A DNA stretch of 52,751 nucleotides from Gammaproteobacteria bacterium (GTDB lineage: Bacteria > Pseudomonadota > Gammaproteobacteria > Arenicellales > UBA868): assembly GCA_011523045.1 (NCBI GenBank), contig WTHR01000187.1, positions 1 to 52,751 of the forward strand, in the 5' to 3' direction. A program made the translations under genes and the position numbers. Shown piece by piece: positions 1 to 52,751 of the stretch. The notes below the pieces were generated by a model. It was not told where the DNA came from, did no database searches, and was given only the letters and a program-made list of their open reading frames with translations. Numbering within the stretch: position 1 is the first letter of the stretch; every line of letters starts with the position of its first letter.

Positions 1-1038
1 GAGGACTCCCGTCCACTTCCTGGCATTGACTGGACGCTGGCGGTCGATCGTGCCCAAGCTGCCAAATATGGGATCGATATCAGCGGGATCGGCAACATGA
101 TTCAGATGACGACCGGCGGGTACAAACTTGGCGAATACCGCCCCGATGATAGTGAGGATGAGATTGATATCCGGGTGCGCTTCCCGACGATCGACCGGAC
201 GGTGACTGGCCTCAATGCAGTGAGAATCAACACGGCGTCGGGTGCAGTGCCGGTGTCGAATTTCGTCAAGCGCGAGGCCCGCCAAAAGACGGGTATGGTC
301 AAACGCGTCGATGGCCTGCGCGTCATTACCGTCAAAGCCGATGTCGATGACGGCGTACTGGCGGATGACAAATTGCGCGAACTCCAGAACTGGCTGGAGA
401 AGCATCCTCTCGATGCCCGGATTCGTGTTGATTTTAAAGGCGAAGACGAAGAACAGGCAAAAGCCCAGGCTTTTCTGAGCAAAGCATTTCTCGTTGCCCT
501 GTTTCTGATGGCACTAATCCTCGTTACGCAGTTCAATAGTTTTTATCAGGCATCGCTTATCCTGTTTGCTGTGGTCATGTCGACGGTCGGGGTGCTGATC
601 GGCCTGATCGCGACGCAGTCGCCTTTCGGCATCGTCATGAATGGCATTGGCGTGATCGCTCTGGCCGGGATTGTGGTCAACAACAATATCGTACTGATCG
701 ATACTTATGCCCGTCTTCGGGAGACGATTGGCGATCCGGTTGAAGCGGTGCTGCGCACTGGAGTGCAGCGTTTGCGCCCCGTCCTGTTGACCACGGCGAC
801 CACGGTGTTGGGCCTGATGCCGATGATGTTCGGGATCAATATCGACTTTGTGACCCGGGAGATCACGCAGGGCGCGCCGTCAACACAATGGTGGACGCAA
901 CTGTCGACGTCGATTGTTTTCGGGCTGAGTTTTGCGACGATTCTGACACTGGTGGTGACGCCCAGTGCGCTCGTTCTCCAGGAAAAGATCCTGGCTCGGT
1001 GGGGTCGGACGCGTCGGGCGCCGGCACCGTCCGCCTGA
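1..1038 (+). CDS. RND efflux transporter permease (AcrB/AcrD/AcrF family), 5'-truncated by window edge
   Basis: Frame is open from base 1 (EDSRPLPGIDW...). C-terminal RND motifs: GVIALAGIVVNNNIVLID, RLRPVLLTTATTVLGLMPM, GLSFATILTLVVTP. Confidence 0.93.
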   Translation, partial: EDSRPLPGIDWTLAVDRAQAAKYGIDISGIGNMIQMTTGGYKLGEYRPDDSEDEIDIRVRFPTIDRTVTGLNAVRINTASGAVPVSNFVKREARQKTGMVKRVDGLRVITVKADVDDGVLADDKLRELQNWLEKHPLDARIRVDFKGEDEEQAKAQAFLSKAFLVALFLMALILVTQFNSFYQASLILFAVVMSTVGVLIGLIATQSPFGIVMNGIGVIALAGIVVNNNIVLIDTYARLRETIGDPVEAVLRTGVQRLRPVLLTTATTVLGLMPMMFGINIDFVTREITQGAPSTQWWTQLSTSIVFGLSFATILTLVVTPSALVLQEKILARWGRTRRAPAPSA

Positions 1039-1050
1039 TCGAATTGCCGG

Positions 1051-2727
1051 CTATTTTGACTTGGCTTTTGCCCAGGAGTCCCGCAACGCGACGGTACGGT
1101 TGAATACCTGCCTGGCATCGGTGCTGTCCCGATCCACACAGAAGTACCCCAGACGTTCAAACTGAAAGATCGATCCTGGAGCCGCGTCGGTCAGACTCGG
1201 CTCAACCTGAACGTTGTCCAGAGTGGTGAGCGAGGTTTCGTTAAGCGCGTTTTGCAAATCATTTTCCGATGAGACATTCGGCTCCGGGTCAACAAAAAGC
1301 GGTTCGTAAAGTCGAACCTGCGCCTGTGCGCTGTGCCGGGCCGATACCCAGTGAATGGTTCCTTTGACTTTGCGGCCGTCCGGCGCATTGCCGCCCCTTG
1401 TCTCAGGATCATAGGTGCAGCGGACTTCGATAATCTCGCCGGACGGATCCTTGATCACTTCTGTGCAGGTGACAAGATAGGCGTAACGCAGTCTGACTTC
1501 GCGCCCAGGTGCAAGCCGAAAGAACTTTTTCGGGGGATCTTCTTGAAAATCTTCCTGCTCGATAAAAAGTTCCCGGCAAAAAGGCAGCGAGCGAGTTCCC
1601 AGAGATTCATCCCCTGGATGATTGAGCGCCTCTAGCGCTTCTTCCTCATCCTCGGGATAGTTCTCAATGACGATCTTGAGTGGGCGTGTGACCGCGAATG
1701 CCCTGGGGGTGCTGGGATCGAGCGCCTCACGGACACAGTTGTCCAGAACGCTGAGCTCGACATTCTGCTGGTTTCGGGTCACGCCAATGCGAGTACAGAA
1801 GTCCACCAGTGCCTCGGGGGGGTAGCCCCTTCGACGCATGCCGGACAAGGTCGGCATGCGCGGATCATCCCAACTGCCCACCACCCCTTGCTCCACCAGG
1901 ATGGTGAGCAGTCGTTTGCTCACCATCGTGTATTCCAGTGAAAGGCGGGAGAACTCTGTTTGATAGGGCCGACTTGGAGTGGTGACGTGTTCCAGCACCC
2001 AGTCGTAAAGAGCTCGATTGTCTTCAAATTCGAGCGTACACAGGGAATGAGTCACGCCTTCGATGGCGTCAGACAATGGGTGAGTGAAATCATACATAGG
2101 GTAGATACACCAGTTATCACCCGTGTTGTGATGCGTCTGATAGCGGATTCTGTAAAGCGTTGGATCCCGCAGGTGCAGATTTGGTGAAGCCATGTCGATT
2201 CGGGCCCGGAGCACCCGACTGCCTTCAGGAAATTCGCCCGAACGCATCTTTTCGAACAGTTCGCGGTTCTCCTCACAACTTCGATCGCGAAATGGGCTGT
2301 TCACACCGGGCGTGGTCAACGTGCCCCGTGTGCTGCGGATCTCATCGGCACTGAGGTCGCACACGTAGGCATCCCCCGAGTCGATCAGTTCAACCGCGAA
2401 CGCGTAGAGTTGTTCGAAATAGTCTGAGGCGTGATAAAGCCGCTCTTTCCAGTCAAAGCCCAGCCATTGGACATCTGCCTTGATGGCTTCAACAAATTCG
2501 GGGCTCTCCCGATCAGGATTGGTGTCATCGAAGCGCAGGGCGCAACGTCCTCCAAAGTCCTCAGCCAGGCCAAAGTTGAGGCAGATCGACTTTGCATGCC
2601 CAATGTGGAGGTAGCCGTTAGGTTCCGGAGGGAAACGGGTTGTGATGCCCTGCGGATAGCGGCCGGCATCAAGGTCGGCCGTCACTAACTGGCGGATAAA
2701 GTTAGTTGGCGATGATTGATCAGACAT
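1051..2727 (-). CDS. glnS: Glutamine--tRNA ligase
   Basis: TRFPPEPNGYLHIGHAKS (HIGH motif), VSKR (KMSKS equivalent), WDDPRMPT, FQFERLGYF. Confidence 0.97.
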   Translation of the reverse strand: MSDQSSPTNFIRQLVTADLDAGRYPQGITTRFPPEPNGYLHIGHAKSICLNFGLAEDFGGRCALRFDDTNPDRESPEFVEAIKADVQWLGFDWKERLYHASDYFEQLYAFAVELIDSGDAYVCDLSADEIRSTRGTLTTPGVNSPFRDRSCEENRELFEKMRSGEFPEGSRVLRARIDMASPNLHLRDPTLYRIRYQTHHNTGDNWCIYPMYDFTHPLSDAIEGVTHSLCTLEFEDNRALYDWVLEHVTTPSRPYQTEFSRLSLEYTMVSKRLLTILVEQGVVGSWDDPRMPTLSGMRRRGYPPEALVDFCTRIGVTRNQQNVELSVLDNCVREALDPSTPRAFAVTRPLKIVIENYPEDEEEALEALNHPGDESLGTRSLPFCRELFIEQEDFQEDPPKKFFRLAPGREVRLRYAYLVTCTEVIKDPSGEIIEVRCTYDPETRGGNAPDGRKVKGTIHWVSARHSAQAQVRLYEPLFVDPEPNVSSENDLQNALNETSLTTLDNVQVEPSLTDAAPGSIFQFERLGYFCVDRDSTDARQVFNRTVALRDSWAKAKSK

Positions 2728-2832
2728 GCTCGGGCGAAGACCCGGACGGGGAGCGCCAGGTAATGGTCAGGGGTGAAGGGTCTCGCGCGAGTTCAACTTG
2801 CGGTGGCCGTGGCGCGATAGGGTTGGGATCAA

Positions 2833-2865
2833 CGGATCAGGTGCCGACTTTCGACACCTGATCCG
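2833..2865 (-). terminator. Stem-loop downstream of cytochrome c4 gene; probable terminator
   Basis: Perfect 11-bp arms CGGATCAGGTG / CACCTGATCCG, 15 nt past the stop codon. The U-tract is weak. Confidence 0.6.
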
Positions 2866-2880
2866 CCAGCACAGCCAAGA

Positions 2881-3492
2881 TTACCAGTTAGTTGGGGTCG
2901 ATAGGTTTGAAGCCTGGCTGCCAAAATAGGCTGCAAGGTCTTCAATGTCCGAAGCACTCAGAGCGGATGCAAAACCCTTCATGACCGCATTGTTGCGGAC
3001 TCCTGACTTATAGCCGGAGAGCGCGTGTGCAAGGAAATCTGGATACTGTCCGGCGAGGATCGGATATTGTGGTGTGATGGGCTTTGCGCCGCCTGCGCCA
3101 TGACAGGATGTACATACCTGAGCCTTGGCTTCACCTGCTTGGGCATCGCCATCGCCCAGTTCGCTCTTGGCGGGTGCATTCAGACTGCTTAGGTATGCGG
3201 CGATATTGGTAATTTCCGTATCGCTCAGCGCTCCTGCCTGGGCCTGCATGGTCGGGTGTACCCGCTCGCCACTTTGATAGGCCTTAAGCGCGAGCGCAAG
3301 ATACTCCGCTTGCTGCCCTCCCAGTTTGGGAATCCGGAATGTTGGATAGGCGTTGCGCATGCCCGGGGCGCCGTGACAACCCATGCAGGTGGCCGCCGCC
3401 GCTTTGCCTGCCTGGATATCCCCCGCCGCGAAACTTGTAAAAGAGGCAACTGCCATGGCCAATCCGGCAGTGATCGATAGCAAGAATTTCAT
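2881..3492 (-). CDS. Di-haem cytochrome c4 (c553 family), periplasmic
   Basis: Signal peptide MKFLLSITAGLAMAVASFTSFA and two CxxCH motifs (CMGCH, CTSCH). Start moved to ATG at 3492. Confidence 0.92.
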   Translation of the reverse strand: MKFLLSITAGLAMAVASFTSFAAGDIQAGKAAAATCMGCHGAPGMRNAYPTFRIPKLGGQQAEYLALALKAYQSGERVHPTMQAQAGALSDTEITNIAAYLSSLNAPAKSELGDGDAQAGEAKAQVCTSCHGAGGAKPITPQYPILAGQYPDFLAHALSGYKSGVRNNAVMKGFASALSASDIEDLAAYFGSQASNLSTPTNW

Positions 3493-3584
3493 TGCGATAC
3501 GTCTCAAAAAATTGTAGAGGCGCAACTTTAGGCAACCGGCTCAAACGTTGCAACAATTTGAACCAAAAAAATTATCTTTCGTGC

Positions 3585-4184
3585 CTATTTTTTGCGTTTC
3601 AGGTAAATCGCAAGCTCTTTCAGACCGCTGGGATGTCTGATTGTTTGGTCCCGGCGCGTCAGCCATTCCCAGCGTGTTTCAGGGAATAGCGACTCCACGG
3701 CGGCGAGGGAGCAGTGCCAGGGCGGCCCGCCCTCGCGGTGCGTCTGCATGAAGGCGCCGATCAGAATGCCGCCTGGCTGAATCCAGCGGTACAGACGTTC
3801 GGCGTAATCGGACCACTTGGCGGGCTCCAGCGCACAAAGAGCAGTCTGTTCGTAAATCACGTCAAAGGGTTCATCCGCCTCCCAGTCAAAGAGGTCGTGC
3901 GCGACAACGCAAGCCTCAATCTGTCGGGTGTCCAGAAGGCGCCTCAGGTCAGCAACCGCGCTGGGGGAGAAATCCACGCCCGTGACGTCATAACCGCGTC
4001 GGGCCAGTTCAGCAATTTCGTAACCACGACCGCAGGCGGGGATCAAGACCCGTGCCGGCGGGGCCGGCATCTCGGCAAGTCCGAGAGCGAGGGCTGGACT
4101 GGGTTCACCGCGATCCCACGCGGTTCTTCCCTCCAGGTAGCGCTTTTCCCATCTCGCCTGTTGATTCGTGTCAGTACCTGTCAC
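3585..4184 (-). CDS. Thiopurine/thiol S-methyltransferase-like class I SAM methyltransferase
   Basis: WEKRY..GRTAWD, RVLIPACGRG, VTGVDFS, FDVIYEQTALCAL, GGPPW. Start placed at GTG 4184 (uncertain). Confidence 0.82.
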   Translation of the reverse strand: MTGTDTNQQARWEKRYLEGRTAWDRGEPSPALALGLAEMPAPPARVLIPACGRGYEIAELARRGYDVTGVDFSPSAVADLRRLLDTRQIEACVVAHDLFDWEADEPFDVIYEQTALCALEPAKWSDYAERLYRWIQPGGILIGAFMQTHREGGPPWHCSLAAVESLFPETRWEWLTRRDQTIRHPSGLKELAIYLKRKK

Positions 4185-4342
4185 ATTGATTTGCCAACTA
4201 TCTTTGCTCGGTTTGATTTTAGCGTCTAAGAAATGGCAACGGGATGTGATGCCCGTCGGACGATCCATCGAGCGTTGGCGGTGATATACTGCGCCGCGTT
4301 TCGCGCCGCAGGGGTGGCGTGGTCAATTAGCCAATACTCATC

Positions 4343-5410
4343 GTGCAAACAGCCAAGACAGACGACGTCCGTATCGTCGATATTCAGGACGTGGCAGATC
4401 CGGCCACCATCATTGCTGAGATGCCGCTGTCGGCTGATGCGGCTGAACTCGTAGCAGCAACACGCCGCGATATTCATGAAATCCTGAATGGCAATGATGA
4501 CCGCCTGATCGTGGTCACAGGCCCTTGCTCGATTCATGATCCTGATGCTGCGATGGCGTACGCAGAGCGCCTGGTGCCGATGCGTGAAGAATACCGCGAA
4601 GATCTGATTGTGGTCATGCGGGTGTACTTCGAAAAACCCCGTACGACGGTAGGCTGGAAAGGATTGATTAATGATCCTGATCTGGATGAATCCTTTGATA
4701 TCAATAAAGGCCTGCGCACCGCCCGCCGGCTACTGCTGGCGATCAATGGCCTCGGTGTGCCAGCAGGAACCGAATACCTTGATTTATTGTCCCCCCAATA
4801 TCTGGCCGACCTGGTCAGTTGGGGAGCAATCGGCGCCCGTACCACAGAGAGCCAGTTGCATCGCGAGATGGCCTCGGGACTTTCCTGTCCAGTCGGATTC
4901 AAGAATGGCACCGACGGCAATCTTAAGATAGCGGTCGACGCGGTTGGGGCCGCGCAGCACCCCCATCATTTCCTGACGATTACCAAAAACGGTAACTCGG
5001 CGATCCTGACCACTGCGGGTAATGAGGATGGGCATGTGATTCTGCGCGGGGGACGTGAGCCCAACTATGACGCCAGCAGCATCGCATCGGCCGCGTCGCT
5101 GATGTCAGATGCCGGGTTGGCTCCCCGTCTGCTAGTCGATTGCAGTCACGCTAACAGTGGCAAAGACCCCCAGCGACAACCGCATGTTATCGACTCCATC
5201 TGTGAGCAACTTATCGGCGGCGAACGACGGTTGATGGGAGTTATGATCGAAAGCCACTTGGTCGGGGGCCGCCAGGATATCGTTCCCGGACAAGCGCTGA
5301 CCTATGGTCAGAGCATCACGGACAGCTGCATCGCTTGGGATGAGACGGCACCCTTGATCACTCAACTGGCTGAAGCCGTGCGCAGGCGCCGTTCAGGAAC
5401 CGCGAACTGA
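4343..5410 (+). CDS. aroG: 3-deoxy-7-phosphoheptulonate (DAHP) synthase, class I-alpha (AroF/G/H family)
   Basis: GPCSIHD, RVYFEKPRTTVGWKG, IGARTTESQLHR, DCSHANS, YGQSITD. Which paralogue it is cannot be resolved. Confidence 0.93.
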   Translation: MQTAKTDDVRIVDIQDVADPATIIAEMPLSADAAELVAATRRDIHEILNGNDDRLIVVTGPCSIHDPDAAMAYAERLVPMREEYREDLIVVMRVYFEKPRTTVGWKGLINDPDLDESFDINKGLRTARRLLLAINGLGVPAGTEYLDLLSPQYLADLVSWGAIGARTTESQLHREMASGLSCPVGFKNGTDGNLKIAVDAVGAAQHPHHFLTITKNGNSAILTTAGNEDGHVILRGGREPNYDASSIASAASLMSDAGLAPRLLVDCSHANSGKDPQRQPHVIDSICEQLIGGERRLMGVMIESHLVGGRQDIVPGQALTYGQSITDSCIAWDETAPLITQLAEAVRRRRSGTAN

Positions 5411-5604
5411 GTCGAGTTTGACACTCGTTCTGCGAGTATCTCTTTGATGTCTCCTCTTATGGCGTAATCAAAAGAATTTGGCCTTTTTCGTGAAGGCAAA
5501 ATGATATGGTGCAATCCTATCGTGACCAGAGACAGAGCGTTGCTCCGCTGACAATTAGAACCTGAGGCTGAAACCCTAAGCCGCCCCGATTCGGAGAGAA
5601 GAAA

Positions 5605-6804
5605 ATGATCAAACCCCATGGCAGTGATTCCCTGATGCCGTTGCTCGTTGACGACCCGGCCCGCCTTGAGGCGCTGCAAACGGAAGCGGCGGGTCTGCCC
5701 TCCATGACGTTGAGTTCTGCTGCCGCTGCGAATGCCGTCATGCTGGGTGCGGGCTATTTCACGCCGCTGCAGGGATTTATGAACAAGGCCGATGCCCTGG
5801 GTGTGGCTGAACATATGAAAACAGGCAGCGGTGTTTTCTGGCCGGTGCCTGTGGTTAATCTCACCACCGACGATAGCGGTATTTTGCCCGGCTCAAGGAT
5901 TGCGCTGAGAGATCCGAATGTCGATGGGCATCCCGTTATCGCCATTCAGGATGTCGAGGCCGTTGAGGTGCTCAGCGAAGACGACGTGGACTTTATTGCG
6001 CAGCAGGTTTACCGCACCAACGATGAAGCACATCCCGGTGTCGCGACTTTTACATCGCTTGGACGCGTGCTGGTGTCCGGCCCGATCGAAGTGTTGAACC
6101 TCAGTTACTTTGAAACAGATTTTCCGGAGACCTTCCGTACGGCTGTTGAGATTCGTTCAGAGATTAAAAAGCGCGGCTGGGAGCGCGTGGTCGCCTTCCA
6201 GACCAGGAACCCGATGCATCGTGCCCATGAAGAGTTATGCAAAATGGCGCTCGAGGCGGTGGATGCCGACGGCATCTTGATTCATATGCTCCTGGGAAAG
6301 CTCAAGCCAGGGGATATCCCTGCAGATGTTCGGGATGCGGCGATCCGGAAGATGGTTGAGCTGTACTTCCCTCCCAACTCTGTAATGATCACGGGTTACG
6401 GTTTTGACATGCTTTATGCGGGCCCGCGTGAGGCAGTGCTGCATGCGCTGTTCCGCCAGAACGCTGGATGCACGCACCTGATTGTCGGCCGGGATCACGC
6501 TGGAGTGGGGGATTACTATGGCGCGTTTGATGCCCAGACGATCTTTGATGAATCTGTACCAGACGGTGCGATGGAGATCGAGATTTTCAAAGCAGATCAT
6601 ACGGCCTATTCGAAAAAACTCAATAAGGTCGTGATGATGCGCGACGCGCCGGATCATGCGAAAGAGGATTTTGTTTTGTTGTCCGGGACACGCGTTCGCG
6701 AGATGCTGGGCGCTGGCGAAGACTTGCCGGTGGAGTTCGCTCGTCCGGAGGTCGCGCGAATTCTGATGGACCACTATGCTGAGGAGGCTCAAAACAGCGC
6801 CTGA
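5605..6804 (+). CDS. sat: Sulfate adenylyltransferase (ATP sulfurylase), sulfur-oxidiser type, no APS-kinase domain
   Basis: VAFQTRNPMHRAHE, YAGPREAVLHA, VGRDHAGVGDYY, LLSGT.VR. The N-terminus MIKPHGSD resembles Sat of sulfur-oxidising proteobacteria. Confidence 0.95.
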   Translation: MIKPHGSDSLMPLLVDDPARLEALQTEAAGLPSMTLSSAAAANAVMLGAGYFTPLQGFMNKADALGVAEHMKTGSGVFWPVPVVNLTTDDSGILPGSRIALRDPNVDGHPVIAIQDVEAVEVLSEDDVDFIAQQVYRTNDEAHPGVATFTSLGRVLVSGPIEVLNLSYFETDFPETFRTAVEIRSEIKKRGWERVVAFQTRNPMHRAHEELCKMALEAVDADGILIHMLLGKLKPGDIPADVRDAAIRKMVELYFPPNSVMITGYGFDMLYAGPREAVLHALFRQNAGCTHLIVGRDHAGVGDYYGAFDAQTIFDESVPDGAMEIEIFKADHTAYSKKLNKVVMMRDAPDHAKEDFVLLSGTRVREMLGAGEDLPVEFARPEVARILMDHYAEEAQNSA

Positions 6805-6872
6805 TTTTAAGAGGGGCGCCGTTCTAGACGACACTGGCCCCGGACACTACAGTGTCTGAGGCCATAAGCGCA

Positions 6873-7139
6873 TTACAGACTGCCGAACTGGTCGGCAGGG
6901 ATGCTTTCGTTTTCCAGCATCACGGGAATGTCGTCATCGATGCGGTAGATTCGCTGACCATTCTGAGTAATCAGTCCTTCTGAGAGGGCCTGTGTGACGC
7001 TGCCATTGCCGGCGTTAATGATTTTCCCGCCAGCAATCTGTTGGTTAATTTGCCCCAGTTCATCAGTGCTCAGCGGTCTGAGCGGTTGCTTGGTTACCGG
7101 GCAACACAGAATCTCGAGCAGTTGTCGGTCTATCGGCAT
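6873..7139 (-). CDS. Trm112-like protein (YcaR/UPF0434 family, long form)
   Basis: LLEILCCPVTKQPL ... YRIDDDIPVML. Start moved to ATG 7139. Confidence 0.85.
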   Translation of the reverse strand: MPIDRQLLEILCCPVTKQPLRPLSTDELGQINQQIAGGKIINAGNGSVTQALSEGLITQNGQRIYRIDDDIPVMLENESIPADQFGSL

Positions 7140-7251
7140 GGAGGATACCCACCCTTTCTCTGGCAATTTCTAAAGATGTGCCTGAGTATACTGTTAGGGC
7201 TCCTCTGGCGGGAATTGCCCGCACCACGTTACTTGCAAGGAACTGATCATC

Positions 7252-8373
7252 ATGGCTTCTGGATCACGTCGTGCCGTTGTCACTGCAATCGTAGGTAACG
7301 GCACTCTGACCGTACTTAAGTTCGCCGTTGCGTTGCCGACCCAGTCCGCAGCACTGATGAACGAAGCCGTACACAGCCTGATGGATACGCTGAACCAGTT
7401 GTTTCTGCTGATCGGTCTTGTCCAGGGAGAGAAGCGGGCTGACGGACGTTATGCATTTGGCCATGGACAGAAGAAATATCTCTGGAATCTGTGGAGCGCT
7501 ATTGGACTGTTCTCGATTGGGTGTGGGCTCGGGTTGGCGCATGCCTGGCATGCCTGGCAGGAACTGGGGGAAATAACTGCCCGACCGGATGTTGTACTGG
7601 GCAGCTTCCGGATCGATCTCATATGGCTGGCGGGAGTGGTATTGCTGATTGCGCTGGTTGTCGAAGCTTATGTGCTCAAAATAGCCTGGCTCGAGTTTCG
7701 CCGGCGTGCCCAGGACGAGGGCATCTCGACATGGCAAAAACTTTTTCGGCCGACAGACCCCACCTTGCTGGCTGTCCTGTTGGAGGATGCCATTGCCGTG
7801 ATCGGCGTGCTGCTGGCGGGATCCGGAATTGCCCTGACACGTTTGACTGGCAATGGAATGTGGGATGTGGGCTTTTCAATAGCAATCGCGGTCATGCTTG
7901 GCGTGACTGCTATTGTTCTTGGCGCGATCAATATGCGATTGCTGACGGATGTTCGTGATCGAGAAGCAGAGGCGATCTTTGATACCATCGCCAAAGCGCA
8001 TCGCGAGATTGAGCGGTACCACGATCTTCGCAGTATTGTTGTCGACGAAGCCAACACGGTACTGGTCGCTGAGGTGGAGCTTCGCGAAGAAGCGGTGCTG
8101 GCCGGACTGAGAAACGAGATCGCCAAATATGAAGCGGCCTTGTTGTCCGCTTTGCCCTCGACACGTCAGGGTGATTCAGCACTGCGGGAGTACATTGCCG
8201 ACCGCGCCGCTGTGCAGGCAACGCTGGAGCGTACCGAAACACTGATTGACGAGCTTGAGCGTTTGATGCGAGAGCGGTGCCCACGGGTCTCTCACATCAC
8301 GATAGAGGTAGAAGGCATCGCGCCGCAGGCAACAATCGATGCCCTGGATGAAACACCACAACAGGAAACCTGA
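7252..8373 (+). CDS. Cation diffusion facilitator (CDF) transporter, ZnT9-like
   Basis: EAVHSLMD..NQ, YAFGHG, LLED in TM5; about six TM segments and a long soluble C-terminus ending HITIEVE. Confidence 0.85.
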   Translation: MASGSRRAVVTAIVGNGTLTVLKFAVALPTQSAALMNEAVHSLMDTLNQLFLLIGLVQGEKRADGRYAFGHGQKKYLWNLWSAIGLFSIGCGLGLAHAWHAWQELGEITARPDVVLGSFRIDLIWLAGVVLLIALVVEAYVLKIAWLEFRRRAQDEGISTWQKLFRPTDPTLLAVLLEDAIAVIGVLLAGSGIALTRLTGNGMWDVGFSIAIAVMLGVTAIVLGAINMRLLTDVRDREAEAIFDTIAKAHREIERYHDLRSIVVDEANTVLVAEVELREEAVLAGLRNEIAKYEAALLSALPSTRQGDSALREYIADRAAVQATLERTETLIDELERLMRERCPRVSHITIEVEGIAPQATIDALDETPQQET

Positions 8374-9072
8374 ATGACTACAAGAAAATCTTTCTGGCCC
8401 TCGCTGGCACTGGCAATCACCTTGATGCCGGTGGGAAGCAATGCCGAGAACACTACGCCCACGAGCCCGACAGAGCAATTCAGTTATGCCTTGGGTTTTC
8501 AGATCGGAACCCAGATTGCCCGGCAGATGATGACGGAAGGCCTTGACCTTGACCCCGGTTATCTTGCTCAGGCCATTGAGGATGTTCTGTCTGGAGCAAC
8601 CCCAGCGATCACGCAGGCAGAGATGGATGCCGCTATCACCGCAATTCAGCAGCAGTCTCAGGAGAAAAGCATGGAAAAAGTAAAGGCGGCCGAACAGGCC
8701 GGACAGGAGTTTCGACAGACCTATCAGAGTCAGGAGGGCGTCAGTGAGACCGAAAGCGGTATTCTGTATCGGGTGTTGACGCCAGGCACCGGCTCACAGC
8801 CGAAGATCGATGATACGGTTGTCGTTCACTACCGCGGCACGCTCGTGGATGGAACCGAATTCGACAGCTCCATCCGGCGCGGCCAACCGGCGACCTTCAG
8901 TCTTGGAGGCATTATTCCCGGGTGGCAGGAAGCTCTCCAGTTGATGAACGAAGGGGCGCGCTGGGAGGTGGTGATTCCGCCTGAGCTCGCTTACGGCGAG
9001 ACGGGTGCTGGCGGGGCTATTGGCCCTCAGGAAACACTGATTTTTGAAATCGAGCTGATTGAGGTGAAATAA
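8374..9072 (+). CDS. FKBP-type peptidyl-prolyl cis-trans isomerase (FkpA/Mip type), exported
   Basis: Signal peptide, SYALG dimerisation motif, VHYRGTLVDGTEFDSS, IIPGWQEAL, IPPELAYG. Confidence 0.95.
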   Translation: MTTRKSFWPSLALAITLMPVGSNAENTTPTSPTEQFSYALGFQIGTQIARQMMTEGLDLDPGYLAQAIEDVLSGATPAITQAEMDAAITAIQQQSQEKSMEKVKAAEQAGQEFRQTYQSQEGVSETESGILYRVLTPGTGSQPKIDDTVVVHYRGTLVDGTEFDSSIRRGQPATFSLGGIIPGWQEALQLMNEGARWEVVIPPELAYGETGAGGAIGPQETLIFEIELIEVK

Positions 9073-9115
9073 ACCTCTCACCGAGACTGCTGTGGGGACT
9101 GAAGACTGCATAAGG

Positions 9116-9175
9116 ACAGTATCGGGTAAAGCATAAGAAATCCTTCCGATCTTATCGGGGAGGGCCTGATACTGT
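9116..9175 (+). other. Two-stem RNA hairpin with a 14-nt A-rich asymmetric bulge in the FKBP-serA spacer
   Basis: ACAGTATCGGG (9116-9126) pairs with CCTGATACTGT (9165-9175). Inner stem TCCTTCCGAT-CTT-ATCGGGGAGGG. Confidence 0.5.
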
Positions 9176-9285
9176 ACCGATCCGCTGCGATCGAAAAAAA
9201 CCCGCAAAAATCGTATAAGTTCGAGAGGCGAACATCGTAGAATACGCAACCCTTTCGACCTTATGGGAAGCCCATTGGAGCCGCT

Positions 9286-10254
9286 TTGAAGATTTTATTT
9301 GCAGACAAGTTTCCGAAGACCCAGTTGCAGCAACTGCAGGATCAGGGTCACGAGTGCGATCTACAACCTGATCTTGATGGCGACACTTTGTCTCAGGCAG
9401 TGAATGATGCGGAGGTACTGGTTGTCCGTAGCACGAAGATTACGTCTGAAACCATCGGCGCCGCGGCCTCTTTGCGATTGATTATCCGCGCGGGTGCAGG
9501 AACGAACACCATCGATAAGGATGCAGCGGCAGATAGGGGTATTCCGGTCTGCAATATACCGGGGAAGAATGCAGTCGCCGTCGCTGAATTGACCATGGGT
9601 CTGCTGATCGCCATTGACCGGAGGATTCCGGAGAATGTCATCGACCTGAGAGCGGGCCGCTGGAATAAGAAAAAGTATTCAGTCGCCCAGGGGCTCATGG
9701 GTCGTCACATGGGGATTATCGGACTCGGCGCCATTGGACTTGCAGTGGCAGAACGGGCAAGAGCGTTTGGAATCCATGTCTATGTAGTGGATAAGCCCGA
9801 TCGAAGCGCGCAGACTCGAGAGACTCTGGCAAATCTCGGTCTCCAAACTGTTCCCGACCTGGATGCGATGCTGGGAACCTGCGACATCATCAGCTTGCAC
9901 GTCCCGAGTGCCGCTGGGACCAAGGGCATGGTGGATGCGGAATTCCTCGATAAACTTCAGCCGGGCGCCATTCTGATCAACGCCTCCCGGGGTGACGTCA
10001 TTGATGAGGTGGCACTGCTTGCGGCCATGAATGACAAGGGAATCCGCGCGGGATTGGATGTTTATGCTGATGAGCCCTCCGCAGGAGAGGGTGCGTTCTC
10101 ATCTGATCTGGCAGGTCACCCCAACACGTGTGGGACACACCACATTGGTGCGTCCACAGATCAAGCACAAAACGCGGTATCCGACGGCGTTCTGGACGTC
10201 ATTGATGCGTTTGCGGGTGGTACCGTCATGAACTGTGTGAACGGCCAGGGCTGA
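9286..10254 (+). CDS. serA: D-3-phosphoglycerate dehydrogenase (short form, no ACT domain)
   Basis: LVVRSTK, IIRAGAGTNTID, GIIGLGAIG, INASRG, HIGAST; adjacent to serC; TTG start with GGAG upstream. Confidence 0.82.
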   Translation: MKILFADKFPKTQLQQLQDQGHECDLQPDLDGDTLSQAVNDAEVLVVRSTKITSETIGAAASLRLIIRAGAGTNTIDKDAAADRGIPVCNIPGKNAVAVAELTMGLLIAIDRRIPENVIDLRAGRWNKKKYSVAQGLMGRHMGIIGLGAIGLAVAERARAFGIHVYVVDKPDRSAQTRETLANLGLQTVPDLDAMLGTCDIISLHVPSAAGTKGMVDAEFLDKLQPGAILINASRGDVIDEVALLAAMNDKGIRAGLDVYADEPSAGEGAFSSDLAGHPNTCGTHHIGASTDQAQNAVSDGVLDVIDAFAGGTVMNCVNGQG

Positions 10255-10293
10255 ATCGATCCGCATACCGGGATCAATCCCCGAAACCCTGCC

Positions 10294-10372
10294 AGAGAAG
10301 CAAACGAAAAGAGCAACAGAGAAATAAGTAGATAAATAGTAAATAGGTAAATAGAGAGAAGAGATAGATAAG
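10294..10372 (+). repeat. Purine-rich spacer containing TAAATAG x3
   Basis: TAAATAG at 10333, 10340 and 10348; no C between 10319 and 10372. Confidence 0.75.
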
Positions 10373-10374
10373 CC

Positions 10375-11463
10375 ATGACTGAGAGAGTGCACAATTTCAG
10401 CGCGGGACCATGTACCCTGCCGCTGTCCGTTTTGGAAGAGGGCCAGGCTGAGTTCGTGGATTACCACGGTGCCGGTATGTCTTTGATCGAGATGAGCCAC
10501 CGTGGCAAGCATTTTGTCGCTGTCCATGAAGAGGCCATCGATCTTGTCCGGACAGTCTATGGCGTGCCTGATGAGTTTGATGTGCTGTTCTTGCAGGGCG
10601 GGGCAACCCTGCAATTCGCCATGGTGCCGATGAATCTGTTGAAGAGTGGTGAGAGGGGCGCTTATGTGAATTCCGGAACCTGGGCAAAAGGGGCGATCGC
10701 CGATGCCCAGCATTATGGAGATGTCTATACCGCCTGGGATGGGACAGACTGTAACTTCACTCGGATGCCCAATACGGGCGAAATCGAGATTCAGTCAGGC
10801 ACGCGGTACCTGCACCTGACGTCTAATGAGACCATCGGGGGAATCCGGTTCGGCGACTGGCCGAAAGTGGACGTTCCTCTGGTTGGCGATATGTCCTCGG
10901 ACTATATGTCGCGCCCGGTGCCCTGGGATCGTTTCGATCTGGTTTATGGCGGCGCGCAGAAGAACCTCGGCCCTGCAGGAATGGCGTTAGTCATCATTAG
11001 AAAAACAGTGGCTCGGGAAAACAATCAGAACATCGGCCGGTATCTTCGTTACGACATCCAGGCTGATAAAGATTCCATGTTCAATACCCCGCCGGTGTTT
11101 CCGATCTATATGCTCGGCAAAGTGCTCAAATGGATGCGTGATCAAGGCGGTGTAGAGGCGATGGAGCGCCAGGCAGAGGACAAGGCAGGCATCCTTTACC
11201 GCGCGATTGACGACAGCGGCGGTTATTACCGTTGTCCGGTCGATGTGGATTCACGATCGGTGATGAACGTCGTTTTCCGACTGCCTTCTGAGGACCTCGA
11301 AAAGACTTTTCTCTCGGGTGCGGACGCAGCGGGTCTGCTGAATCTGAAAGGGCACCGCAGCGTTGGGGGTATTCGCGCGAGCATCTACAATGCCATGCCC
11401 AAAGAAGGGGTGCAGGCGCTCGCCAGTTTCATGTCGGATTTTCAAGGCGCTCACCCTGCTTGA
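10375..11463 (+). CDS. serC: Phosphoserine aminotransferase
   Basis: HNFSAGP, EMSHRG, LQGGATLQF, DMSS, YGGAQKNLGPAG (PLP lysine), GHRSVGGIRASIYNA. Confidence 0.97.
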   Translation: MTERVHNFSAGPCTLPLSVLEEGQAEFVDYHGAGMSLIEMSHRGKHFVAVHEEAIDLVRTVYGVPDEFDVLFLQGGATLQFAMVPMNLLKSGERGAYVNSGTWAKGAIADAQHYGDVYTAWDGTDCNFTRMPNTGEIEIQSGTRYLHLTSNETIGGIRFGDWPKVDVPLVGDMSSDYMSRPVPWDRFDLVYGGAQKNLGPAGMALVIIRKTVARENNQNIGRYLRYDIQADKDSMFNTPPVFPIYMLGKVLKWMRDQGGVEAMERQAEDKAGILYRAIDDSGGYYRCPVDVDSRSVMNVVFRLPSEDLEKTFLSGADAAGLLNLKGHRSVGGIRASIYNAMPKEGVQALASFMSDFQGAHPA

Positions 11464-11490
11464 GCGAGCGGGTACGCTTTTGGAGTTAAT

Positions 11491-12720
11491 GTGACCCAGA
11501 TTCGCGCTTTTCAACCCCGGGTAGTTACCGCCGAACATGCTGGTTCGGTGGTGGGCCCCGCCTATGATTCGATGACGCCCGACGAGCGGCGAGGTTTTCG
11601 AGCGGCGAATCCGCAGAACTATATTAACGTGATGCGGTCAGTCGATGACTTTCCCGTTGGCGAGCGGCCCACAGAAGAGCAATTACTCCAGGAGAATATT
11701 GATCAATTGAGCCAACTCCTGGCAAGCGGCGCTTATCGACAGTGTGACCAGGACTCGATCTTTATTTATCAGTTGAGTGTCGACGGTCACAGTCAGACCG
11801 GCATCGTTGCCGAAATTCCTGTGGGCGAGTACCGTGATGGTCTGGTGCGAAAACATGAGGAGACGCGCAAGGAACACGAGGAGCGCCTAGGGCACTATCT
11901 TGACTCGGTCGGTGCAACCTCCAGCCCAATCTGTTTAGCCTATGAAGGTACGAACGCGATTGACAGCGTTGTTGAAGAGTTTCTCAATAGTGAGCCGATG
12001 TTGGATTTTCATCTTCCGGACGGCGTCCAACAACGTCTTTGGCAGGTCAGTGATCCGGCGGCGTTGGATAAACTGGTGAGAGGGTTTGCCGATATCCGTT
12101 ACACCTATTTGACGGATGGCCATCATCGTGCGGCTTCAACTCTGCATCATGCCGCCAGCCGCCACGCACAGGGCAAAGGCGACGGTCCATGGGACTACCT
12201 TCTGACAGTGCTGTTCCCTGCGAGCGAGCTACGGGTTCTGCCGTTTAACCGATGTGTGAGAGATCTCGGAGAACTTACCCCACAGACCTTTCTGCAGGAA
12301 CTGGAAAGCGACTTCATTGTCGAAACGATGCCTCATGATCAGGCCGTGTTGCCGTCACGGCAAGGACAGTTTCTCATGCTGATGGAAGGATGTGCAGCAA
12401 CCGTGACTCTTCGATCTCAACCGCAGGATCCCTCGCCGGTCAAAAATCTGGATGTTGCGATCTTGCAGGATCGGATTCTTGCACCCGTACTGGGTATCGA
12501 GGATGCCAGAAAAGATCCCAGACTGGATTATGTGACGGGCGATAGCGGCATCGCAGGTTTGATGCAGCGCGTCCGCGAGGGATGGCAGCTGAGTATCGCC
12601 TGTTATCCCACGTCCATGGGCGAATTGATGGCAGTTGCAGATGCCAGTGAAGTCATGCCGCCCAAATCTACCTGTTTCGATCCCAAACCCCGGTCTGGAC
12701 TGTTCGTTCGAATGTCCTGA
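11491..12720 (+). CDS. DUF1015 family protein
   Basis: HEET, DGHHR, MPPKSTxFxPKxxSGL; conserved serA/serC context. Confidence 0.88.
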   Translation: MTQIRAFQPRVVTAEHAGSVVGPAYDSMTPDERRGFRAANPQNYINVMRSVDDFPVGERPTEEQLLQENIDQLSQLLASGAYRQCDQDSIFIYQLSVDGHSQTGIVAEIPVGEYRDGLVRKHEETRKEHEERLGHYLDSVGATSSPICLAYEGTNAIDSVVEEFLNSEPMLDFHLPDGVQQRLWQVSDPAALDKLVRGFADIRYTYLTDGHHRAASTLHHAASRHAQGKGDGPWDYLLTVLFPASELRVLPFNRCVRDLGELTPQTFLQELESDFIVETMPHDQAVLPSRQGQFLMLMEGCAATVTLRSQPQDPSPVKNLDVAILQDRILAPVLGIEDARKDPRLDYVTGDSGIAGLMQRVREGWQLSIACYPTSMGELMAVADASEVMPPKSTCFDPKPRSGLFVRMS

Positions 12721-12838
12721 CTCCTTGAGTCGGGGTGCTCGGGCGCCCGGATCTCACGCAGCTCGCCGTTTTCGTTAAAATGCTTCCCGTTGTCAGGTTT
12801 GCCTGCGGTTTGAAGCGCAATACGGTTGTTTATTTCCA

Positions 12839-12902
12839 GTGTCGCGATACGATGGTGCTGTGTCGCGGCCGAAACACTGCACGGCAGGATGACCCATAAA
12901 AT
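12839..12902 (+). promoter_or_regulatory. Putative activator-dependent promoter: GTGTCGCG direct repeat (21-bp period) upstream of a TAAAAT -10-like hexamer
   Basis: GTGTCGCG at 12839-12846 and 12860-12867; TAAAAT at 12897-12902; no good -35. Confidence 0.5.
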
Positions 12903-12947
12903 TGGCGACTGACTAGCCAGTGTGAATTCTCTGAGAGCTTTCCCGTT

Positions 12948-13646
12948 ATGACTGAAGAAGAATCTGATGATCTGGATCTGAGCACTCTCTCCGACGAAGA
13001 ACTCGTCGAGCAGATGCACGATGATCTCTATGATGGATTAAAAGAGGAGATCGAAGAGGGCACCAACATCCTTCTAGAGCGAGGCTGGGCGGCGGACAAA
13101 GTACTTGCTGACGCCCTAGTCGAAGGGATGCGCATCGTCGGGATTGATTTTCGGGACGGGATCCTTTTTGTGCCGGAAGTGCTGATGGCGGCCAACGCCA
13201 TGAAGGGCGGTATGGCCATTCTGCGACCCCTGCTCGCCGAGACTGGAGCAGAAACGGTCGGCAAGGTTGTCATCGGTACCGTGAAAGGGGATATCCATGA
13301 CATTGGCAAGAACCTTGTCGGCATGATGCTGGAGGGTGCCGGGTTTGAGGTGTTTGATATCGGCATCAACAACCCTGTGGAAAATTATCTCGAGGCAATC
13401 GAGACGCATAAACCGGATATTCTCGGCATGTCGGCGTTGCTGACCACAACTATGCCCTACATGAAGGTGGTGATCGACACCATGGTTGAGCAGGGTATTC
13501 GGGACGACTTTATTGTCCTCGTTGGCGGGGCGCCGCTGAACGAAGAGTTTGGCCAGGCGATTGGGGCAGACGCCTACTGTCGCGATGCGGCGGTGGCAGT
13601 GGAGACCGCCAAGCAACTTGTTGCGGAGAAACGGGCAGCAGCCTGA
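12948..13646 (+). CDS. Stand-alone corrinoid (B12-binding) protein, MtbC/MttC/MetH-cap type
   Basis: Cap domain (LVEGMRIVG..F...ILFVPEV), DxHxxG motif in GDIHDIGKNLV, SALLTTT, VGGAP. Confidence 0.95.
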   Translation: MTEEESDDLDLSTLSDEELVEQMHDDLYDGLKEEIEEGTNILLERGWAADKVLADALVEGMRIVGIDFRDGILFVPEVLMAANAMKGGMAILRPLLAETGAETVGKVVIGTVKGDIHDIGKNLVGMMLEGAGFEVFDIGINNPVENYLEAIETHKPDILGMSALLTTTMPYMKVVIDTMVEQGIRDDFIVLVGGAPLNEEFGQAIGADAYCRDAAVAVETAKQLVAEKRAAA

Positions 13647-13761
13647 TCCAACGAGCGCGGTGATTCACTCGGTTGGGATCTTTATCGCCTGAGCCTGGAT
13701 CTGGAGCAAACCGCTCTTGCTTAGCGTATCCTGCGCTACGTTTTCGCGATGAGGCTTCTCC

Positions 13762-14388
13762 ATGATGCCGTCCCGTACGTCTTCTCAAACCAGTCTGGTG
13801 ATTGCATGCGGTGCGCTGGCGCATGAGATCACGACGTTACTCGAAAGGAACGGTTGGCCACACCTGAAAGTGGAGTGTCTGCCGGCGAGTTTGCACAACC
13901 GTCCAGAGCAGATTGCCCCGGCGGTTCGCAAGAAAATCCAGGCGTCCCGCGCAATTTTCAAGTCAATTTTCGTGGCTTATGCGGATTGCGGGACAGGCGG
14001 ACAATTGGACAAAGTGCTGGCGGAAGAAGGTGTAGAAAGATTGCCGGGGGCGCATTGCTATGAGTTTTTCTGGGGCTCTGATGCTTTCCTGACGCGGCAT
14101 GAGAATGAGCCGGGCGTGTTTTACCTTACCGATTTTCTGGCACGACATTTTGAACGACTCGTGATGGAGGAACTTGGCATACGGGCTCACCCGGAATTGA
14201 AAGAGATGTACTTTTCCCACTACACGAAGCTTGTGTACCTGTCACAATCTGATCTGCCGGATGTGCTCACAATGGCGCGTTCGGCCGCCGACACCCTGGA
14301 GCTAGAGTTTGAGCATGTGCGGACGGGCTTCGGTGAGTTGGAGGCAGGTTTGGCAACGTTTGCCAGGGTGTCCCTCCCGGCAAATTAA
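13762..14388 (+). CDS. DUF1638 domain protein
   Basis: VIACGAL, LPASLHNRPE, YADCGTGG, HCYEF, FYLTDFL; typical neighbour of corrinoid genes. Confidence 0.85.
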   Translation: MMPSRTSSQTSLVIACGALAHEITTLLERNGWPHLKVECLPASLHNRPEQIAPAVRKKIQASRAIFKSIFVAYADCGTGGQLDKVLAEEGVERLPGAHCYEFFWGSDAFLTRHENEPGVFYLTDFLARHFERLVMEELGIRAHPELKEMYFSHYTKLVYLSQSDLPDVLTMARSAADTLELEFEHVRTGFGELEAGLATFARVSLPAN

Positions 14389-14441
14389 CCACTGACAGCG
14401 CTTTCTGACTTCAACTTCTGGCAAAAAGAGCGGAGTAAATC

Positions 14442-14768
14442 ATGGCGAAACTCATTACCGTGTTCTGGCGGGACATCCCCTCTCAAGTCATGGCCCGGAA
14501 GGGGCGTGATACGAAAAAAATCCTGTTGAGCGAAAGGTTTCAAGAAGCGATTGACCGGGCAGCCATGCGTGCGGGCAAAGGATCGTCTGATGCGTACATG
14601 AGTGAATGGCGGCGTGAGACCGTCGCCTGTGATGACGGTGATCTTGATGGCGCCGTCCAGGCGAGAGCGCAGGAACTGGAAGCCGGGTTTTCTGAAGAAG
14701 ACCTTCTGGCGCTGATTCGGACCAAGGGCGTTGCAGATGTTGCAGATAATGAGACGACGTCAGAGTAG
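14442..14768 (+). CDS. Small 'virulence factor' (PF13769-like) domain protein, function unknown
   Basis: WRDIPSQV, LSERFQEAIDRAAM, YMSEWR; strong RBS GGAG. Confidence 0.75.
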   Translation: MAKLITVFWRDIPSQVMARKGRDTKKILLSERFQEAIDRAAMRAGKGSSDAYMSEWRRETVACDDGDLDGAVQARAQELEAGFSEEDLLALIRTKGVADVADNETTSE

Positions 14769-14776
14769 ATTCGACG

Positions 14777-15247
14777 ATGTATGCAGTAAGACAATGGTCG
14801 GTACGCAACTCTCGGAAACTCGAGTGGCTCTATCAGTGTTTTGAGGGAATCCTGATTGCCTTGCATCCTTTCTGGCTGTGGATCGGATATTCACGCATCG
14901 AAAAGCCGATCCGCGCCGTGGAAAAATCCGTAAAGCGCGTGATGTTTGACTGCCAGATGTGCGGTTCCTGTGTGCTGAGTCAGACAGGGATGTCCTGTCC
15001 AATGAATTGCCCCAAGGAACTTCGTAACGGGCCCTGTGGTGGGGTCAGGTCTGACGGTTATTGCGAAGTGGATTCAACAATGCGTTGTGTTTGGGTTGAT
15101 GCATGGGAAGGCAGTCAGCGGATGCGAGATCAGACCCGCATCGCCAGGGTGCAGCCTCCGTTGGCGCAGGGACAGCGTGGCCGGTCTTCATGGCTGAGAG
15201 AAGTGCGGAAGAAGCGTGACCAGATTTTCTTCCAGCAGGATACCTAA
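14777..15247 (+). CDS. Methylene-THF reductase C-terminal-like (MetV-like) Cys-rich subunit
   Basis: Eight-Cys array CQMCGSC..CPMNCPK.LRNGPCGG...C...C directly upstream of metF. Confidence 0.85.
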   Translation: MYAVRQWSVRNSRKLEWLYQCFEGILIALHPFWLWIGYSRIEKPIRAVEKSVKRVMFDCQMCGSCVLSQTGMSCPMNCPKELRNGPCGGVRSDGYCEVDSTMRCVWVDAWEGSQRMRDQTRIARVQPPLAQGQRGRSSWLREVRKKRDQIFFQQDT

Positions 15248-15248
15248 C

Positions 15249-16268
15249 ATGCAGTCTGCCGCCAGTGATCCGGGACAACCGCTGCCTATCCTGGAAGGAC
15301 ATGTCTCTGCGGGCCGTCTCGAGCGAGTTCTGCGTAGCGGCAAGTTTGCTGTGACAGCAGAGATTGCACCGCCCGATGCGGCAGACGCCGAGGCCGTTTA
15401 TCAGCGGGCGAGCGTATTCGACGGTTGTGTGGATGCCATCAACGCCACCGATGGATCTGGCGCCAACTGTCACATGTCAAGCGTGGGCGTGTGTTCGCTG
15501 CTCACGCGTAAAGGTTACGCAATGGTGATGCAGGTATCATGTCGCGACCGTAACCGCATTGCGATTCAGGGGGATGTGCTCGGCGCTGCGGCTATGGGTG
15601 TGACCAATATCCTGTGCCTCACCGGCGACGGGGTACAAGCCGGCGATCAACCCGATGCCAAGCCGGTGTTTGACTTCGACTGCATTAGCCTCCTGCAAAC
15701 GGTTACGGCGATGCGCGATGAAGGTCAGTTCTTGAGCGGCCGCAAGTTGACCACACCGCCGCGGGTCTTTCTCGGCGCCGCGGCCAATCCCTTTGGACCA
15801 CCGCTGGATTATCGTCCCATCAGATTGGAGAAAAAGATCAATGCGGGCGCCCAGTTTGTTCAGACACAATACTGTTTTGATTTAGTACGCTTGCGGGAAT
15901 ACATGAGCCGTGTTCGAGACATGGGTCTCACTGAGCGTTGCTATATTCTTATCGGTGTCGGTCCCATGCCTTCTGCGAGAACAGCTGCGTGGATCAGGGA
16001 CAACGTTCCGGGGGTCCATATCCCCGATGCGGTGATCAAGCGTTTGCTGGGGGCCGAGAATCAGAAAGAAGAAGGCGTCCGCATCTGTGTCGAGATGATC
16101 CAGGCAGTTCGGGAGATCGAAGGGGTGCATGGTGTCCATGTCATGGCGTACAAGCAGGAAGAGCGAGTGCGGGATATTGTGGAGGAGTCGGGTGTGCTGG
16201 AAGGGAGAATTCCGTGGTACCCGGGTGTCAGTAACGACCAGCAAGGTCAGCAAAACGAGGACAGTTAA
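15249..16268 (+). CDS. metF: Methylenetetrahydrofolate reductase
   Basis: VTAEIAPP, NATDG, SCRDRNRIAIQ, CLTGD, KKINAGAQFVQTQ, GVHVMA. Start moved to ATG 15249. Confidence 0.92.
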   Translation: MQSAASDPGQPLPILEGHVSAGRLERVLRSGKFAVTAEIAPPDAADAEAVYQRASVFDGCVDAINATDGSGANCHMSSVGVCSLLTRKGYAMVMQVSCRDRNRIAIQGDVLGAAAMGVTNILCLTGDGVQAGDQPDAKPVFDFDCISLLQTVTAMRDEGQFLSGRKLTTPPRVFLGAAANPFGPPLDYRPIRLEKKINAGAQFVQTQYCFDLVRLREYMSRVRDMGLTERCYILIGVGPMPSARTAAWIRDNVPGVHIPDAVIKRLLGAENQKEEGVRICVEMIQAVREIEGVHGVHVMAYKQEERVRDIVEESGVLEGRIPWYPGVSNDQQGQQNEDS

Positions 16269-17174
16269 GTGACGGTAACAGTTGTCAGTTCAGCAACGAA
16301 GGAAGTCAGGATCGGATTCGATCAGCCTTTCTGCGTGATTGGGGAGCGCATCAATCCAACCGGACGAAAGATTCTGGCAGCGGAGATGAAGGAGGGCGAT
16401 TACAGCCGTGTCGAGGCGGATGCACTGGCGCAGGTCGCTGCGGGGGCTCACATGCTCGACGTCAATGCCGGCATTCCGTTGGCTGATGAACCAGCGATTC
16501 TGGCCGACTGCGTAAAACTTGTGCAGTCCCTGACGGATGTCCCGTTATCGATAGATTCTTCCATCGTGGCAGCTCTGGAATCGGGACTGTCGGTTTATCA
16601 GGGAAAGCCTCTGGTCAATTCGGTAACCGGTGAAGAGGAGCGTTTGGAGCAGGTGCTTCCCTTGGTGAAGAAATACAACGCTGCTGTGGTGGCCATCTCC
16701 AACGACGAAACGGGAATCTCAGAAGACCCCGACGAGCGCTTTGCCGTCGCCAAGAAGATCGTCGAGCGTGCGGCAGATCACGGGATTCCGGCTGAGGATG
16801 TCGTCGTGGACCCACTGGTCATGCCGATTGGGGCGCTCAATGATGCCGGGCGTCAGGTAATGCACATTCTTCGCCGGTTGCGCGATGAGCTCAAGGTCAA
16901 CAGCACCTGTGGGGCGTCCAATGTCAGTTTCGGACTGCCCAACCGTAATGGCCTCAACGCTGCGTTTCTCACCATGGCGATGGGGGCAGGGATGACGTCA
17001 GCCATCACAAGCCCGCTGCATGTAGAAGTCATGCAGGCCATCATGGGGGCTGATGTCATGATGGGCCATGATCCCGACTGTCTCCGATGGATCGCGCGTT
17101 TCCGTGAGCCACCGGCCGAAGGTCAAGTGAGTGCGCGAGAGGGTCGGCGCCGAGGTCGCCGGCGGGCAGGATAA
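16269..17174 (+). CDS. Methyltetrahydrofolate:corrinoid methyltransferase (pterin-binding, AcsE/MetH-folate-domain family)
   Basis: IGERINPTGRK, LDVNAG, LSIDSS, LVNSV, VVDPLVMP, GASNVSFGLP. Confidence 0.92.
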   Translation: MTVTVVSSATKEVRIGFDQPFCVIGERINPTGRKILAAEMKEGDYSRVEADALAQVAAGAHMLDVNAGIPLADEPAILADCVKLVQSLTDVPLSIDSSIVAALESGLSVYQGKPLVNSVTGEEERLEQVLPLVKKYNAAVVAISNDETGISEDPDERFAVAKKIVERAADHGIPAEDVVVDPLVMPIGALNDAGRQVMHILRRLRDELKVNSTCGASNVSFGLPNRNGLNAAFLTMAMGAGMTSAITSPLHVEVMQAIMGADVMMGHDPDCLRWIARFREPPAEGQVSAREGRRRGRRRAG

Positions 17175-17575
17175 TGACTGAGGCGTCTGTTTCAGGCGGT
17201 TGCCTGTGCGGCCAGGTCCGATTTACCGTGCAAGGCCCGTTACGCGAAGTTCTGCTGTGTCATTGCAGTCAATGCAGGAAAATGAGCGGCCATTTCTGGG
17301 CCGCCTCATCCGCACCTCGGGAATGTGTCGATATTTACAAAGATACGGGCCTGCAGTGGTTTCAGTCCTCAAAAGAAGCCAAACGGGGATTTTGCAGTCT
17401 TTGCGGGTCCAGCTTGTTCTGGAGTCATACTGCAAAAACAACTTTGTCCTTTGCGGCCGGCGCTTTGGACAGGCCTACCGGGCTGAAAACGGGCGCGCAT
17501 ATCTTCTTCGATGATGCGTCAGACTACTATCGCGTCCATCCGGACGAAAACACCATTGGCGGCAGTTCATACTGA
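17174..17575 (+). CDS. GFA/CENP-V family Zn-binding protein
   Basis: GGCLCG, CHCSQCRK, RGFCSLCGSSL; start overlaps the upstream stop (TAATG). Confidence 0.9.
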   Translation: MTEASVSGGCLCGQVRFTVQGPLREVLLCHCSQCRKMSGHFWAASSAPRECVDIYKDTGLQWFQSSKEAKRGFCSLCGSSLFWSHTAKTTLSFAAGALDRPTGLKTGAHIFFDDASDYYRVHPDENTIGGSSY

Positions 17576-17602
17576 CGCGGTCTCGTCTAAAGAGATTCGG
17601 CT

Positions 17603-19606
17603 ATGAGTGATGATGTCCTTGTTGTATTTACGCCCTCGGGCAAGCGCGGTCGCGTAGCGCAGGGTACGACTGTGTTGCAGGCCGCCCGCGAGCTGGGCGT
17701 TGATCTGGATTCGGTGTGCGGCGGTAGGGCAATCTGTGGTCGCTGCCAGGTCACGCTAAGTGAAGGCGCTTTCCCCAAGCACGGCATCGAGTCTAGGGCG
17801 GACCATCTGTCAGATCTTGGGGATAATGAGATCGCCTATGATGAAGTCGAGGGACTCGCTGAGGGGCGTCGATTGGGTTGTTCTGCCCGATTGCTGAACG
17901 ATGCGGTTATCGATGTGCCCCCGGAGAGCCAAGTCCACAGGCAGGTTGTTCGCAAAAGAACGGAAGTGCACGACCTGTCGGTTAATCCGCTGGTCAGACT
18001 GCATGTCGTCGAGGTGTCCGAGCCAAGCATGCATGAGCCGGTATCTGATTTGCGTCGGGTGCTCGAAGAATTGGAGTTTGAATGGGGCCTCACTGAGCTT
18101 GAATGTGACCCGCACGTATTGATGGCGCTCCAGGGCGCGCTTCGTGACGGGCAGTGGCAGGTCACCGTTGCGGTCTTCCGGGAGCGGGAAATTGTGGCCA
18201 TCTGGCCGGGTTATCACGAAACCGTGTTGGGCATGGCCTTCGACATCGGGTCTACCACCATCGCCGCCCACCTCGTGGATCTGGCAAGCGGCGAAGCGTT
18301 GGCATCGGCAGGAAGAATGAATCCTCAAATCCGCTTCGGTGAGGATCTCATGAGTCGGGTGTCTTACGTGATGATGCACCCAGGAGCCGAGCATCAGATG
18401 TGTGAGGCGGTGAGGACGGCCGTGGCAGAACTCATCGTAGAGGTTTGTGCGGAGGCGGATCAGAAAACGGACAACATTCTGGATTGCACCTTTGTCGGCA
18501 ATCCGATCATGCACCATCTGTTGTTAGGATTGTCTCCGGTGGAATTGGGGGGCGCACCATTCGCGCTGGCTACCGATAGTGCAGTCACGGTGAGTGCTCA
18601 AAGTCTGGGCCTTGGCATCAATCCGGGCGCACGATGTTATGTTCTGCCTTGTATCGCGGGCCATGTCGGGGCCGACTGCGCCGCTGTTGTGTTGTCCGAG
18701 GCACCTTATCTCCGTGAGGAATTGACCCTGCTCGTGGATGTTGGAACGAATGCAGAGATTGTGCTGGGCAACCGGCATCGACTTCTGGCAGCGAGCAGTC
18801 CTACGGGCCCCGCTTTTGAGGGTGCGCAGATCAGTTCCGGACAGCGTGCTGCGCCAGGAGCCATCGAGCGGGTAAGAATCGATCCACAGACCCTTGAGCC
18901 CCGATTCAGAGTGATTGGTTGTGAGCTGTGGTCGGACCATCCTGATTTCGCCGAACAGACAGCTGATCTTGGCATTACCGGTATCTGTGGCTCAGGGATT
19001 ATCGAAGTTCTGGCAGAGCTCTATCTCGCACAGGTGATCAATAGTGATGGCGTGGTCGATGGGACGCTTTCGAGCCGCTCAGAGCGAATCGTGGAAGACG
19101 GGCGAACGTTCGCCTATGTTCTGCATGAGGGGGACATTCGCATCGCGATTACACAGAACGACGTTCGGGCGATTCAATTGGCAAAAGCGGCGTTGTATGC
19201 CGGTGTGCGTCTGTTGATGGATAAGCTGAATGTAGATACGGTGGATCGGATTCGGCTTGCTGGTGCATTTGGATCACATATTGATGTGAAATACGCGATG
19301 ATCTTGGGACTAATCCCTGACTGCGCTCTTGAGAATGTGACTTCTGCCGGCAATGCCGCGGGCAGCGGGGCTCACATTGCATTGGTAGACGCAAACGCGC
19401 GCGAGGAGATTGAGAGGGAAATTCGCCGCATCGAAAAAGTGGAAACGGCGGTGGAAAGCCGGTTCCAGGAGCACTTTGTTGAGGCGATGGCGATTCCTCA
19501 CAAGAGTGCACCGTTTGAGGAGCTGGGCAAAGCCGTGGTTTTGCCTGTTCGTGATAATGCTGCTTCACAAGCCCCAGCGTCTGGACGTCGACGTCGCCGC
19601 CGGTGA
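17603..19606 (+). CDS. ATP-dependent reductive activator of corrinoid proteins (RACE/RamA-like; 2Fe-2S + ASKHA/DUF4445)
   Basis: N-terminal CGGRAICGRC...RLGC 2Fe-2S domain; DIGSTT, DVGTNAE, GPAFEG, GICGSG, LAGAFG, GNAAG. Confidence 0.93.
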   Translation: MSDDVLVVFTPSGKRGRVAQGTTVLQAARELGVDLDSVCGGRAICGRCQVTLSEGAFPKHGIESRADHLSDLGDNEIAYDEVEGLAEGRRLGCSARLLNDAVIDVPPESQVHRQVVRKRTEVHDLSVNPLVRLHVVEVSEPSMHEPVSDLRRVLEELEFEWGLTELECDPHVLMALQGALRDGQWQVTVAVFREREIVAIWPGYHETVLGMAFDIGSTTIAAHLVDLASGEALASAGRMNPQIRFGEDLMSRVSYVMMHPGAEHQMCEAVRTAVAELIVEVCAEADQKTDNILDCTFVGNPIMHHLLLGLSPVELGGAPFALATDSAVTVSAQSLGLGINPGARCYVLPCIAGHVGADCAAVVLSEAPYLREELTLLVDVGTNAEIVLGNRHRLLAASSPTGPAFEGAQISSGQRAAPGAIERVRIDPQTLEPRFRVIGCELWSDHPDFAEQTADLGITGICGSGIIEVLAELYLAQVINSDGVVDGTLSSRSERIVEDGRTFAYVLHEGDIRIAITQNDVRAIQLAKAALYAGVRLLMDKLNVDTVDRIRLAGAFGSHIDVKYAMILGLIPDCALENVTSAGNAAGSGAHIALVDANAREEIEREIRRIEKVETAVESRFQEHFVEAMAIPHKSAPFEELGKAVVLPVRDNAASQAPASGRRRRRR

Positions 19607-20277
19607 CCCGCAATCTGAAATCCGTTAAGGAATCGCTTTCCCGCGTGGCGATGTTCCAGTCGCTGGGCGAGTCTGATCTGGAAGTGATGGCTGGCGTCGC
19701 TAGACAGATAACGGCTGAGCGCGGTGAGCTTATCGTGAGCCAGGGTTCAGACGGCGAAAGCCTCTATATCGTTGTCGACGGACAGATTCGCGTTTACGTT
19801 TCTGATGAAGCCGGCAAAGAGATGATTCTGGAACTCGAGGGACCTGGTGCGATTTTTGGGGAAATTGCAGTACTTGACGGTGAGCCCCGATCTGCGTCGG
19901 TGGCTGCAATGCAACGTACCGATCTCCTCATGATTGAAGGCCGTGAATTCCGTCGGCTGCTGGAGTCGCATGCGGAATTATCTCTTGGAGTGATTGCCGC
20001 ATTGGCGGGAATGATTCGTAAGTTAACCGATGCCACGCAGGGACTGGCCCTGCAGAGCGCCTATCGGCGCCTCGTCGCCCGTCTGTATGAGCGTGCGGTA
20101 GAGGAGGATGGGCAGACCGTGATCCCCGAAAGACTGACGCACCAGTTGTTGGCAGATATGATTGGTTGCTCCCGTGAGATGGTTAGTCGGATCATGAGTG
20201 ATCTCGCGAAAGGCGGGTATATTCGAACCGAGGGTAAGCGATGGATCATTGTGCGCAAGCTCCCCGCCGATTACTGA
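19603..20277 (+). CDS. Crp/Fnr family transcriptional regulator (Crp-like, no Fe-S Cys cluster)
   Basis: cNMP domain FGEIA...PRSASV; HTH LTHQLLADMIGCSREMVSR; GTGA overlap with the RACE gene. Confidence 0.92.
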   Translation: MTRNLKSVKESLSRVAMFQSLGESDLEVMAGVARQITAERGELIVSQGSDGESLYIVVDGQIRVYVSDEAGKEMILELEGPGAIFGEIAVLDGEPRSASVAAMQRTDLLMIEGREFRRLLESHAELSLGVIAALAGMIRKLTDATQGLALQSAYRRLVARLYERAVEEDGQTVIPERLTHQLLADMIGCSREMVSRIMSDLAKGGYIRTEGKRWIIVRKLPADY

Positions 20278-20333
20278 TTTATTGGGTGCTGGATCAAATT
20301 TTGGGTTTTACCACCCGGCGAGACGCCTAGAAC

Positions 20334-21158
20334 ATGAGAGGCTCCATCGAAAAAATGCGCACGAAGCTGCAGGCTCCGGTGCGCTATGAATTGCCCATTG
20401 GAGATGACGCAGTTGATATGAATGCGTTGATGGGTGAAACCGTCACACTGTCTTTCACGGGCAATATCTTTTGTGTTGCCTGCGGACGGAAAACCAAGAA
20501 GAGCTTCAATCAGGGACATTGCTTTCCTTGCCTGAAACGCCTCGCCTCCTGTGATCAGTGCATTGTCCGACCAGAGCTGTGTCATTACCACGAAGGGACT
20601 TGCCGTGAGCCACAGTGGGGAGAGTCACATTGCCTCAAACCGCATGTCGTGTATCTGGCAAACTCATCCGGGTTGAAAGTGGGTGTCACTCGGGCCAGCC
20701 AGATTCCCACCCGTTGGATCGATCAGGGTGCAAGTCAGGCCATTGCTGTTTTTGAGGTTAGCGAGAGGCGTATTGCCGGGTTGCTGGAGGCCACGCTTCG
20801 GCAGGTCGTCGCAGATCGAACCGATTGGCGTCGGATGCTGAAAGGCAGCCCCGAGGCTTTGGATATGGTTCGTGAGCGCGATAGGATATTGAATGAGGCG
20901 GCTGACCTGATCACACGCTTTCAGGGAAGTCCTGACTGGGCAGACACAAAGATCTCAGCGACTGACAGTGTCTGTGAGATTGGTTATCCGGTGAACACCT
21001 ATCCGGAAAAGGTTAAGGCGCATAACTTCGATAAGACCGAGACGGTTTCAGGAGTGCTTGAGGGAATCAAGGGGCAATACCTGATTCTGGATTCGGGCGT
21101 TCTCAACGTCCGAAAATTTTCCGGTTATGAATTGGAGCTGATTACAGATCCAGGATAG
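20334..21158 (+). CDS. DUF2797 domain protein (Cys-rich, unknown function)
   Basis: CVACGRKTKKSFNQGHCFPC, HVVYLANSSGLKVGVTR, TRWIDQGA, GIKGQYL. Confidence 0.85.
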   Translation: MRGSIEKMRTKLQAPVRYELPIGDDAVDMNALMGETVTLSFTGNIFCVACGRKTKKSFNQGHCFPCLKRLASCDQCIVRPELCHYHEGTCREPQWGESHCLKPHVVYLANSSGLKVGVTRASQIPTRWIDQGASQAIAVFEVSERRIAGLLEATLRQVVADRTDWRRMLKGSPEALDMVRERDRILNEAADLITRFQGSPDWADTKISATDSVCEIGYPVNTYPEKVKAHNFDKTETVSGVLEGIKGQYLILDSGVLNVRKFSGYELELITDPG

Positions 21159-21238
21159 AAGTCTGTCGCGCGCTTTTCCATAAAGCGTATGGCGGATCAT
21201 CGGTGGGGATGATTCTCGGGACACTATCGAAAATAAGC

Positions 21239-22483
21239 TTATTTGCCGGCCCGAACTGCATTGCGAAAGCCGACTCCCCAACGCCCAAGCATCACTTCGT
21301 TTCCTTGCGCGGGATGAGTCGGGATATTGAGAGACAACAGCAGAGATAAACCGGCCAATCCTGCCCCGACCAGAAACACGGCAGCGGGTGAGCTCAGCCA
21401 AAGCACCCCCAAGGCCGCCGGCAGCACCACCGCCGCGATGTGATTGATGGTAAACGAGACGCCCGCGCTGGAGGCAATATCAGCAGGATCAGCAATCTTT
21501 TGAAAGTAGGTCTTGATGGCGATAGCCAGTGCGAAAAAGAAGTGGTCAACGATATAAAGGCCGGCAGCCAGATGCGCGTTGTTGACGAAGGCGTAGGCAA
21601 CAAATACCCCGACCAGACCAATGTATTCAAAGATCAATGCCGTCCGCTCACCTACCTGGCCGATCACTCGACCGATGCGCGCCGCGAACAGCATGTTCAA
21701 TGCGGCATTCACCAGAAACAAAACCGAAATCGCAGCAACGCTGTAACCGAATTTTTCAACCATCAGGAATCCGGCAAAGACGATAAAGATTTGGCGGCGC
21801 GCTCCAGAAAGAAACGTCAACGCATAGTAGAGCCAGTAGCGTTTGCGCAAGATCAGTTGCCGGCGTTGCCTCACTCGGATAGGAAATTGCGGAAAGCACA
21901 GCCACGCGGCAACTGCAATAGCGACCGTGATGCCGCCTCCCAGGATATAGACCGTGACGAAATCCAGTGACATCACATCGAAAGCGAGCCAGATTGCCGC
22001 GAACGCCACAATGGATGTGAAAGCACCTACCGCAATAATGCGCCCGAGCACTTCGGCCGTGCGCTCTGGTTCGACCCATTGAAGAGAAAGAGACGTTTGA
22101 ATGGTTTCAAAATAATGAAACCCGATCGACATCAGCACCGTGGTGAGATACAGGCCGATCACGCTCGGAAAGAAGCCGGTGAGTGCCGTGCCAACCCCGA
22201 GCAGGATCAGCGAGACCAGGGCAATCCGCTGCTCCCTTAGCAAAAAGAGCAGGAACACCACCGTGAAAGCCAAAAACCCCGGCACTTCCCGAAGACTTTG
22301 CAGGATACCGATTTCGGCACCGCTGAACGCTGCACGCTCTATTGCAAAGTTGTTCAATAGTGCCTGCCAGGTAGCAAAGCTCAAGGGAACCGCTCCCGCC
22401 ATGAGCAGCAGCAGAAACTCAGGTCGTGAACGGATCTTATGAATCAGGTCAGGCCTGGATTGGTCAGTCCGAAAAAAGCGCAT
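21239..22483 (-). CDS. MFS transporter
   Basis: About 12 hydrophobic segments; LQSLREVPGFLAF, GARRQIFIVFAGFL, FTINHIAAV. Confidence 0.85.
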   Translation of the reverse strand: MRFFRTDQSRPDLIHKIRSRPEFLLLLMAGAVPLSFATWQALLNNFAIERAAFSGAEIGILQSLREVPGFLAFTVVFLLFLLREQRIALVSLILLGVGTALTGFFPSVIGLYLTTVLMSIGFHYFETIQTSLSLQWVEPERTAEVLGRIIAVGAFTSIVAFAAIWLAFDVMSLDFVTVYILGGGITVAIAVAAWLCFPQFPIRVRQRRQLILRKRYWLYYALTFLSGARRQIFIVFAGFLMVEKFGYSVAAISVLFLVNAALNMLFAARIGRVIGQVGERTALIFEYIGLVGVFVAYAFVNNAHLAAGLYIVDHFFFALAIAIKTYFQKIADPADIASSAGVSFTINHIAAVVLPAALGVLWLSSPAAVFLVGAGLAGLSLLLSLNIPTHPAQGNEVMLGRWGVGFRNAVRAGK

Positions 22484-22588
22484 GATTTGCGGACGCTCGG
22501 GCCGTTGCGTACGTTGGCGCAGGTCTGATGTAGTGAAAAGTCAGGCTTAATGATACAGTGAAAGCGCGCTGACTAACTCTGTGACACT

Positions 22589-23380
22589 GTGGCTGAAACT
22601 CAAACTGATTCCCCGATCAAGGTCGGGTTGTTCGTAACCTGCCTTGCTGATCTGATGCGGCCACAGGTCGCGTTTGCGGCGGTGGCCCTGCTTGAGCGTG
22701 CGGGTTGCCGTGTTCGTGTACCGCGAGAGCAGAGTTGTTGCGGGCAACCGGCTTTGAATAGCGGAGATCGGGCCAGCACCATGAACATCGCCAAGGGTGT
22801 GATCCGGGCATTTTCGGGCGACGACTATGTGGTGGTGCCATCCGGATCATGTGCTGACACGCTCATCAATAAATATCCTGATCTTTTTCGCCACGACGTC
22901 AAATGGGCAGGACGTGCGCAGGATCTCGCAGACAAAACGTTCGAGCTGACCACGTTCCTGGTGGAGCAGCTGGGTGTTGAACTGGAGCAGGTCTCTTATC
23001 CAGGCGTGTGCGCCTACCATGACTCGTGCTCAGGCCTGCGTGAACTAGCGATCCATCAGCAGCCGCGAGCATTACTGCAGCAAGTCGAAGGGTTATCTCT
23101 CCGTGAATTGGACGACGGTAGTGCCTGCTGTGGTTTTGGCGGGCTTTTCAGCGTGAAGTATCCCGATCTGTCCGGGCGCATTGTCAGTGACAAATGTGAT
23201 CAGATCGCGCAGACCGAGGCAGATACTGTGCTCGGCGGGGATCTGGGATGCCTTTTGAATATTGCAGGCCGTCTGCGCCGAGAAGGGAGCGATCTGAAGG
23301 TCTTTCACGTGGCTGAAGTGCTTGCCGGCATGACCGATGGACCGGCAATTGGTGAAGCAGAATCGGAAGACACGGCATGA
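22589..23380 (+). CDS. lutA: L-lactate utilisation protein A (CCG-domain Fe-S protein, LutA/LldE)
   Basis: LFVTCLAD, QSCCGQP, SGSC, YHDSCSGLREL, CCGFGGLFSVK, DLGCL. Confidence 0.9.
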   Translation: MAETQTDSPIKVGLFVTCLADLMRPQVAFAAVALLERAGCRVRVPREQSCCGQPALNSGDRASTMNIAKGVIRAFSGDDYVVVPSGSCADTLINKYPDLFRHDVKWAGRAQDLADKTFELTTFLVEQLGVELEQVSYPGVCAYHDSCSGLRELAIHQQPRALLQQVEGLSLRELDDGSACCGFGGLFSVKYPDLSGRIVSDKCDQIAQTEADTVLGGDLGCLLNIAGRLRREGSDLKVFHVAEVLAGMTDGPAIGEAESEDTA

Positions 23381-24810
23381 GCGTTTCAACTGCATCGCAT
23401 CGAGTCGAATTTCAGGACCGCGCGAAACAGGCTTTGCAAGACGTCAGCCTGCAACGGGCGTTGGCCAAGGCTCGCGGCGGTTTTGTTGATCATCGCCAGG
23501 AGGCGATTGATGCATTGCCTGAGTTTGACGCAATTCGAGATGCAGCCCGGGATATCAAGAATCACGTGCTGGCCAACCTGGATGGCTACCTGGAATTGTA
23601 TGAGCAGCAGGTGATCGAGAATGGGGGACAAGTGCACTGGGCCCGCGATGCAGAAGAGGCCTGCCAGATCATAGCCGGAATCTGCAAGGACGCGCAGGCA
23701 AAAACCGTCACCAAGGGCAAGTCAATGGTGTCCGAGGAGATGCATCTCAACCCGGTGCTGGAGGCGGCCGGCATGACGGTCGTCGAAACCGATCTGGGTG
23801 AGTACATCGTGCAGTTAGCGGGGGAGACGCCCAGTCACATCATCGCGCCCGCAGTCCATAAAACCCGTGAGCAGATCACAGACCTCTTTCATGAGCACCA
23901 CAGTCCGCTTGGGTATACCGACCGGGTGACCCAACGCGAGGCTCTGGTTAACGAGGCAAGAAGTGTGCTTCGCGAACGTTTTGTTACCGCGGATGTAGGG
24001 ATTACGGGAGCAAACTTTCTGGTTGCAGAAACGGGCGCAAATGTCATCGTCACCAATGAAGGGAATGGAGATCTGACGAGTTGTCTGCCGCGTGTACACA
24101 TCGTGACTGCCGGGATCGAAAAGATCGTGCCTTCCCTGGACGATCTTGCCGTGCTCTTGCGGGTATTGGCCCGCAGCGCAACGGGGCAGGAGTTTTCCGC
24201 CTACACGTCGTTGTATTCGGGACCTCGTCGGCCAGGCGACATGGAGGGGCCTGAGGCATATCATGTGGTGCTGTTGGATAACGGCCGCTCGCGGCTGCTC
24301 GGAGGGCAATATCAGGCGATGTTGCGGTGTATCCGCTGTGGCGCCTGCCTCAATCACTGTCCAGTGTATGGCTCTATTGGGGGTCACGCGTACGGGTGGG
24401 TTTATTCCGGCCCGATGGGATCTGTGCTGACTCCGCTTTTGAATGGCTTTGATCAGTCATTGGATCTTCCCAATGCCTGCACATTGAACGGCAGATGCAA
24501 GGAAGTCTGTCCGGTGCGTATTCCACTCTCTGACCTGCTGCTGAAGCACCGAGTGGAGCAGCACGAACGTCGATTGAGCTCGGGTTTTGGTCGTTTCCTG
24601 CTGGGGGCATGGGCATGGCTCGCCTGCCGCCCCCGGTTGTATCAAGGAGTGATGGCGTTGCCCTTGAGGGTGATGCATATGCTCGGAAGGCGCCGGGGCG
24701 GCCTGACTTGGCTGCCCGGTGTCGGCGGCTGGACAGGCAGTCGGGATTTTCCTGCCCCGGCGCGGCGTTCCTTTATGCGACAGTGGCAAAGTCGAAAAGT
24801 CAGATCATGA
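23377..24810 (+). CDS. lutB: L-lactate utilisation Fe-S protein B (LutB/LldF)
   Basis: KGKSMVSEE, ETDLGEYIVQL, PSHIIAPAVH, NEGNG, CIRCGACLNHCPVY, C...CPVRI. Confidence 0.93.
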   Translation: MSVSTASHRVEFQDRAKQALQDVSLQRALAKARGGFVDHRQEAIDALPEFDAIRDAARDIKNHVLANLDGYLELYEQQVIENGGQVHWARDAEEACQIIAGICKDAQAKTVTKGKSMVSEEMHLNPVLEAAGMTVVETDLGEYIVQLAGETPSHIIAPAVHKTREQITDLFHEHHSPLGYTDRVTQREALVNEARSVLRERFVTADVGITGANFLVAETGANVIVTNEGNGDLTSCLPRVHIVTAGIEKIVPSLDDLAVLLRVLARSATGQEFSAYTSLYSGPRRPGDMEGPEAYHVVLLDNGRSRLLGGQYQAMLRCIRCGACLNHCPVYGSIGGHAYGWVYSGPMGSVLTPLLNGFDQSLDLPNACTLNGRCKEVCPVRIPLSDLLLKHRVEQHERRLSSGFGRFLLGAWAWLACRPRLYQGVMALPLRVMHMLGRRRGGLTWLPGVGGWTGSRDFPAPARRSFMRQWQSRKVRS

Positions 24811-25463
24811 ATCGGGCACGCGATCAGATACTGGGCACCATCAGAAAGTCTCTCGCCGACGGCGAACCCCGGACGACCGCGCGTCTGGAGGAGTTGAGAT
24901 CCCGTATTCAAAATAGTCGCCCGCAGGTGCAGCCTGAATTTGATGATGAGCTATTGGCTCGTTTCTGTCAGAAGCACGTAGCGGTTCACGGCACTTATGA
25001 GCGGATAAGCGCCAAAGATATTGAGTCTGCTGTCGTAAAGCATCTCGCCAGCATCGGATTGGACGCTCAGTGGCATCTTGGCAGCGGACCGGTGCTGGAT
25101 GCAACGCAATGGACCGATAAGGTGTTCGTTTATCGCAAAGGCGCTGATAGAGATACCAAGGCAGCCCTGAGTGAGGCGGTCGCCGCGGTCGCGGAGACCG
25201 GCACGCTGGTGATGTGTTCTGGGCCGACGGTGCCTCCCTCGCAGAACTATCTGCCAGATGATCATCTCGTTGTCGTGGACCGTCGCCGAATCGTGCGCCA
25301 CATGGAAGATGCTTGGGCAATCCTGCGAGAGTCAGGCGCGACCAGAGGCCGCGCCATCAACCTGATTACCGGACCCTCCAAAACGGGCGATATTGAGCAA
25401 ACCATTCAGTACGGCGCGCATGGACCACGTCGCTTGCATTTATTAATTGTTGAAGATGCCTGA
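24807..25463 (+). CDS. lutC: Lactate utilisation protein C (LUD domain, LutC/LldG)
   Basis: AVAETGTL, ITGPSKTGDIEQ...GAHGP. Start moved to ATG 24807 (ATGA overlap with lutB stop). Confidence 0.9.
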   Translation: MNRARDQILGTIRKSLADGEPRTTARLEELRSRIQNSRPQVQPEFDDELLARFCQKHVAVHGTYERISAKDIESAVVKHLASIGLDAQWHLGSGPVLDATQWTDKVFVYRKGADRDTKAALSEAVAAVAETGTLVMCSGPTVPPSQNYLPDDHLVVVDRRRIVRHMEDAWAILRESGATRGRAINLITGPSKTGDIEQTIQYGAHGPRRLHLLIVEDA

Positions 25464-25564
25464 GTCGGTGGTTTCTGTGATTGGCCAAAGGACTCGCTAT
25501 AATTGATGGAGCGGCGCTGCAAAGTCGGCGCGATCGCGACGGAATCTCCCCTCTAAAACTCACC

Positions 25565-26083
25565 ATGCAGCAAAGTTTTACAAACCAGGAATTGCTTGAC
25601 TGCGGTCACGGGCAGATGTTCGGCCCCGGGAACGCGCAACTTCCTCTGCCACCTATGCTGATGTTTGACCGTATCGTGCATATCAGTGACGAAGGCGGCG
25701 AATATGGAAAAGGGGAAATAGTCGCCGAGCTCGATCTGAATCCCGATCTGTGGTTTTTCCAATGCCACTTTGAGAATGACCCCGTCATGCCGGGTTGCCT
25801 GGGCGTGGATGCGCTTTGGCAGTTGGTGGGATTTTTTCTTGGGTGGAAGGGTGGTCAGGGACACGGCCGCGCTCTGGGGTCGGGAGAGATCCGTTTTACC
25901 GGACAGGTGACTCCGGACTGCCAGTTGGTCCGTTACCGCGTTTCCCTCAAGCGCGTCGTGATGCGACGACTCTACATGGGGATTGCCGACGGCACGGTTG
26001 AAGTCGATGACCGAACCATCTATACCGGCAAGGATCTTCGGGTGGGTCTTTTTACCTCTGACGAGGAAGGGGCGATTTCATGA
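25565..26083 (+). CDS. fabA: 3-hydroxydecanoyl-ACP dehydratase/isomerase
   Basis: [36 protein letters not shown]. Start moved to ATG 25565. Confidence 0.96.
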
Positions 26084-27297
26084 GGCGTGTGGTCGTTACG
26101 GGCATGGGCATCGTCAGCAGTATCGGCAGCAACTGTGCTGAAGTGGAAAGCGCTCTTCGCGAAACGCGGTCTGGGATTGTTGCCTCGGAAGAGTATCGCG
26201 AACTGGGATTCCGTTCGCAGGTGCATGGGAGCATTGATATCGATCTGGAAGCCGAGATCGACCGAAAACTAAGACGTTTTATGGGGGCTTCTGCCGCCTA
26301 TAACTACATCGCGATGCGTGAAGCGATTACCGCCTCTGGTCTTGGCGAGGCCAAGATTTCCAATCCCCGCACCGGACTCGTGGTTGGCAGTGGGGGCGGC
26401 TCTCCTGAAAACATCGTGGCAGCGGCAGATCTGCTTCGACAGAAGGGTGTGAAGCGTGTCGGGCCCTATATGGTGACCCGGACCATGGCCAGCACGAATT
26501 CAGCCTGTCTCAGCACAGCCTTTTCGATCAAGGGAGTGTCCTACTCAATCAGTTCAGCCTGCTCTACCAGTGCCCATTGCATAGGCCACGGGATGGAATT
26601 GATCCAGATGGGAAAGCAGGATGTCATATTCGCAGGGGGCGGGGAAGAACTGCACTGGAGCACGTCCGTGCTGTTCGATGCGATGGGTGCGATGTCGTCC
26701 AAATACAACGAAACGCCGCAGAGTGCCTCGCGGACCTACGATGCCAATCGCGATGGCTTTGTGATCTCTGGCGGAGGGGGAGTGTTGGTGCTGGAAGCGC
26801 TTGATCATGCTCTCGACCGGGGTGCGCCGATCCTTGCCGAACTGGTGGGTTATGGCGCGAGTAGTGATGGATTCGATATGGTGCAGCCCTCGGGCGAGGG
26901 GGCCATTCGCTGCATGCACCAGGCTCTTGAAGGGGTTTCAGGATCGATTGACTACGTTAATACCCACGGAACCAGTACACCGGTCGGGGATATTCAGGAA
27001 CTGGAGGCATTGCGGACGGTTTTTGGAGATGACGTGCCGGCGTTAAGTGCCACCAAGTCATTGACGGGGCATGCGCTGGGAGCGGCAGGCGTCAACGAGG
27101 CGATCTATTCCTTGATCATGCTGGGTGGGGGCTTTATGTCGGCTTCGGCAAATATTCAGGACCTTGACCCCAAAGCCCTGGGTTACCCGATTGTGCGGGC
27201 CACGACCGATGCGCCGAATCTCAACACGGTAATGTCCAACAGTTTTGGATTTGGCGGCACCAACGCAACGTTGGTTTTTCAGAAATTTACTGACTGA
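26080..27297 (+). CDS. fabB: 3-oxoacyl-ACP synthase I
   Basis: [10 protein letters not shown] (catalytic Cys), [23 protein letters not shown]; coupled to fabA. Confidence 0.96.
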
Positions 27298-27326
27298 GGG
27301 GGCTTTGGGGCGCGTAGTCGTTCGTT

Positions 27327-28592
27327 TTAGCCGACCTGAGCCGGAGTGGAAGACTGAGAGCCCTCCGATCTGTCACCAAACCTGTTGTCAACATAATTCT
27401 CGACGAGGGCGATGAACTGCGTTGCGATATCTTCGCCACGCAGCGTGCAGATTTTTTCTCCATCCTGAAAGACGGGGGCAACCGGCTTCTCTCCGGTACC
27501 GGGCAGGCTGATGCCAATGTCGGCGTGGCGGCTTTCACCTGGCCCGTTGACCACACAGCCCATCACGGCAACGGATAAGGTTTCTGCGCCCGGATATTGT
27601 GTCTTCCATTTGACCATGCGCTGCCGCAAGTGCTCCTGAACTTCCCCGGCCAGACGCTGAAAGAAATCACTGGTCGTTCGTCCACATCCGGGACAGGCGG
27701 TCACCTGGGGTGTGAAACTGCGCAGCCCCAAAGACTGCAGGACTTCCTGTGCAACCCGAACTTCGCGGGTGCGGCTCTCGCCAGGCTGGGGTGTCAGGGA
27801 GACCCGAATCGTGTCGCCGATGCCTTCGTGGAGCAACAGAACAAGGCCGGCGGTTGAAGAGACAACCCCTTTGTCCGCCATACCGGCTTCGGTGAGCCCA
27901 AGATGCAAAGCCAGATCGGATCGTTCAGTCAGCTGTCGGTAGACTGCTACCAATTCGGGCACGGCACTCACTTTTGCGGAAAGAATAATTTGGTCTGGTC
28001 TCAGCCCTTCGCGTTGAGCGAGGTCGGCGCTGTTCACGGCGGAATCGACCAGCGCCTCTCGGGTAACGGCTTCCAGTGACCGAGGTGAGTTGAGGGCCGC
28101 ATTCTCATCCAGCTTGCGCGCAAGCAGTTGCGGATCGAGGGAGCCCCAGTTCACACCGATTCGAACAGGTTTGTTTCGAATGCAGGCTTGCTCAATCATT
28201 TGGCAAAAACGTATATCCCGCTTTTCACCCTGACCGACGTTGCCGGGGTTGATGCGGTATTTATCAAGCACATCGGCGCAGTCACTGTACTCCTGTAACA
28301 GGGTGTGTCCGTTATAGTGAAAATCGCCGACCAGCGGCACCGAGCAGCCGGCGGTGTCCAGTCGACTTCTGATGACGGGCACCGCTTTTGCGGCGGCGTC
28401 GTTGTTCACGGTGATCCGCACAATTTCGGACCCCGCTTCTGCGAGCTCAATCACCTGGCGAACGGTCGCTTCCACGTCGGCGGTATCGGTATTGGTCATC
28501 GATTGGACGACGACGGGCGCATCTCCGCCGACAAGAATTTTTCCTACCCGAACCTGGTGAGTGGATTTTCTAGGGAGTGAGGTTGATGGCAT
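27327..28592 (-). CDS. ispG: (E)-4-hydroxy-3-methylbut-2-enyl-diphosphate synthase
   Basis: [51 protein letters not shown]. Start moved to ATG 28592. Confidence 0.96.
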
Positions 28593-28636
28593 TTGGATTT
28601 CAGGAGAAGGCAGCAGGGGACGGTATTCTAATCGTC

Positions 28637-30244
28637 CTACATGCGGAAGACGCCAAAGTCGGTTTGGCTGATAGGCGCATTGTGTGCGGTGGCGAGCGCC
28701 AACGACAGGATCCTCCGGGTGTGGGCCGGATCGATGATGCCGTCGTCCCATAGGCGTGCGCTGGAATAAAAAGGACTGCCCTGCTCATCATACTGATGCG
28801 AGATGGCATCGCGAAAAATCTTTTCCTCTTCGCTGGGCCAATCCCGACCCGCCTTTTGCAGGCCGTCTCGACGGACTTGGGACAGGACCTGCGCCGCGGT
28901 ATCTCCGCCCATGACAGAGATCCGGGCATTGGGCCACATCCACAGGAATCGGGGATCGTAAGCTCTGCCGCACATGCCATAGTTCCCTGCGCCAAAACTG
29001 CCGCCAACGATAACGGTCAGTTTGGGTACGTTGGCACAGGCAACCGCGTTCACCAGCTTCGCACCGTCCCGGGCGATCCCTCCATGCTCATAGCGACTGC
29101 CGACCATAAATCCAGTGATATTCTGAAGAAACAGCAAGGGGATGCCCCGTTGGGTGCACAGTTCAACAAAGTGCGCACCTTTGAGTGCCGATTCTGAAAA
29201 GAGGATACCGTTGTTCGCAATAATGCCGATCGGATACCCCGCGATCTGACTGAAGGCGCACACCAATGTCTTGCCGTAGCGCGACTTGAATTCCTGAAAG
29301 TCACTGCCATCGACAATTCGGCAGATGATTTCACGAATATCAAAAGGGAGTCGGGGGTCGGAGGGAATGATGCCGTAAAGTTCCTCCACCCCATATTGTG
29401 GTGCTTCCGGGTTGGCTCGAGGCATTCTGGCGGCAGGCGCCACGTTGAGATGTGAGACGATTTCGCGAGTCAGGGTCAAAGCATCATCATCATCCTGCGC
29501 CAGATAATCGGCAACTCCTGAAATTCTCGTGTGAACATCGGCGCCCCCCAGCGCTTCTGCACTCACTTCCTCACCTGTGGCAGCCTTAACCAGGGGAGGG
29601 CCTCCAAGAAAAATCGTGCCCTGACGACGGACGATGATCGCCTGATCGGACATCGCCGGCACATACGCCCCTCCGGCGGTGCACGAACCCATCACGACCG
29701 CAATCTGCGGTATGCCCGCTGCCGACATATTGGCCTGGTTGAAAAAAATTCGCCCGAAATGCTCTCGATCGGCAAAGACCTCATCCTGTCTTGGAAGATA
29801 AGCGCCTCCAGAGTCGACCAGATAAATACAAGGCAGGCGATTTTCTTTCGCGATGGCTTGGGCTCTCAGATGTTTTTTGACGGTAATCGGGTAGTAAGTG
29901 CCTCCCTTGACGGTAGCGTCATTGACCACCAGCATGCAGTCTTGCCCATGAATCTGCCCGATACCGGTGATGATGCCGCCGCAGGGGACGTCATCATCGT
30001 AAAGCTCCCAACCGGCAAGCTGAGACAGTTCCAGAAAGCCGGCGCCAGGGTCGAGCAGTTTTTCGATGCGCTCGCGAGGCAGCAGCTTGCCTCTTGCGCT
30101 GTGTCGGGCCCGGGCTTTTTCACTGCCCCCCTGCGTCACCCGCTCGATGGCTTCAGTCAGCACAGCGGTTTTCGACAGCATTGCCTCGCGGTTGGCCAAA
30201 AAATCGGCAGAGGACGTATCAATACGGCTGGAGAACTGGACCAT
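28637..30244 (-). CDS. liuB: 3-methylcrotonyl-CoA carboxylase, carboxyltransferase (beta) subunit
   Basis: [52 protein letters not shown]. Confidence 0.93.
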
Positions 30245-30265
30245 GATGATTCTGGCAGAAGGGGT

Positions 30266-30868
30266 CTACCAGCCGCCGCGGGAAAGCCACTGGTCGACCT
30301 GGTCCAAGCGGTCAGCCCCCCAGAAAGCTTCGGAGTCCACGATGATAAAGGGTGAGCCGAAAACCCCTCGGTTCAGCGCCTCATCGTTGACCGCGCGAAC
30401 CGCCTGCTTGATATCCTCCGACTGAATACCCTCGGCAAGATGAGCAGGATCAAGCCCGGTTTCAGCAGCGACAGCGACAACGGTCTCGGGAACGGAAATA
30501 TCCCGGTCATCACGGAAATAGGCACGATACAACGCCTGTGCGAGTCGTACCGCTGCCGCTTGATCTGTCCTGGCAACGAGATAGAAGGCGCGGCAGGCTG
30601 CGACCGTGGCGATCGGCCAATGACTCGGAATGGCGAGGGGGATATTCCAGTAACGCGAGAAGCGCTCTATATCGTGTACGGCGTAATCGCCGATGAGCGG
30701 AATCGACACAAGCGGCTTGCGCTCGCTGACCTTCATCGCAGCGCCCACCAGAAAAGGGCGCCATAGGACAGATCGTCCGTGTCTGCTTGCAATGCCCTCG
30801 ATCCGTTCGCTGGCGAGATAGCCATACGGGGAGGCAAAGTCAAAGAAGAACTCAACAGGAGCGGTCAT
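30266..30868 (-). CDS. 2-hydroxychromene-2-carboxylate isomerase / kappa-GST (DsbA-like) family protein
   Basis: FFFDFASPYGY, WRPFLVG, GVFGSP, FWGADRL. Confidence 0.88.
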   Translation of the reverse strand: MTAPVEFFFDFASPYGYLASERIEGIASRHGRSVLWRPFLVGAAMKVSERKPLVSIPLIGDYAVHDIERFSRYWNIPLAIPSHWPIATVAACRAFYLVARTDQAAAVRLAQALYRAYFRDDRDISVPETVVAVAAETGLDPAHLAEGIQSEDIKQAVRAVNDEALNRGVFGSPFIIVDSEAFWGADRLDQVDQWLSRGGW

Positions 30869-30901
30869 CGGGGGTATTCGGATGGGCAGGCCGCGGCGAA
30901 A

Positions 30902-32089
30902 TCAGCGGATGCGTTCAAATGCCATGGCCGTCGCTTCGCCGCCCCCAATACATAGCGATGCGACACCGCGTTTCAGGTCGTATCGCTCCAGTGCGTGCAG
31001 CAGTGTCACAATAATGCGCGCGCCGGATGCGCCGACAGGATGCCCCAATGCACAGGCACCGCCGTGAACATTCAGCTTGTTGTGCGGGATACCCAAATCC
31101 TTCATCGCAGCCATGGCGACAACGGCAAAGGCTTCGTTGACCTCGAAGAGATCCACCGTCGACACGTCCCATTCCAATGTATCGAGCAGTTTCTGAATGG
31201 CAAAAACGGGTGCGGTGGTAAACCAGCCCGGTTCCTGTGCAAAGCTTGCGTGGCCGAGAACGCGTGCCAGCGGCACATGACCGCCTTTTTCCGCATCGGA
31301 CAGTCGCATCATGACGAGTGCCGCCGCGCCATCGGAGATCGAGCTGGAGTTTGCCGGAGTCACGGTCCCGTCTTTCTGGAAAGCCGGTCGCAGTGACGGG
31401 ATCTTTTCAATATTGGCGCAAAGCGGTTGTTCATCTGTATCCACCATCACGGTTTCTTTTCGGCCAGGCACCGCAACACTCACGATTTCGTCTCGAAACG
31501 CGCCGTTTTCAATTGCCTCGGTCGCGCGGGTCAGGGATTCAATGGCAAAGTCATCCTGGTCTTCACGACTGAATCCGTACCGCTTGACACAGTCTTCGGC
31601 AAAATGCCCCATGAGTTTGCCCGGCTCGTAAGCGTCCTCAAGGCCATCCACAAACATGTGGTCCAACAGTTCCCCGTTGCCTAGGCGATAGCCACCACGC
31701 GCTTTAGGCAGGAGGTAGGGCGCATTACTCATGCTCTCAAGACCGCCCGACACCAGGATTCGGCCACTGCCAGCCAGGATATGGTCGTGCGCCAGCATGG
31801 CAGCCTTCATGCCCGAACCGCACATTTTGTTTATGGTAGTGCACGGGGTGCTCATGGGCAGACCCGCCCCGAGCGCCGCCTGGCGGGCAGGGGCCTGGCG
31901 GAGGCCGGCAGGCAGCACACAACCCATCACCACTTCTTCAATGGATTCGGCGCTGACGGCTGATCTCTCGATGGCAGCGGCCACTGCCGCCGCACCCAGG
32001 TCGGGTGCGGATACCGGAGCCAGCGCCCCCTGGAAACTGCCAATCGGTGTGCGTGCAGCACCAGTGATGACAATGGGATCATTCTGCAT
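30902..32089 (-). CDS. Acetyl-CoA C-acyltransferase (thiolase)
   Basis: INKMCGSGM, NEAFA, GHPVGASG, SLCIGGG. Start moved to ATG 32089. Confidence 0.95.
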   Translation of the reverse strand: MQNDPIVITGAARTPIGSFQGALAPVSAPDLGAAAVAAAIERSAVSAESIEEVVMGCVLPAGLRQAPARQAALGAGLPMSTPCTTINKMCGSGMKAAMLAHDHILAGSGRILVSGGLESMSNAPYLLPKARGGYRLGNGELLDHMFVDGLEDAYEPGKLMGHFAEDCVKRYGFSREDQDDFAIESLTRATEAIENGAFRDEIVSVAVPGRKETVMVDTDEQPLCANIEKIPSLRPAFQKDGTVTPANSSSISDGAAALVMMRLSDAEKGGHVPLARVLGHASFAQEPGWFTTAPVFAIQKLLDTLEWDVSTVDLFEVNEAFAVVAMAAMKDLGIPHNKLNVHGGACALGHPVGASGARIIVTLLHALERYDLKRGVASLCIGGGEATAMAFERIR

Positions 32090-32102
32090 GGCGTCGTCTC
32101 CC

Positions 32103-33257
32103 TCAGACTCCTTCCTTGAACAGTTCACGGCCGATCAGCATCCGTCTTATCTCACTGGTGCCTGCACCGATTTCATAGAGTTTCGCGTCTCTGAGAAGTC
32201 GCCCTGTCGCGTACTCATTGACGTACCCCGAACCCCCGAGAAGTTGAATGGCATCAAGCGCCATTTGCGTAGCGCGCTCAGCGCTGTACAGGATGGCACC
32301 CGCGGCATCCTTTCGGGTCGTCTGACCACGGTCACAGGCCCGGGCTACGGCATAAACATAGGCTCGACAGGCATTCAGCGTCGTGTACATATCCGCAAGC
32401 TTGGCCTGGACCAGTTGGAATGAGCCGATCGGCTCCCCGAATTGCTTTCGGTCATGAACATAGGGGAGCACGATATCGAGACAGGCCTGCATTAGCCCCA
32501 AGGGTCCCCCCGATAGCACGACGCGTTCGAAATCGAGACCACTCATCAGGACGCCGACCCCTTTGTTTTCTGCTCCGAGAACCCGCTCCTTTGCGACGGC
32601 GCAGTTCTCAAAAATAAGCTCACAGGTATTGGAGCCACGCATTCCCAATTTGTCCAGCTTGGGGCCGGTGGAGAAGCCTTCAAGGCCTTTTTCAATAATA
32701 AACGCTGTGATGCCGTGCGCTTTGGCAGCGGGATCTGTCTTCGCATAAACGACCAGCGTATCCGCGTCCGGTCCGTTGGTTATCCACATCTTGCTGCCAT
32801 TCAGCACGTAGTGATCGCCGGACTTCTCTGCCCGAAGTTGCATGCTGACGACATCGGAGCCGGAGCCATGCTCGCTCATTGCCAGCGCGCCGACTTTGGC
32901 CCCGCTGATGAGATCAGGAAGAAACTGGGATTTCTGGGCGTCAGTGCCGTTGCGAAAAATCTGGTTTACGCAAAGATTTGAGTGCGCCCCGTAGGAGAGG
33001 CCTACCGAACCGGAGGCGCGGCTTATCTCTTCCATGGCTATTGTGTGCTCAAGGTAGCCCATGCCTGCTCCGCCGAACTTCGGATCGATAGTGACGCCAA
33101 GAAGCCCCATGTCCCCCAGGCGAGACCAGAGTTCAGCCGGAAAAGCATTCTCTTGGTCAATCTTTCCCGCCAACGGGGAGATCTCGCGTGCGGCAAACTC
33201 CGCTACGCTCTCGCGCAGCAGATCAGCCGTTTGTCCAAGTTCAAAATCCAGTCCCAT
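32103..33257 (-). CDS. liuA: Isovaleryl-CoA dehydrogenase
   Basis: [54 protein letters not shown]. Exact start uncertain. Confidence 0.93.
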
Positions 33258-33313
33258 CGGGTATCCCAAAGGATTCAGCTTCGAAGATTCAAACAATAAC
33301 AACGGATTCTAGA

Positions 33314-33335
33314 TTGACGTTTACGTAAACGTCAA
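33314..33335. promoter_or_regulatory. LiuR-type (MerR family) operator, perfect 22-bp palindrome TTGACGTTTACGTAAACGTCAA
   Basis: Perfect inverted repeat containing two overlapping TTkACGTwwACGTmAA boxes, directly upstream of liuA. Confidence 0.85.
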
Positions 33336-33386
33336 CTAAATTCGCCCTTGTGCAACAGCCCTTAAACCTGAGCGAGACAGGACGTT

Positions 33387-34172
33387 ATGAACCGCAATGA
33401 CCTGATTCTGGACACCTGCCGCGGCTATTCCCTGGTCGCCAGAAAGATCGAGGGAAAAGACCCTTGTGTGATTTTTCTCGGGGGTTTTCGTTCTGACATG
33501 GAGGGGACCAAAGCCCAATATCTCTCTGACTGGTGTAAAAAAAACGGGCGATCTTTCTTGCGATTTGACTACTCTGGACATGGCGTCTCCGGTGGTCGAT
33601 TCGAGGAGGGCTCCATCGGTCAGTGGACGCAGGATGCGCTTGATGTGATTGGTGAATTCTGCCAGGGGTCATGCGTTCTCGTGGGGTCGAGTATGGGAGG
33701 GTGGATAATGCTCCGGGTGGCACTGGCCATCGGGACGCGTGTTCAAGGCCTGCTGGGAATCGCTGCTGCCCCTGATTTCACCCGAGACCTCATCTCCAGA
33801 GACCTTAGCGCCGATCAGCAGGCCCAGCTTGCGCGTGAAGGTGAGATCAGATTGACCAGTGAATATGATCCCGACGGTTACATCCTGACCCAACGATTCA
33901 TGGAGGATGGCGAAGCATGCTGCCTGCTCGACGCGCCCCTGGAGCTCGCCGTTCCGGTCAGACTCTTGCAGGGATGCGAGGACAGAGAGGTACCTTGGCA
34001 GACGGCTCTGCGCTTGTCTGAACGACTAAAGGCAACCGATGTTCGGGTGCAACTGCTTAAGGACGGGGACCATCGCTTGTCCCGGCCGGAACAATTGGCA
34101 CTGATGAGTGACACGCTCACTGAACTGATCCACACCGTCGGTTCTGTATCTGCCAGGACAGCGATCGTTTGA
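33387..34172 (+). CDS. Alpha/beta hydrolase (ABHD10-like esterase)
   Basis: GGFRSDMEGTKA, RFDYSGHG, GSSMGG nucleophile elbow, D...GDHRLS. Confidence 0.9.
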   Translation: MNRNDLILDTCRGYSLVARKIEGKDPCVIFLGGFRSDMEGTKAQYLSDWCKKNGRSFLRFDYSGHGVSGGRFEEGSIGQWTQDALDVIGEFCQGSCVLVGSSMGGWIMLRVALAIGTRVQGLLGIAAAPDFTRDLISRDLSADQQAQLAREGEIRLTSEYDPDGYILTQRFMEDGEACCLLDAPLELAVPVRLLQGCEDREVPWQTALRLSERLKATDVRVQLLKDGDHRLSRPEQLALMSDTLTELIHTVGSVSARTAIV

Positions 34173-34257
34173 AGGCGCTCGGCGACCCTAGGGGGCATCG
34201 GCGTTTAATCTTTTCGAGGCCTTGCACGGTGACCTCTCGTGGGCGCCATGCTAGGAT

Positions 34258-34860
34258 TTGTCCGAATACACGGGAGGCAAGGTGCAAGAACTGATTCAAA
34301 GAATTCTTGACGAGGGGGAGCATGTCGGCGGCGGTATCGTCAAAGTTGACAGTTTCTTGAATCACCAGGTGGATCCACAGTTGACCTGGCGAATGGCCAA
34401 GGCCATGCATGATGGTTTTGTGGCCAAAGACGTGCGCCGAATTACCCGAGTGCTGACGGCTGAGGTGAGCGGCATTCCTGTGGCATTGCAGGTGGCTGAG
34501 CAGTTTGGGGCGCAGATGATCTATGCGCGAAAGAGTCACTCGCGAACCATGACGGGCACCTACTATGTTGCCGAAGCGATCAGCCGGACTCGTGGGACGG
34601 CGTCGGAGCTGATGGTGGATCGCCGTTTTCTTAAAGTACAGGATCGTGTGCTGATCATTGATGACTTTCTGGCCACGGGGGCAACCTTAACGGCCCTGTC
34701 TAAACTGGTGGGCGAAAGTGGTGCTGAACTGTGCGGCATCGGCTGCGTAATTGAAAAGCCCGAGGAGGGAGGTCGCGACGTGCTCGCCGATCTCGATACG
34801 CCGATCATTACGCTGGCAAAAATCCGCTTCGATGAGGATGGGTTGCACGTCACTGCCTGA
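34258..34860 (+). CDS. xpt: Xanthine phosphoribosyltransferase (Xpt type)
   Basis: IVKVDSFLNHQVDP, TAEVSGI, ARK, PRPP loop VLIIDDFLATG. Confidence 0.88.
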   Translation: MSEYTGGKVQELIQRILDEGEHVGGGIVKVDSFLNHQVDPQLTWRMAKAMHDGFVAKDVRRITRVLTAEVSGIPVALQVAEQFGAQMIYARKSHSRTMTGTYYVAEAISRTRGTASELMVDRRFLKVQDRVLIIDDFLATGATLTALSKLVGESGAELCGIGCVIEKPEEGGRDVLADLDTPIITLAKIRFDEDGLHVTA

Positions 34861-34871
34861 GTTTTCTGACA

Positions 34872-35216
34872 GTGAGCAGGCTTTACGAAAAGATTTACGC
34901 CCTGGTGAGAGCGATCCCCAGCGGCCGGGTAGGAACCTATGGCCAGATTGCTCGACTCTGCGGGTGCTCTGCCCGCCAGGTGGGATACGCGATGGCCTCG
35001 ACGCCCTCAGATGAGATACCTTGGCAACGGGTAATCAACAGTCGAGGAGAAATCAGCGCCCGCGCTGATGGTAATGCAGACGAGGAGCAATACCTAAGAT
35101 TAAAACAAGAGGGTGTGGTGTTCGATACCCGGGGCCGGATCGACCTTGCCGTTTTTCAATGGGCGGGTCCAGATGGAGCCTGGTGGTCCGAGCAACAGTT
35201 AGAACCACCCTTGTAG
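34872..35216 (+). CDS. Alkyltransferase-like protein (Atl/YbaZ; MGMT family lacking the acceptor Cys)
   Basis: IPSGRVGTYGQIA, ARQVG; PWQRV in place of PCHRV. Confidence 0.88.
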   Translation: MSRLYEKIYALVRAIPSGRVGTYGQIARLCGCSARQVGYAMASTPSDEIPWQRVINSRGEISARADGNADEEQYLRLKQEGVVFDTRGRIDLAVFQWAGPDGAWWSEQQLEPPL

Positions 35217-35315
35217 TTTCTGTTCGCAAGCGCTGGACCCAGCAAACGGAAACCTTTGTGGGTTTTGATATTAACGATTCAGCCTAAAGAAGAGCGCAAA
35301 CCAGGAGAGAGGACC

Positions 35316-36350
35316 TTGAGAAGTCGACGGAATATTCAGGTGGTCAGCGCCCATGCGGAAGGAGAGGTGGGTGATGTCATTACAGGGGGTGTCCAACCGC
35401 CGGCGGGGGATACGTTATGGGCGCAATCGCGCACGTTGGAAAAAGATACTGATCTTCGCGACTTTTTGCTCAATGAGCCACGCGGCGGGGTATTTCGACA
35501 TGCCAACCTATTGGTGCCCCCGGTAAACCCCAAGGCAGATGCAGCGTTCATCATTATGGAGGCGGAGTTTTTCCCGCCGATGTCGGGGTCAAACGCGATC
35601 TGTGTCACCACGGTTTTGCTCGAGACCGGCATCCTGCCCATGCAGGAGCCTGAGACGGTGATCCACCTGGAAGCTCCGGGAGGTCTGGTTAAGGCAACGG
35701 CCAGTTGTGCGGATGGAGCAGTCGCTCAGGTCAGAATTCAGAATGTGGCATCTTTTGTGGACCGCCTTGATGCGCCACTTGAGATCGAAGGAGTCGGGAC
35801 TGTCACAGTAGATACCGCTTATGGCGGAGACAGTTTTTGTCTGGTCGATGCGGGGGCTTTGGGGTTTGATGTGACGCCCGATGAAGCCTACGACATCGTT
35901 CAGGTGGGCCGCCAGGTGACTGCCGCCGCGAATGAGCAGTTGGGTTTCAGTCATCCGGATAATCCCGACTGGTCGCATCTATCCTTCTGCATGATGACCT
36001 GCCCACCGGTGGACGAGGGAGATGCCTTGATGGGGCGTCATACGGTGGTCATCCAGCCGGGCAAGTTGGATCGTTCTCCCTGCGGTACCGGGTGCAGTGC
36101 CCGGATGGCGGCTTTGCATGCGCACGGGAGGTTACAGCCCGGCCAGCGGTTTATTGGCGAGTCCATTATCGGGTCGCGGTTTGATTGCCGGATAGAGGAG
36201 CTGACCGAAACGAGCAAGGGGCGTCCCGCAGTCGTGCCTTCTTTGGCAGGCCGGGCCTGGATTACGGGCACTCACCAGCACATGCTGGATCCGACAGATC
36301 CCTGGCCTGCGGGATACCGATTGTCTGACACCTGGCCGAAAAACGACTAG
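35316..36350 (+). CDS. Proline racemase superfamily protein, Ser/Cys active-site variant
   Basis: HAEGEVG, EPRGG, MSGSN, DTAYGG, DRSPCGTG. TTG start at 35316 follows GGAGAGAGG. Confidence 0.88.
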   Translation: MRSRRNIQVVSAHAEGEVGDVITGGVQPPAGDTLWAQSRTLEKDTDLRDFLLNEPRGGVFRHANLLVPPVNPKADAAFIIMEAEFFPPMSGSNAICVTTVLLETGILPMQEPETVIHLEAPGGLVKATASCADGAVAQVRIQNVASFVDRLDAPLEIEGVGTVTVDTAYGGDSFCLVDAGALGFDVTPDEAYDIVQVGRQVTAAANEQLGFSHPDNPDWSHLSFCMMTCPPVDEGDALMGRHTVVIQPGKLDRSPCGTGCSARMAALHAHGRLQPGQRFIGESIIGSRFDCRIEELTETSKGRPAVVPSLAGRAWITGTHQHMLDPTDPWPAGYRLSDTWPKND

Positions 36351-37228
36351 AGAGTCCAGAGCCCCGCAGCACCCAGTACCCCGGCACTGTCGCCATGGAG
36401 GTTGCGGCGAATAGATGTCTCAAGAGTCGGGTTAAAGACGTACTTTGCAATACGTCGAGGTCCCTCCTCATAGAGTTCCTGAATATTCGAAAGTCCGCCG
36501 CCGAGCACGACAGCGTGCGGATCAAGAATATTGATGACCCCTGCCACGGCTTTGCCGAACCGCTCAAGCAGGTTATCGAGTGCTTCTTGTGCGATGGGCT
36601 CGTTTTCTCGAGCCTTTGAGATCACTTCTTCCGCGTTAGCAGCGTTTGCCCCCCCGAGACGCTGGTAGTCTGCAAAAAAGCCCGGCCCCGAGAGGTAGGT
36701 CTCGATACATCCCTGTTGTCCGCAGTAGCAGGGCGGGCCGTCGGGGTCGAGTGTATTGTGACCCCATTCCCCTGCAATATGCTGAGGCCCGGCGTGCAGG
36801 CGCTGCTGCATGACGATCCCGCCGCCGACGCCCGTGCCCATGATGACACCAAATACGCTTGGCATGTCCCGACCCGCACCAAAAAGCGCTTCCGCCAGGG
36901 CAAAACAGTTGGCATCGTTTTCAACACGAATCGGCCGGTCGAGACGGGCCTCGAGGTCGCTCTGAAAGGCTGTACCGATCAGGCACTGGGTGTTTGAGTT
37001 CTTGATGCGGCCTTGAGCATCTATTGCCCCCGGCGCGGCAATGCCAACTGAGCAGGTTCCACCTGACTCGGATTCCAGTTGAGAGACCAGGGAGACGATC
37101 TGATCGATAATCGCGCGATAGCCTTCGGCACGAGGTGTGGCAAGGCGATGCCGGGAGATGACCCTCCCGTTTTTATCGACTAGTGCGCCTTCGGTTTTGG
37201 TGCCACCAAGGTCAATACCGATGCGCAT
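36347..37228 (-). CDS. ROK family sugar kinase (Mak/fructokinase-like)
   Basis: IGIDLGGTK, ENDANCFALAE, GTGVGGG, GEWGH, CYCG..GCIE. Confidence 0.9.
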   Translation of the reverse strand: MRIGIDLGGTKTEGALVDKNGRVISRHRLATPRAEGYRAIIDQIVSLVSQLESESGGTCSVGIAAPGAIDAQGRIKNSNTQCLIGTAFQSDLEARLDRPIRVENDANCFALAEALFGAGRDMPSVFGVIMGTGVGGGIVMQQRLHAGPQHIAGEWGHNTLDPDGPPCYCGQQGCIETYLSGPGFFADYQRLGGANAANAEEVISKARENEPIAQEALDNLLERFGKAVAGVINILDPHAVVLGGGLSNIQELYEEGPRRIAKYVFNPTLETSIRRNLHGDSAGVLGAAGLWTL

Positions 37229-37269
37229 ATTGGCCGGCCAGCTGACACTGCCGTGAAGAGATCGGGACT

Positions 37270-38085
37270 TCAGGCGTCCCGATCGAAGGTGATTTGAGCG
37301 TAAGCCGAGTGGTTATGGATCGATTCAAAGTTTTCAGCCTCGACGACGTAGCGATCAATGCGCTCATCGTCATTGAGGCGACTGGCGACATCCCGCACCA
37401 TGTCTTCGACAAATTTTGGATTCTCATACGCCTTTTCGGTGACGAACTTTTCGTCCGGCCGCTTTAGCAGGCCGTATAACTCGCAACTGGCTTCCTGTTC
37501 GACGATATCGATGATTTCCTCAATCCAGATCAACGATTTGGAGCGCACGCTGACGGTAACATGCGAACGCTGATTGTGCGCACCGTAGTCAGATATTTTC
37601 TTTGAGCAGGGGCACAGGCTGGTGACCGGTACCACCACGCGAACCTCGGTCGAACTGAGATCACCTGAGGATTCGCCGATGAAGGTGACCTGGTAATCCA
37701 TTAGGCTCTTCACGCCAGTCACGGGAGCTGCCTTTTCCAGAAAAAACGGGAAGGCCATTTCAATGTGGCTTGTGCCCGCATCCAGATGGTCGCGAGTCTC
37801 CTGCAGGATAGATCGGAAGGAGTCGACCGAGATTTCCCTCTCATGACGACTGAGGATTTCGACAAACCGGGACATATGCGTGCCTTTGAAATTGTGAGGC
37901 AGTTCCACATACATGTTGAAGTTCGCCACAGTATGCTGATCCAAACCATTGCGGTCCTGGATTCGAACCGGATGGCGCAGATCCTTTACGCCAACCTTGT
38001 CGATAGTGATGTTCCGGCTGTCTGGACTGCCCTGAACGTCAGGAATCTCAGCCCCGGAGGAATGGGCGTCGTTGGTGTCGAGCAT
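37270..38085 (-). CDS. folE2: GTP cyclohydrolase IB
   Basis: [46 protein letters not shown]. Confidence 0.95.
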
Positions 38086-38132
38086 GTTTGGGTCTTTAGT
38101 CAGGGGTCAAAGTGGCCGAATTCTAGCCCAGT

Positions 38133-40028
38133 TTAGGCGCGGGAGCGTGAAGCAACAGACTGCAGAGGCCGCCGGCGCTGGATGGCAGCCTGGATACCCT
38201 GCGCGTCCAGACCATATTGACTGAGCACGGCCGCGGGGTCGCCCTGATCCACATGCTGATCCGGCAAGCCAAGGATCAACAGCGGCGTGGCACAGCCCGC
38301 TTCGGAGAGAACTTCAGATACCCCAGCTCCGGCGCCGCCGCGAACAGTATTCTCCTCAATCGAGACCAACAAGTCATGGGAGCCTGCAAGATCCTCAATG
38401 AGATCTTTATCCAGGGGTTTGACACTTCTCATGTTGGCGACAGTAGCGTCCAGCACCTCGCCGGCTTCCAGGGCAGGCGCCACCATAGTGCCAAAAGCGA
38501 GCAGGGCCACGCCTTGGCCTTCTCGGCGGATCTCGGCTTTTCCGACAGGGATGCGGCTCATTGCCTTTGCCTCGGGCACACCCGGCCCCGAACCACGTGG
38601 ATACCTGACAGCGGCGGGCCCTTCGTGCAGAAATGCACTGTAGAGCATGTTCCGGCATTCCGCTTCGTCTGATGGCGCAAAGATGACCATCCCTGGCACA
38701 CACCGAAGGAAGCTGAGATCAAAAGCACCCTGGTGAGTCGGGCCGTCAGCGCCCACTATGCCGGCCCGGTCGATAGCAAATGTGACATCCAGATGCTGAA
38801 CACTGATGTCATGAATTAACTGATCATAGGCGCGTTGCAAAAAGGTCGAATAGATCGCGACGACCGGCTTCACACCATCGCAAGCGGTGCCCGCCGCAAA
38901 CGTCAACGCATGCTGTTCCGCAATCCCCACATCAAAGTAGCGTTCAGGGTGCTGCTCTGAGAACGGCACCAATCCGGATCCTTCACGCATTGCAGGGGTT
39001 ATGCCGATCAGTCGTTCGTCGGCTTTTGCCATATCACACAGCCAGTCACCAAAGACCTGGGTGTAAGTCCGGCTGCTTGATTTCTTTTCGACTTTGCCGG
39101 TGTTGGGGTCAAACGGCCCTACGCCGTGAAAAGTTATGGGCTGACCTTCAGCAGGGCGGAAACCCTTGCCTTTTTGGGTGACGATGTGCAAAAAGCGTGG
39201 GCCACTCATCGCCTTCATGTTCTGTAGAGTCGTCACCAGAGTATCAATATCGTGACCGTCAATCGGTCCGATGTAATTGAAGCCGAGTTCCTCAAACAGC
39301 GTACTCGGCATCACCATTCCTTTGAGGTGCTCTTCCCATCGTCGGGCAAACGCCTGGACGGGCGGAGCGGTTCCCAGCACGGTTTTGCTGCCTTCTCGCA
39401 CGCTGGTATACGCCCTTCCTGAGAGGATGCGGGCGAGATAGTTCGACATAGCTCCGACATTCCGGGATATCGACATCTCGTTGTCGTTCAAAACCACCAG
39501 CAGATCTGCGTCCATATCACCCGCGTTATAAAGTGCCTCCATCGCCTGACCCGCGGTTAATGCACCGTCTCCGATAATCGCAACGACCTCTCTGTCATCC
39601 TCATGAAGCCGCGCAGCGACAGCCATTCCCAGTGCCGCACTAATCGAGGTGCTTGAATGGCCTGCCCCGAAACTGTCGTACTCGCTTTCGGCTCTCTTTA
39701 AAAAGCCTGACAGGCCTCCTGCTTTACGAATTGTCCGCATCTCATCACGGCGACCGGTGAGAATCTTGTGGGGATAGGCCTGATGACCAATATCCCAGAC
39801 CAGGCGATCTTTTGGGGTATCAAACACGTAGTGCAGGGCAACCGTGAGCTCCACCGCGCCCAGCCCCGGCGCAAGATGACCGCCGGTTTCTGAGGTCACC
39901 TCAATCAGAAAGGCGCGTACCTCTTCAGCCAGCGTCTGTAACTCCTGATGGGCAAGCTGACGCAGCGCTTCAGGCGAGTTGACCCGGTCCAGTATCGGAA
40001 AGTCAGACGGTGTAGTCATGTGCTGCAA
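38133..40028 (-). CDS. dxs: 1-deoxy-D-xylulose-5-phosphate synthase
   Basis: [53 protein letters not shown]. Confidence 0.97.
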
Positions 40029-40094
40029 ATTCAGGCGATGGGGTTAACGCAAAACACCAACCCTTGATGATAATCCTTTTTAGAGGCTGGAACC

Positions 40095-40994
40095 TTAGTG
40101 GGAACGGCTCACCGTGAATTGTGCCAGGCCCACGAGCAGGGCCGTGTCCATTTCAAGGCCGCCCAATGCGTCGATTGCCTGATCCTTCAGTTCCTCGGCG
40201 TACTGACGAGCAGGCGCTTCGCCCAGAATGCTGAGAAAAGTGGGTTGCCCCCGCTCTTGATCCGCGCCCGCAGGTTTGCCCAGGGTGACGGTATCCCCAG
40301 TCCCGTCCAGAACATCATCGATGACCTGAAAAGCAAGGCCCAGCGGTTGGGCATAGTTTTTCAGGCAGGCCAGGGTGGCGGAATCGTCCGTAGCGCAAAG
40401 ACCACCCATCAGGACGGCTGCCTCTATCAGCGCTCCGGTCTTGCATCGATGCATCGTGGCCAGCGTTTCCAGTGTTGGGTCCTGTGAGGTCATATTCAGG
40501 TCCAGCACCTGACCCCCGGCCAGTCCCACAGACCCTGAGGCGTTGGCCAGCACGTTCAGCATATCAAGTCGCACCTTTGGGGGAAGGGCGTGCCAGTCGG
40601 AATCGCTCAGCACTGCAAAAGCGAGAGTTTGCAGGGCATCGCCCGCCAGGATAGCGGTCGCTTCATCGAAGGCTTTGTGGCAAGAAGGTTTCCCCCGACG
40701 AAGATCATCATCATCCATCGCAGGCAGATCATCGTGCACCAGCGAGAAGGCGTGAATCAGTTCTACTGCACATGCCGGTCGGTCCAGAGTATCTTCGGCA
40801 ACACATAGCGCATGCCCTGCCGCATAGACGAGCGCGGCCCGGTAACGTTTGCCGGCACCGATGCCGGAATAACGCATTGCCTCATGAAGCAGCGCGGGAG
40901 AGACTGTTGTGTCCGGGATCAGATCCTCAAGACATTTGTCGATGCGCTGTCGCCATTTTGGCCAGTGGTCGTTCAGAGCCGCGGACTGATTCAC
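40095..40994 (-). CDS. ispA: Farnesyl-diphosphate synthase (polyprenyl synthetase)
   Basis: GKRYR, HDDLPAMDDDDLRRGKP, KTGALI, FQVIDDVLD; xseB-ispA-dxs order. Confidence 0.94.
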   Translation of the reverse strand: MNQSAALNDHWPKWRQRIDKCLEDLIPDTTVSPALLHEAMRYSGIGAGKRYRAALVYAAGHALCVAEDTLDRPACAVELIHAFSLVHDDLPAMDDDDLRRGKPSCHKAFDEATAILAGDALQTLAFAVLSDSDWHALPPKVRLDMLNVLANASGSVGLAGGQVLDLNMTSQDPTLETLATMHRCKTGALIEAAVLMGGLCATDDSATLACLKNYAQPLGLAFQVIDDVLDGTGDTVTLGKPAGADQERGQPTFLSILGEAPARQYAEELKDQAIDALGGLEMDTALLVGLAQFTVSRSH

Positions 40995-41236
40995 GAGCCT
41001 TCGTCTTCTGAAGACGTGTCGTGAGCGTCATCCGCTTTTTCCAGCAGTTCCTGTACGCGGAGTTCGGCTTTTTGCAGGCTGTCCCGGCATTGACGTGCAA
41101 GTTCCATTCCCCGCTCGAAATCCTTTAGGGAGGTTTCCAGAGGCTGGTCGCCGGCCTCCATTTTCTCCACGATGGTCTCGAGCTCCTTCAGGGATTTCTC
41201 AAATTCCCCGACCCTTGAACGCGTTGATTTGGCCAT
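40991..41236 (-). CDS. xseB: Exodeoxyribonuclease VII small subunit
   Basis: FEKSLKELETIVEKME.G...LE.SL..FERG; conserved synteny. Confidence 0.93.
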   Translation of the reverse strand: MAKSTRSRVGEFEKSLKELETIVEKMEAGDQPLETSLKDFERGMELARQCRDSLQKAELRVQELLEKADDAHDTSSEDEGS

Positions 41237-41420
41237 GATGCATCCTTAAAGATCTGTGCCGCGATCGACTGGAGCGCGGGTGAACATCAACTCGGGGAAT
41301 TCTATCGTAGCCCCACAGTTGTCTCCAATGATCAGCGCGCTGACGGGTGCGATTCATCCATTCCCGTCGGGGCCTTCGTGTATCATCGCCTTGCGCTTCA
41401 CCCACCGGTCGATTCTTGTC

Positions 41421-43313
41421 ATGGCTGAAAATTACGATGCCTCTGCAATTGAAGTCCTTACCGGTCTCCAGCCCGTGCGTAAACGCCCGGGAATGTACAC
41501 CCAAACTGACCGTCCAAATCACCTTGTTCAGGAGGTTGTCGACAACAGTGTCGACGAGGCGATTGGGGGTTATGCACACCGTATTTCGGTCACTCTGCAT
41601 AAGGATGGCTCTGTATCGGTTGCAGATGATGGCAGGGGGATGCCGGTGGATCGGCACAAGGGAGAGAAGGTCAGTGCGGTCGAGGTGATCCTCACGCGGC
41701 TGCATGCCGGGGGAAAATTTTCTGACAAGTCCTACACCTACTCGGGCGGTTTGCATGGTGTGGGGGTATCCGTTGTCAACGCGCTCTCCAAGAAGCTCGA
41801 GGTGAGTGTCAAGCGTGGCGGTCAGGAGTACCAGATGGCCTTTCGTGATGGCGTACCGATCGCTCCGCTTAAGGCGGTCCGGAAGATTGGCGCACGCAAC
41901 TCCGGGACCATGGTGCAGTTCTGGCCGGACCCGGTTTTTTTTGATTCCCCAGGCATTTCTGTTGGCCGACTGAAGCGTCTGTTACGCGCGAAGGCTGTGT
42001 TATGTCCCGGGCTTCGAATTGATTTCAAGGACGAGGAATCCAAGGACAACAACGAAACCTGGGAGTACGAGGACGGCCTGCCGGACTACCTCTCATCCCA
42101 GGTCGCTTCCGCGGAACGGGTGCCCGACCCGCCTTTCGTTGGACACATCGCCCAGCAGGAACAGCAGTTGGATTGGGCGATAAGTTGGCTTGAAGATGAT
42201 GGAGAGGTCTTCGCTGAGAGTTACGTCAACCTTATTCCCACGCCACAGGGCGGCAGTCACGTGAGTGGATTTCGCACCGGATTAACAGACGCCGTCAGAG
42301 AGTTTTGTGACTACCGCAATCTGCTTCCCCGAGGCGTGAAGCTGTCTCCTGAGGATGTGTGGCAGCGCTGTGCGTTTGTGTTGTCGCTGCGCATGAAGGA
42401 TCCGCAATTCAGCGGTCAAACCAAAGATCGGCTGTCTTCGCGGGAAGCGGCGTCGTTGACCGCGGCGGCAGTGAAGGATGCTTTCAGTTTGTGGCTGAAC
42501 CAAAATGCCGCCGAAGGGGAGCGTATTGCCGCCCTTGCCATCAGCAGCGCACAGTCACGGCTTCGTACCGCCCGGCAGGTGGAGCGCAAAAAGGCGGCTA
42601 CCGGCCCGACCCTGCCCGGCAAGCTCGCGGACTGCGCGAGCCAGGATCTTGAGCATACTGAACTCTTTCTGGTGGAGGGTGACTCTGCGGGGGGATCTGC
42701 CAAGCAGGCGCGGGACAAGGACTATCAGGCGATCCTGCCTTTGCGGGGGAAAATTCTGAATACCTGGGAGGTTGAGTCCGCTGAGGTCCTTGCGTCGCAA
42801 TCGGTGCATGATATCGCCGTCGCGCTGGGTGTAGACCCGGGCACTGGAGATTGTTCGGGTCTGCGTTATGGACGTGTCTGCATCTTGGCAGATGCGGATT
42901 CTGATGGCGCCCATATTGCCACTCTATTGTGTGCGCTCTTCGTTCGTCATTTCCGTCCATTGGTCGATGCAGGCCGGGTCTGCGTTTCAATGCCGCCGCT
43001 GTATCGAATCGATGTAGGCAAACATGTTTTTTATGCGCTTGATGATGCCGAAAAGGATGTCGTTCTCGACAGGATCAAAAAGGACAAACTGCGGGGCACG
43101 GTTAACGTCCAGCGCTTTAAGGGGCTGGGTGAGATGAATCCGGCACAACTGCGTGAGACGACTATGGATCCGGATTCCAGGCGCTTGATCGAGTTGACCC
43201 TCGATCAGGGAAAGAAGACGGACGCCATGCTGGATTTGCTGCTGGCGCGAAAGCGTGCTGCCGATCGCAAGGACTGGCTGGGTAAGCGCGGCGATCAGGC
43301 CGAGGTGGCCTGA
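41421..43313 (+). CDS. parE: DNA topoisomerase IV subunit B
   Basis: YDASAIEVL, EVVDNSVDE, GLHGVG, VEGDSAGGSAKQAR, PLRGKILN, DADSDG, QRFKGLGEM. Start moved to ATG 41421. Confidence 0.96.
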   Translation: MAENYDASAIEVLTGLQPVRKRPGMYTQTDRPNHLVQEVVDNSVDEAIGGYAHRISVTLHKDGSVSVADDGRGMPVDRHKGEKVSAVEVILTRLHAGGKFSDKSYTYSGGLHGVGVSVVNALSKKLEVSVKRGGQEYQMAFRDGVPIAPLKAVRKIGARNSGTMVQFWPDPVFFDSPGISVGRLKRLLRAKAVLCPGLRIDFKDEESKDNNETWEYEDGLPDYLSSQVASAERVPDPPFVGHIAQQEQQLDWAISWLEDDGEVFAESYVNLIPTPQGGSHVSGFRTGLTDAVREFCDYRNLLPRGVKLSPEDVWQRCAFVLSLRMKDPQFSGQTKDRLSSREAASLTAAAVKDAFSLWLNQNAAEGERIAALAISSAQSRLRTARQVERKKAATGPTLPGKLADCASQDLEHTELFLVEGDSAGGSAKQARDKDYQAILPLRGKILNTWEVESAEVLASQSVHDIAVALGVDPGTGDCSGLRYGRVCILADADSDGAHIATLLCALFVRHFRPLVDAGRVCVSMPPLYRIDVGKHVFYALDDAEKDVVLDRIKKDKLRGTVNVQRFKGLGEMNPAQLRETTMDPDSRRLIELTLDQGKKTDAMLDLLLARKRAADRKDWLGKRGDQAEVA

Positions 43314-43340
43314 GCCGATGCGGCGTTGCCCGCCTCTTTT

Positions 43341-43958
43341 TTAACGGTCTGAATCTGCCCCGGCGCTGGGGGCTGGTCCATTCCAGAAAGGTTCTTGCCG
43401 GGGGTCCCGGATCGTGACTGTCTCCTGCCGGTACGGACGAAATCCTGCCTGCTGGTAGACGATGATCGCTTTGGGGTGGTCCAGATTGCACGTGTTGACG
43501 ATAAGTTTCTTGGGCTTGTCGGTCCATGCAGCACGAACTGCCCACTCGAGAAACCACGGGCCGATCCCGCTGCCAATGTGCCAGGGCAAAAGCCCAAAGT
43601 AGGCGACTTCCGCCTCATCCTCCCGGCGGAAATCAAGCTCGACGTAGCCCGCCGGTTCTCCGCCGCGGTAGAGCACATAAACATGGACTTTTTCGTGGGA
43701 GAGAATGTCCTGAAGGTCAGAGTCGCTCATCGCCCGGCGCTCGTACCAGAGCCACGGTTGGCCGACCTGGTTATAAAGGAAGCGGTAAAACGCTAAGGCG
43801 GGCTGCTTAACCCGAAATACCGCCAGATCGCTGAGCGGCGGTCTTTTGGGTGTGCCGGTCGGCTGACGCATCATTTGCAGGTAAGTGATGGTGACCTGCA
43901 AGGTGCCGTCGTCACGGGGCTTTGGCGTGGTTGCGAAGGAGGAGGGATGTTCTTTCAT
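43341..43958 (-). CDS. GNAT family N-acetyltransferase
   Basis: AYFGLLPWHIGSGIG acetyl-CoA loop; TCNLDHPKA..VYQQAGF. Confidence 0.85.
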   Translation of the reverse strand: MKEHPSSFATTPKPRDDGTLQVTITYLQMMRQPTGTPKRPPLSDLAVFRVKQPALAFYRFLYNQVGQPWLWYERRAMSDSDLQDILSHEKVHVYVLYRGGEPAGYVELDFRREDEAEVAYFGLLPWHIGSGIGPWFLEWAVRAAWTDKPKKLIVNTCNLDHPKAIIVYQQAGFRPYRQETVTIRDPRQEPFWNGPAPSAGADSDR

Positions 43959-43978
43959 AAGCTAAGGAGATCAAGGGC

Positions 43979-45169
43979 TCAGAGGTTTTTGGTCTCGGTG
44001 ACGGGGGATTCATCGGGGTGGGATTTTCGGTCCACCAGCATGGCGACGCCTCCGATCAGTGACCAGAGAGCAACGTGAACGCGGTGCAGGACCGACAGCG
44101 CAACGCCTCGCGTACGCATCACCTGTTCCGCATCGGGAACGCCCGGCAGGGCAGAGGCGCCAAACTTGCCGATCAGTGTTCCGTAGGCGGCTTCCCCGAT
44201 ACCCCAGCCCGCCGGTGCGATGGGGATGCCCTGGATAACGGACGCAACCGGTACGATAAAGAACAGGTCAGCGACGCTGATACCGACGCCCAGGGCCTCG
44301 CTCATGCAGAAAAAGCTTCCGACGAGCAGGGTATAGATGACAGGGCTTGCCAATATCCATCCTCCTATGCCCAGAAGATGACCGCGGTAATGCAGCACCG
44401 CCGCATCCAGATCGCGGATGATTGCCCCAAGTTTTTCCGGCAGTTTGGCAACCAACGCATCAAAAAAGAGGACTCGGCGCAGCGTCGGACTGATCAGCAA
44501 GAAACAGAAAACCAGAACACCGAGTCCCGTTAGCCACATGGTGCTGGCAAAAACCGGGAAACGATCCATTGCGAGAAGGCTGGCGAGACTTCCGACAACG
44601 AGCAAAGAAACCACACCCAGAATTCGGTCAACCACAATCGACACAACGGCCGGCACCTTGTCTCCCGAACATCGTCTGACGATATAAACCGCTTTGACCA
44701 CATCTCCCCCCGTCGCTCCGGGCATTACGTTGTTGAAAAAGAGACCGATCCAGCCAAACTTCTGTGCCTCGATAAACCGAACGCCCAGACCGTTTGCGCG
44801 AAGCAGAAACCACCAGCGTGAGTTGATCACCACGATAAAGGTAAAAAACAAAAGAGCGCCCAGAGAAAACAACGCAATGTCGAGATTGCGGATATAGGTG
44901 GGCAGTCCGGGAGAGACGAGGATCGTCGTGCCGTCCAGTTGGATTCCTCTTTGCAGATCGATCGCCTCGGATGAGGCTGTCGGCAGGAATTGCAGCGTGT
45001 CTTGGTCCCAGGCGCCAACGATACTTCCCTCGACCTGTTCCACCACGACGCCTTGCTGATTCAGCCGGCTGTAACTGTCTATCCAGGTGATGTTGTAGAA
45101 AATAACCGCAAACAGTATCCCCACCAGGGTTATCTTCAAGGCAGTCAGAAGAGGCTTCTTAGCGGACAT
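43979..45169 (-). CDS. Lysylphosphatidylglycerol synthase TM-domain / UPF0104 flippase-like membrane protein
   Basis: RWWFLL, GLFFNNVMPGATGGDVVKA, DRILG, PIAPAGWGIGE. Confidence 0.85.
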   Translation of the reverse strand: MSAKKPLLTALKITLVGILFAVIFYNITWIDSYSRLNQQGVVVEQVEGSIVGAWDQDTLQFLPTASSEAIDLQRGIQLDGTTILVSPGLPTYIRNLDIALFSLGALLFFTFIVVINSRWWFLLRANGLGVRFIEAQKFGWIGLFFNNVMPGATGGDVVKAVYIVRRCSGDKVPAVVSIVVDRILGVVSLLVVGSLASLLAMDRFPVFASTMWLTGLGVLVFCFLLISPTLRRVLFFDALVAKLPEKLGAIIRDLDAAVLHYRGHLLGIGGWILASPVIYTLLVGSFFCMSEALGVGISVADLFFIVPVASVIQGIPIAPAGWGIGEAAYGTLIGKFGASALPGVPDAEQVMRTRGVALSVLHRVHVALWSLIGGVAMLVDRKSHPDESPVTETKNL

Positions 45170-45505
45170 AAATCTGTGCGGAGGGTGTGTCAGCGGGCAT
45201 GGATGACAAGGCAGGTGCTGGAGTCAGTCTGACGCTCTAAAGATAGAAATACATTAGGTCTGTAGGGAAATTGATACTTCAATTCAGGGGAGAAGATATC
45301 TTCGCCAGAGCCCTGAAGATCAGCCTTGATACGATTTTGGCCCGTCGTTCGATATTGTGTAAGATTGCTCATAGGCTCCGACTGTGTTCGCCAGGAGCAT
45401 TAGTGTCGGCACTTTCATGTAGGAAACTGCTGCAAAGTGTAAAGTATGAAGCCTGTGGCCAACGAGAGACCGCCCGGCGAGCGGCGAATTTTATAGGAAT
45501 TCTGA

Positions 45506-45976
45506 ATGCATAAAGCACTGGTGATGGAAGTCGATGCTTGCACGGGATGTCATCAGTGTGAGTTGATGTGCTCTTACGGAAAAGTTGGTGCCTTTAACAC
45601 CGCCAAGTCGGTGATGGATATCACGATCTACGACGGCGGCGCAATCAACGTCCCTTCTACCTGTACTCAATGTCAGGAAGCGTGGTGTATGGTGGTTTGC
45701 CCCGTGCAGGCGATTACTGTCAATCCGGCAACGGGCGCAAAAGAAGTTTCAGCAGAAGCCTGTGTGGGGTGCAAGGTGTGTACGATCGCCTGCCCATTTG
45801 GTGCCATCAACTATGACCCTGATTCGGGCGTCGTAACCAAGTGTGACCTGTGTGGGGGTGAGCCTATGTGTGTGGAGGCCTGTCCGACGACTGCACTGGC
45901 CTATGTGGCAGAAGACAGCACGGGCTATGACAAAATGCGTCGCAGTGCGACGCTTGCTGCCGGGCTTGAAGCGTGA
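45506..45976 (+). CDS. aorA: 4x[4Fe-4S] polyferredoxin subunit of aldehyde oxidoreductase
   Basis: 16 Cys in DmsB-like arrangement: CTGCHQC...C, CTQC...C...CP, CVGCKVC...CP, KCDLC...C...CP. Confidence 0.88.
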   Translation: MHKALVMEVDACTGCHQCELMCSYGKVGAFNTAKSVMDITIYDGGAINVPSTCTQCQEAWCMVVCPVQAITVNPATGAKEVSAEACVGCKVCTIACPFGAINYDPDSGVVTKCDLCGGEPMCVEACPTTALAYVAEDSTGYDKMRRSATLAAGLEA

Positions 45977-46026
45977 AGCTTGAACCGTAAAGCGAAAAAG
46001 AGAAACGAAAAAGGAAAAGCAAGAAA
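45964..46026 (+). repeat. Degenerate 7-nt tandem repeat decaying into a purine tract
   Basis: GCTTGAA GCGTGAA GCTTGAA CCGTAAA GCGAAAA AGAGAAA CGAAAAA GGAAAAG CAAGAAA. Confidence 0.6.
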
Positions 46027-46172
46027 GCATTAGTTGAAAAGACTGAGAAGCTACTGTCCTAGTTGTTATCTAGGAAAGGTTTGCAATTTTGCAATTAAGT
46101 ATTAAGCGTAACGAGTATGTCTATGGCGGGTCATGAGGACCCATTAAGTCAAATCCAGAGGAGGCGTAAGCA

Positions 46173-48020
46173 ATGAGTTGGACTGGAAATGTTTTGAGAG
46201 TGAATTTGAGTGCAGGCACCTGCACCACCGAGCCCACCAATATGGAATGGGCCCATGACTACATGGGCCAAAGAGGCCTGGCGACCAAATACCTTGTTGA
46301 GGAGACCGATCCGAAGGTCGATCCGTTGTCCCCGGACAATAAAATGATCTTCGCAACAGGGCCGCTCACGGGAACTATCGCACCTACCTCGGGGCGCTGG
46401 TCTGTCGTTTGCAAAGGGCCCCTGACGGGTGCGATTGCATGCTCCAATTCAGGCGGCTTCTTTGGCGCCGAGTTAAAGAATGCTGGTTGGGACATGGTGA
46501 TCTTCGAGGGCAAATCGGATTCTCCGGTCTATCTCGACATCACTAACGACCAGGCTGAGCTTAAAGATGCCTCCGATTTATGGGGGAAATCTGTCTGGGA
46601 GACGGAGACCGCCCTGCGGGACCGACGCGGAGATCCCGATGTGCGCGTTGCGTCGATCGGTCTGGCTGGGGAAAACGGAGCGCTGTACGCTGCTGTTGTG
46701 AATGATATGGACCGCGCGGCAGGCCGATCCGGTGTGGGCGCGGTGATGGGATCCAAGCACCTGAAAGCGGTCGTTGTGCGTGGAACAGTTGGCGTCAAGG
46801 TAGCCGATCCGATGGCGCTGATGAAAACCTCCAACGCTGCTAAGGAGATCCTTGCAGAAAATGCGGTGACCGGAGAAGGGCTGCCAACACACGGCACGCA
46901 GGTACTCATGAACGTTATCAATGAGGTCGGAGCTCTGCCGACGCGTAATGGACACGATGTCCAGTTTGATGGCGCCCATGATATCAGCGCCGAGGCAATG
47001 GCCGAGGTGCGGGAGAGCGATGGCCAGGCCAATCTGGTTTCTAATCATGCCTGCTTTGGTTGTCCGATTTCCTGTGCACGGCGATCCAAGATCGACCCGA
47101 CCCACTTCACCGTGAAAGACAAGCCCCAATATCAGCACGTCAGTGGTGGGCTGGAGTATGAAGCGGCATGGGCGCTGGGCGCGGCCAACGGCATCAATGA
47201 TCTTGAAGCGCTGACTTATGCCAACTTTGTGTGCAACGAGCAGGGATTGGATCCGATTTCTCTGGGTGCGACGATCGGCGCAGCAATGGATCTGTACAAA
47301 GAAGGTGCGATCACCCAAGAAGATACCGGGGGTGTGGCGCTTGAGTTCGGAAACACGGAGGCCTTCGTGGCCATGGTGGAAGCAACCGCTCGCGGCGAAG
47401 GGTTCGGTAAAGAAATTGGGCAGGGCTCGAAGCGACTGTGTGAAAAATACGGCCATCCTGAGCTTTCTATGACCGTCAAAGGCCAGGAGTTCCCGGCCTA
47501 TGATCCGCGCGGTATTCAGGGCATGGGTCTGACCTATGCCACATCAAATCGCGGCGCCTGCCATCTGCGCAGTTACACCGTCGCTTCAGAAGTGCTCGGT
47601 ATTCCAGAGAAGACTGATCCTTTGGTGACCGATGGAAAGGCCGGTTTGGTCAAGGCCTTCCAGGACGCGACGGCGGCAGTCGACTCGAGCGGAACCTGTG
47701 TATTCACCACTTTTGCGCTTTCCGGCGAAGACATTGCGCCGATGGTGGATGCAGCCTGTGAAGGAGATTGGAGCCTGGAGCGTTTCGTCGAAGTTGGTGA
47801 GCGTATCTGGAACATGGAGCGCCAGTACAACATCGCGGCTGGGTTCACTGCTGCAGACGATAACCTACCCGAGCGATTGCTAAAGGATGCAGCCAAAACC
47901 GGCCCCGCTGAAGGGCACGTGAATCGGCTAGATGAAATGTTGCCGGAATACTACGAGCTGAGAGGCTGGGATACCTCAGGAGTGCCGACGTCGGAGACGC
48001 TGAGCCGTCTCGGACTCTGA
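46173..48020 (+). CDS. aorB: Aldehyde:ferredoxin oxidoreductase family catalytic subunit (tungstopterin)
   Basis: KGPLTG, SNSGG.FG.ELK.AG.D, AAGRSGVGAVMGSK.LKA, CFGCPISC, EYE, D..GLDPIS, RGACH, YYELRGWD; RBS GGAGG. Confidence 0.94.
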   Translation: MSWTGNVLRVNLSAGTCTTEPTNMEWAHDYMGQRGLATKYLVEETDPKVDPLSPDNKMIFATGPLTGTIAPTSGRWSVVCKGPLTGAIACSNSGGFFGAELKNAGWDMVIFEGKSDSPVYLDITNDQAELKDASDLWGKSVWETETALRDRRGDPDVRVASIGLAGENGALYAAVVNDMDRAAGRSGVGAVMGSKHLKAVVVRGTVGVKVADPMALMKTSNAAKEILAENAVTGEGLPTHGTQVLMNVINEVGALPTRNGHDVQFDGAHDISAEAMAEVRESDGQANLVSNHACFGCPISCARRSKIDPTHFTVKDKPQYQHVSGGLEYEAAWALGAANGINDLEALTYANFVCNEQGLDPISLGATIGAAMDLYKEGAITQEDTGGVALEFGNTEAFVAMVEATARGEGFGKEIGQGSKRLCEKYGHPELSMTVKGQEFPAYDPRGIQGMGLTYATSNRGACHLRSYTVASEVLGIPEKTDPLVTDGKAGLVKAFQDATAAVDSSGTCVFTTFALSGEDIAPMVDAACEGDWSLERFVEVGERIWNMERQYNIAAGFTAADDNLPERLLKDAAKTGPAEGHVNRLDEMLPEYYELRGWDTSGVPTSETLSRLGL

Positions 48021-48056
48021 CGCTCAGTCTAAGGTAGATAAAGTTGTAGAACCCCG

Positions 48057-48088
48057 GGCTCCCGGTGATCCTTTGATTGCCGGGAGCC
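48057..48088 (+). other. 14-bp stem-loop between aorB and aorC (mRNA stabiliser or partial terminator)
   Basis: GGCTCCCGGTGATC-CTTT-GATTGCCGGGAGCC with two G-U pairs; no long U-tract. Confidence 0.6.
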
Positions 48089-48114
48089 TGTTCGTTAAAT
48101 CGGAAGCTAAAACC

Positions 48115-49371
48115 ATGCACTATGTAATCGCGGGCGCAGGGCCCGCTGCTATCGCTGCTGCGGAACATCTGCGGGAACTGGATGCGAGCGCTCAGGTGAC
48201 GTTGATTGGAGCGCAGGCGCAACCGCCGTATTCACGTATGGCGATACCGTATTTTCTGACAGGCAAGGTAAGCGAGGAAGGGACTTATCTGCGGCGTTCT
48301 CAGGATCACTACGAAGCTCACGGGCTGAACCTGATCCATGGAGAGGTGACGGCGGTCGATCCCAAAGGTCGCAGCGTCACTTTGGGGGACGGACAGAAAA
48401 TCAAATATGACAAGCTGCTGCTTGCGACCGGAGCCGAGCCGATCATTCCTCCGGTGTCAGGAATGGAGGATCCGCGGGTGCAGCAATGCTGGCATCTTGA
48501 GGATGCCGAACGGATTATTGAGCTTGCGAAACCGGGTGCCCGGGCGGTACAGGTTGGGGCCGGGTTTATCGGCTGCATCATCCTCGAGTCCTGGGTACTG
48601 CGTGAGGTTAACCTCACCGTGGTGGAGATGGGTCCGAGAATGGTGCCGAGGATGCTTGGGGAGAAAGCGGGGGGGTTGCTGCAGTCCTGGTGCGAAGCCA
48701 AAGGTGTAACGGTGCACACCAATACCCAGGTGAAAGCGATTGAATCCACACCGGATGAACTGCAGGTCGTGCTCGAGAATGGTGAGACGTGTCCCGCGGA
48801 TGTCGTGATTGTTTCGACTGGGGTGAAACCCCGGCTCCACTATCTCGAAGGATGTGATATCGATATTGACCAGGGTATTGTGGTGGATGCGCATATGCAG
48901 ACAAACCAGCCCGATGTCTATGCGGCAGGAGACTGCGCACAGGGCCTGGACTTCTCGACCGGAGAGACCGCGGTGCACGCCGTGCAGCCGACCGCAACGG
49001 AGCATGGTCGTATCGCAGCCGCAAACATGGTGGGGAATAACAACCTGCCCTATAAAGGCAGTTTGAATATGAATATCCTGGATACTCTGGGACTGGTGAC
49101 CTGTTCCTTCGGCGCCTGGGAAGGCGTTGCGGGCGGTGACAGCGCCGAGATGTATAACCCGGATAACCATCAGTATGTGAACCTGCAGTTCAAGGATGAC
49201 GTTCTGGTGGGTGCAAATTCAGTTGGCTATCATGAACACCTGGGTGTCTTGAGAGGCTTGATAGAAACGCAGATTCCTCTCGGCGAATGGAAGGATCGGC
49301 TTAAGGACAACCCTGTGAACCTTGTCGAAGCTTATCAGGGTGTCAATCAGGCGGCGTTGCAGAACGGTTGA
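48115..49371 (+). CDS. aorC: FAD/NAD-dependent oxidoreductase subunit of AOR
   Basis: IAGAGPA, PPYSR, LLLATG, VGAGFIG, VYAAGD. Start moved to ATG 48115. Confidence 0.85.
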   Translation: MHYVIAGAGPAAIAAAEHLRELDASAQVTLIGAQAQPPYSRMAIPYFLTGKVSEEGTYLRRSQDHYEAHGLNLIHGEVTAVDPKGRSVTLGDGQKIKYDKLLLATGAEPIIPPVSGMEDPRVQQCWHLEDAERIIELAKPGARAVQVGAGFIGCIILESWVLREVNLTVVEMGPRMVPRMLGEKAGGLLQSWCEAKGVTVHTNTQVKAIESTPDELQVVLENGETCPADVVIVSTGVKPRLHYLEGCDIDIDQGIVVDAHMQTNQPDVYAAGDCAQGLDFSTGETAVHAVQPTATEHGRIAAANMVGNNNLPYKGSLNMNILDTLGLVTCSFGAWEGVAGGDSAEMYNPDNHQYVNLQFKDDVLVGANSVGYHEHLGVLRGLIETQIPLGEWKDRLKDNPVNLVEAYQGVNQAALQNG

Positions 49372-49391
49372 TCTTCCGCGGTCGATGCGCC

Positions 49392-49643
49392 ATGACCATT
49401 ACTTTTAAACTCTACGCGGGTCTCAGCGAACACCTGCCGGCTCACGCCCGTCGGAATAGCGCGGAAATTGAGCTACTGCCAGACGAGACGGTTTATCAGT
49501 TTATCGATCGGCAGCAGGTGCCTCGCGAGGAGGCGCACCTGGTCCTGGTGAATGGCAGTTACCTGGACGAGGGGCAGCGCGCCACACACGTGCTCACTCA
49601 AGGGGATACCCTTGCCATCTGGCCGCCTGTGGCCGGCGGCTGA
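49392..49643 (+). CDS. MoaD/ThiS family sulfur carrier (AorD-like)
   Basis: LVLVNG, GDTLAIWPPVAGG C-terminus. Start moved to ATG 49392. Confidence 0.9.
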   Translation: MTITFKLYAGLSEHLPAHARRNSAEIELLPDETVYQFIDRQQVPREEAHLVLVNGSYLDEGQRATHVLTQGDTLAIWPPVAGG

Positions 49644-49675
49644 CTAAGCCGTCTGGATCGTAACCCCCGATCACG

Positions 49676-49957
49676 ATGGAAATCCAACGCGAAATGGGCG
49701 TCAGTCACGCCGTGTTTTTCCGTTCTCTGGCGCAGCTGCCCGAGGGCTGGGTGCTCGAGACGCGAACGGATGGCGCAACGCTGGGTTATGCGGGAGGCAG
49801 GATTGATATCTTGCTGGGAGACGAATGCGAACGCATTCTCGGCCTGATTCGATTGCCCTATACCCCTGCGACCTTTCGCTATACCGGGTTATCTGAAGCG
49901 GATCGGGAGAAATTTCAGGCGAGATTCGATCTTACGTTCCAGCGCGGCGGAGGCTGA
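49676..49957 (+). CDS. Hypothetical protein ending FQRGGG (position equivalent to aorE)
   Basis: 93-aa ORF filling the gap between moaD and moaA; TGATG overlap with moaA. Confidence 0.75.
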   Translation: MEIQREMGVSHAVFFRSLAQLPEGWVLETRTDGATLGYAGGRIDILLGDECERILGLIRLPYTPATFRYTGLSEADREKFQARFDLTFQRGGG

Positions 49958-51012
49958 TGATCTTGATAAGCGAGCACGCCTCAACCAGTAAAGCCGTACA
50001 GGACAGACTGCATCGACCGTTGCGGGATCTTCGGATCTCGGTGACTGATCGCTGCAATTTTCGCTGTGTTTACTGTATGCCTCGGGAAATATTTGGGCCG
50101 GGTTATGCCTTTTTGCCGCGAAAGGATCTTCTGACCCTTGAGGAAATCGCGCGCATTGCCCAGGTCTTCGCAGCGCTTGGCATGCGCAAGGTCAGAATTA
50201 CCGGCGGCGAGCCTCTGATTCGCCGCAACCTCGAGCACCTGATTGAGATGATCGATGCCACGGAAGGTGTGCAGGACATTAGCCTGACGACGAACGGTTC
50301 GATGTTGACCGCAGATCGGGCAGTTTCTTTGAAGCAGGCCGGGCTTAAGCGTCTGACCATCAGCCTCGATGCGCTTGACGACGCCACTTTCAAAAGCATC
50401 AATGATGTGGATTACCCAGCTTCGCGAGTTCTCGACGGTATCGACAACGCCCGGGCGGCAGGTTTTTCAGACATCAAAGTCAATGCGGTGGTGCGTCGGG
50501 GTCTCAATGAACACGCCGTTTTGGATCTGGCGAAACATTTCCGCCATTCCGGCTGCATTGTGCGCTTTATTGAGTACATGGATGTTGGAGAAACCAACGG
50601 CTGGAATCTCGACGATGTGATTCCTGCGGCTGACCTCGTCGACAGGATCGACGCACTGTATCCCCTTGAGGCGGTTTCTCCGAACTATCCCGGCGAGGTG
50701 GCCAAACGCTGGCGCTATCGGGACGGTGCCGGGGAAATTGGTTTCATCACTTCTGTGACGCAGTCTTTCTGCGGGGAGTGCTCTCGCGCACGCCTCTCGG
50801 CTGTGGGCGAGTTGTATACCTGTCTTTTTGGAACCCAGGGCCACGATTTGCGCAGCCTGCTACGGTCAGGAGCAGATGACGCTCAACTGCTCCAAGCGGT
50901 CAGTGGGATATGGCAGAAGCGAGAAGACCGGTATTCAGAGCTTCGGGCGACAGCGACGAAAGTGCCGGTGACGGGTCAGGCCAAGGTCGAGATGTCGCAC
51001 ATCGGCGGATAG
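49957..51012 (+). CDS. moaA: GTP 3',8-cyclase
   Basis: LRISVTDRCNFRCVYCMP radical-SAM motif, ITGGEPL, FCGECSRARL..LYTCLF, C-terminal HIGG. Confidence 0.96.
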   Translation: MILISEHASTSKAVQDRLHRPLRDLRISVTDRCNFRCVYCMPREIFGPGYAFLPRKDLLTLEEIARIAQVFAALGMRKVRITGGEPLIRRNLEHLIEMIDATEGVQDISLTTNGSMLTADRAVSLKQAGLKRLTISLDALDDATFKSINDVDYPASRVLDGIDNARAAGFSDIKVNAVVRRGLNEHAVLDLAKHFRHSGCIVRFIEYMDVGETNGWNLDDVIPAADLVDRIDALYPLEAVSPNYPGEVAKRWRYRDGAGEIGFITSVTQSFCGECSRARLSAVGELYTCLFGTQGHDLRSLLRSGADDAQLLQAVSGIWQKREDRYSELRATATKVPVTGQAKVEMSHIGG

Positions 51013-51036
51013 ACGGGTCGGCCAGAACCCCTCTCG

Positions 51037-51795
51037 TCAGGTGTAATCCGGTCGAGCACCGCATGCCGGACAGTCGCCGTTTCTCGGCAGGTTAATCATT
51101 TGCCAGTCCATTGCGATCCCGTCGAATACCATTACCCGTCCCCGCAAACCGGGCCCTGTTTTCAGGAGCACGTTAAGGGCTTCCAGCGCCTGCATGGTGC
51201 CAATCACGCCGACAATCGGGGCGATGACGCCCTCCATGGCGCAGGTGGCTGCCTCAACTCCAGTATCTGGATAGAGACACCGGTAGCATGGACAGTCAGG
51301 GTCCCGAGGGTCAAAAGTGGCAATCTGACCTTCCCACCGAATTGCCGCTCCTGAGACAAGAGGCGTGCCCATTGCAATGCATGCTTCGTTGAGGGCAAAT
51401 CGCGAAGGAAAATTATCGGTACAGTCGAGAACGACGTCGGCTTCGCCAACCTGTTGCAGCAGTTCCTCGCCTTCCAGTTCGTAATCCACCGCCTTAACTG
51501 CACATCGGGGATTCAGGTTTTCGATTGAGCGCTGGGCAGACGCGGCCTTCAGTTCGCCGACAGAGTCAAGATTATGGATGACCTGTCTTTGCAGATTGGA
51601 TTCATCCACACGGTCAAAGTCCGTAATGGTGAGGTGTCCGACCCCAGCACTGGCAAGGTAGAGCGCGACCGGCGAGCCCAGCCCCCCCATGCCGATAATC
51701 AACGCCCGGCTTGAAGACAACTGCTCCTGGCCGTCAATCCCGACCTGCGGGAGTTTGATTTGCCGGCTGTAGCGTTCCTGGTCAATGGGGTCCAT
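51037..51795 (-). CDS. moeB: Molybdopterin-synthase adenylyltransferase (MoeB/ThiF family)
   Basis: RYSRQI, IIGMGGLG, SNLQRQ, DCTDNF, CYRC and CPAC Zn motifs. Start moved to ATG 51795. Confidence 0.9.
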   Translation of the reverse strand: MDPIDQERYSRQIKLPQVGIDGQEQLSSSRALIIGMGGLGSPVALYLASAGVGHLTITDFDRVDESNLQRQVIHNLDSVGELKAASAQRSIENLNPRCAVKAVDYELEGEELLQQVGEADVVLDCTDNFPSRFALNEACIAMGTPLVSGAAIRWEGQIATFDPRDPDCPCYRCLYPDTGVEAATCAMEGVIAPIVGVIGTMQALEALNVLLKTGPGLRGRVMVFDGIAMDWQMINLPRNGDCPACGARPDYT

Positions 51796-51876
51796 GAGTT
51801 TCTGTCCGGGGACCGTGCCTGCTCTCAAGGATACAAGGGTGGCGCTCAGTATAACGACAAGCTCTTTGCAGACAGG

Positions 51877-52338
51877 TCAGAGGATAATCTCAAAAACCCG
51901 GTAAGCCGTTTCTGACATGCCGAGTTTCCGGTAGACCTCTTGGGCACCGCGGTTATCTTTTTCTACGTAAAGGCGAACCCCCGCCGCATCACCGCTCTGT
52001 TTTGCGAGGGAGATCACGTTGTCGTAAAGCAGGCGAAAAATTCCCTGTTTGCGCGCTGAGGGCACAACATAAACACTCTGAATCCACCACAGATTGCCGT
52101 TGCGCCAGTCACTCCACTCGTAGGTAATCATTAAAGAGCCAACTGCCTCTCCATCGGAGCGAGCGACAAGGTAGAAGCCGCGGCGATCGTCTCTGACGAC
52201 GGCCGCCACGCCGGCGTGTACGGTTTGTGGATCCAAGGCCAGATCCTCCGTCTCGGCAGCCATCGCAATGTTAAACTGCGTGATCGCTGCCACATCTTCA
52301 GTGGCGGCCCTACCAACGGCAATACTGCTAGAAGACAC
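51877..52338 (-). CDS. GNAT family N-acetyltransferase
   Basis: TYEWSDWRNG..WWIQSVYV...RKQGIF, LYVEKDN..AQ.VY..LGM. Confidence 0.88.
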   Translation of the reverse strand: MSSSSIAVGRAATEDVAAITQFNIAMAAETEDLALDPQTVHAGVAAVVRDDRRGFYLVARSDGEAVGSLMITYEWSDWRNGNLWWIQSVYVVPSARKQGIFRLLYDNVISLAKQSGDAAGVRLYVEKDNRGAQEVYRKLGMSETAYRVFEIIL

Positions 52339-52397
52339 GACAGGACGAGTTCCGGTTGTTCTGATTCGGGATCAAGGTCTGTGGAGGAATCATTTAG

Positions 52398-52751
52398 ATG
52401 GCACAAGGTGGAGACAACCGCAAGTTTAGCAAAGCCGCATTCATCGGATTGGGTGTGATGGGTTATCCGATGGCGGGGCATCTGGCAAAAAACGGGTTTG
52501 AGGTCACCGTGTATAACCGCACGGACTCCAAAGCCAAGAAATGGGTAGAGGAATATGGGGGGAAGAGTGCGCCCACCCCGGCGCTTGCCGCTGCCGATGC
52601 CCAGATCGTGTTCGCCTGCGTCGGGAACGATGACGATGTACGGGCTATCAGCACGGGATCAGATGGGGCATTCTCAACGATGATGCCCGGCACCATCTTT
52701 GTTGACCATACCACTGCATCAGCGGAAGTCGCCAGGGAGCTTGCTGCCGAG
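52398..52751 (+). CDS. NAD(P)-dependent beta-hydroxyacid dehydrogenase (3-hydroxyisobutyrate DH family), 3'-truncated; absent from the supplied ORF track
   Basis: Manual translation from ATG 52398: MAQGGDNRKFSKAAFIGLGVMGYPMAGHLAKNGFEVTVYNRT...ACVGND...VDHTT. GGAGG upstream; frame open to the window end. Confidence 0.9.
   Translation, partial: MAQGGDNRKFSKAAFIGLGVMGYPMAGHLAKNGFEVTVYNRTDSKAKKWVEEYGGKSAPTPALAAADAQIVFACVGNDDDVRAISTGSDGAFSTMMPGTIFVDHTTASAEVARELAAE

Follow-up and report, generated by a model that had tools for sequence, protein, structure and literature searches.

What is the role of the arginine runs found at the ends of two enzymes encoded next to a very acidic corrinoid protein? 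The question arises from a 52,751-nt contig of an Arenicellales gammaproteobacterium (hereafter the window), for which an earlier note had proposed that the tails of a methyltransferase and a reductive activator zip onto the oppositely charged N terminus of their shared B12 carrier, replacing the covalent linkage of fused methionine synthase.

Identity of the Locus

The window carries the already known MtgBCDE/RamA system, a split methionine synthase combined with glycine-betaine demethylase (Table 1). This split system with RamA and DUF1638 has been described in Ruegeria pomeroyi and Phaeobacter inhibens, the only organisms for which these sources give genetic proof of pathway function (Mausz et al. 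2025, PMC12478193; Price et al., 10.1101/192971). The gene set matches theirs: MtgC, MtgD, a RamA-like activator, DUF1638, and MetF are encoded in the window, MtgE (G000:C8:14296-15333; PF02574, E 1.8e-61) and nine intact PF06253 (MtgB/MttB) genes outside it, and no fused MetH was found with tblastn and PF02310/PF02574 searches of the 90.5% complete genome. Absence of fused MetH is usual for the MtgBCDE system, though not obligatory. Close homologues of MtgE occur in 40 of 45 genomes, and the gene of the PF13769 protein is a regular cluster member, present nearly always. A promoter and terminator scan returned fewer sites than shuffled sequences.

By sequence, MtgC is assigned as a stand-alone carrier of the roseobacter MtgC clade. 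It is 67 to 83% identical to the carriers of 30 RACE-bearing genomes of the same phylum, and a homologue search returned only proteins 92 to 100% identical. It scores below the cut-offs of the anaerobic MtgC equivalogs NF047995 and NF047996 (208.6 and 174.6 bits vs. 370 and 310) and of AcsV (NF040756; 386 vs. 800). Searches of the genome turned up no other corrinoid protein for methyl transfer, leaving MtgC as the one carrier alongside nine MttB.

Table 1. Features of the locus, with positions counted from the first letter of the window
Feature	Position	Strand	Basis
MtgC, stand-alone corrinoid (B12-carrier) protein	12948..13646	+	Pfam PF02607 (cap domain) and PF02310 (B12-binding Rossmann domain); 232 aa
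MtgC acidic N-terminal region, residues 1-38	12948..13061	+	Residue count and AlphaFold2 model
DUF1638 protein	13762..14388	+	PF07796
Small PF13769 protein, function unassigned	14442..14768	+	Pfam match
Cys-rich subunit, MTHFR C-terminal-like	14777..15247	+	Pfam (PF12225/DUF5981)
MetF-type methylene-THF reductase, without Arg tail	15216..16268	+	PF02219
MtgD, methyl-THF:corrinoid methyltransferase	16269..17174	+	NF005719, 371.8 bits (cut-off 259); PF00809
MtgD Arg-rich C-terminal tail, residues 289-301 and stop	17133..17174	+	Sequence
GFA-family gene between mtgD and ramA, untailed	17174..17575	+	Pfam (PF04828)
RamA-like/RACE ATP-dependent corrinoid reductive activator (2Fe-2S and ASKHA)	17603..19606	+	PF00111, PF17650, PF17651, PF14574; fold match 3ZYY/4C1N
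RamA linker (predicted disordered) and six-Arg C-terminal tail, residues 652-667	19556..19606	+	pLDDT < 50

A Carrier with an Acidic Front, Predicted to Be Mostly Folded

The N terminus of MtgC is as acidic as first noticed, with 17 Asp/Glu and 1 Lys within residues 1 to 38. The net charge of this segment (−16) is the acidic extreme among 2,457 non-overlapping ORFs of at least 100 aa, our own-genome background, with the runner-up at −11; the whole protein has a net charge of −28. In the AlphaFold2 model, disorder (pLDDT < 50) is limited to residues 1 to 7, and residues 11 to 44, containing the cap helices 16–28 and 32–44, have a pLDDT of 94 to 97. As disorder is confined to the first seven residues, the ordered part accounts for 13 of the 17 acids. 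The zipper image is not supported as first put: according to the model, most of the acidic region is the surface of a folded cap domain and not a floppy strand. The acids specific to the clade are D7, D8, D16, E17, and D26 and, further along, D67 and D70; the cap domain of plain carriers also has some acids.

Arginine-Rich Ends Occur in Four Families

Both reported tails were found as described, MtgD ending in AREGRRRGRRRAG (7 Arg in 13 residues) and RamA in PASGRRRRRR (Arg run at 19586-19603; codons CGT CGA CGT CGC CGC CGG). A slippage repeat is ruled out as their origin by the mixed Arg codons. At least 6 Arg in the last 13 residues are seen in only 6 of the 2,457 ORFs, and MtgD, RamA, and MtgE are among those 6. 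MtgE is the third tailed protein predicted to exist elsewhere in the genome: it is unlinked to the window and ends in HKRRSRQGRRRRA, with a chance of about 4/2455 for such an outcome. Rather than two tailed partner families there are four, the last being the MttB enzymes. All nine MttB paralogs have an N-terminal Arg/Lys cluster with 5 to 8 R/K per 12-residue window, and at least 6 R/K in such a window are present in 7 of 9 MttB compared with 49 of 2,080 ORFs. A Tat signal on MttB was rejected, as no hydrophobic stretch follows the Arg cluster (judged by eye).

None of the three other PF02574 proteins of the genome has a C-terminal tail. The proteome scan for other Arg-rich C termini found MtgE, and none of 20 picked basic-ended ORFs (16 named by Pfam, 4 unnamed) was a further corrinoid enzyme; the sole PF01208 match, tried as an extra client, has a score fitting ordinary HemE. 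Other basic tails are on poly(A) polymerase, RNase R, a tyrosine recombinase, a GntR regulator, and membrane proteins, and such tails therefore often bind nucleic acid or lipid. This company would suit a scenario where the clients are brought together by binding of their tails to a polyanion such as RNA, the nucleoid, polyphosphate, or anionic lipid, the acidity of the carrier being a separate trait; several tails also resemble Arg/Gly-rich RNA-binding segments. A polyanion would, however, repel the carrier, which has no tail itself, the folate enzymes of the same operon are mostly untailed, and tails track carrier type within single genomes (see below), making the scenario quite unlikely.

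Conservation of the Tails

For conservation, we counted as a tail at least 5 Arg in 15 residues, located in the last 40 residues. The proposed check on homologues came out in favor of conservation: tails are kept in 41/41 MtgD, 42/42 RamA (own included), and 31/32 MtgE close homologues, and are missing from distant ones (0/2 MtgD, 0/12 RACE). A seeming loss in one RamA (G039) is only apparent, as the frame is broken and the Arg run lies in another frame. Among the 41 MtgD sequences, R299 is invariant and R297 and R298 are at least 90% conserved, and the same level is reached by RamA R663 to R665. The Arg run is retained across relatives although the linker drifts; all six Arg codons occur, CGN accounting for 238 of the 258 Arg codons of tails. 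Selection for Arg is supported by these sequence patterns. A ribosome-site or gene-overlap constraint is ruled out by the mostly CGN codons and by downstream genes that vary across genomes.

The tails could also be low-complexity ends that arose neutrally from high GC and were passed on as part of a mobile gene cluster. The codons for Arg, Gly, Ala, and Pro are indeed GC-rich, and the covariation with the carrier rests on few independent events. Nevertheless, the ends appear at unlinked loci in four families that are at most distantly related, Arg persists despite linker drift and codon variation, and same-genome paralogs serve as controls without tails. We consider a neutral origin very improbable.

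Tails Follow the Carrier Type

We scanned 200 loci, 116 of which have a stand-alone carrier, using a 12-row RACE alignment, the 57-row version being too diverse. RACE is tailed in 33 of 36 cases beside acidic carriers and in 1 of 70 beside plain carriers; for MtgD the numbers are 26/26 and 0/14. As controls beside acidic carriers, DUF1638 and the PF13769 protein never have a tail (0/27 and 0/26) and MetF has a basic end in 2 of 21 cases; two Chloroflexota-type MetF with basic ends count as exceptions. In genome G349, the MtgC-linked RACE is tailed while the other RACE are untailed in 6 of 7 cases and borderline in 1, and of five stand-alone MtgD only the MtgC-linked one has a tail; G350 and G020 repeat the pattern. 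That the tail follows the carrier within single genomes argues against GC or codon bias, which the same-genome paralogs rule out as a cause. Tails are missing from co-operonic nonpartners and from most same-genome paralogs serving other carriers. Their association with MtgC-type carriers is supported at the sequence level, and the putative tag is found on clients and absent from nonclients, apart from the exceptions below.

The controls also bear on a possible common signal to a third protein, such as a protease adaptor, a chaperone, or a DUF1638/PF13769 scaffold. Basic terminal degradation signals are known for ClpXP. The PF13769 protein is almost constant in the cluster, and DUF1638 is required for the pathway, with no role assigned to it by Price et al. 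(10.1101/192971). Against such a signal, the tag is found at either terminus, and DUF1638 (net −7) and the PF13769 protein (net −5) are only mildly acidic, whereas MtgC is the extreme of the proteome; we see little probability in it.

Exceptions are of several kinds. One RamA (L277) has only a weak basic end, though beside a true MtgC, one MtgE (L288) is without a tail, and another (G030) has 4 Arg. A RACE (L231) and an MttB (L077) are tailed next to plain carriers, MtgC being also present in both genomes, and two RACE (L235 and L241) have Lys-rich ends next to plain carriers. Among proteobacterial MttB, 7 of 27 fall below the strict cut-off, yet each has several Arg. On the side of the association, by contrast, 0 of 12 MttB in three anaerobe genomes are tailed, and the D. 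hafniense-type MtgB chain 9YCE starts at the end point of the tail; the tail is included in the sequence deposited for PDB 4YYC.

The acidic carriers form one starred clade (38 rows), and RACE tail and carrier type offer only three independent pairs (sign test, p = 1), so that the covariation is mostly shared ancestry. The expected co-occurrence of tails and acidic carriers stands as an association, but the covariation is at the level of clades. In the RACE tree, a lone long-branch untailed row separates two tailed groups; two independent gains are not required, as one gain and one loss fit equally. The MttB tree, inferred with tails excluded, has two separate tailed clades, and its starred branches force 2 changes; one of these clades is sister to untailed proteins of a Bacillota-labelled genome.

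Comparison with Known Systems

The Hcy, folate, cap, and B12 modules of MetH are homologous to the split proteins here, and the MtgD tail and MtgC tip correspond to the 40-residue Fol-to-Cap linker of a MetH fragment. MetH has covalent tethers and SAM-dependent reactivation, whereas here reactivation is by RACE. The suggestion that tails replace covalent linkage in split systems was not borne out as a general rule: where the stand-alone carrier is of the ordinary kind, 69 of 70 RACE are untailed, and so is the MetH of G160:C4, which is split naturally. Tails are therefore no general substitute for the covalent link. MtgC has itself been argued not to derive from the splitting of MetH (Mausz et al. 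2025, PMC12478193).

The carriers of MttB–MttC (PDB 7XCN) and MtaB–MtaC (PDB 2I2X) have their fold in common with MtgC but align only from MtgC residue 16 onward. Partner specificity in these pairs comes from the cap domain and an N-terminal add-on (PMC9842639), and in a solved archaeal complex the carrier cap is a main partner contact. Theirs is a folded contact specific to a cognate pair, whereas the one proposed here would rely on a charged tail of one general type, shared by many clients that are not related to each other. The activator RACo, whose partner is CoFeSP (PDB 3ZYY, 4C1N), has the same fold as RamA (Foldseek E 3e-59). Its chain of 631 residues stops 9 residues past the aligned part and thus has no room for the 33-residue extension of RamA. 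Acyl carrier protein is likewise small and acidic and meets many enzymes through charge, via basic patches on its partners, and terminal docking peptides keep split PKS/NRPS assembly lines together. The basic element of those systems is either a folded patch or a helix specific to its pair, whereas the tag proposed here would be disordered and portable and could sit at either terminus.

The MtgBCDE papers cover genetics, proteomics, and distribution (PMC12478193; 10.1101/192971), and the Arg tails were seen in the present analysis. In term searches of the Mausz text and three supplements (PMC12478193), neither arginine tails nor acidic ends nor electrostatics came up, and the literature searched contained no description of Arg tails paired with an acidic carrier.

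Discussion

MtgC functions with MtgB, MtgD, MtgE, and RamA in the published systems, and we think it probable that the Arg-rich ends of MtgD, RamA, MtgE, and MttB are a shared electrostatic docking tag for its acidic cap. A flexible client tail would capture the cap surface at a patch formed by D7, D8, D16–E18, D25, D26, D29, E33, E34, and E37, and probably also D67/D70, and the captured carrier would be held near the client while the B12 domain swings to the active site. Since a single patch would serve all clients, these would compete for it and replace one another rapidly, and such rapid exchange would let one carrier serve 12 enzymes encoded across the genome. In an aerobic cell, exposure of the reactive Co(I) state may also be shortened. 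Eubacterium is said to use one carrier for several MttB; if those MttB are without tails, carrier sharing needs none.

The same charges could instead drive multivalent co-condensation of carrier and clients into a liquid B12 methyl-transfer body, in place of one-to-one docking. Carrier and all clients carry opposite charges, Arg/Gly tails are of low complexity, RamA residues 652 to 667 are predicted to be disordered (pLDDT < 50), and the MttB-family structures solved so far show dimers or hexamers, which would present several tails. Condensation is nonetheless unlikely given the single short tail per chain, client bodies that are net acidic (−7 to −33), and carrier acids that in the model are mostly in one folded patch.

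A bolder version of the docking tag is possible but rather doubtful: a portable, interchangeable poly-Arg address, gained separately by four families and possibly twice within MttB, that makes one B12 carrier a plug-and-play hub. If so, a corrinoid methyltransferase acquiring the tag at either end would join the network, new clients would be predictable from sequence by the tag, and tag grafting could connect methionine and folate metabolism to new methyl donors.

MtgBCDE is reported to be one of the major pathways by which ocean bacteria demethylate glycine betaine and make methionine (PMC12478193). If the docking tag is real, it would show which MttB paralogs are served by MtgC, caution that an affinity tag or truncation at a terminus could inactivate these enzymes, and supply a rule for designing cobamide methyltransferase biocatalysts. 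A shared charged tag would also explain how a single small carrier locates a dozen partners that are encoded separately.

Gene Content of the Locus

The methyl-transfer system in this operon-like run is already known. Its gene set is that of a split methionine synthase described in Phaeobacter inhibens (Price et al., 10.1101/192971), which in Ruegeria pomeroyi was shown to demethylate glycine betaine as well, under the name MtgBCDE (Mausz et al. 2025, PMC12478193). Relatives 96–98% identical to MtgC, the corrinoid protein, carry the source labels Arenicellales or Acidiferrobacteraceae. The upstream serine genes fit a C1/serine neighborhood, and the downstream regulator may be co-transcribed with ramA. 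The PF13769 protein is regular in mtgC clusters of marine and Chloroflexota genomes; it more likely acts in B12 or folate handling than in virulence, and its Pfam label appears misleading.

Features of the corrinoid system and its surroundings
Feature	Position	Remark
Serine synthesis genes	window 9286-12720	SerA-like dehydrogenase, SerC-like aminotransferase and DUF1015; directly 5' of mtgC
Operon-like run	window 12948-19606	corrinoid protein, DUF1638, PF13769 protein, MTHFR C-terminal-like subunit, MetF, methyl-THF:corrinoid methyltransferase (MtgD), GFA protein, RACE activator (RamA)
PF13769 protein	window 14442-14768	Pfam label "Virulence factor"
CRP/FNR-family regulator	window 19603-20277	4-base overlap with ramA stop codon
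Second PF12225 protein	G000:C187:5098-6255 (own genome)	fused to Rieske domain; adjoins another MetF paralog
MtgE, unlinked homocysteine methyltransferase	C8:14296-15333 (own genome)	another contig

Basic Tails in the Genome

The earlier note had described an Arg-rich C terminus on MtgD (AREGRRRGRRRAG), the terminus PASGRRRRRR with six mixed CGN codons on the RACE activator, and 17 Asp/Glu with one Lys within the 38 N-terminal residues of MtgC, and all are present exactly as claimed. Among the 2,457 ORFs called mechanically in this genome (2.72 Mb, 90.5% complete), six have at least 6 Arg in their last 13 residues, and the start of MtgC is the most acidic of all. A tail predicted for the missing methyltransferase was indeed found: MtgE ends HKRRSRQGRRRRA and is among the same six ORFs, a placement with a chance of ~4/2455 for a random ORF, and the other PF02574 proteins of the genome (n = 3) have no MtgE-like Arg end. 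Close to the start, each of the nine MttB-family genes encodes a 12-residue stretch containing 5–8 Arg/Lys; seven of the nine reach at least 6, vs. 49 of the 2,080 ORFs of at least 150 aa. The tag is found on four families and at two different ends. The remaining PF02310 proteins of the genome (717 and 1,093 aa) appear mutase-like in sequence, which leaves a single carrier for 12 tailed enzymes. That the tails instead bind a polyanion is favored by the other basic tails of this proteome, which sit on nucleic-acid and membrane proteins, but we regard this as improbable.

Conservation and Covariation

For conservation, we required at least 5 Arg per 15 residues inside the last 40 and used the best 30 loci of each search and hand-picked regions, all within the window's order and phylum. 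In this set, tails are present in 41/41 close MtgD, 42/42 close RamA (own included) and 31/32 MtgE; by the same measure, distant homologues have tails in 0/2 MtgD and 0/12 RACE. Across 22 close relatives, the RamA linker varies freely and the basic run is kept, using all six Arg codons; the idea that the tails are drift is very hard to credit. The single apparent RamA tail loss among close relatives is a frame break. Among 150 RACE representatives, 91 of them near full length, tails occur mostly above ~42% identity, with a few lower; P0192 and P0263, at 34–35% identity, also end in Arg-rich segments and lie apart from the main tailed clade, and carriers looked for beside these two were not found. 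Many MtgD of family f61 (loci L158–L173) are ~355 aa long, with ~55 additional residues preceding the tail. A tail of the general kind described here is part of the deposited sequence of PDB 4YYC.

Covariation was computed from 200 loci. Of these, 40 were hand-picked, 80 were the top matches in named genomes to a RACE alignment of 12 rows, and 80 were the top matches to P0128 in metagenomes. A stand-alone carrier was present at 116, and the other 84 were left out. Carriers with net charge −9 or lower were called acidic; a tail had to have at least 4 Arg and at least 5 Arg+Lys in 12 residues. With these thresholds, chosen after the data were seen, and near-duplicates included, tails were found beside acidic vs. 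plain carriers on 33/36 vs. 1/70 RACE, 26/26 vs. 0/14 MtgD, and 2/3 vs. 0/1 MtgE. Controls beside acidic carriers were tailed in 0/27 (DUF1638), 0/26 (PF13769) and 2/21 (MetF) cases, and the pattern extends to Chloroflexota. The cross-genome covariation is, however, mostly a single inheritance with very few events behind it. The RACE tree gave 3 independent pairs (sign-test P = 1), with a single long-branch row alone parting the two tailed groups, and all 38 rows of acidic carriers fall into one starred clade.

There are exceptions. RamA at L277 has a weakly basic end despite a true MtgC alongside, and MtgE at L288 lacks the tail; RACE at L231 and MttB at L077 are tailed next to plain carriers, with MtgC elsewhere in both genomes. 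RACE at L235 and L241 terminate in Lys-rich stretches; the neighboring carriers are plain, though fairly acidic. These Lys/Arg-ended proteins belong to a delta-type clade, with close relatives having neither basic end nor acidic carrier, and are possibly a separate early gain. Basic ends also occur on two MetF.

Same-Genome Controls

The internal evidence from several families, same-genome paralogs and MttB clades is stronger than the cross-genome covariation. In G349 (L231; 10.4 Mb, Ardenticatenaceae label), the RACE beside an MtgC-type gene is tailed, while six others are untailed and one is borderline; of its five stand-alone MtgD, the MtgC-linked one alone has a tail. The paralogs of genomes G350 and G020 agree. 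The methyl-transfer repertoire of G349 is unusually large, at 18 matches to corrinoid proteins and 8 paralogs of RACE. In the MttB tree (tails removed; FastTree only), tailed proteins form two starred clades, one of them sister to untailed proteins of a Bacillota-labelled genome. With a strict cut-off, tails were found on 0/12 MttB in three anaerobe genomes, 8/13 in three Chloroflexota genomes, and 20/27 in proteobacterial ones. Some genomes from the genus of the window have a second, anaerobe-like corrinoid system with a plain carrier and untailed MttB (L074, G020:C90; L075, G007:C105; L076, G017:C18), in G020 also with its own RACE, MtgD and DUF1638; it likely serves another methyl donor.

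Structure and Proposed Docking

The earlier reading of the tails as a replacement of covalent linkage in a split system does not hold in general: one naturally split MetH (a single case) and most plain multi-component systems are untailed, so loss of the covalent link alone does not require tails. A betaproteobacteria-like cluster (L095–L104; families f52 and f55) with short RACE, DUF1638, a plain carrier, sometimes ~600 aa and fused, and MetH elsewhere is untailed. Corrinoid domains at L078, L079 and L080 (same-order genomes) lie within open frames of 619–643 aa, by size candidate CmuA-like fusions. On a MetH fragment alignment, MtgD residue 258 and MtgC residue 3 are placed 40 residues apart, and the MtgD tail of the split system therefore maps where MetH has its covalent linker.

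AlphaFold2 models MtgC (43 sequences, mean pLDDT 88) with residues 1–7 disordered and 11–44 confident, the latter including cap helices 16–28 and 32–44; the putative tail target would thus be an acidic surface that is folded except for a short flexible tip. L11, L14 and L19 are invariant, and acids at positions 7, 8, 26 and 67 occur in 97–100% of 37 MtgC-type carriers vs. 0–6% of 86 others. In the RamA model, residues 652–667 have pLDDT <50. Co-condensation of tails and carrier seems unlikely, as does recognition of the tails by a third protein.

ClpXP signals offer a parallel for terminal tags, and ACP and PKS docking are analogies for tail–carrier docking. Work on activator–corrinoid protein contacts in Acetobacterium dehalogenans reportedly exists and may bear on the acidic side. 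Probably, electrostatic attraction lets the client tail capture the MtgC cap and keep the carrier in place during docking of the B12 domain, after which the carrier is released to the next client; all clients would contest a single cap patch. We infer the binding step, the competition, the interchangeability and a benefit under oxygen. Partner contact through the carrier's cap has a precedent in MttB–MttC, and contact through an N-terminal add-on has one in MtaB–MtaC (PMC9842639).

The literature searched, which took in few subscription papers, gave no description of these tails, and term look-up gave no mention in the main text and three supplements of Mausz 2025 or in the part of bioRxiv 2025.12.19.695462 outside its supplements. 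The Arg tails and acidic carrier, apparently undescribed so far, are a real, selected feature of a known system.
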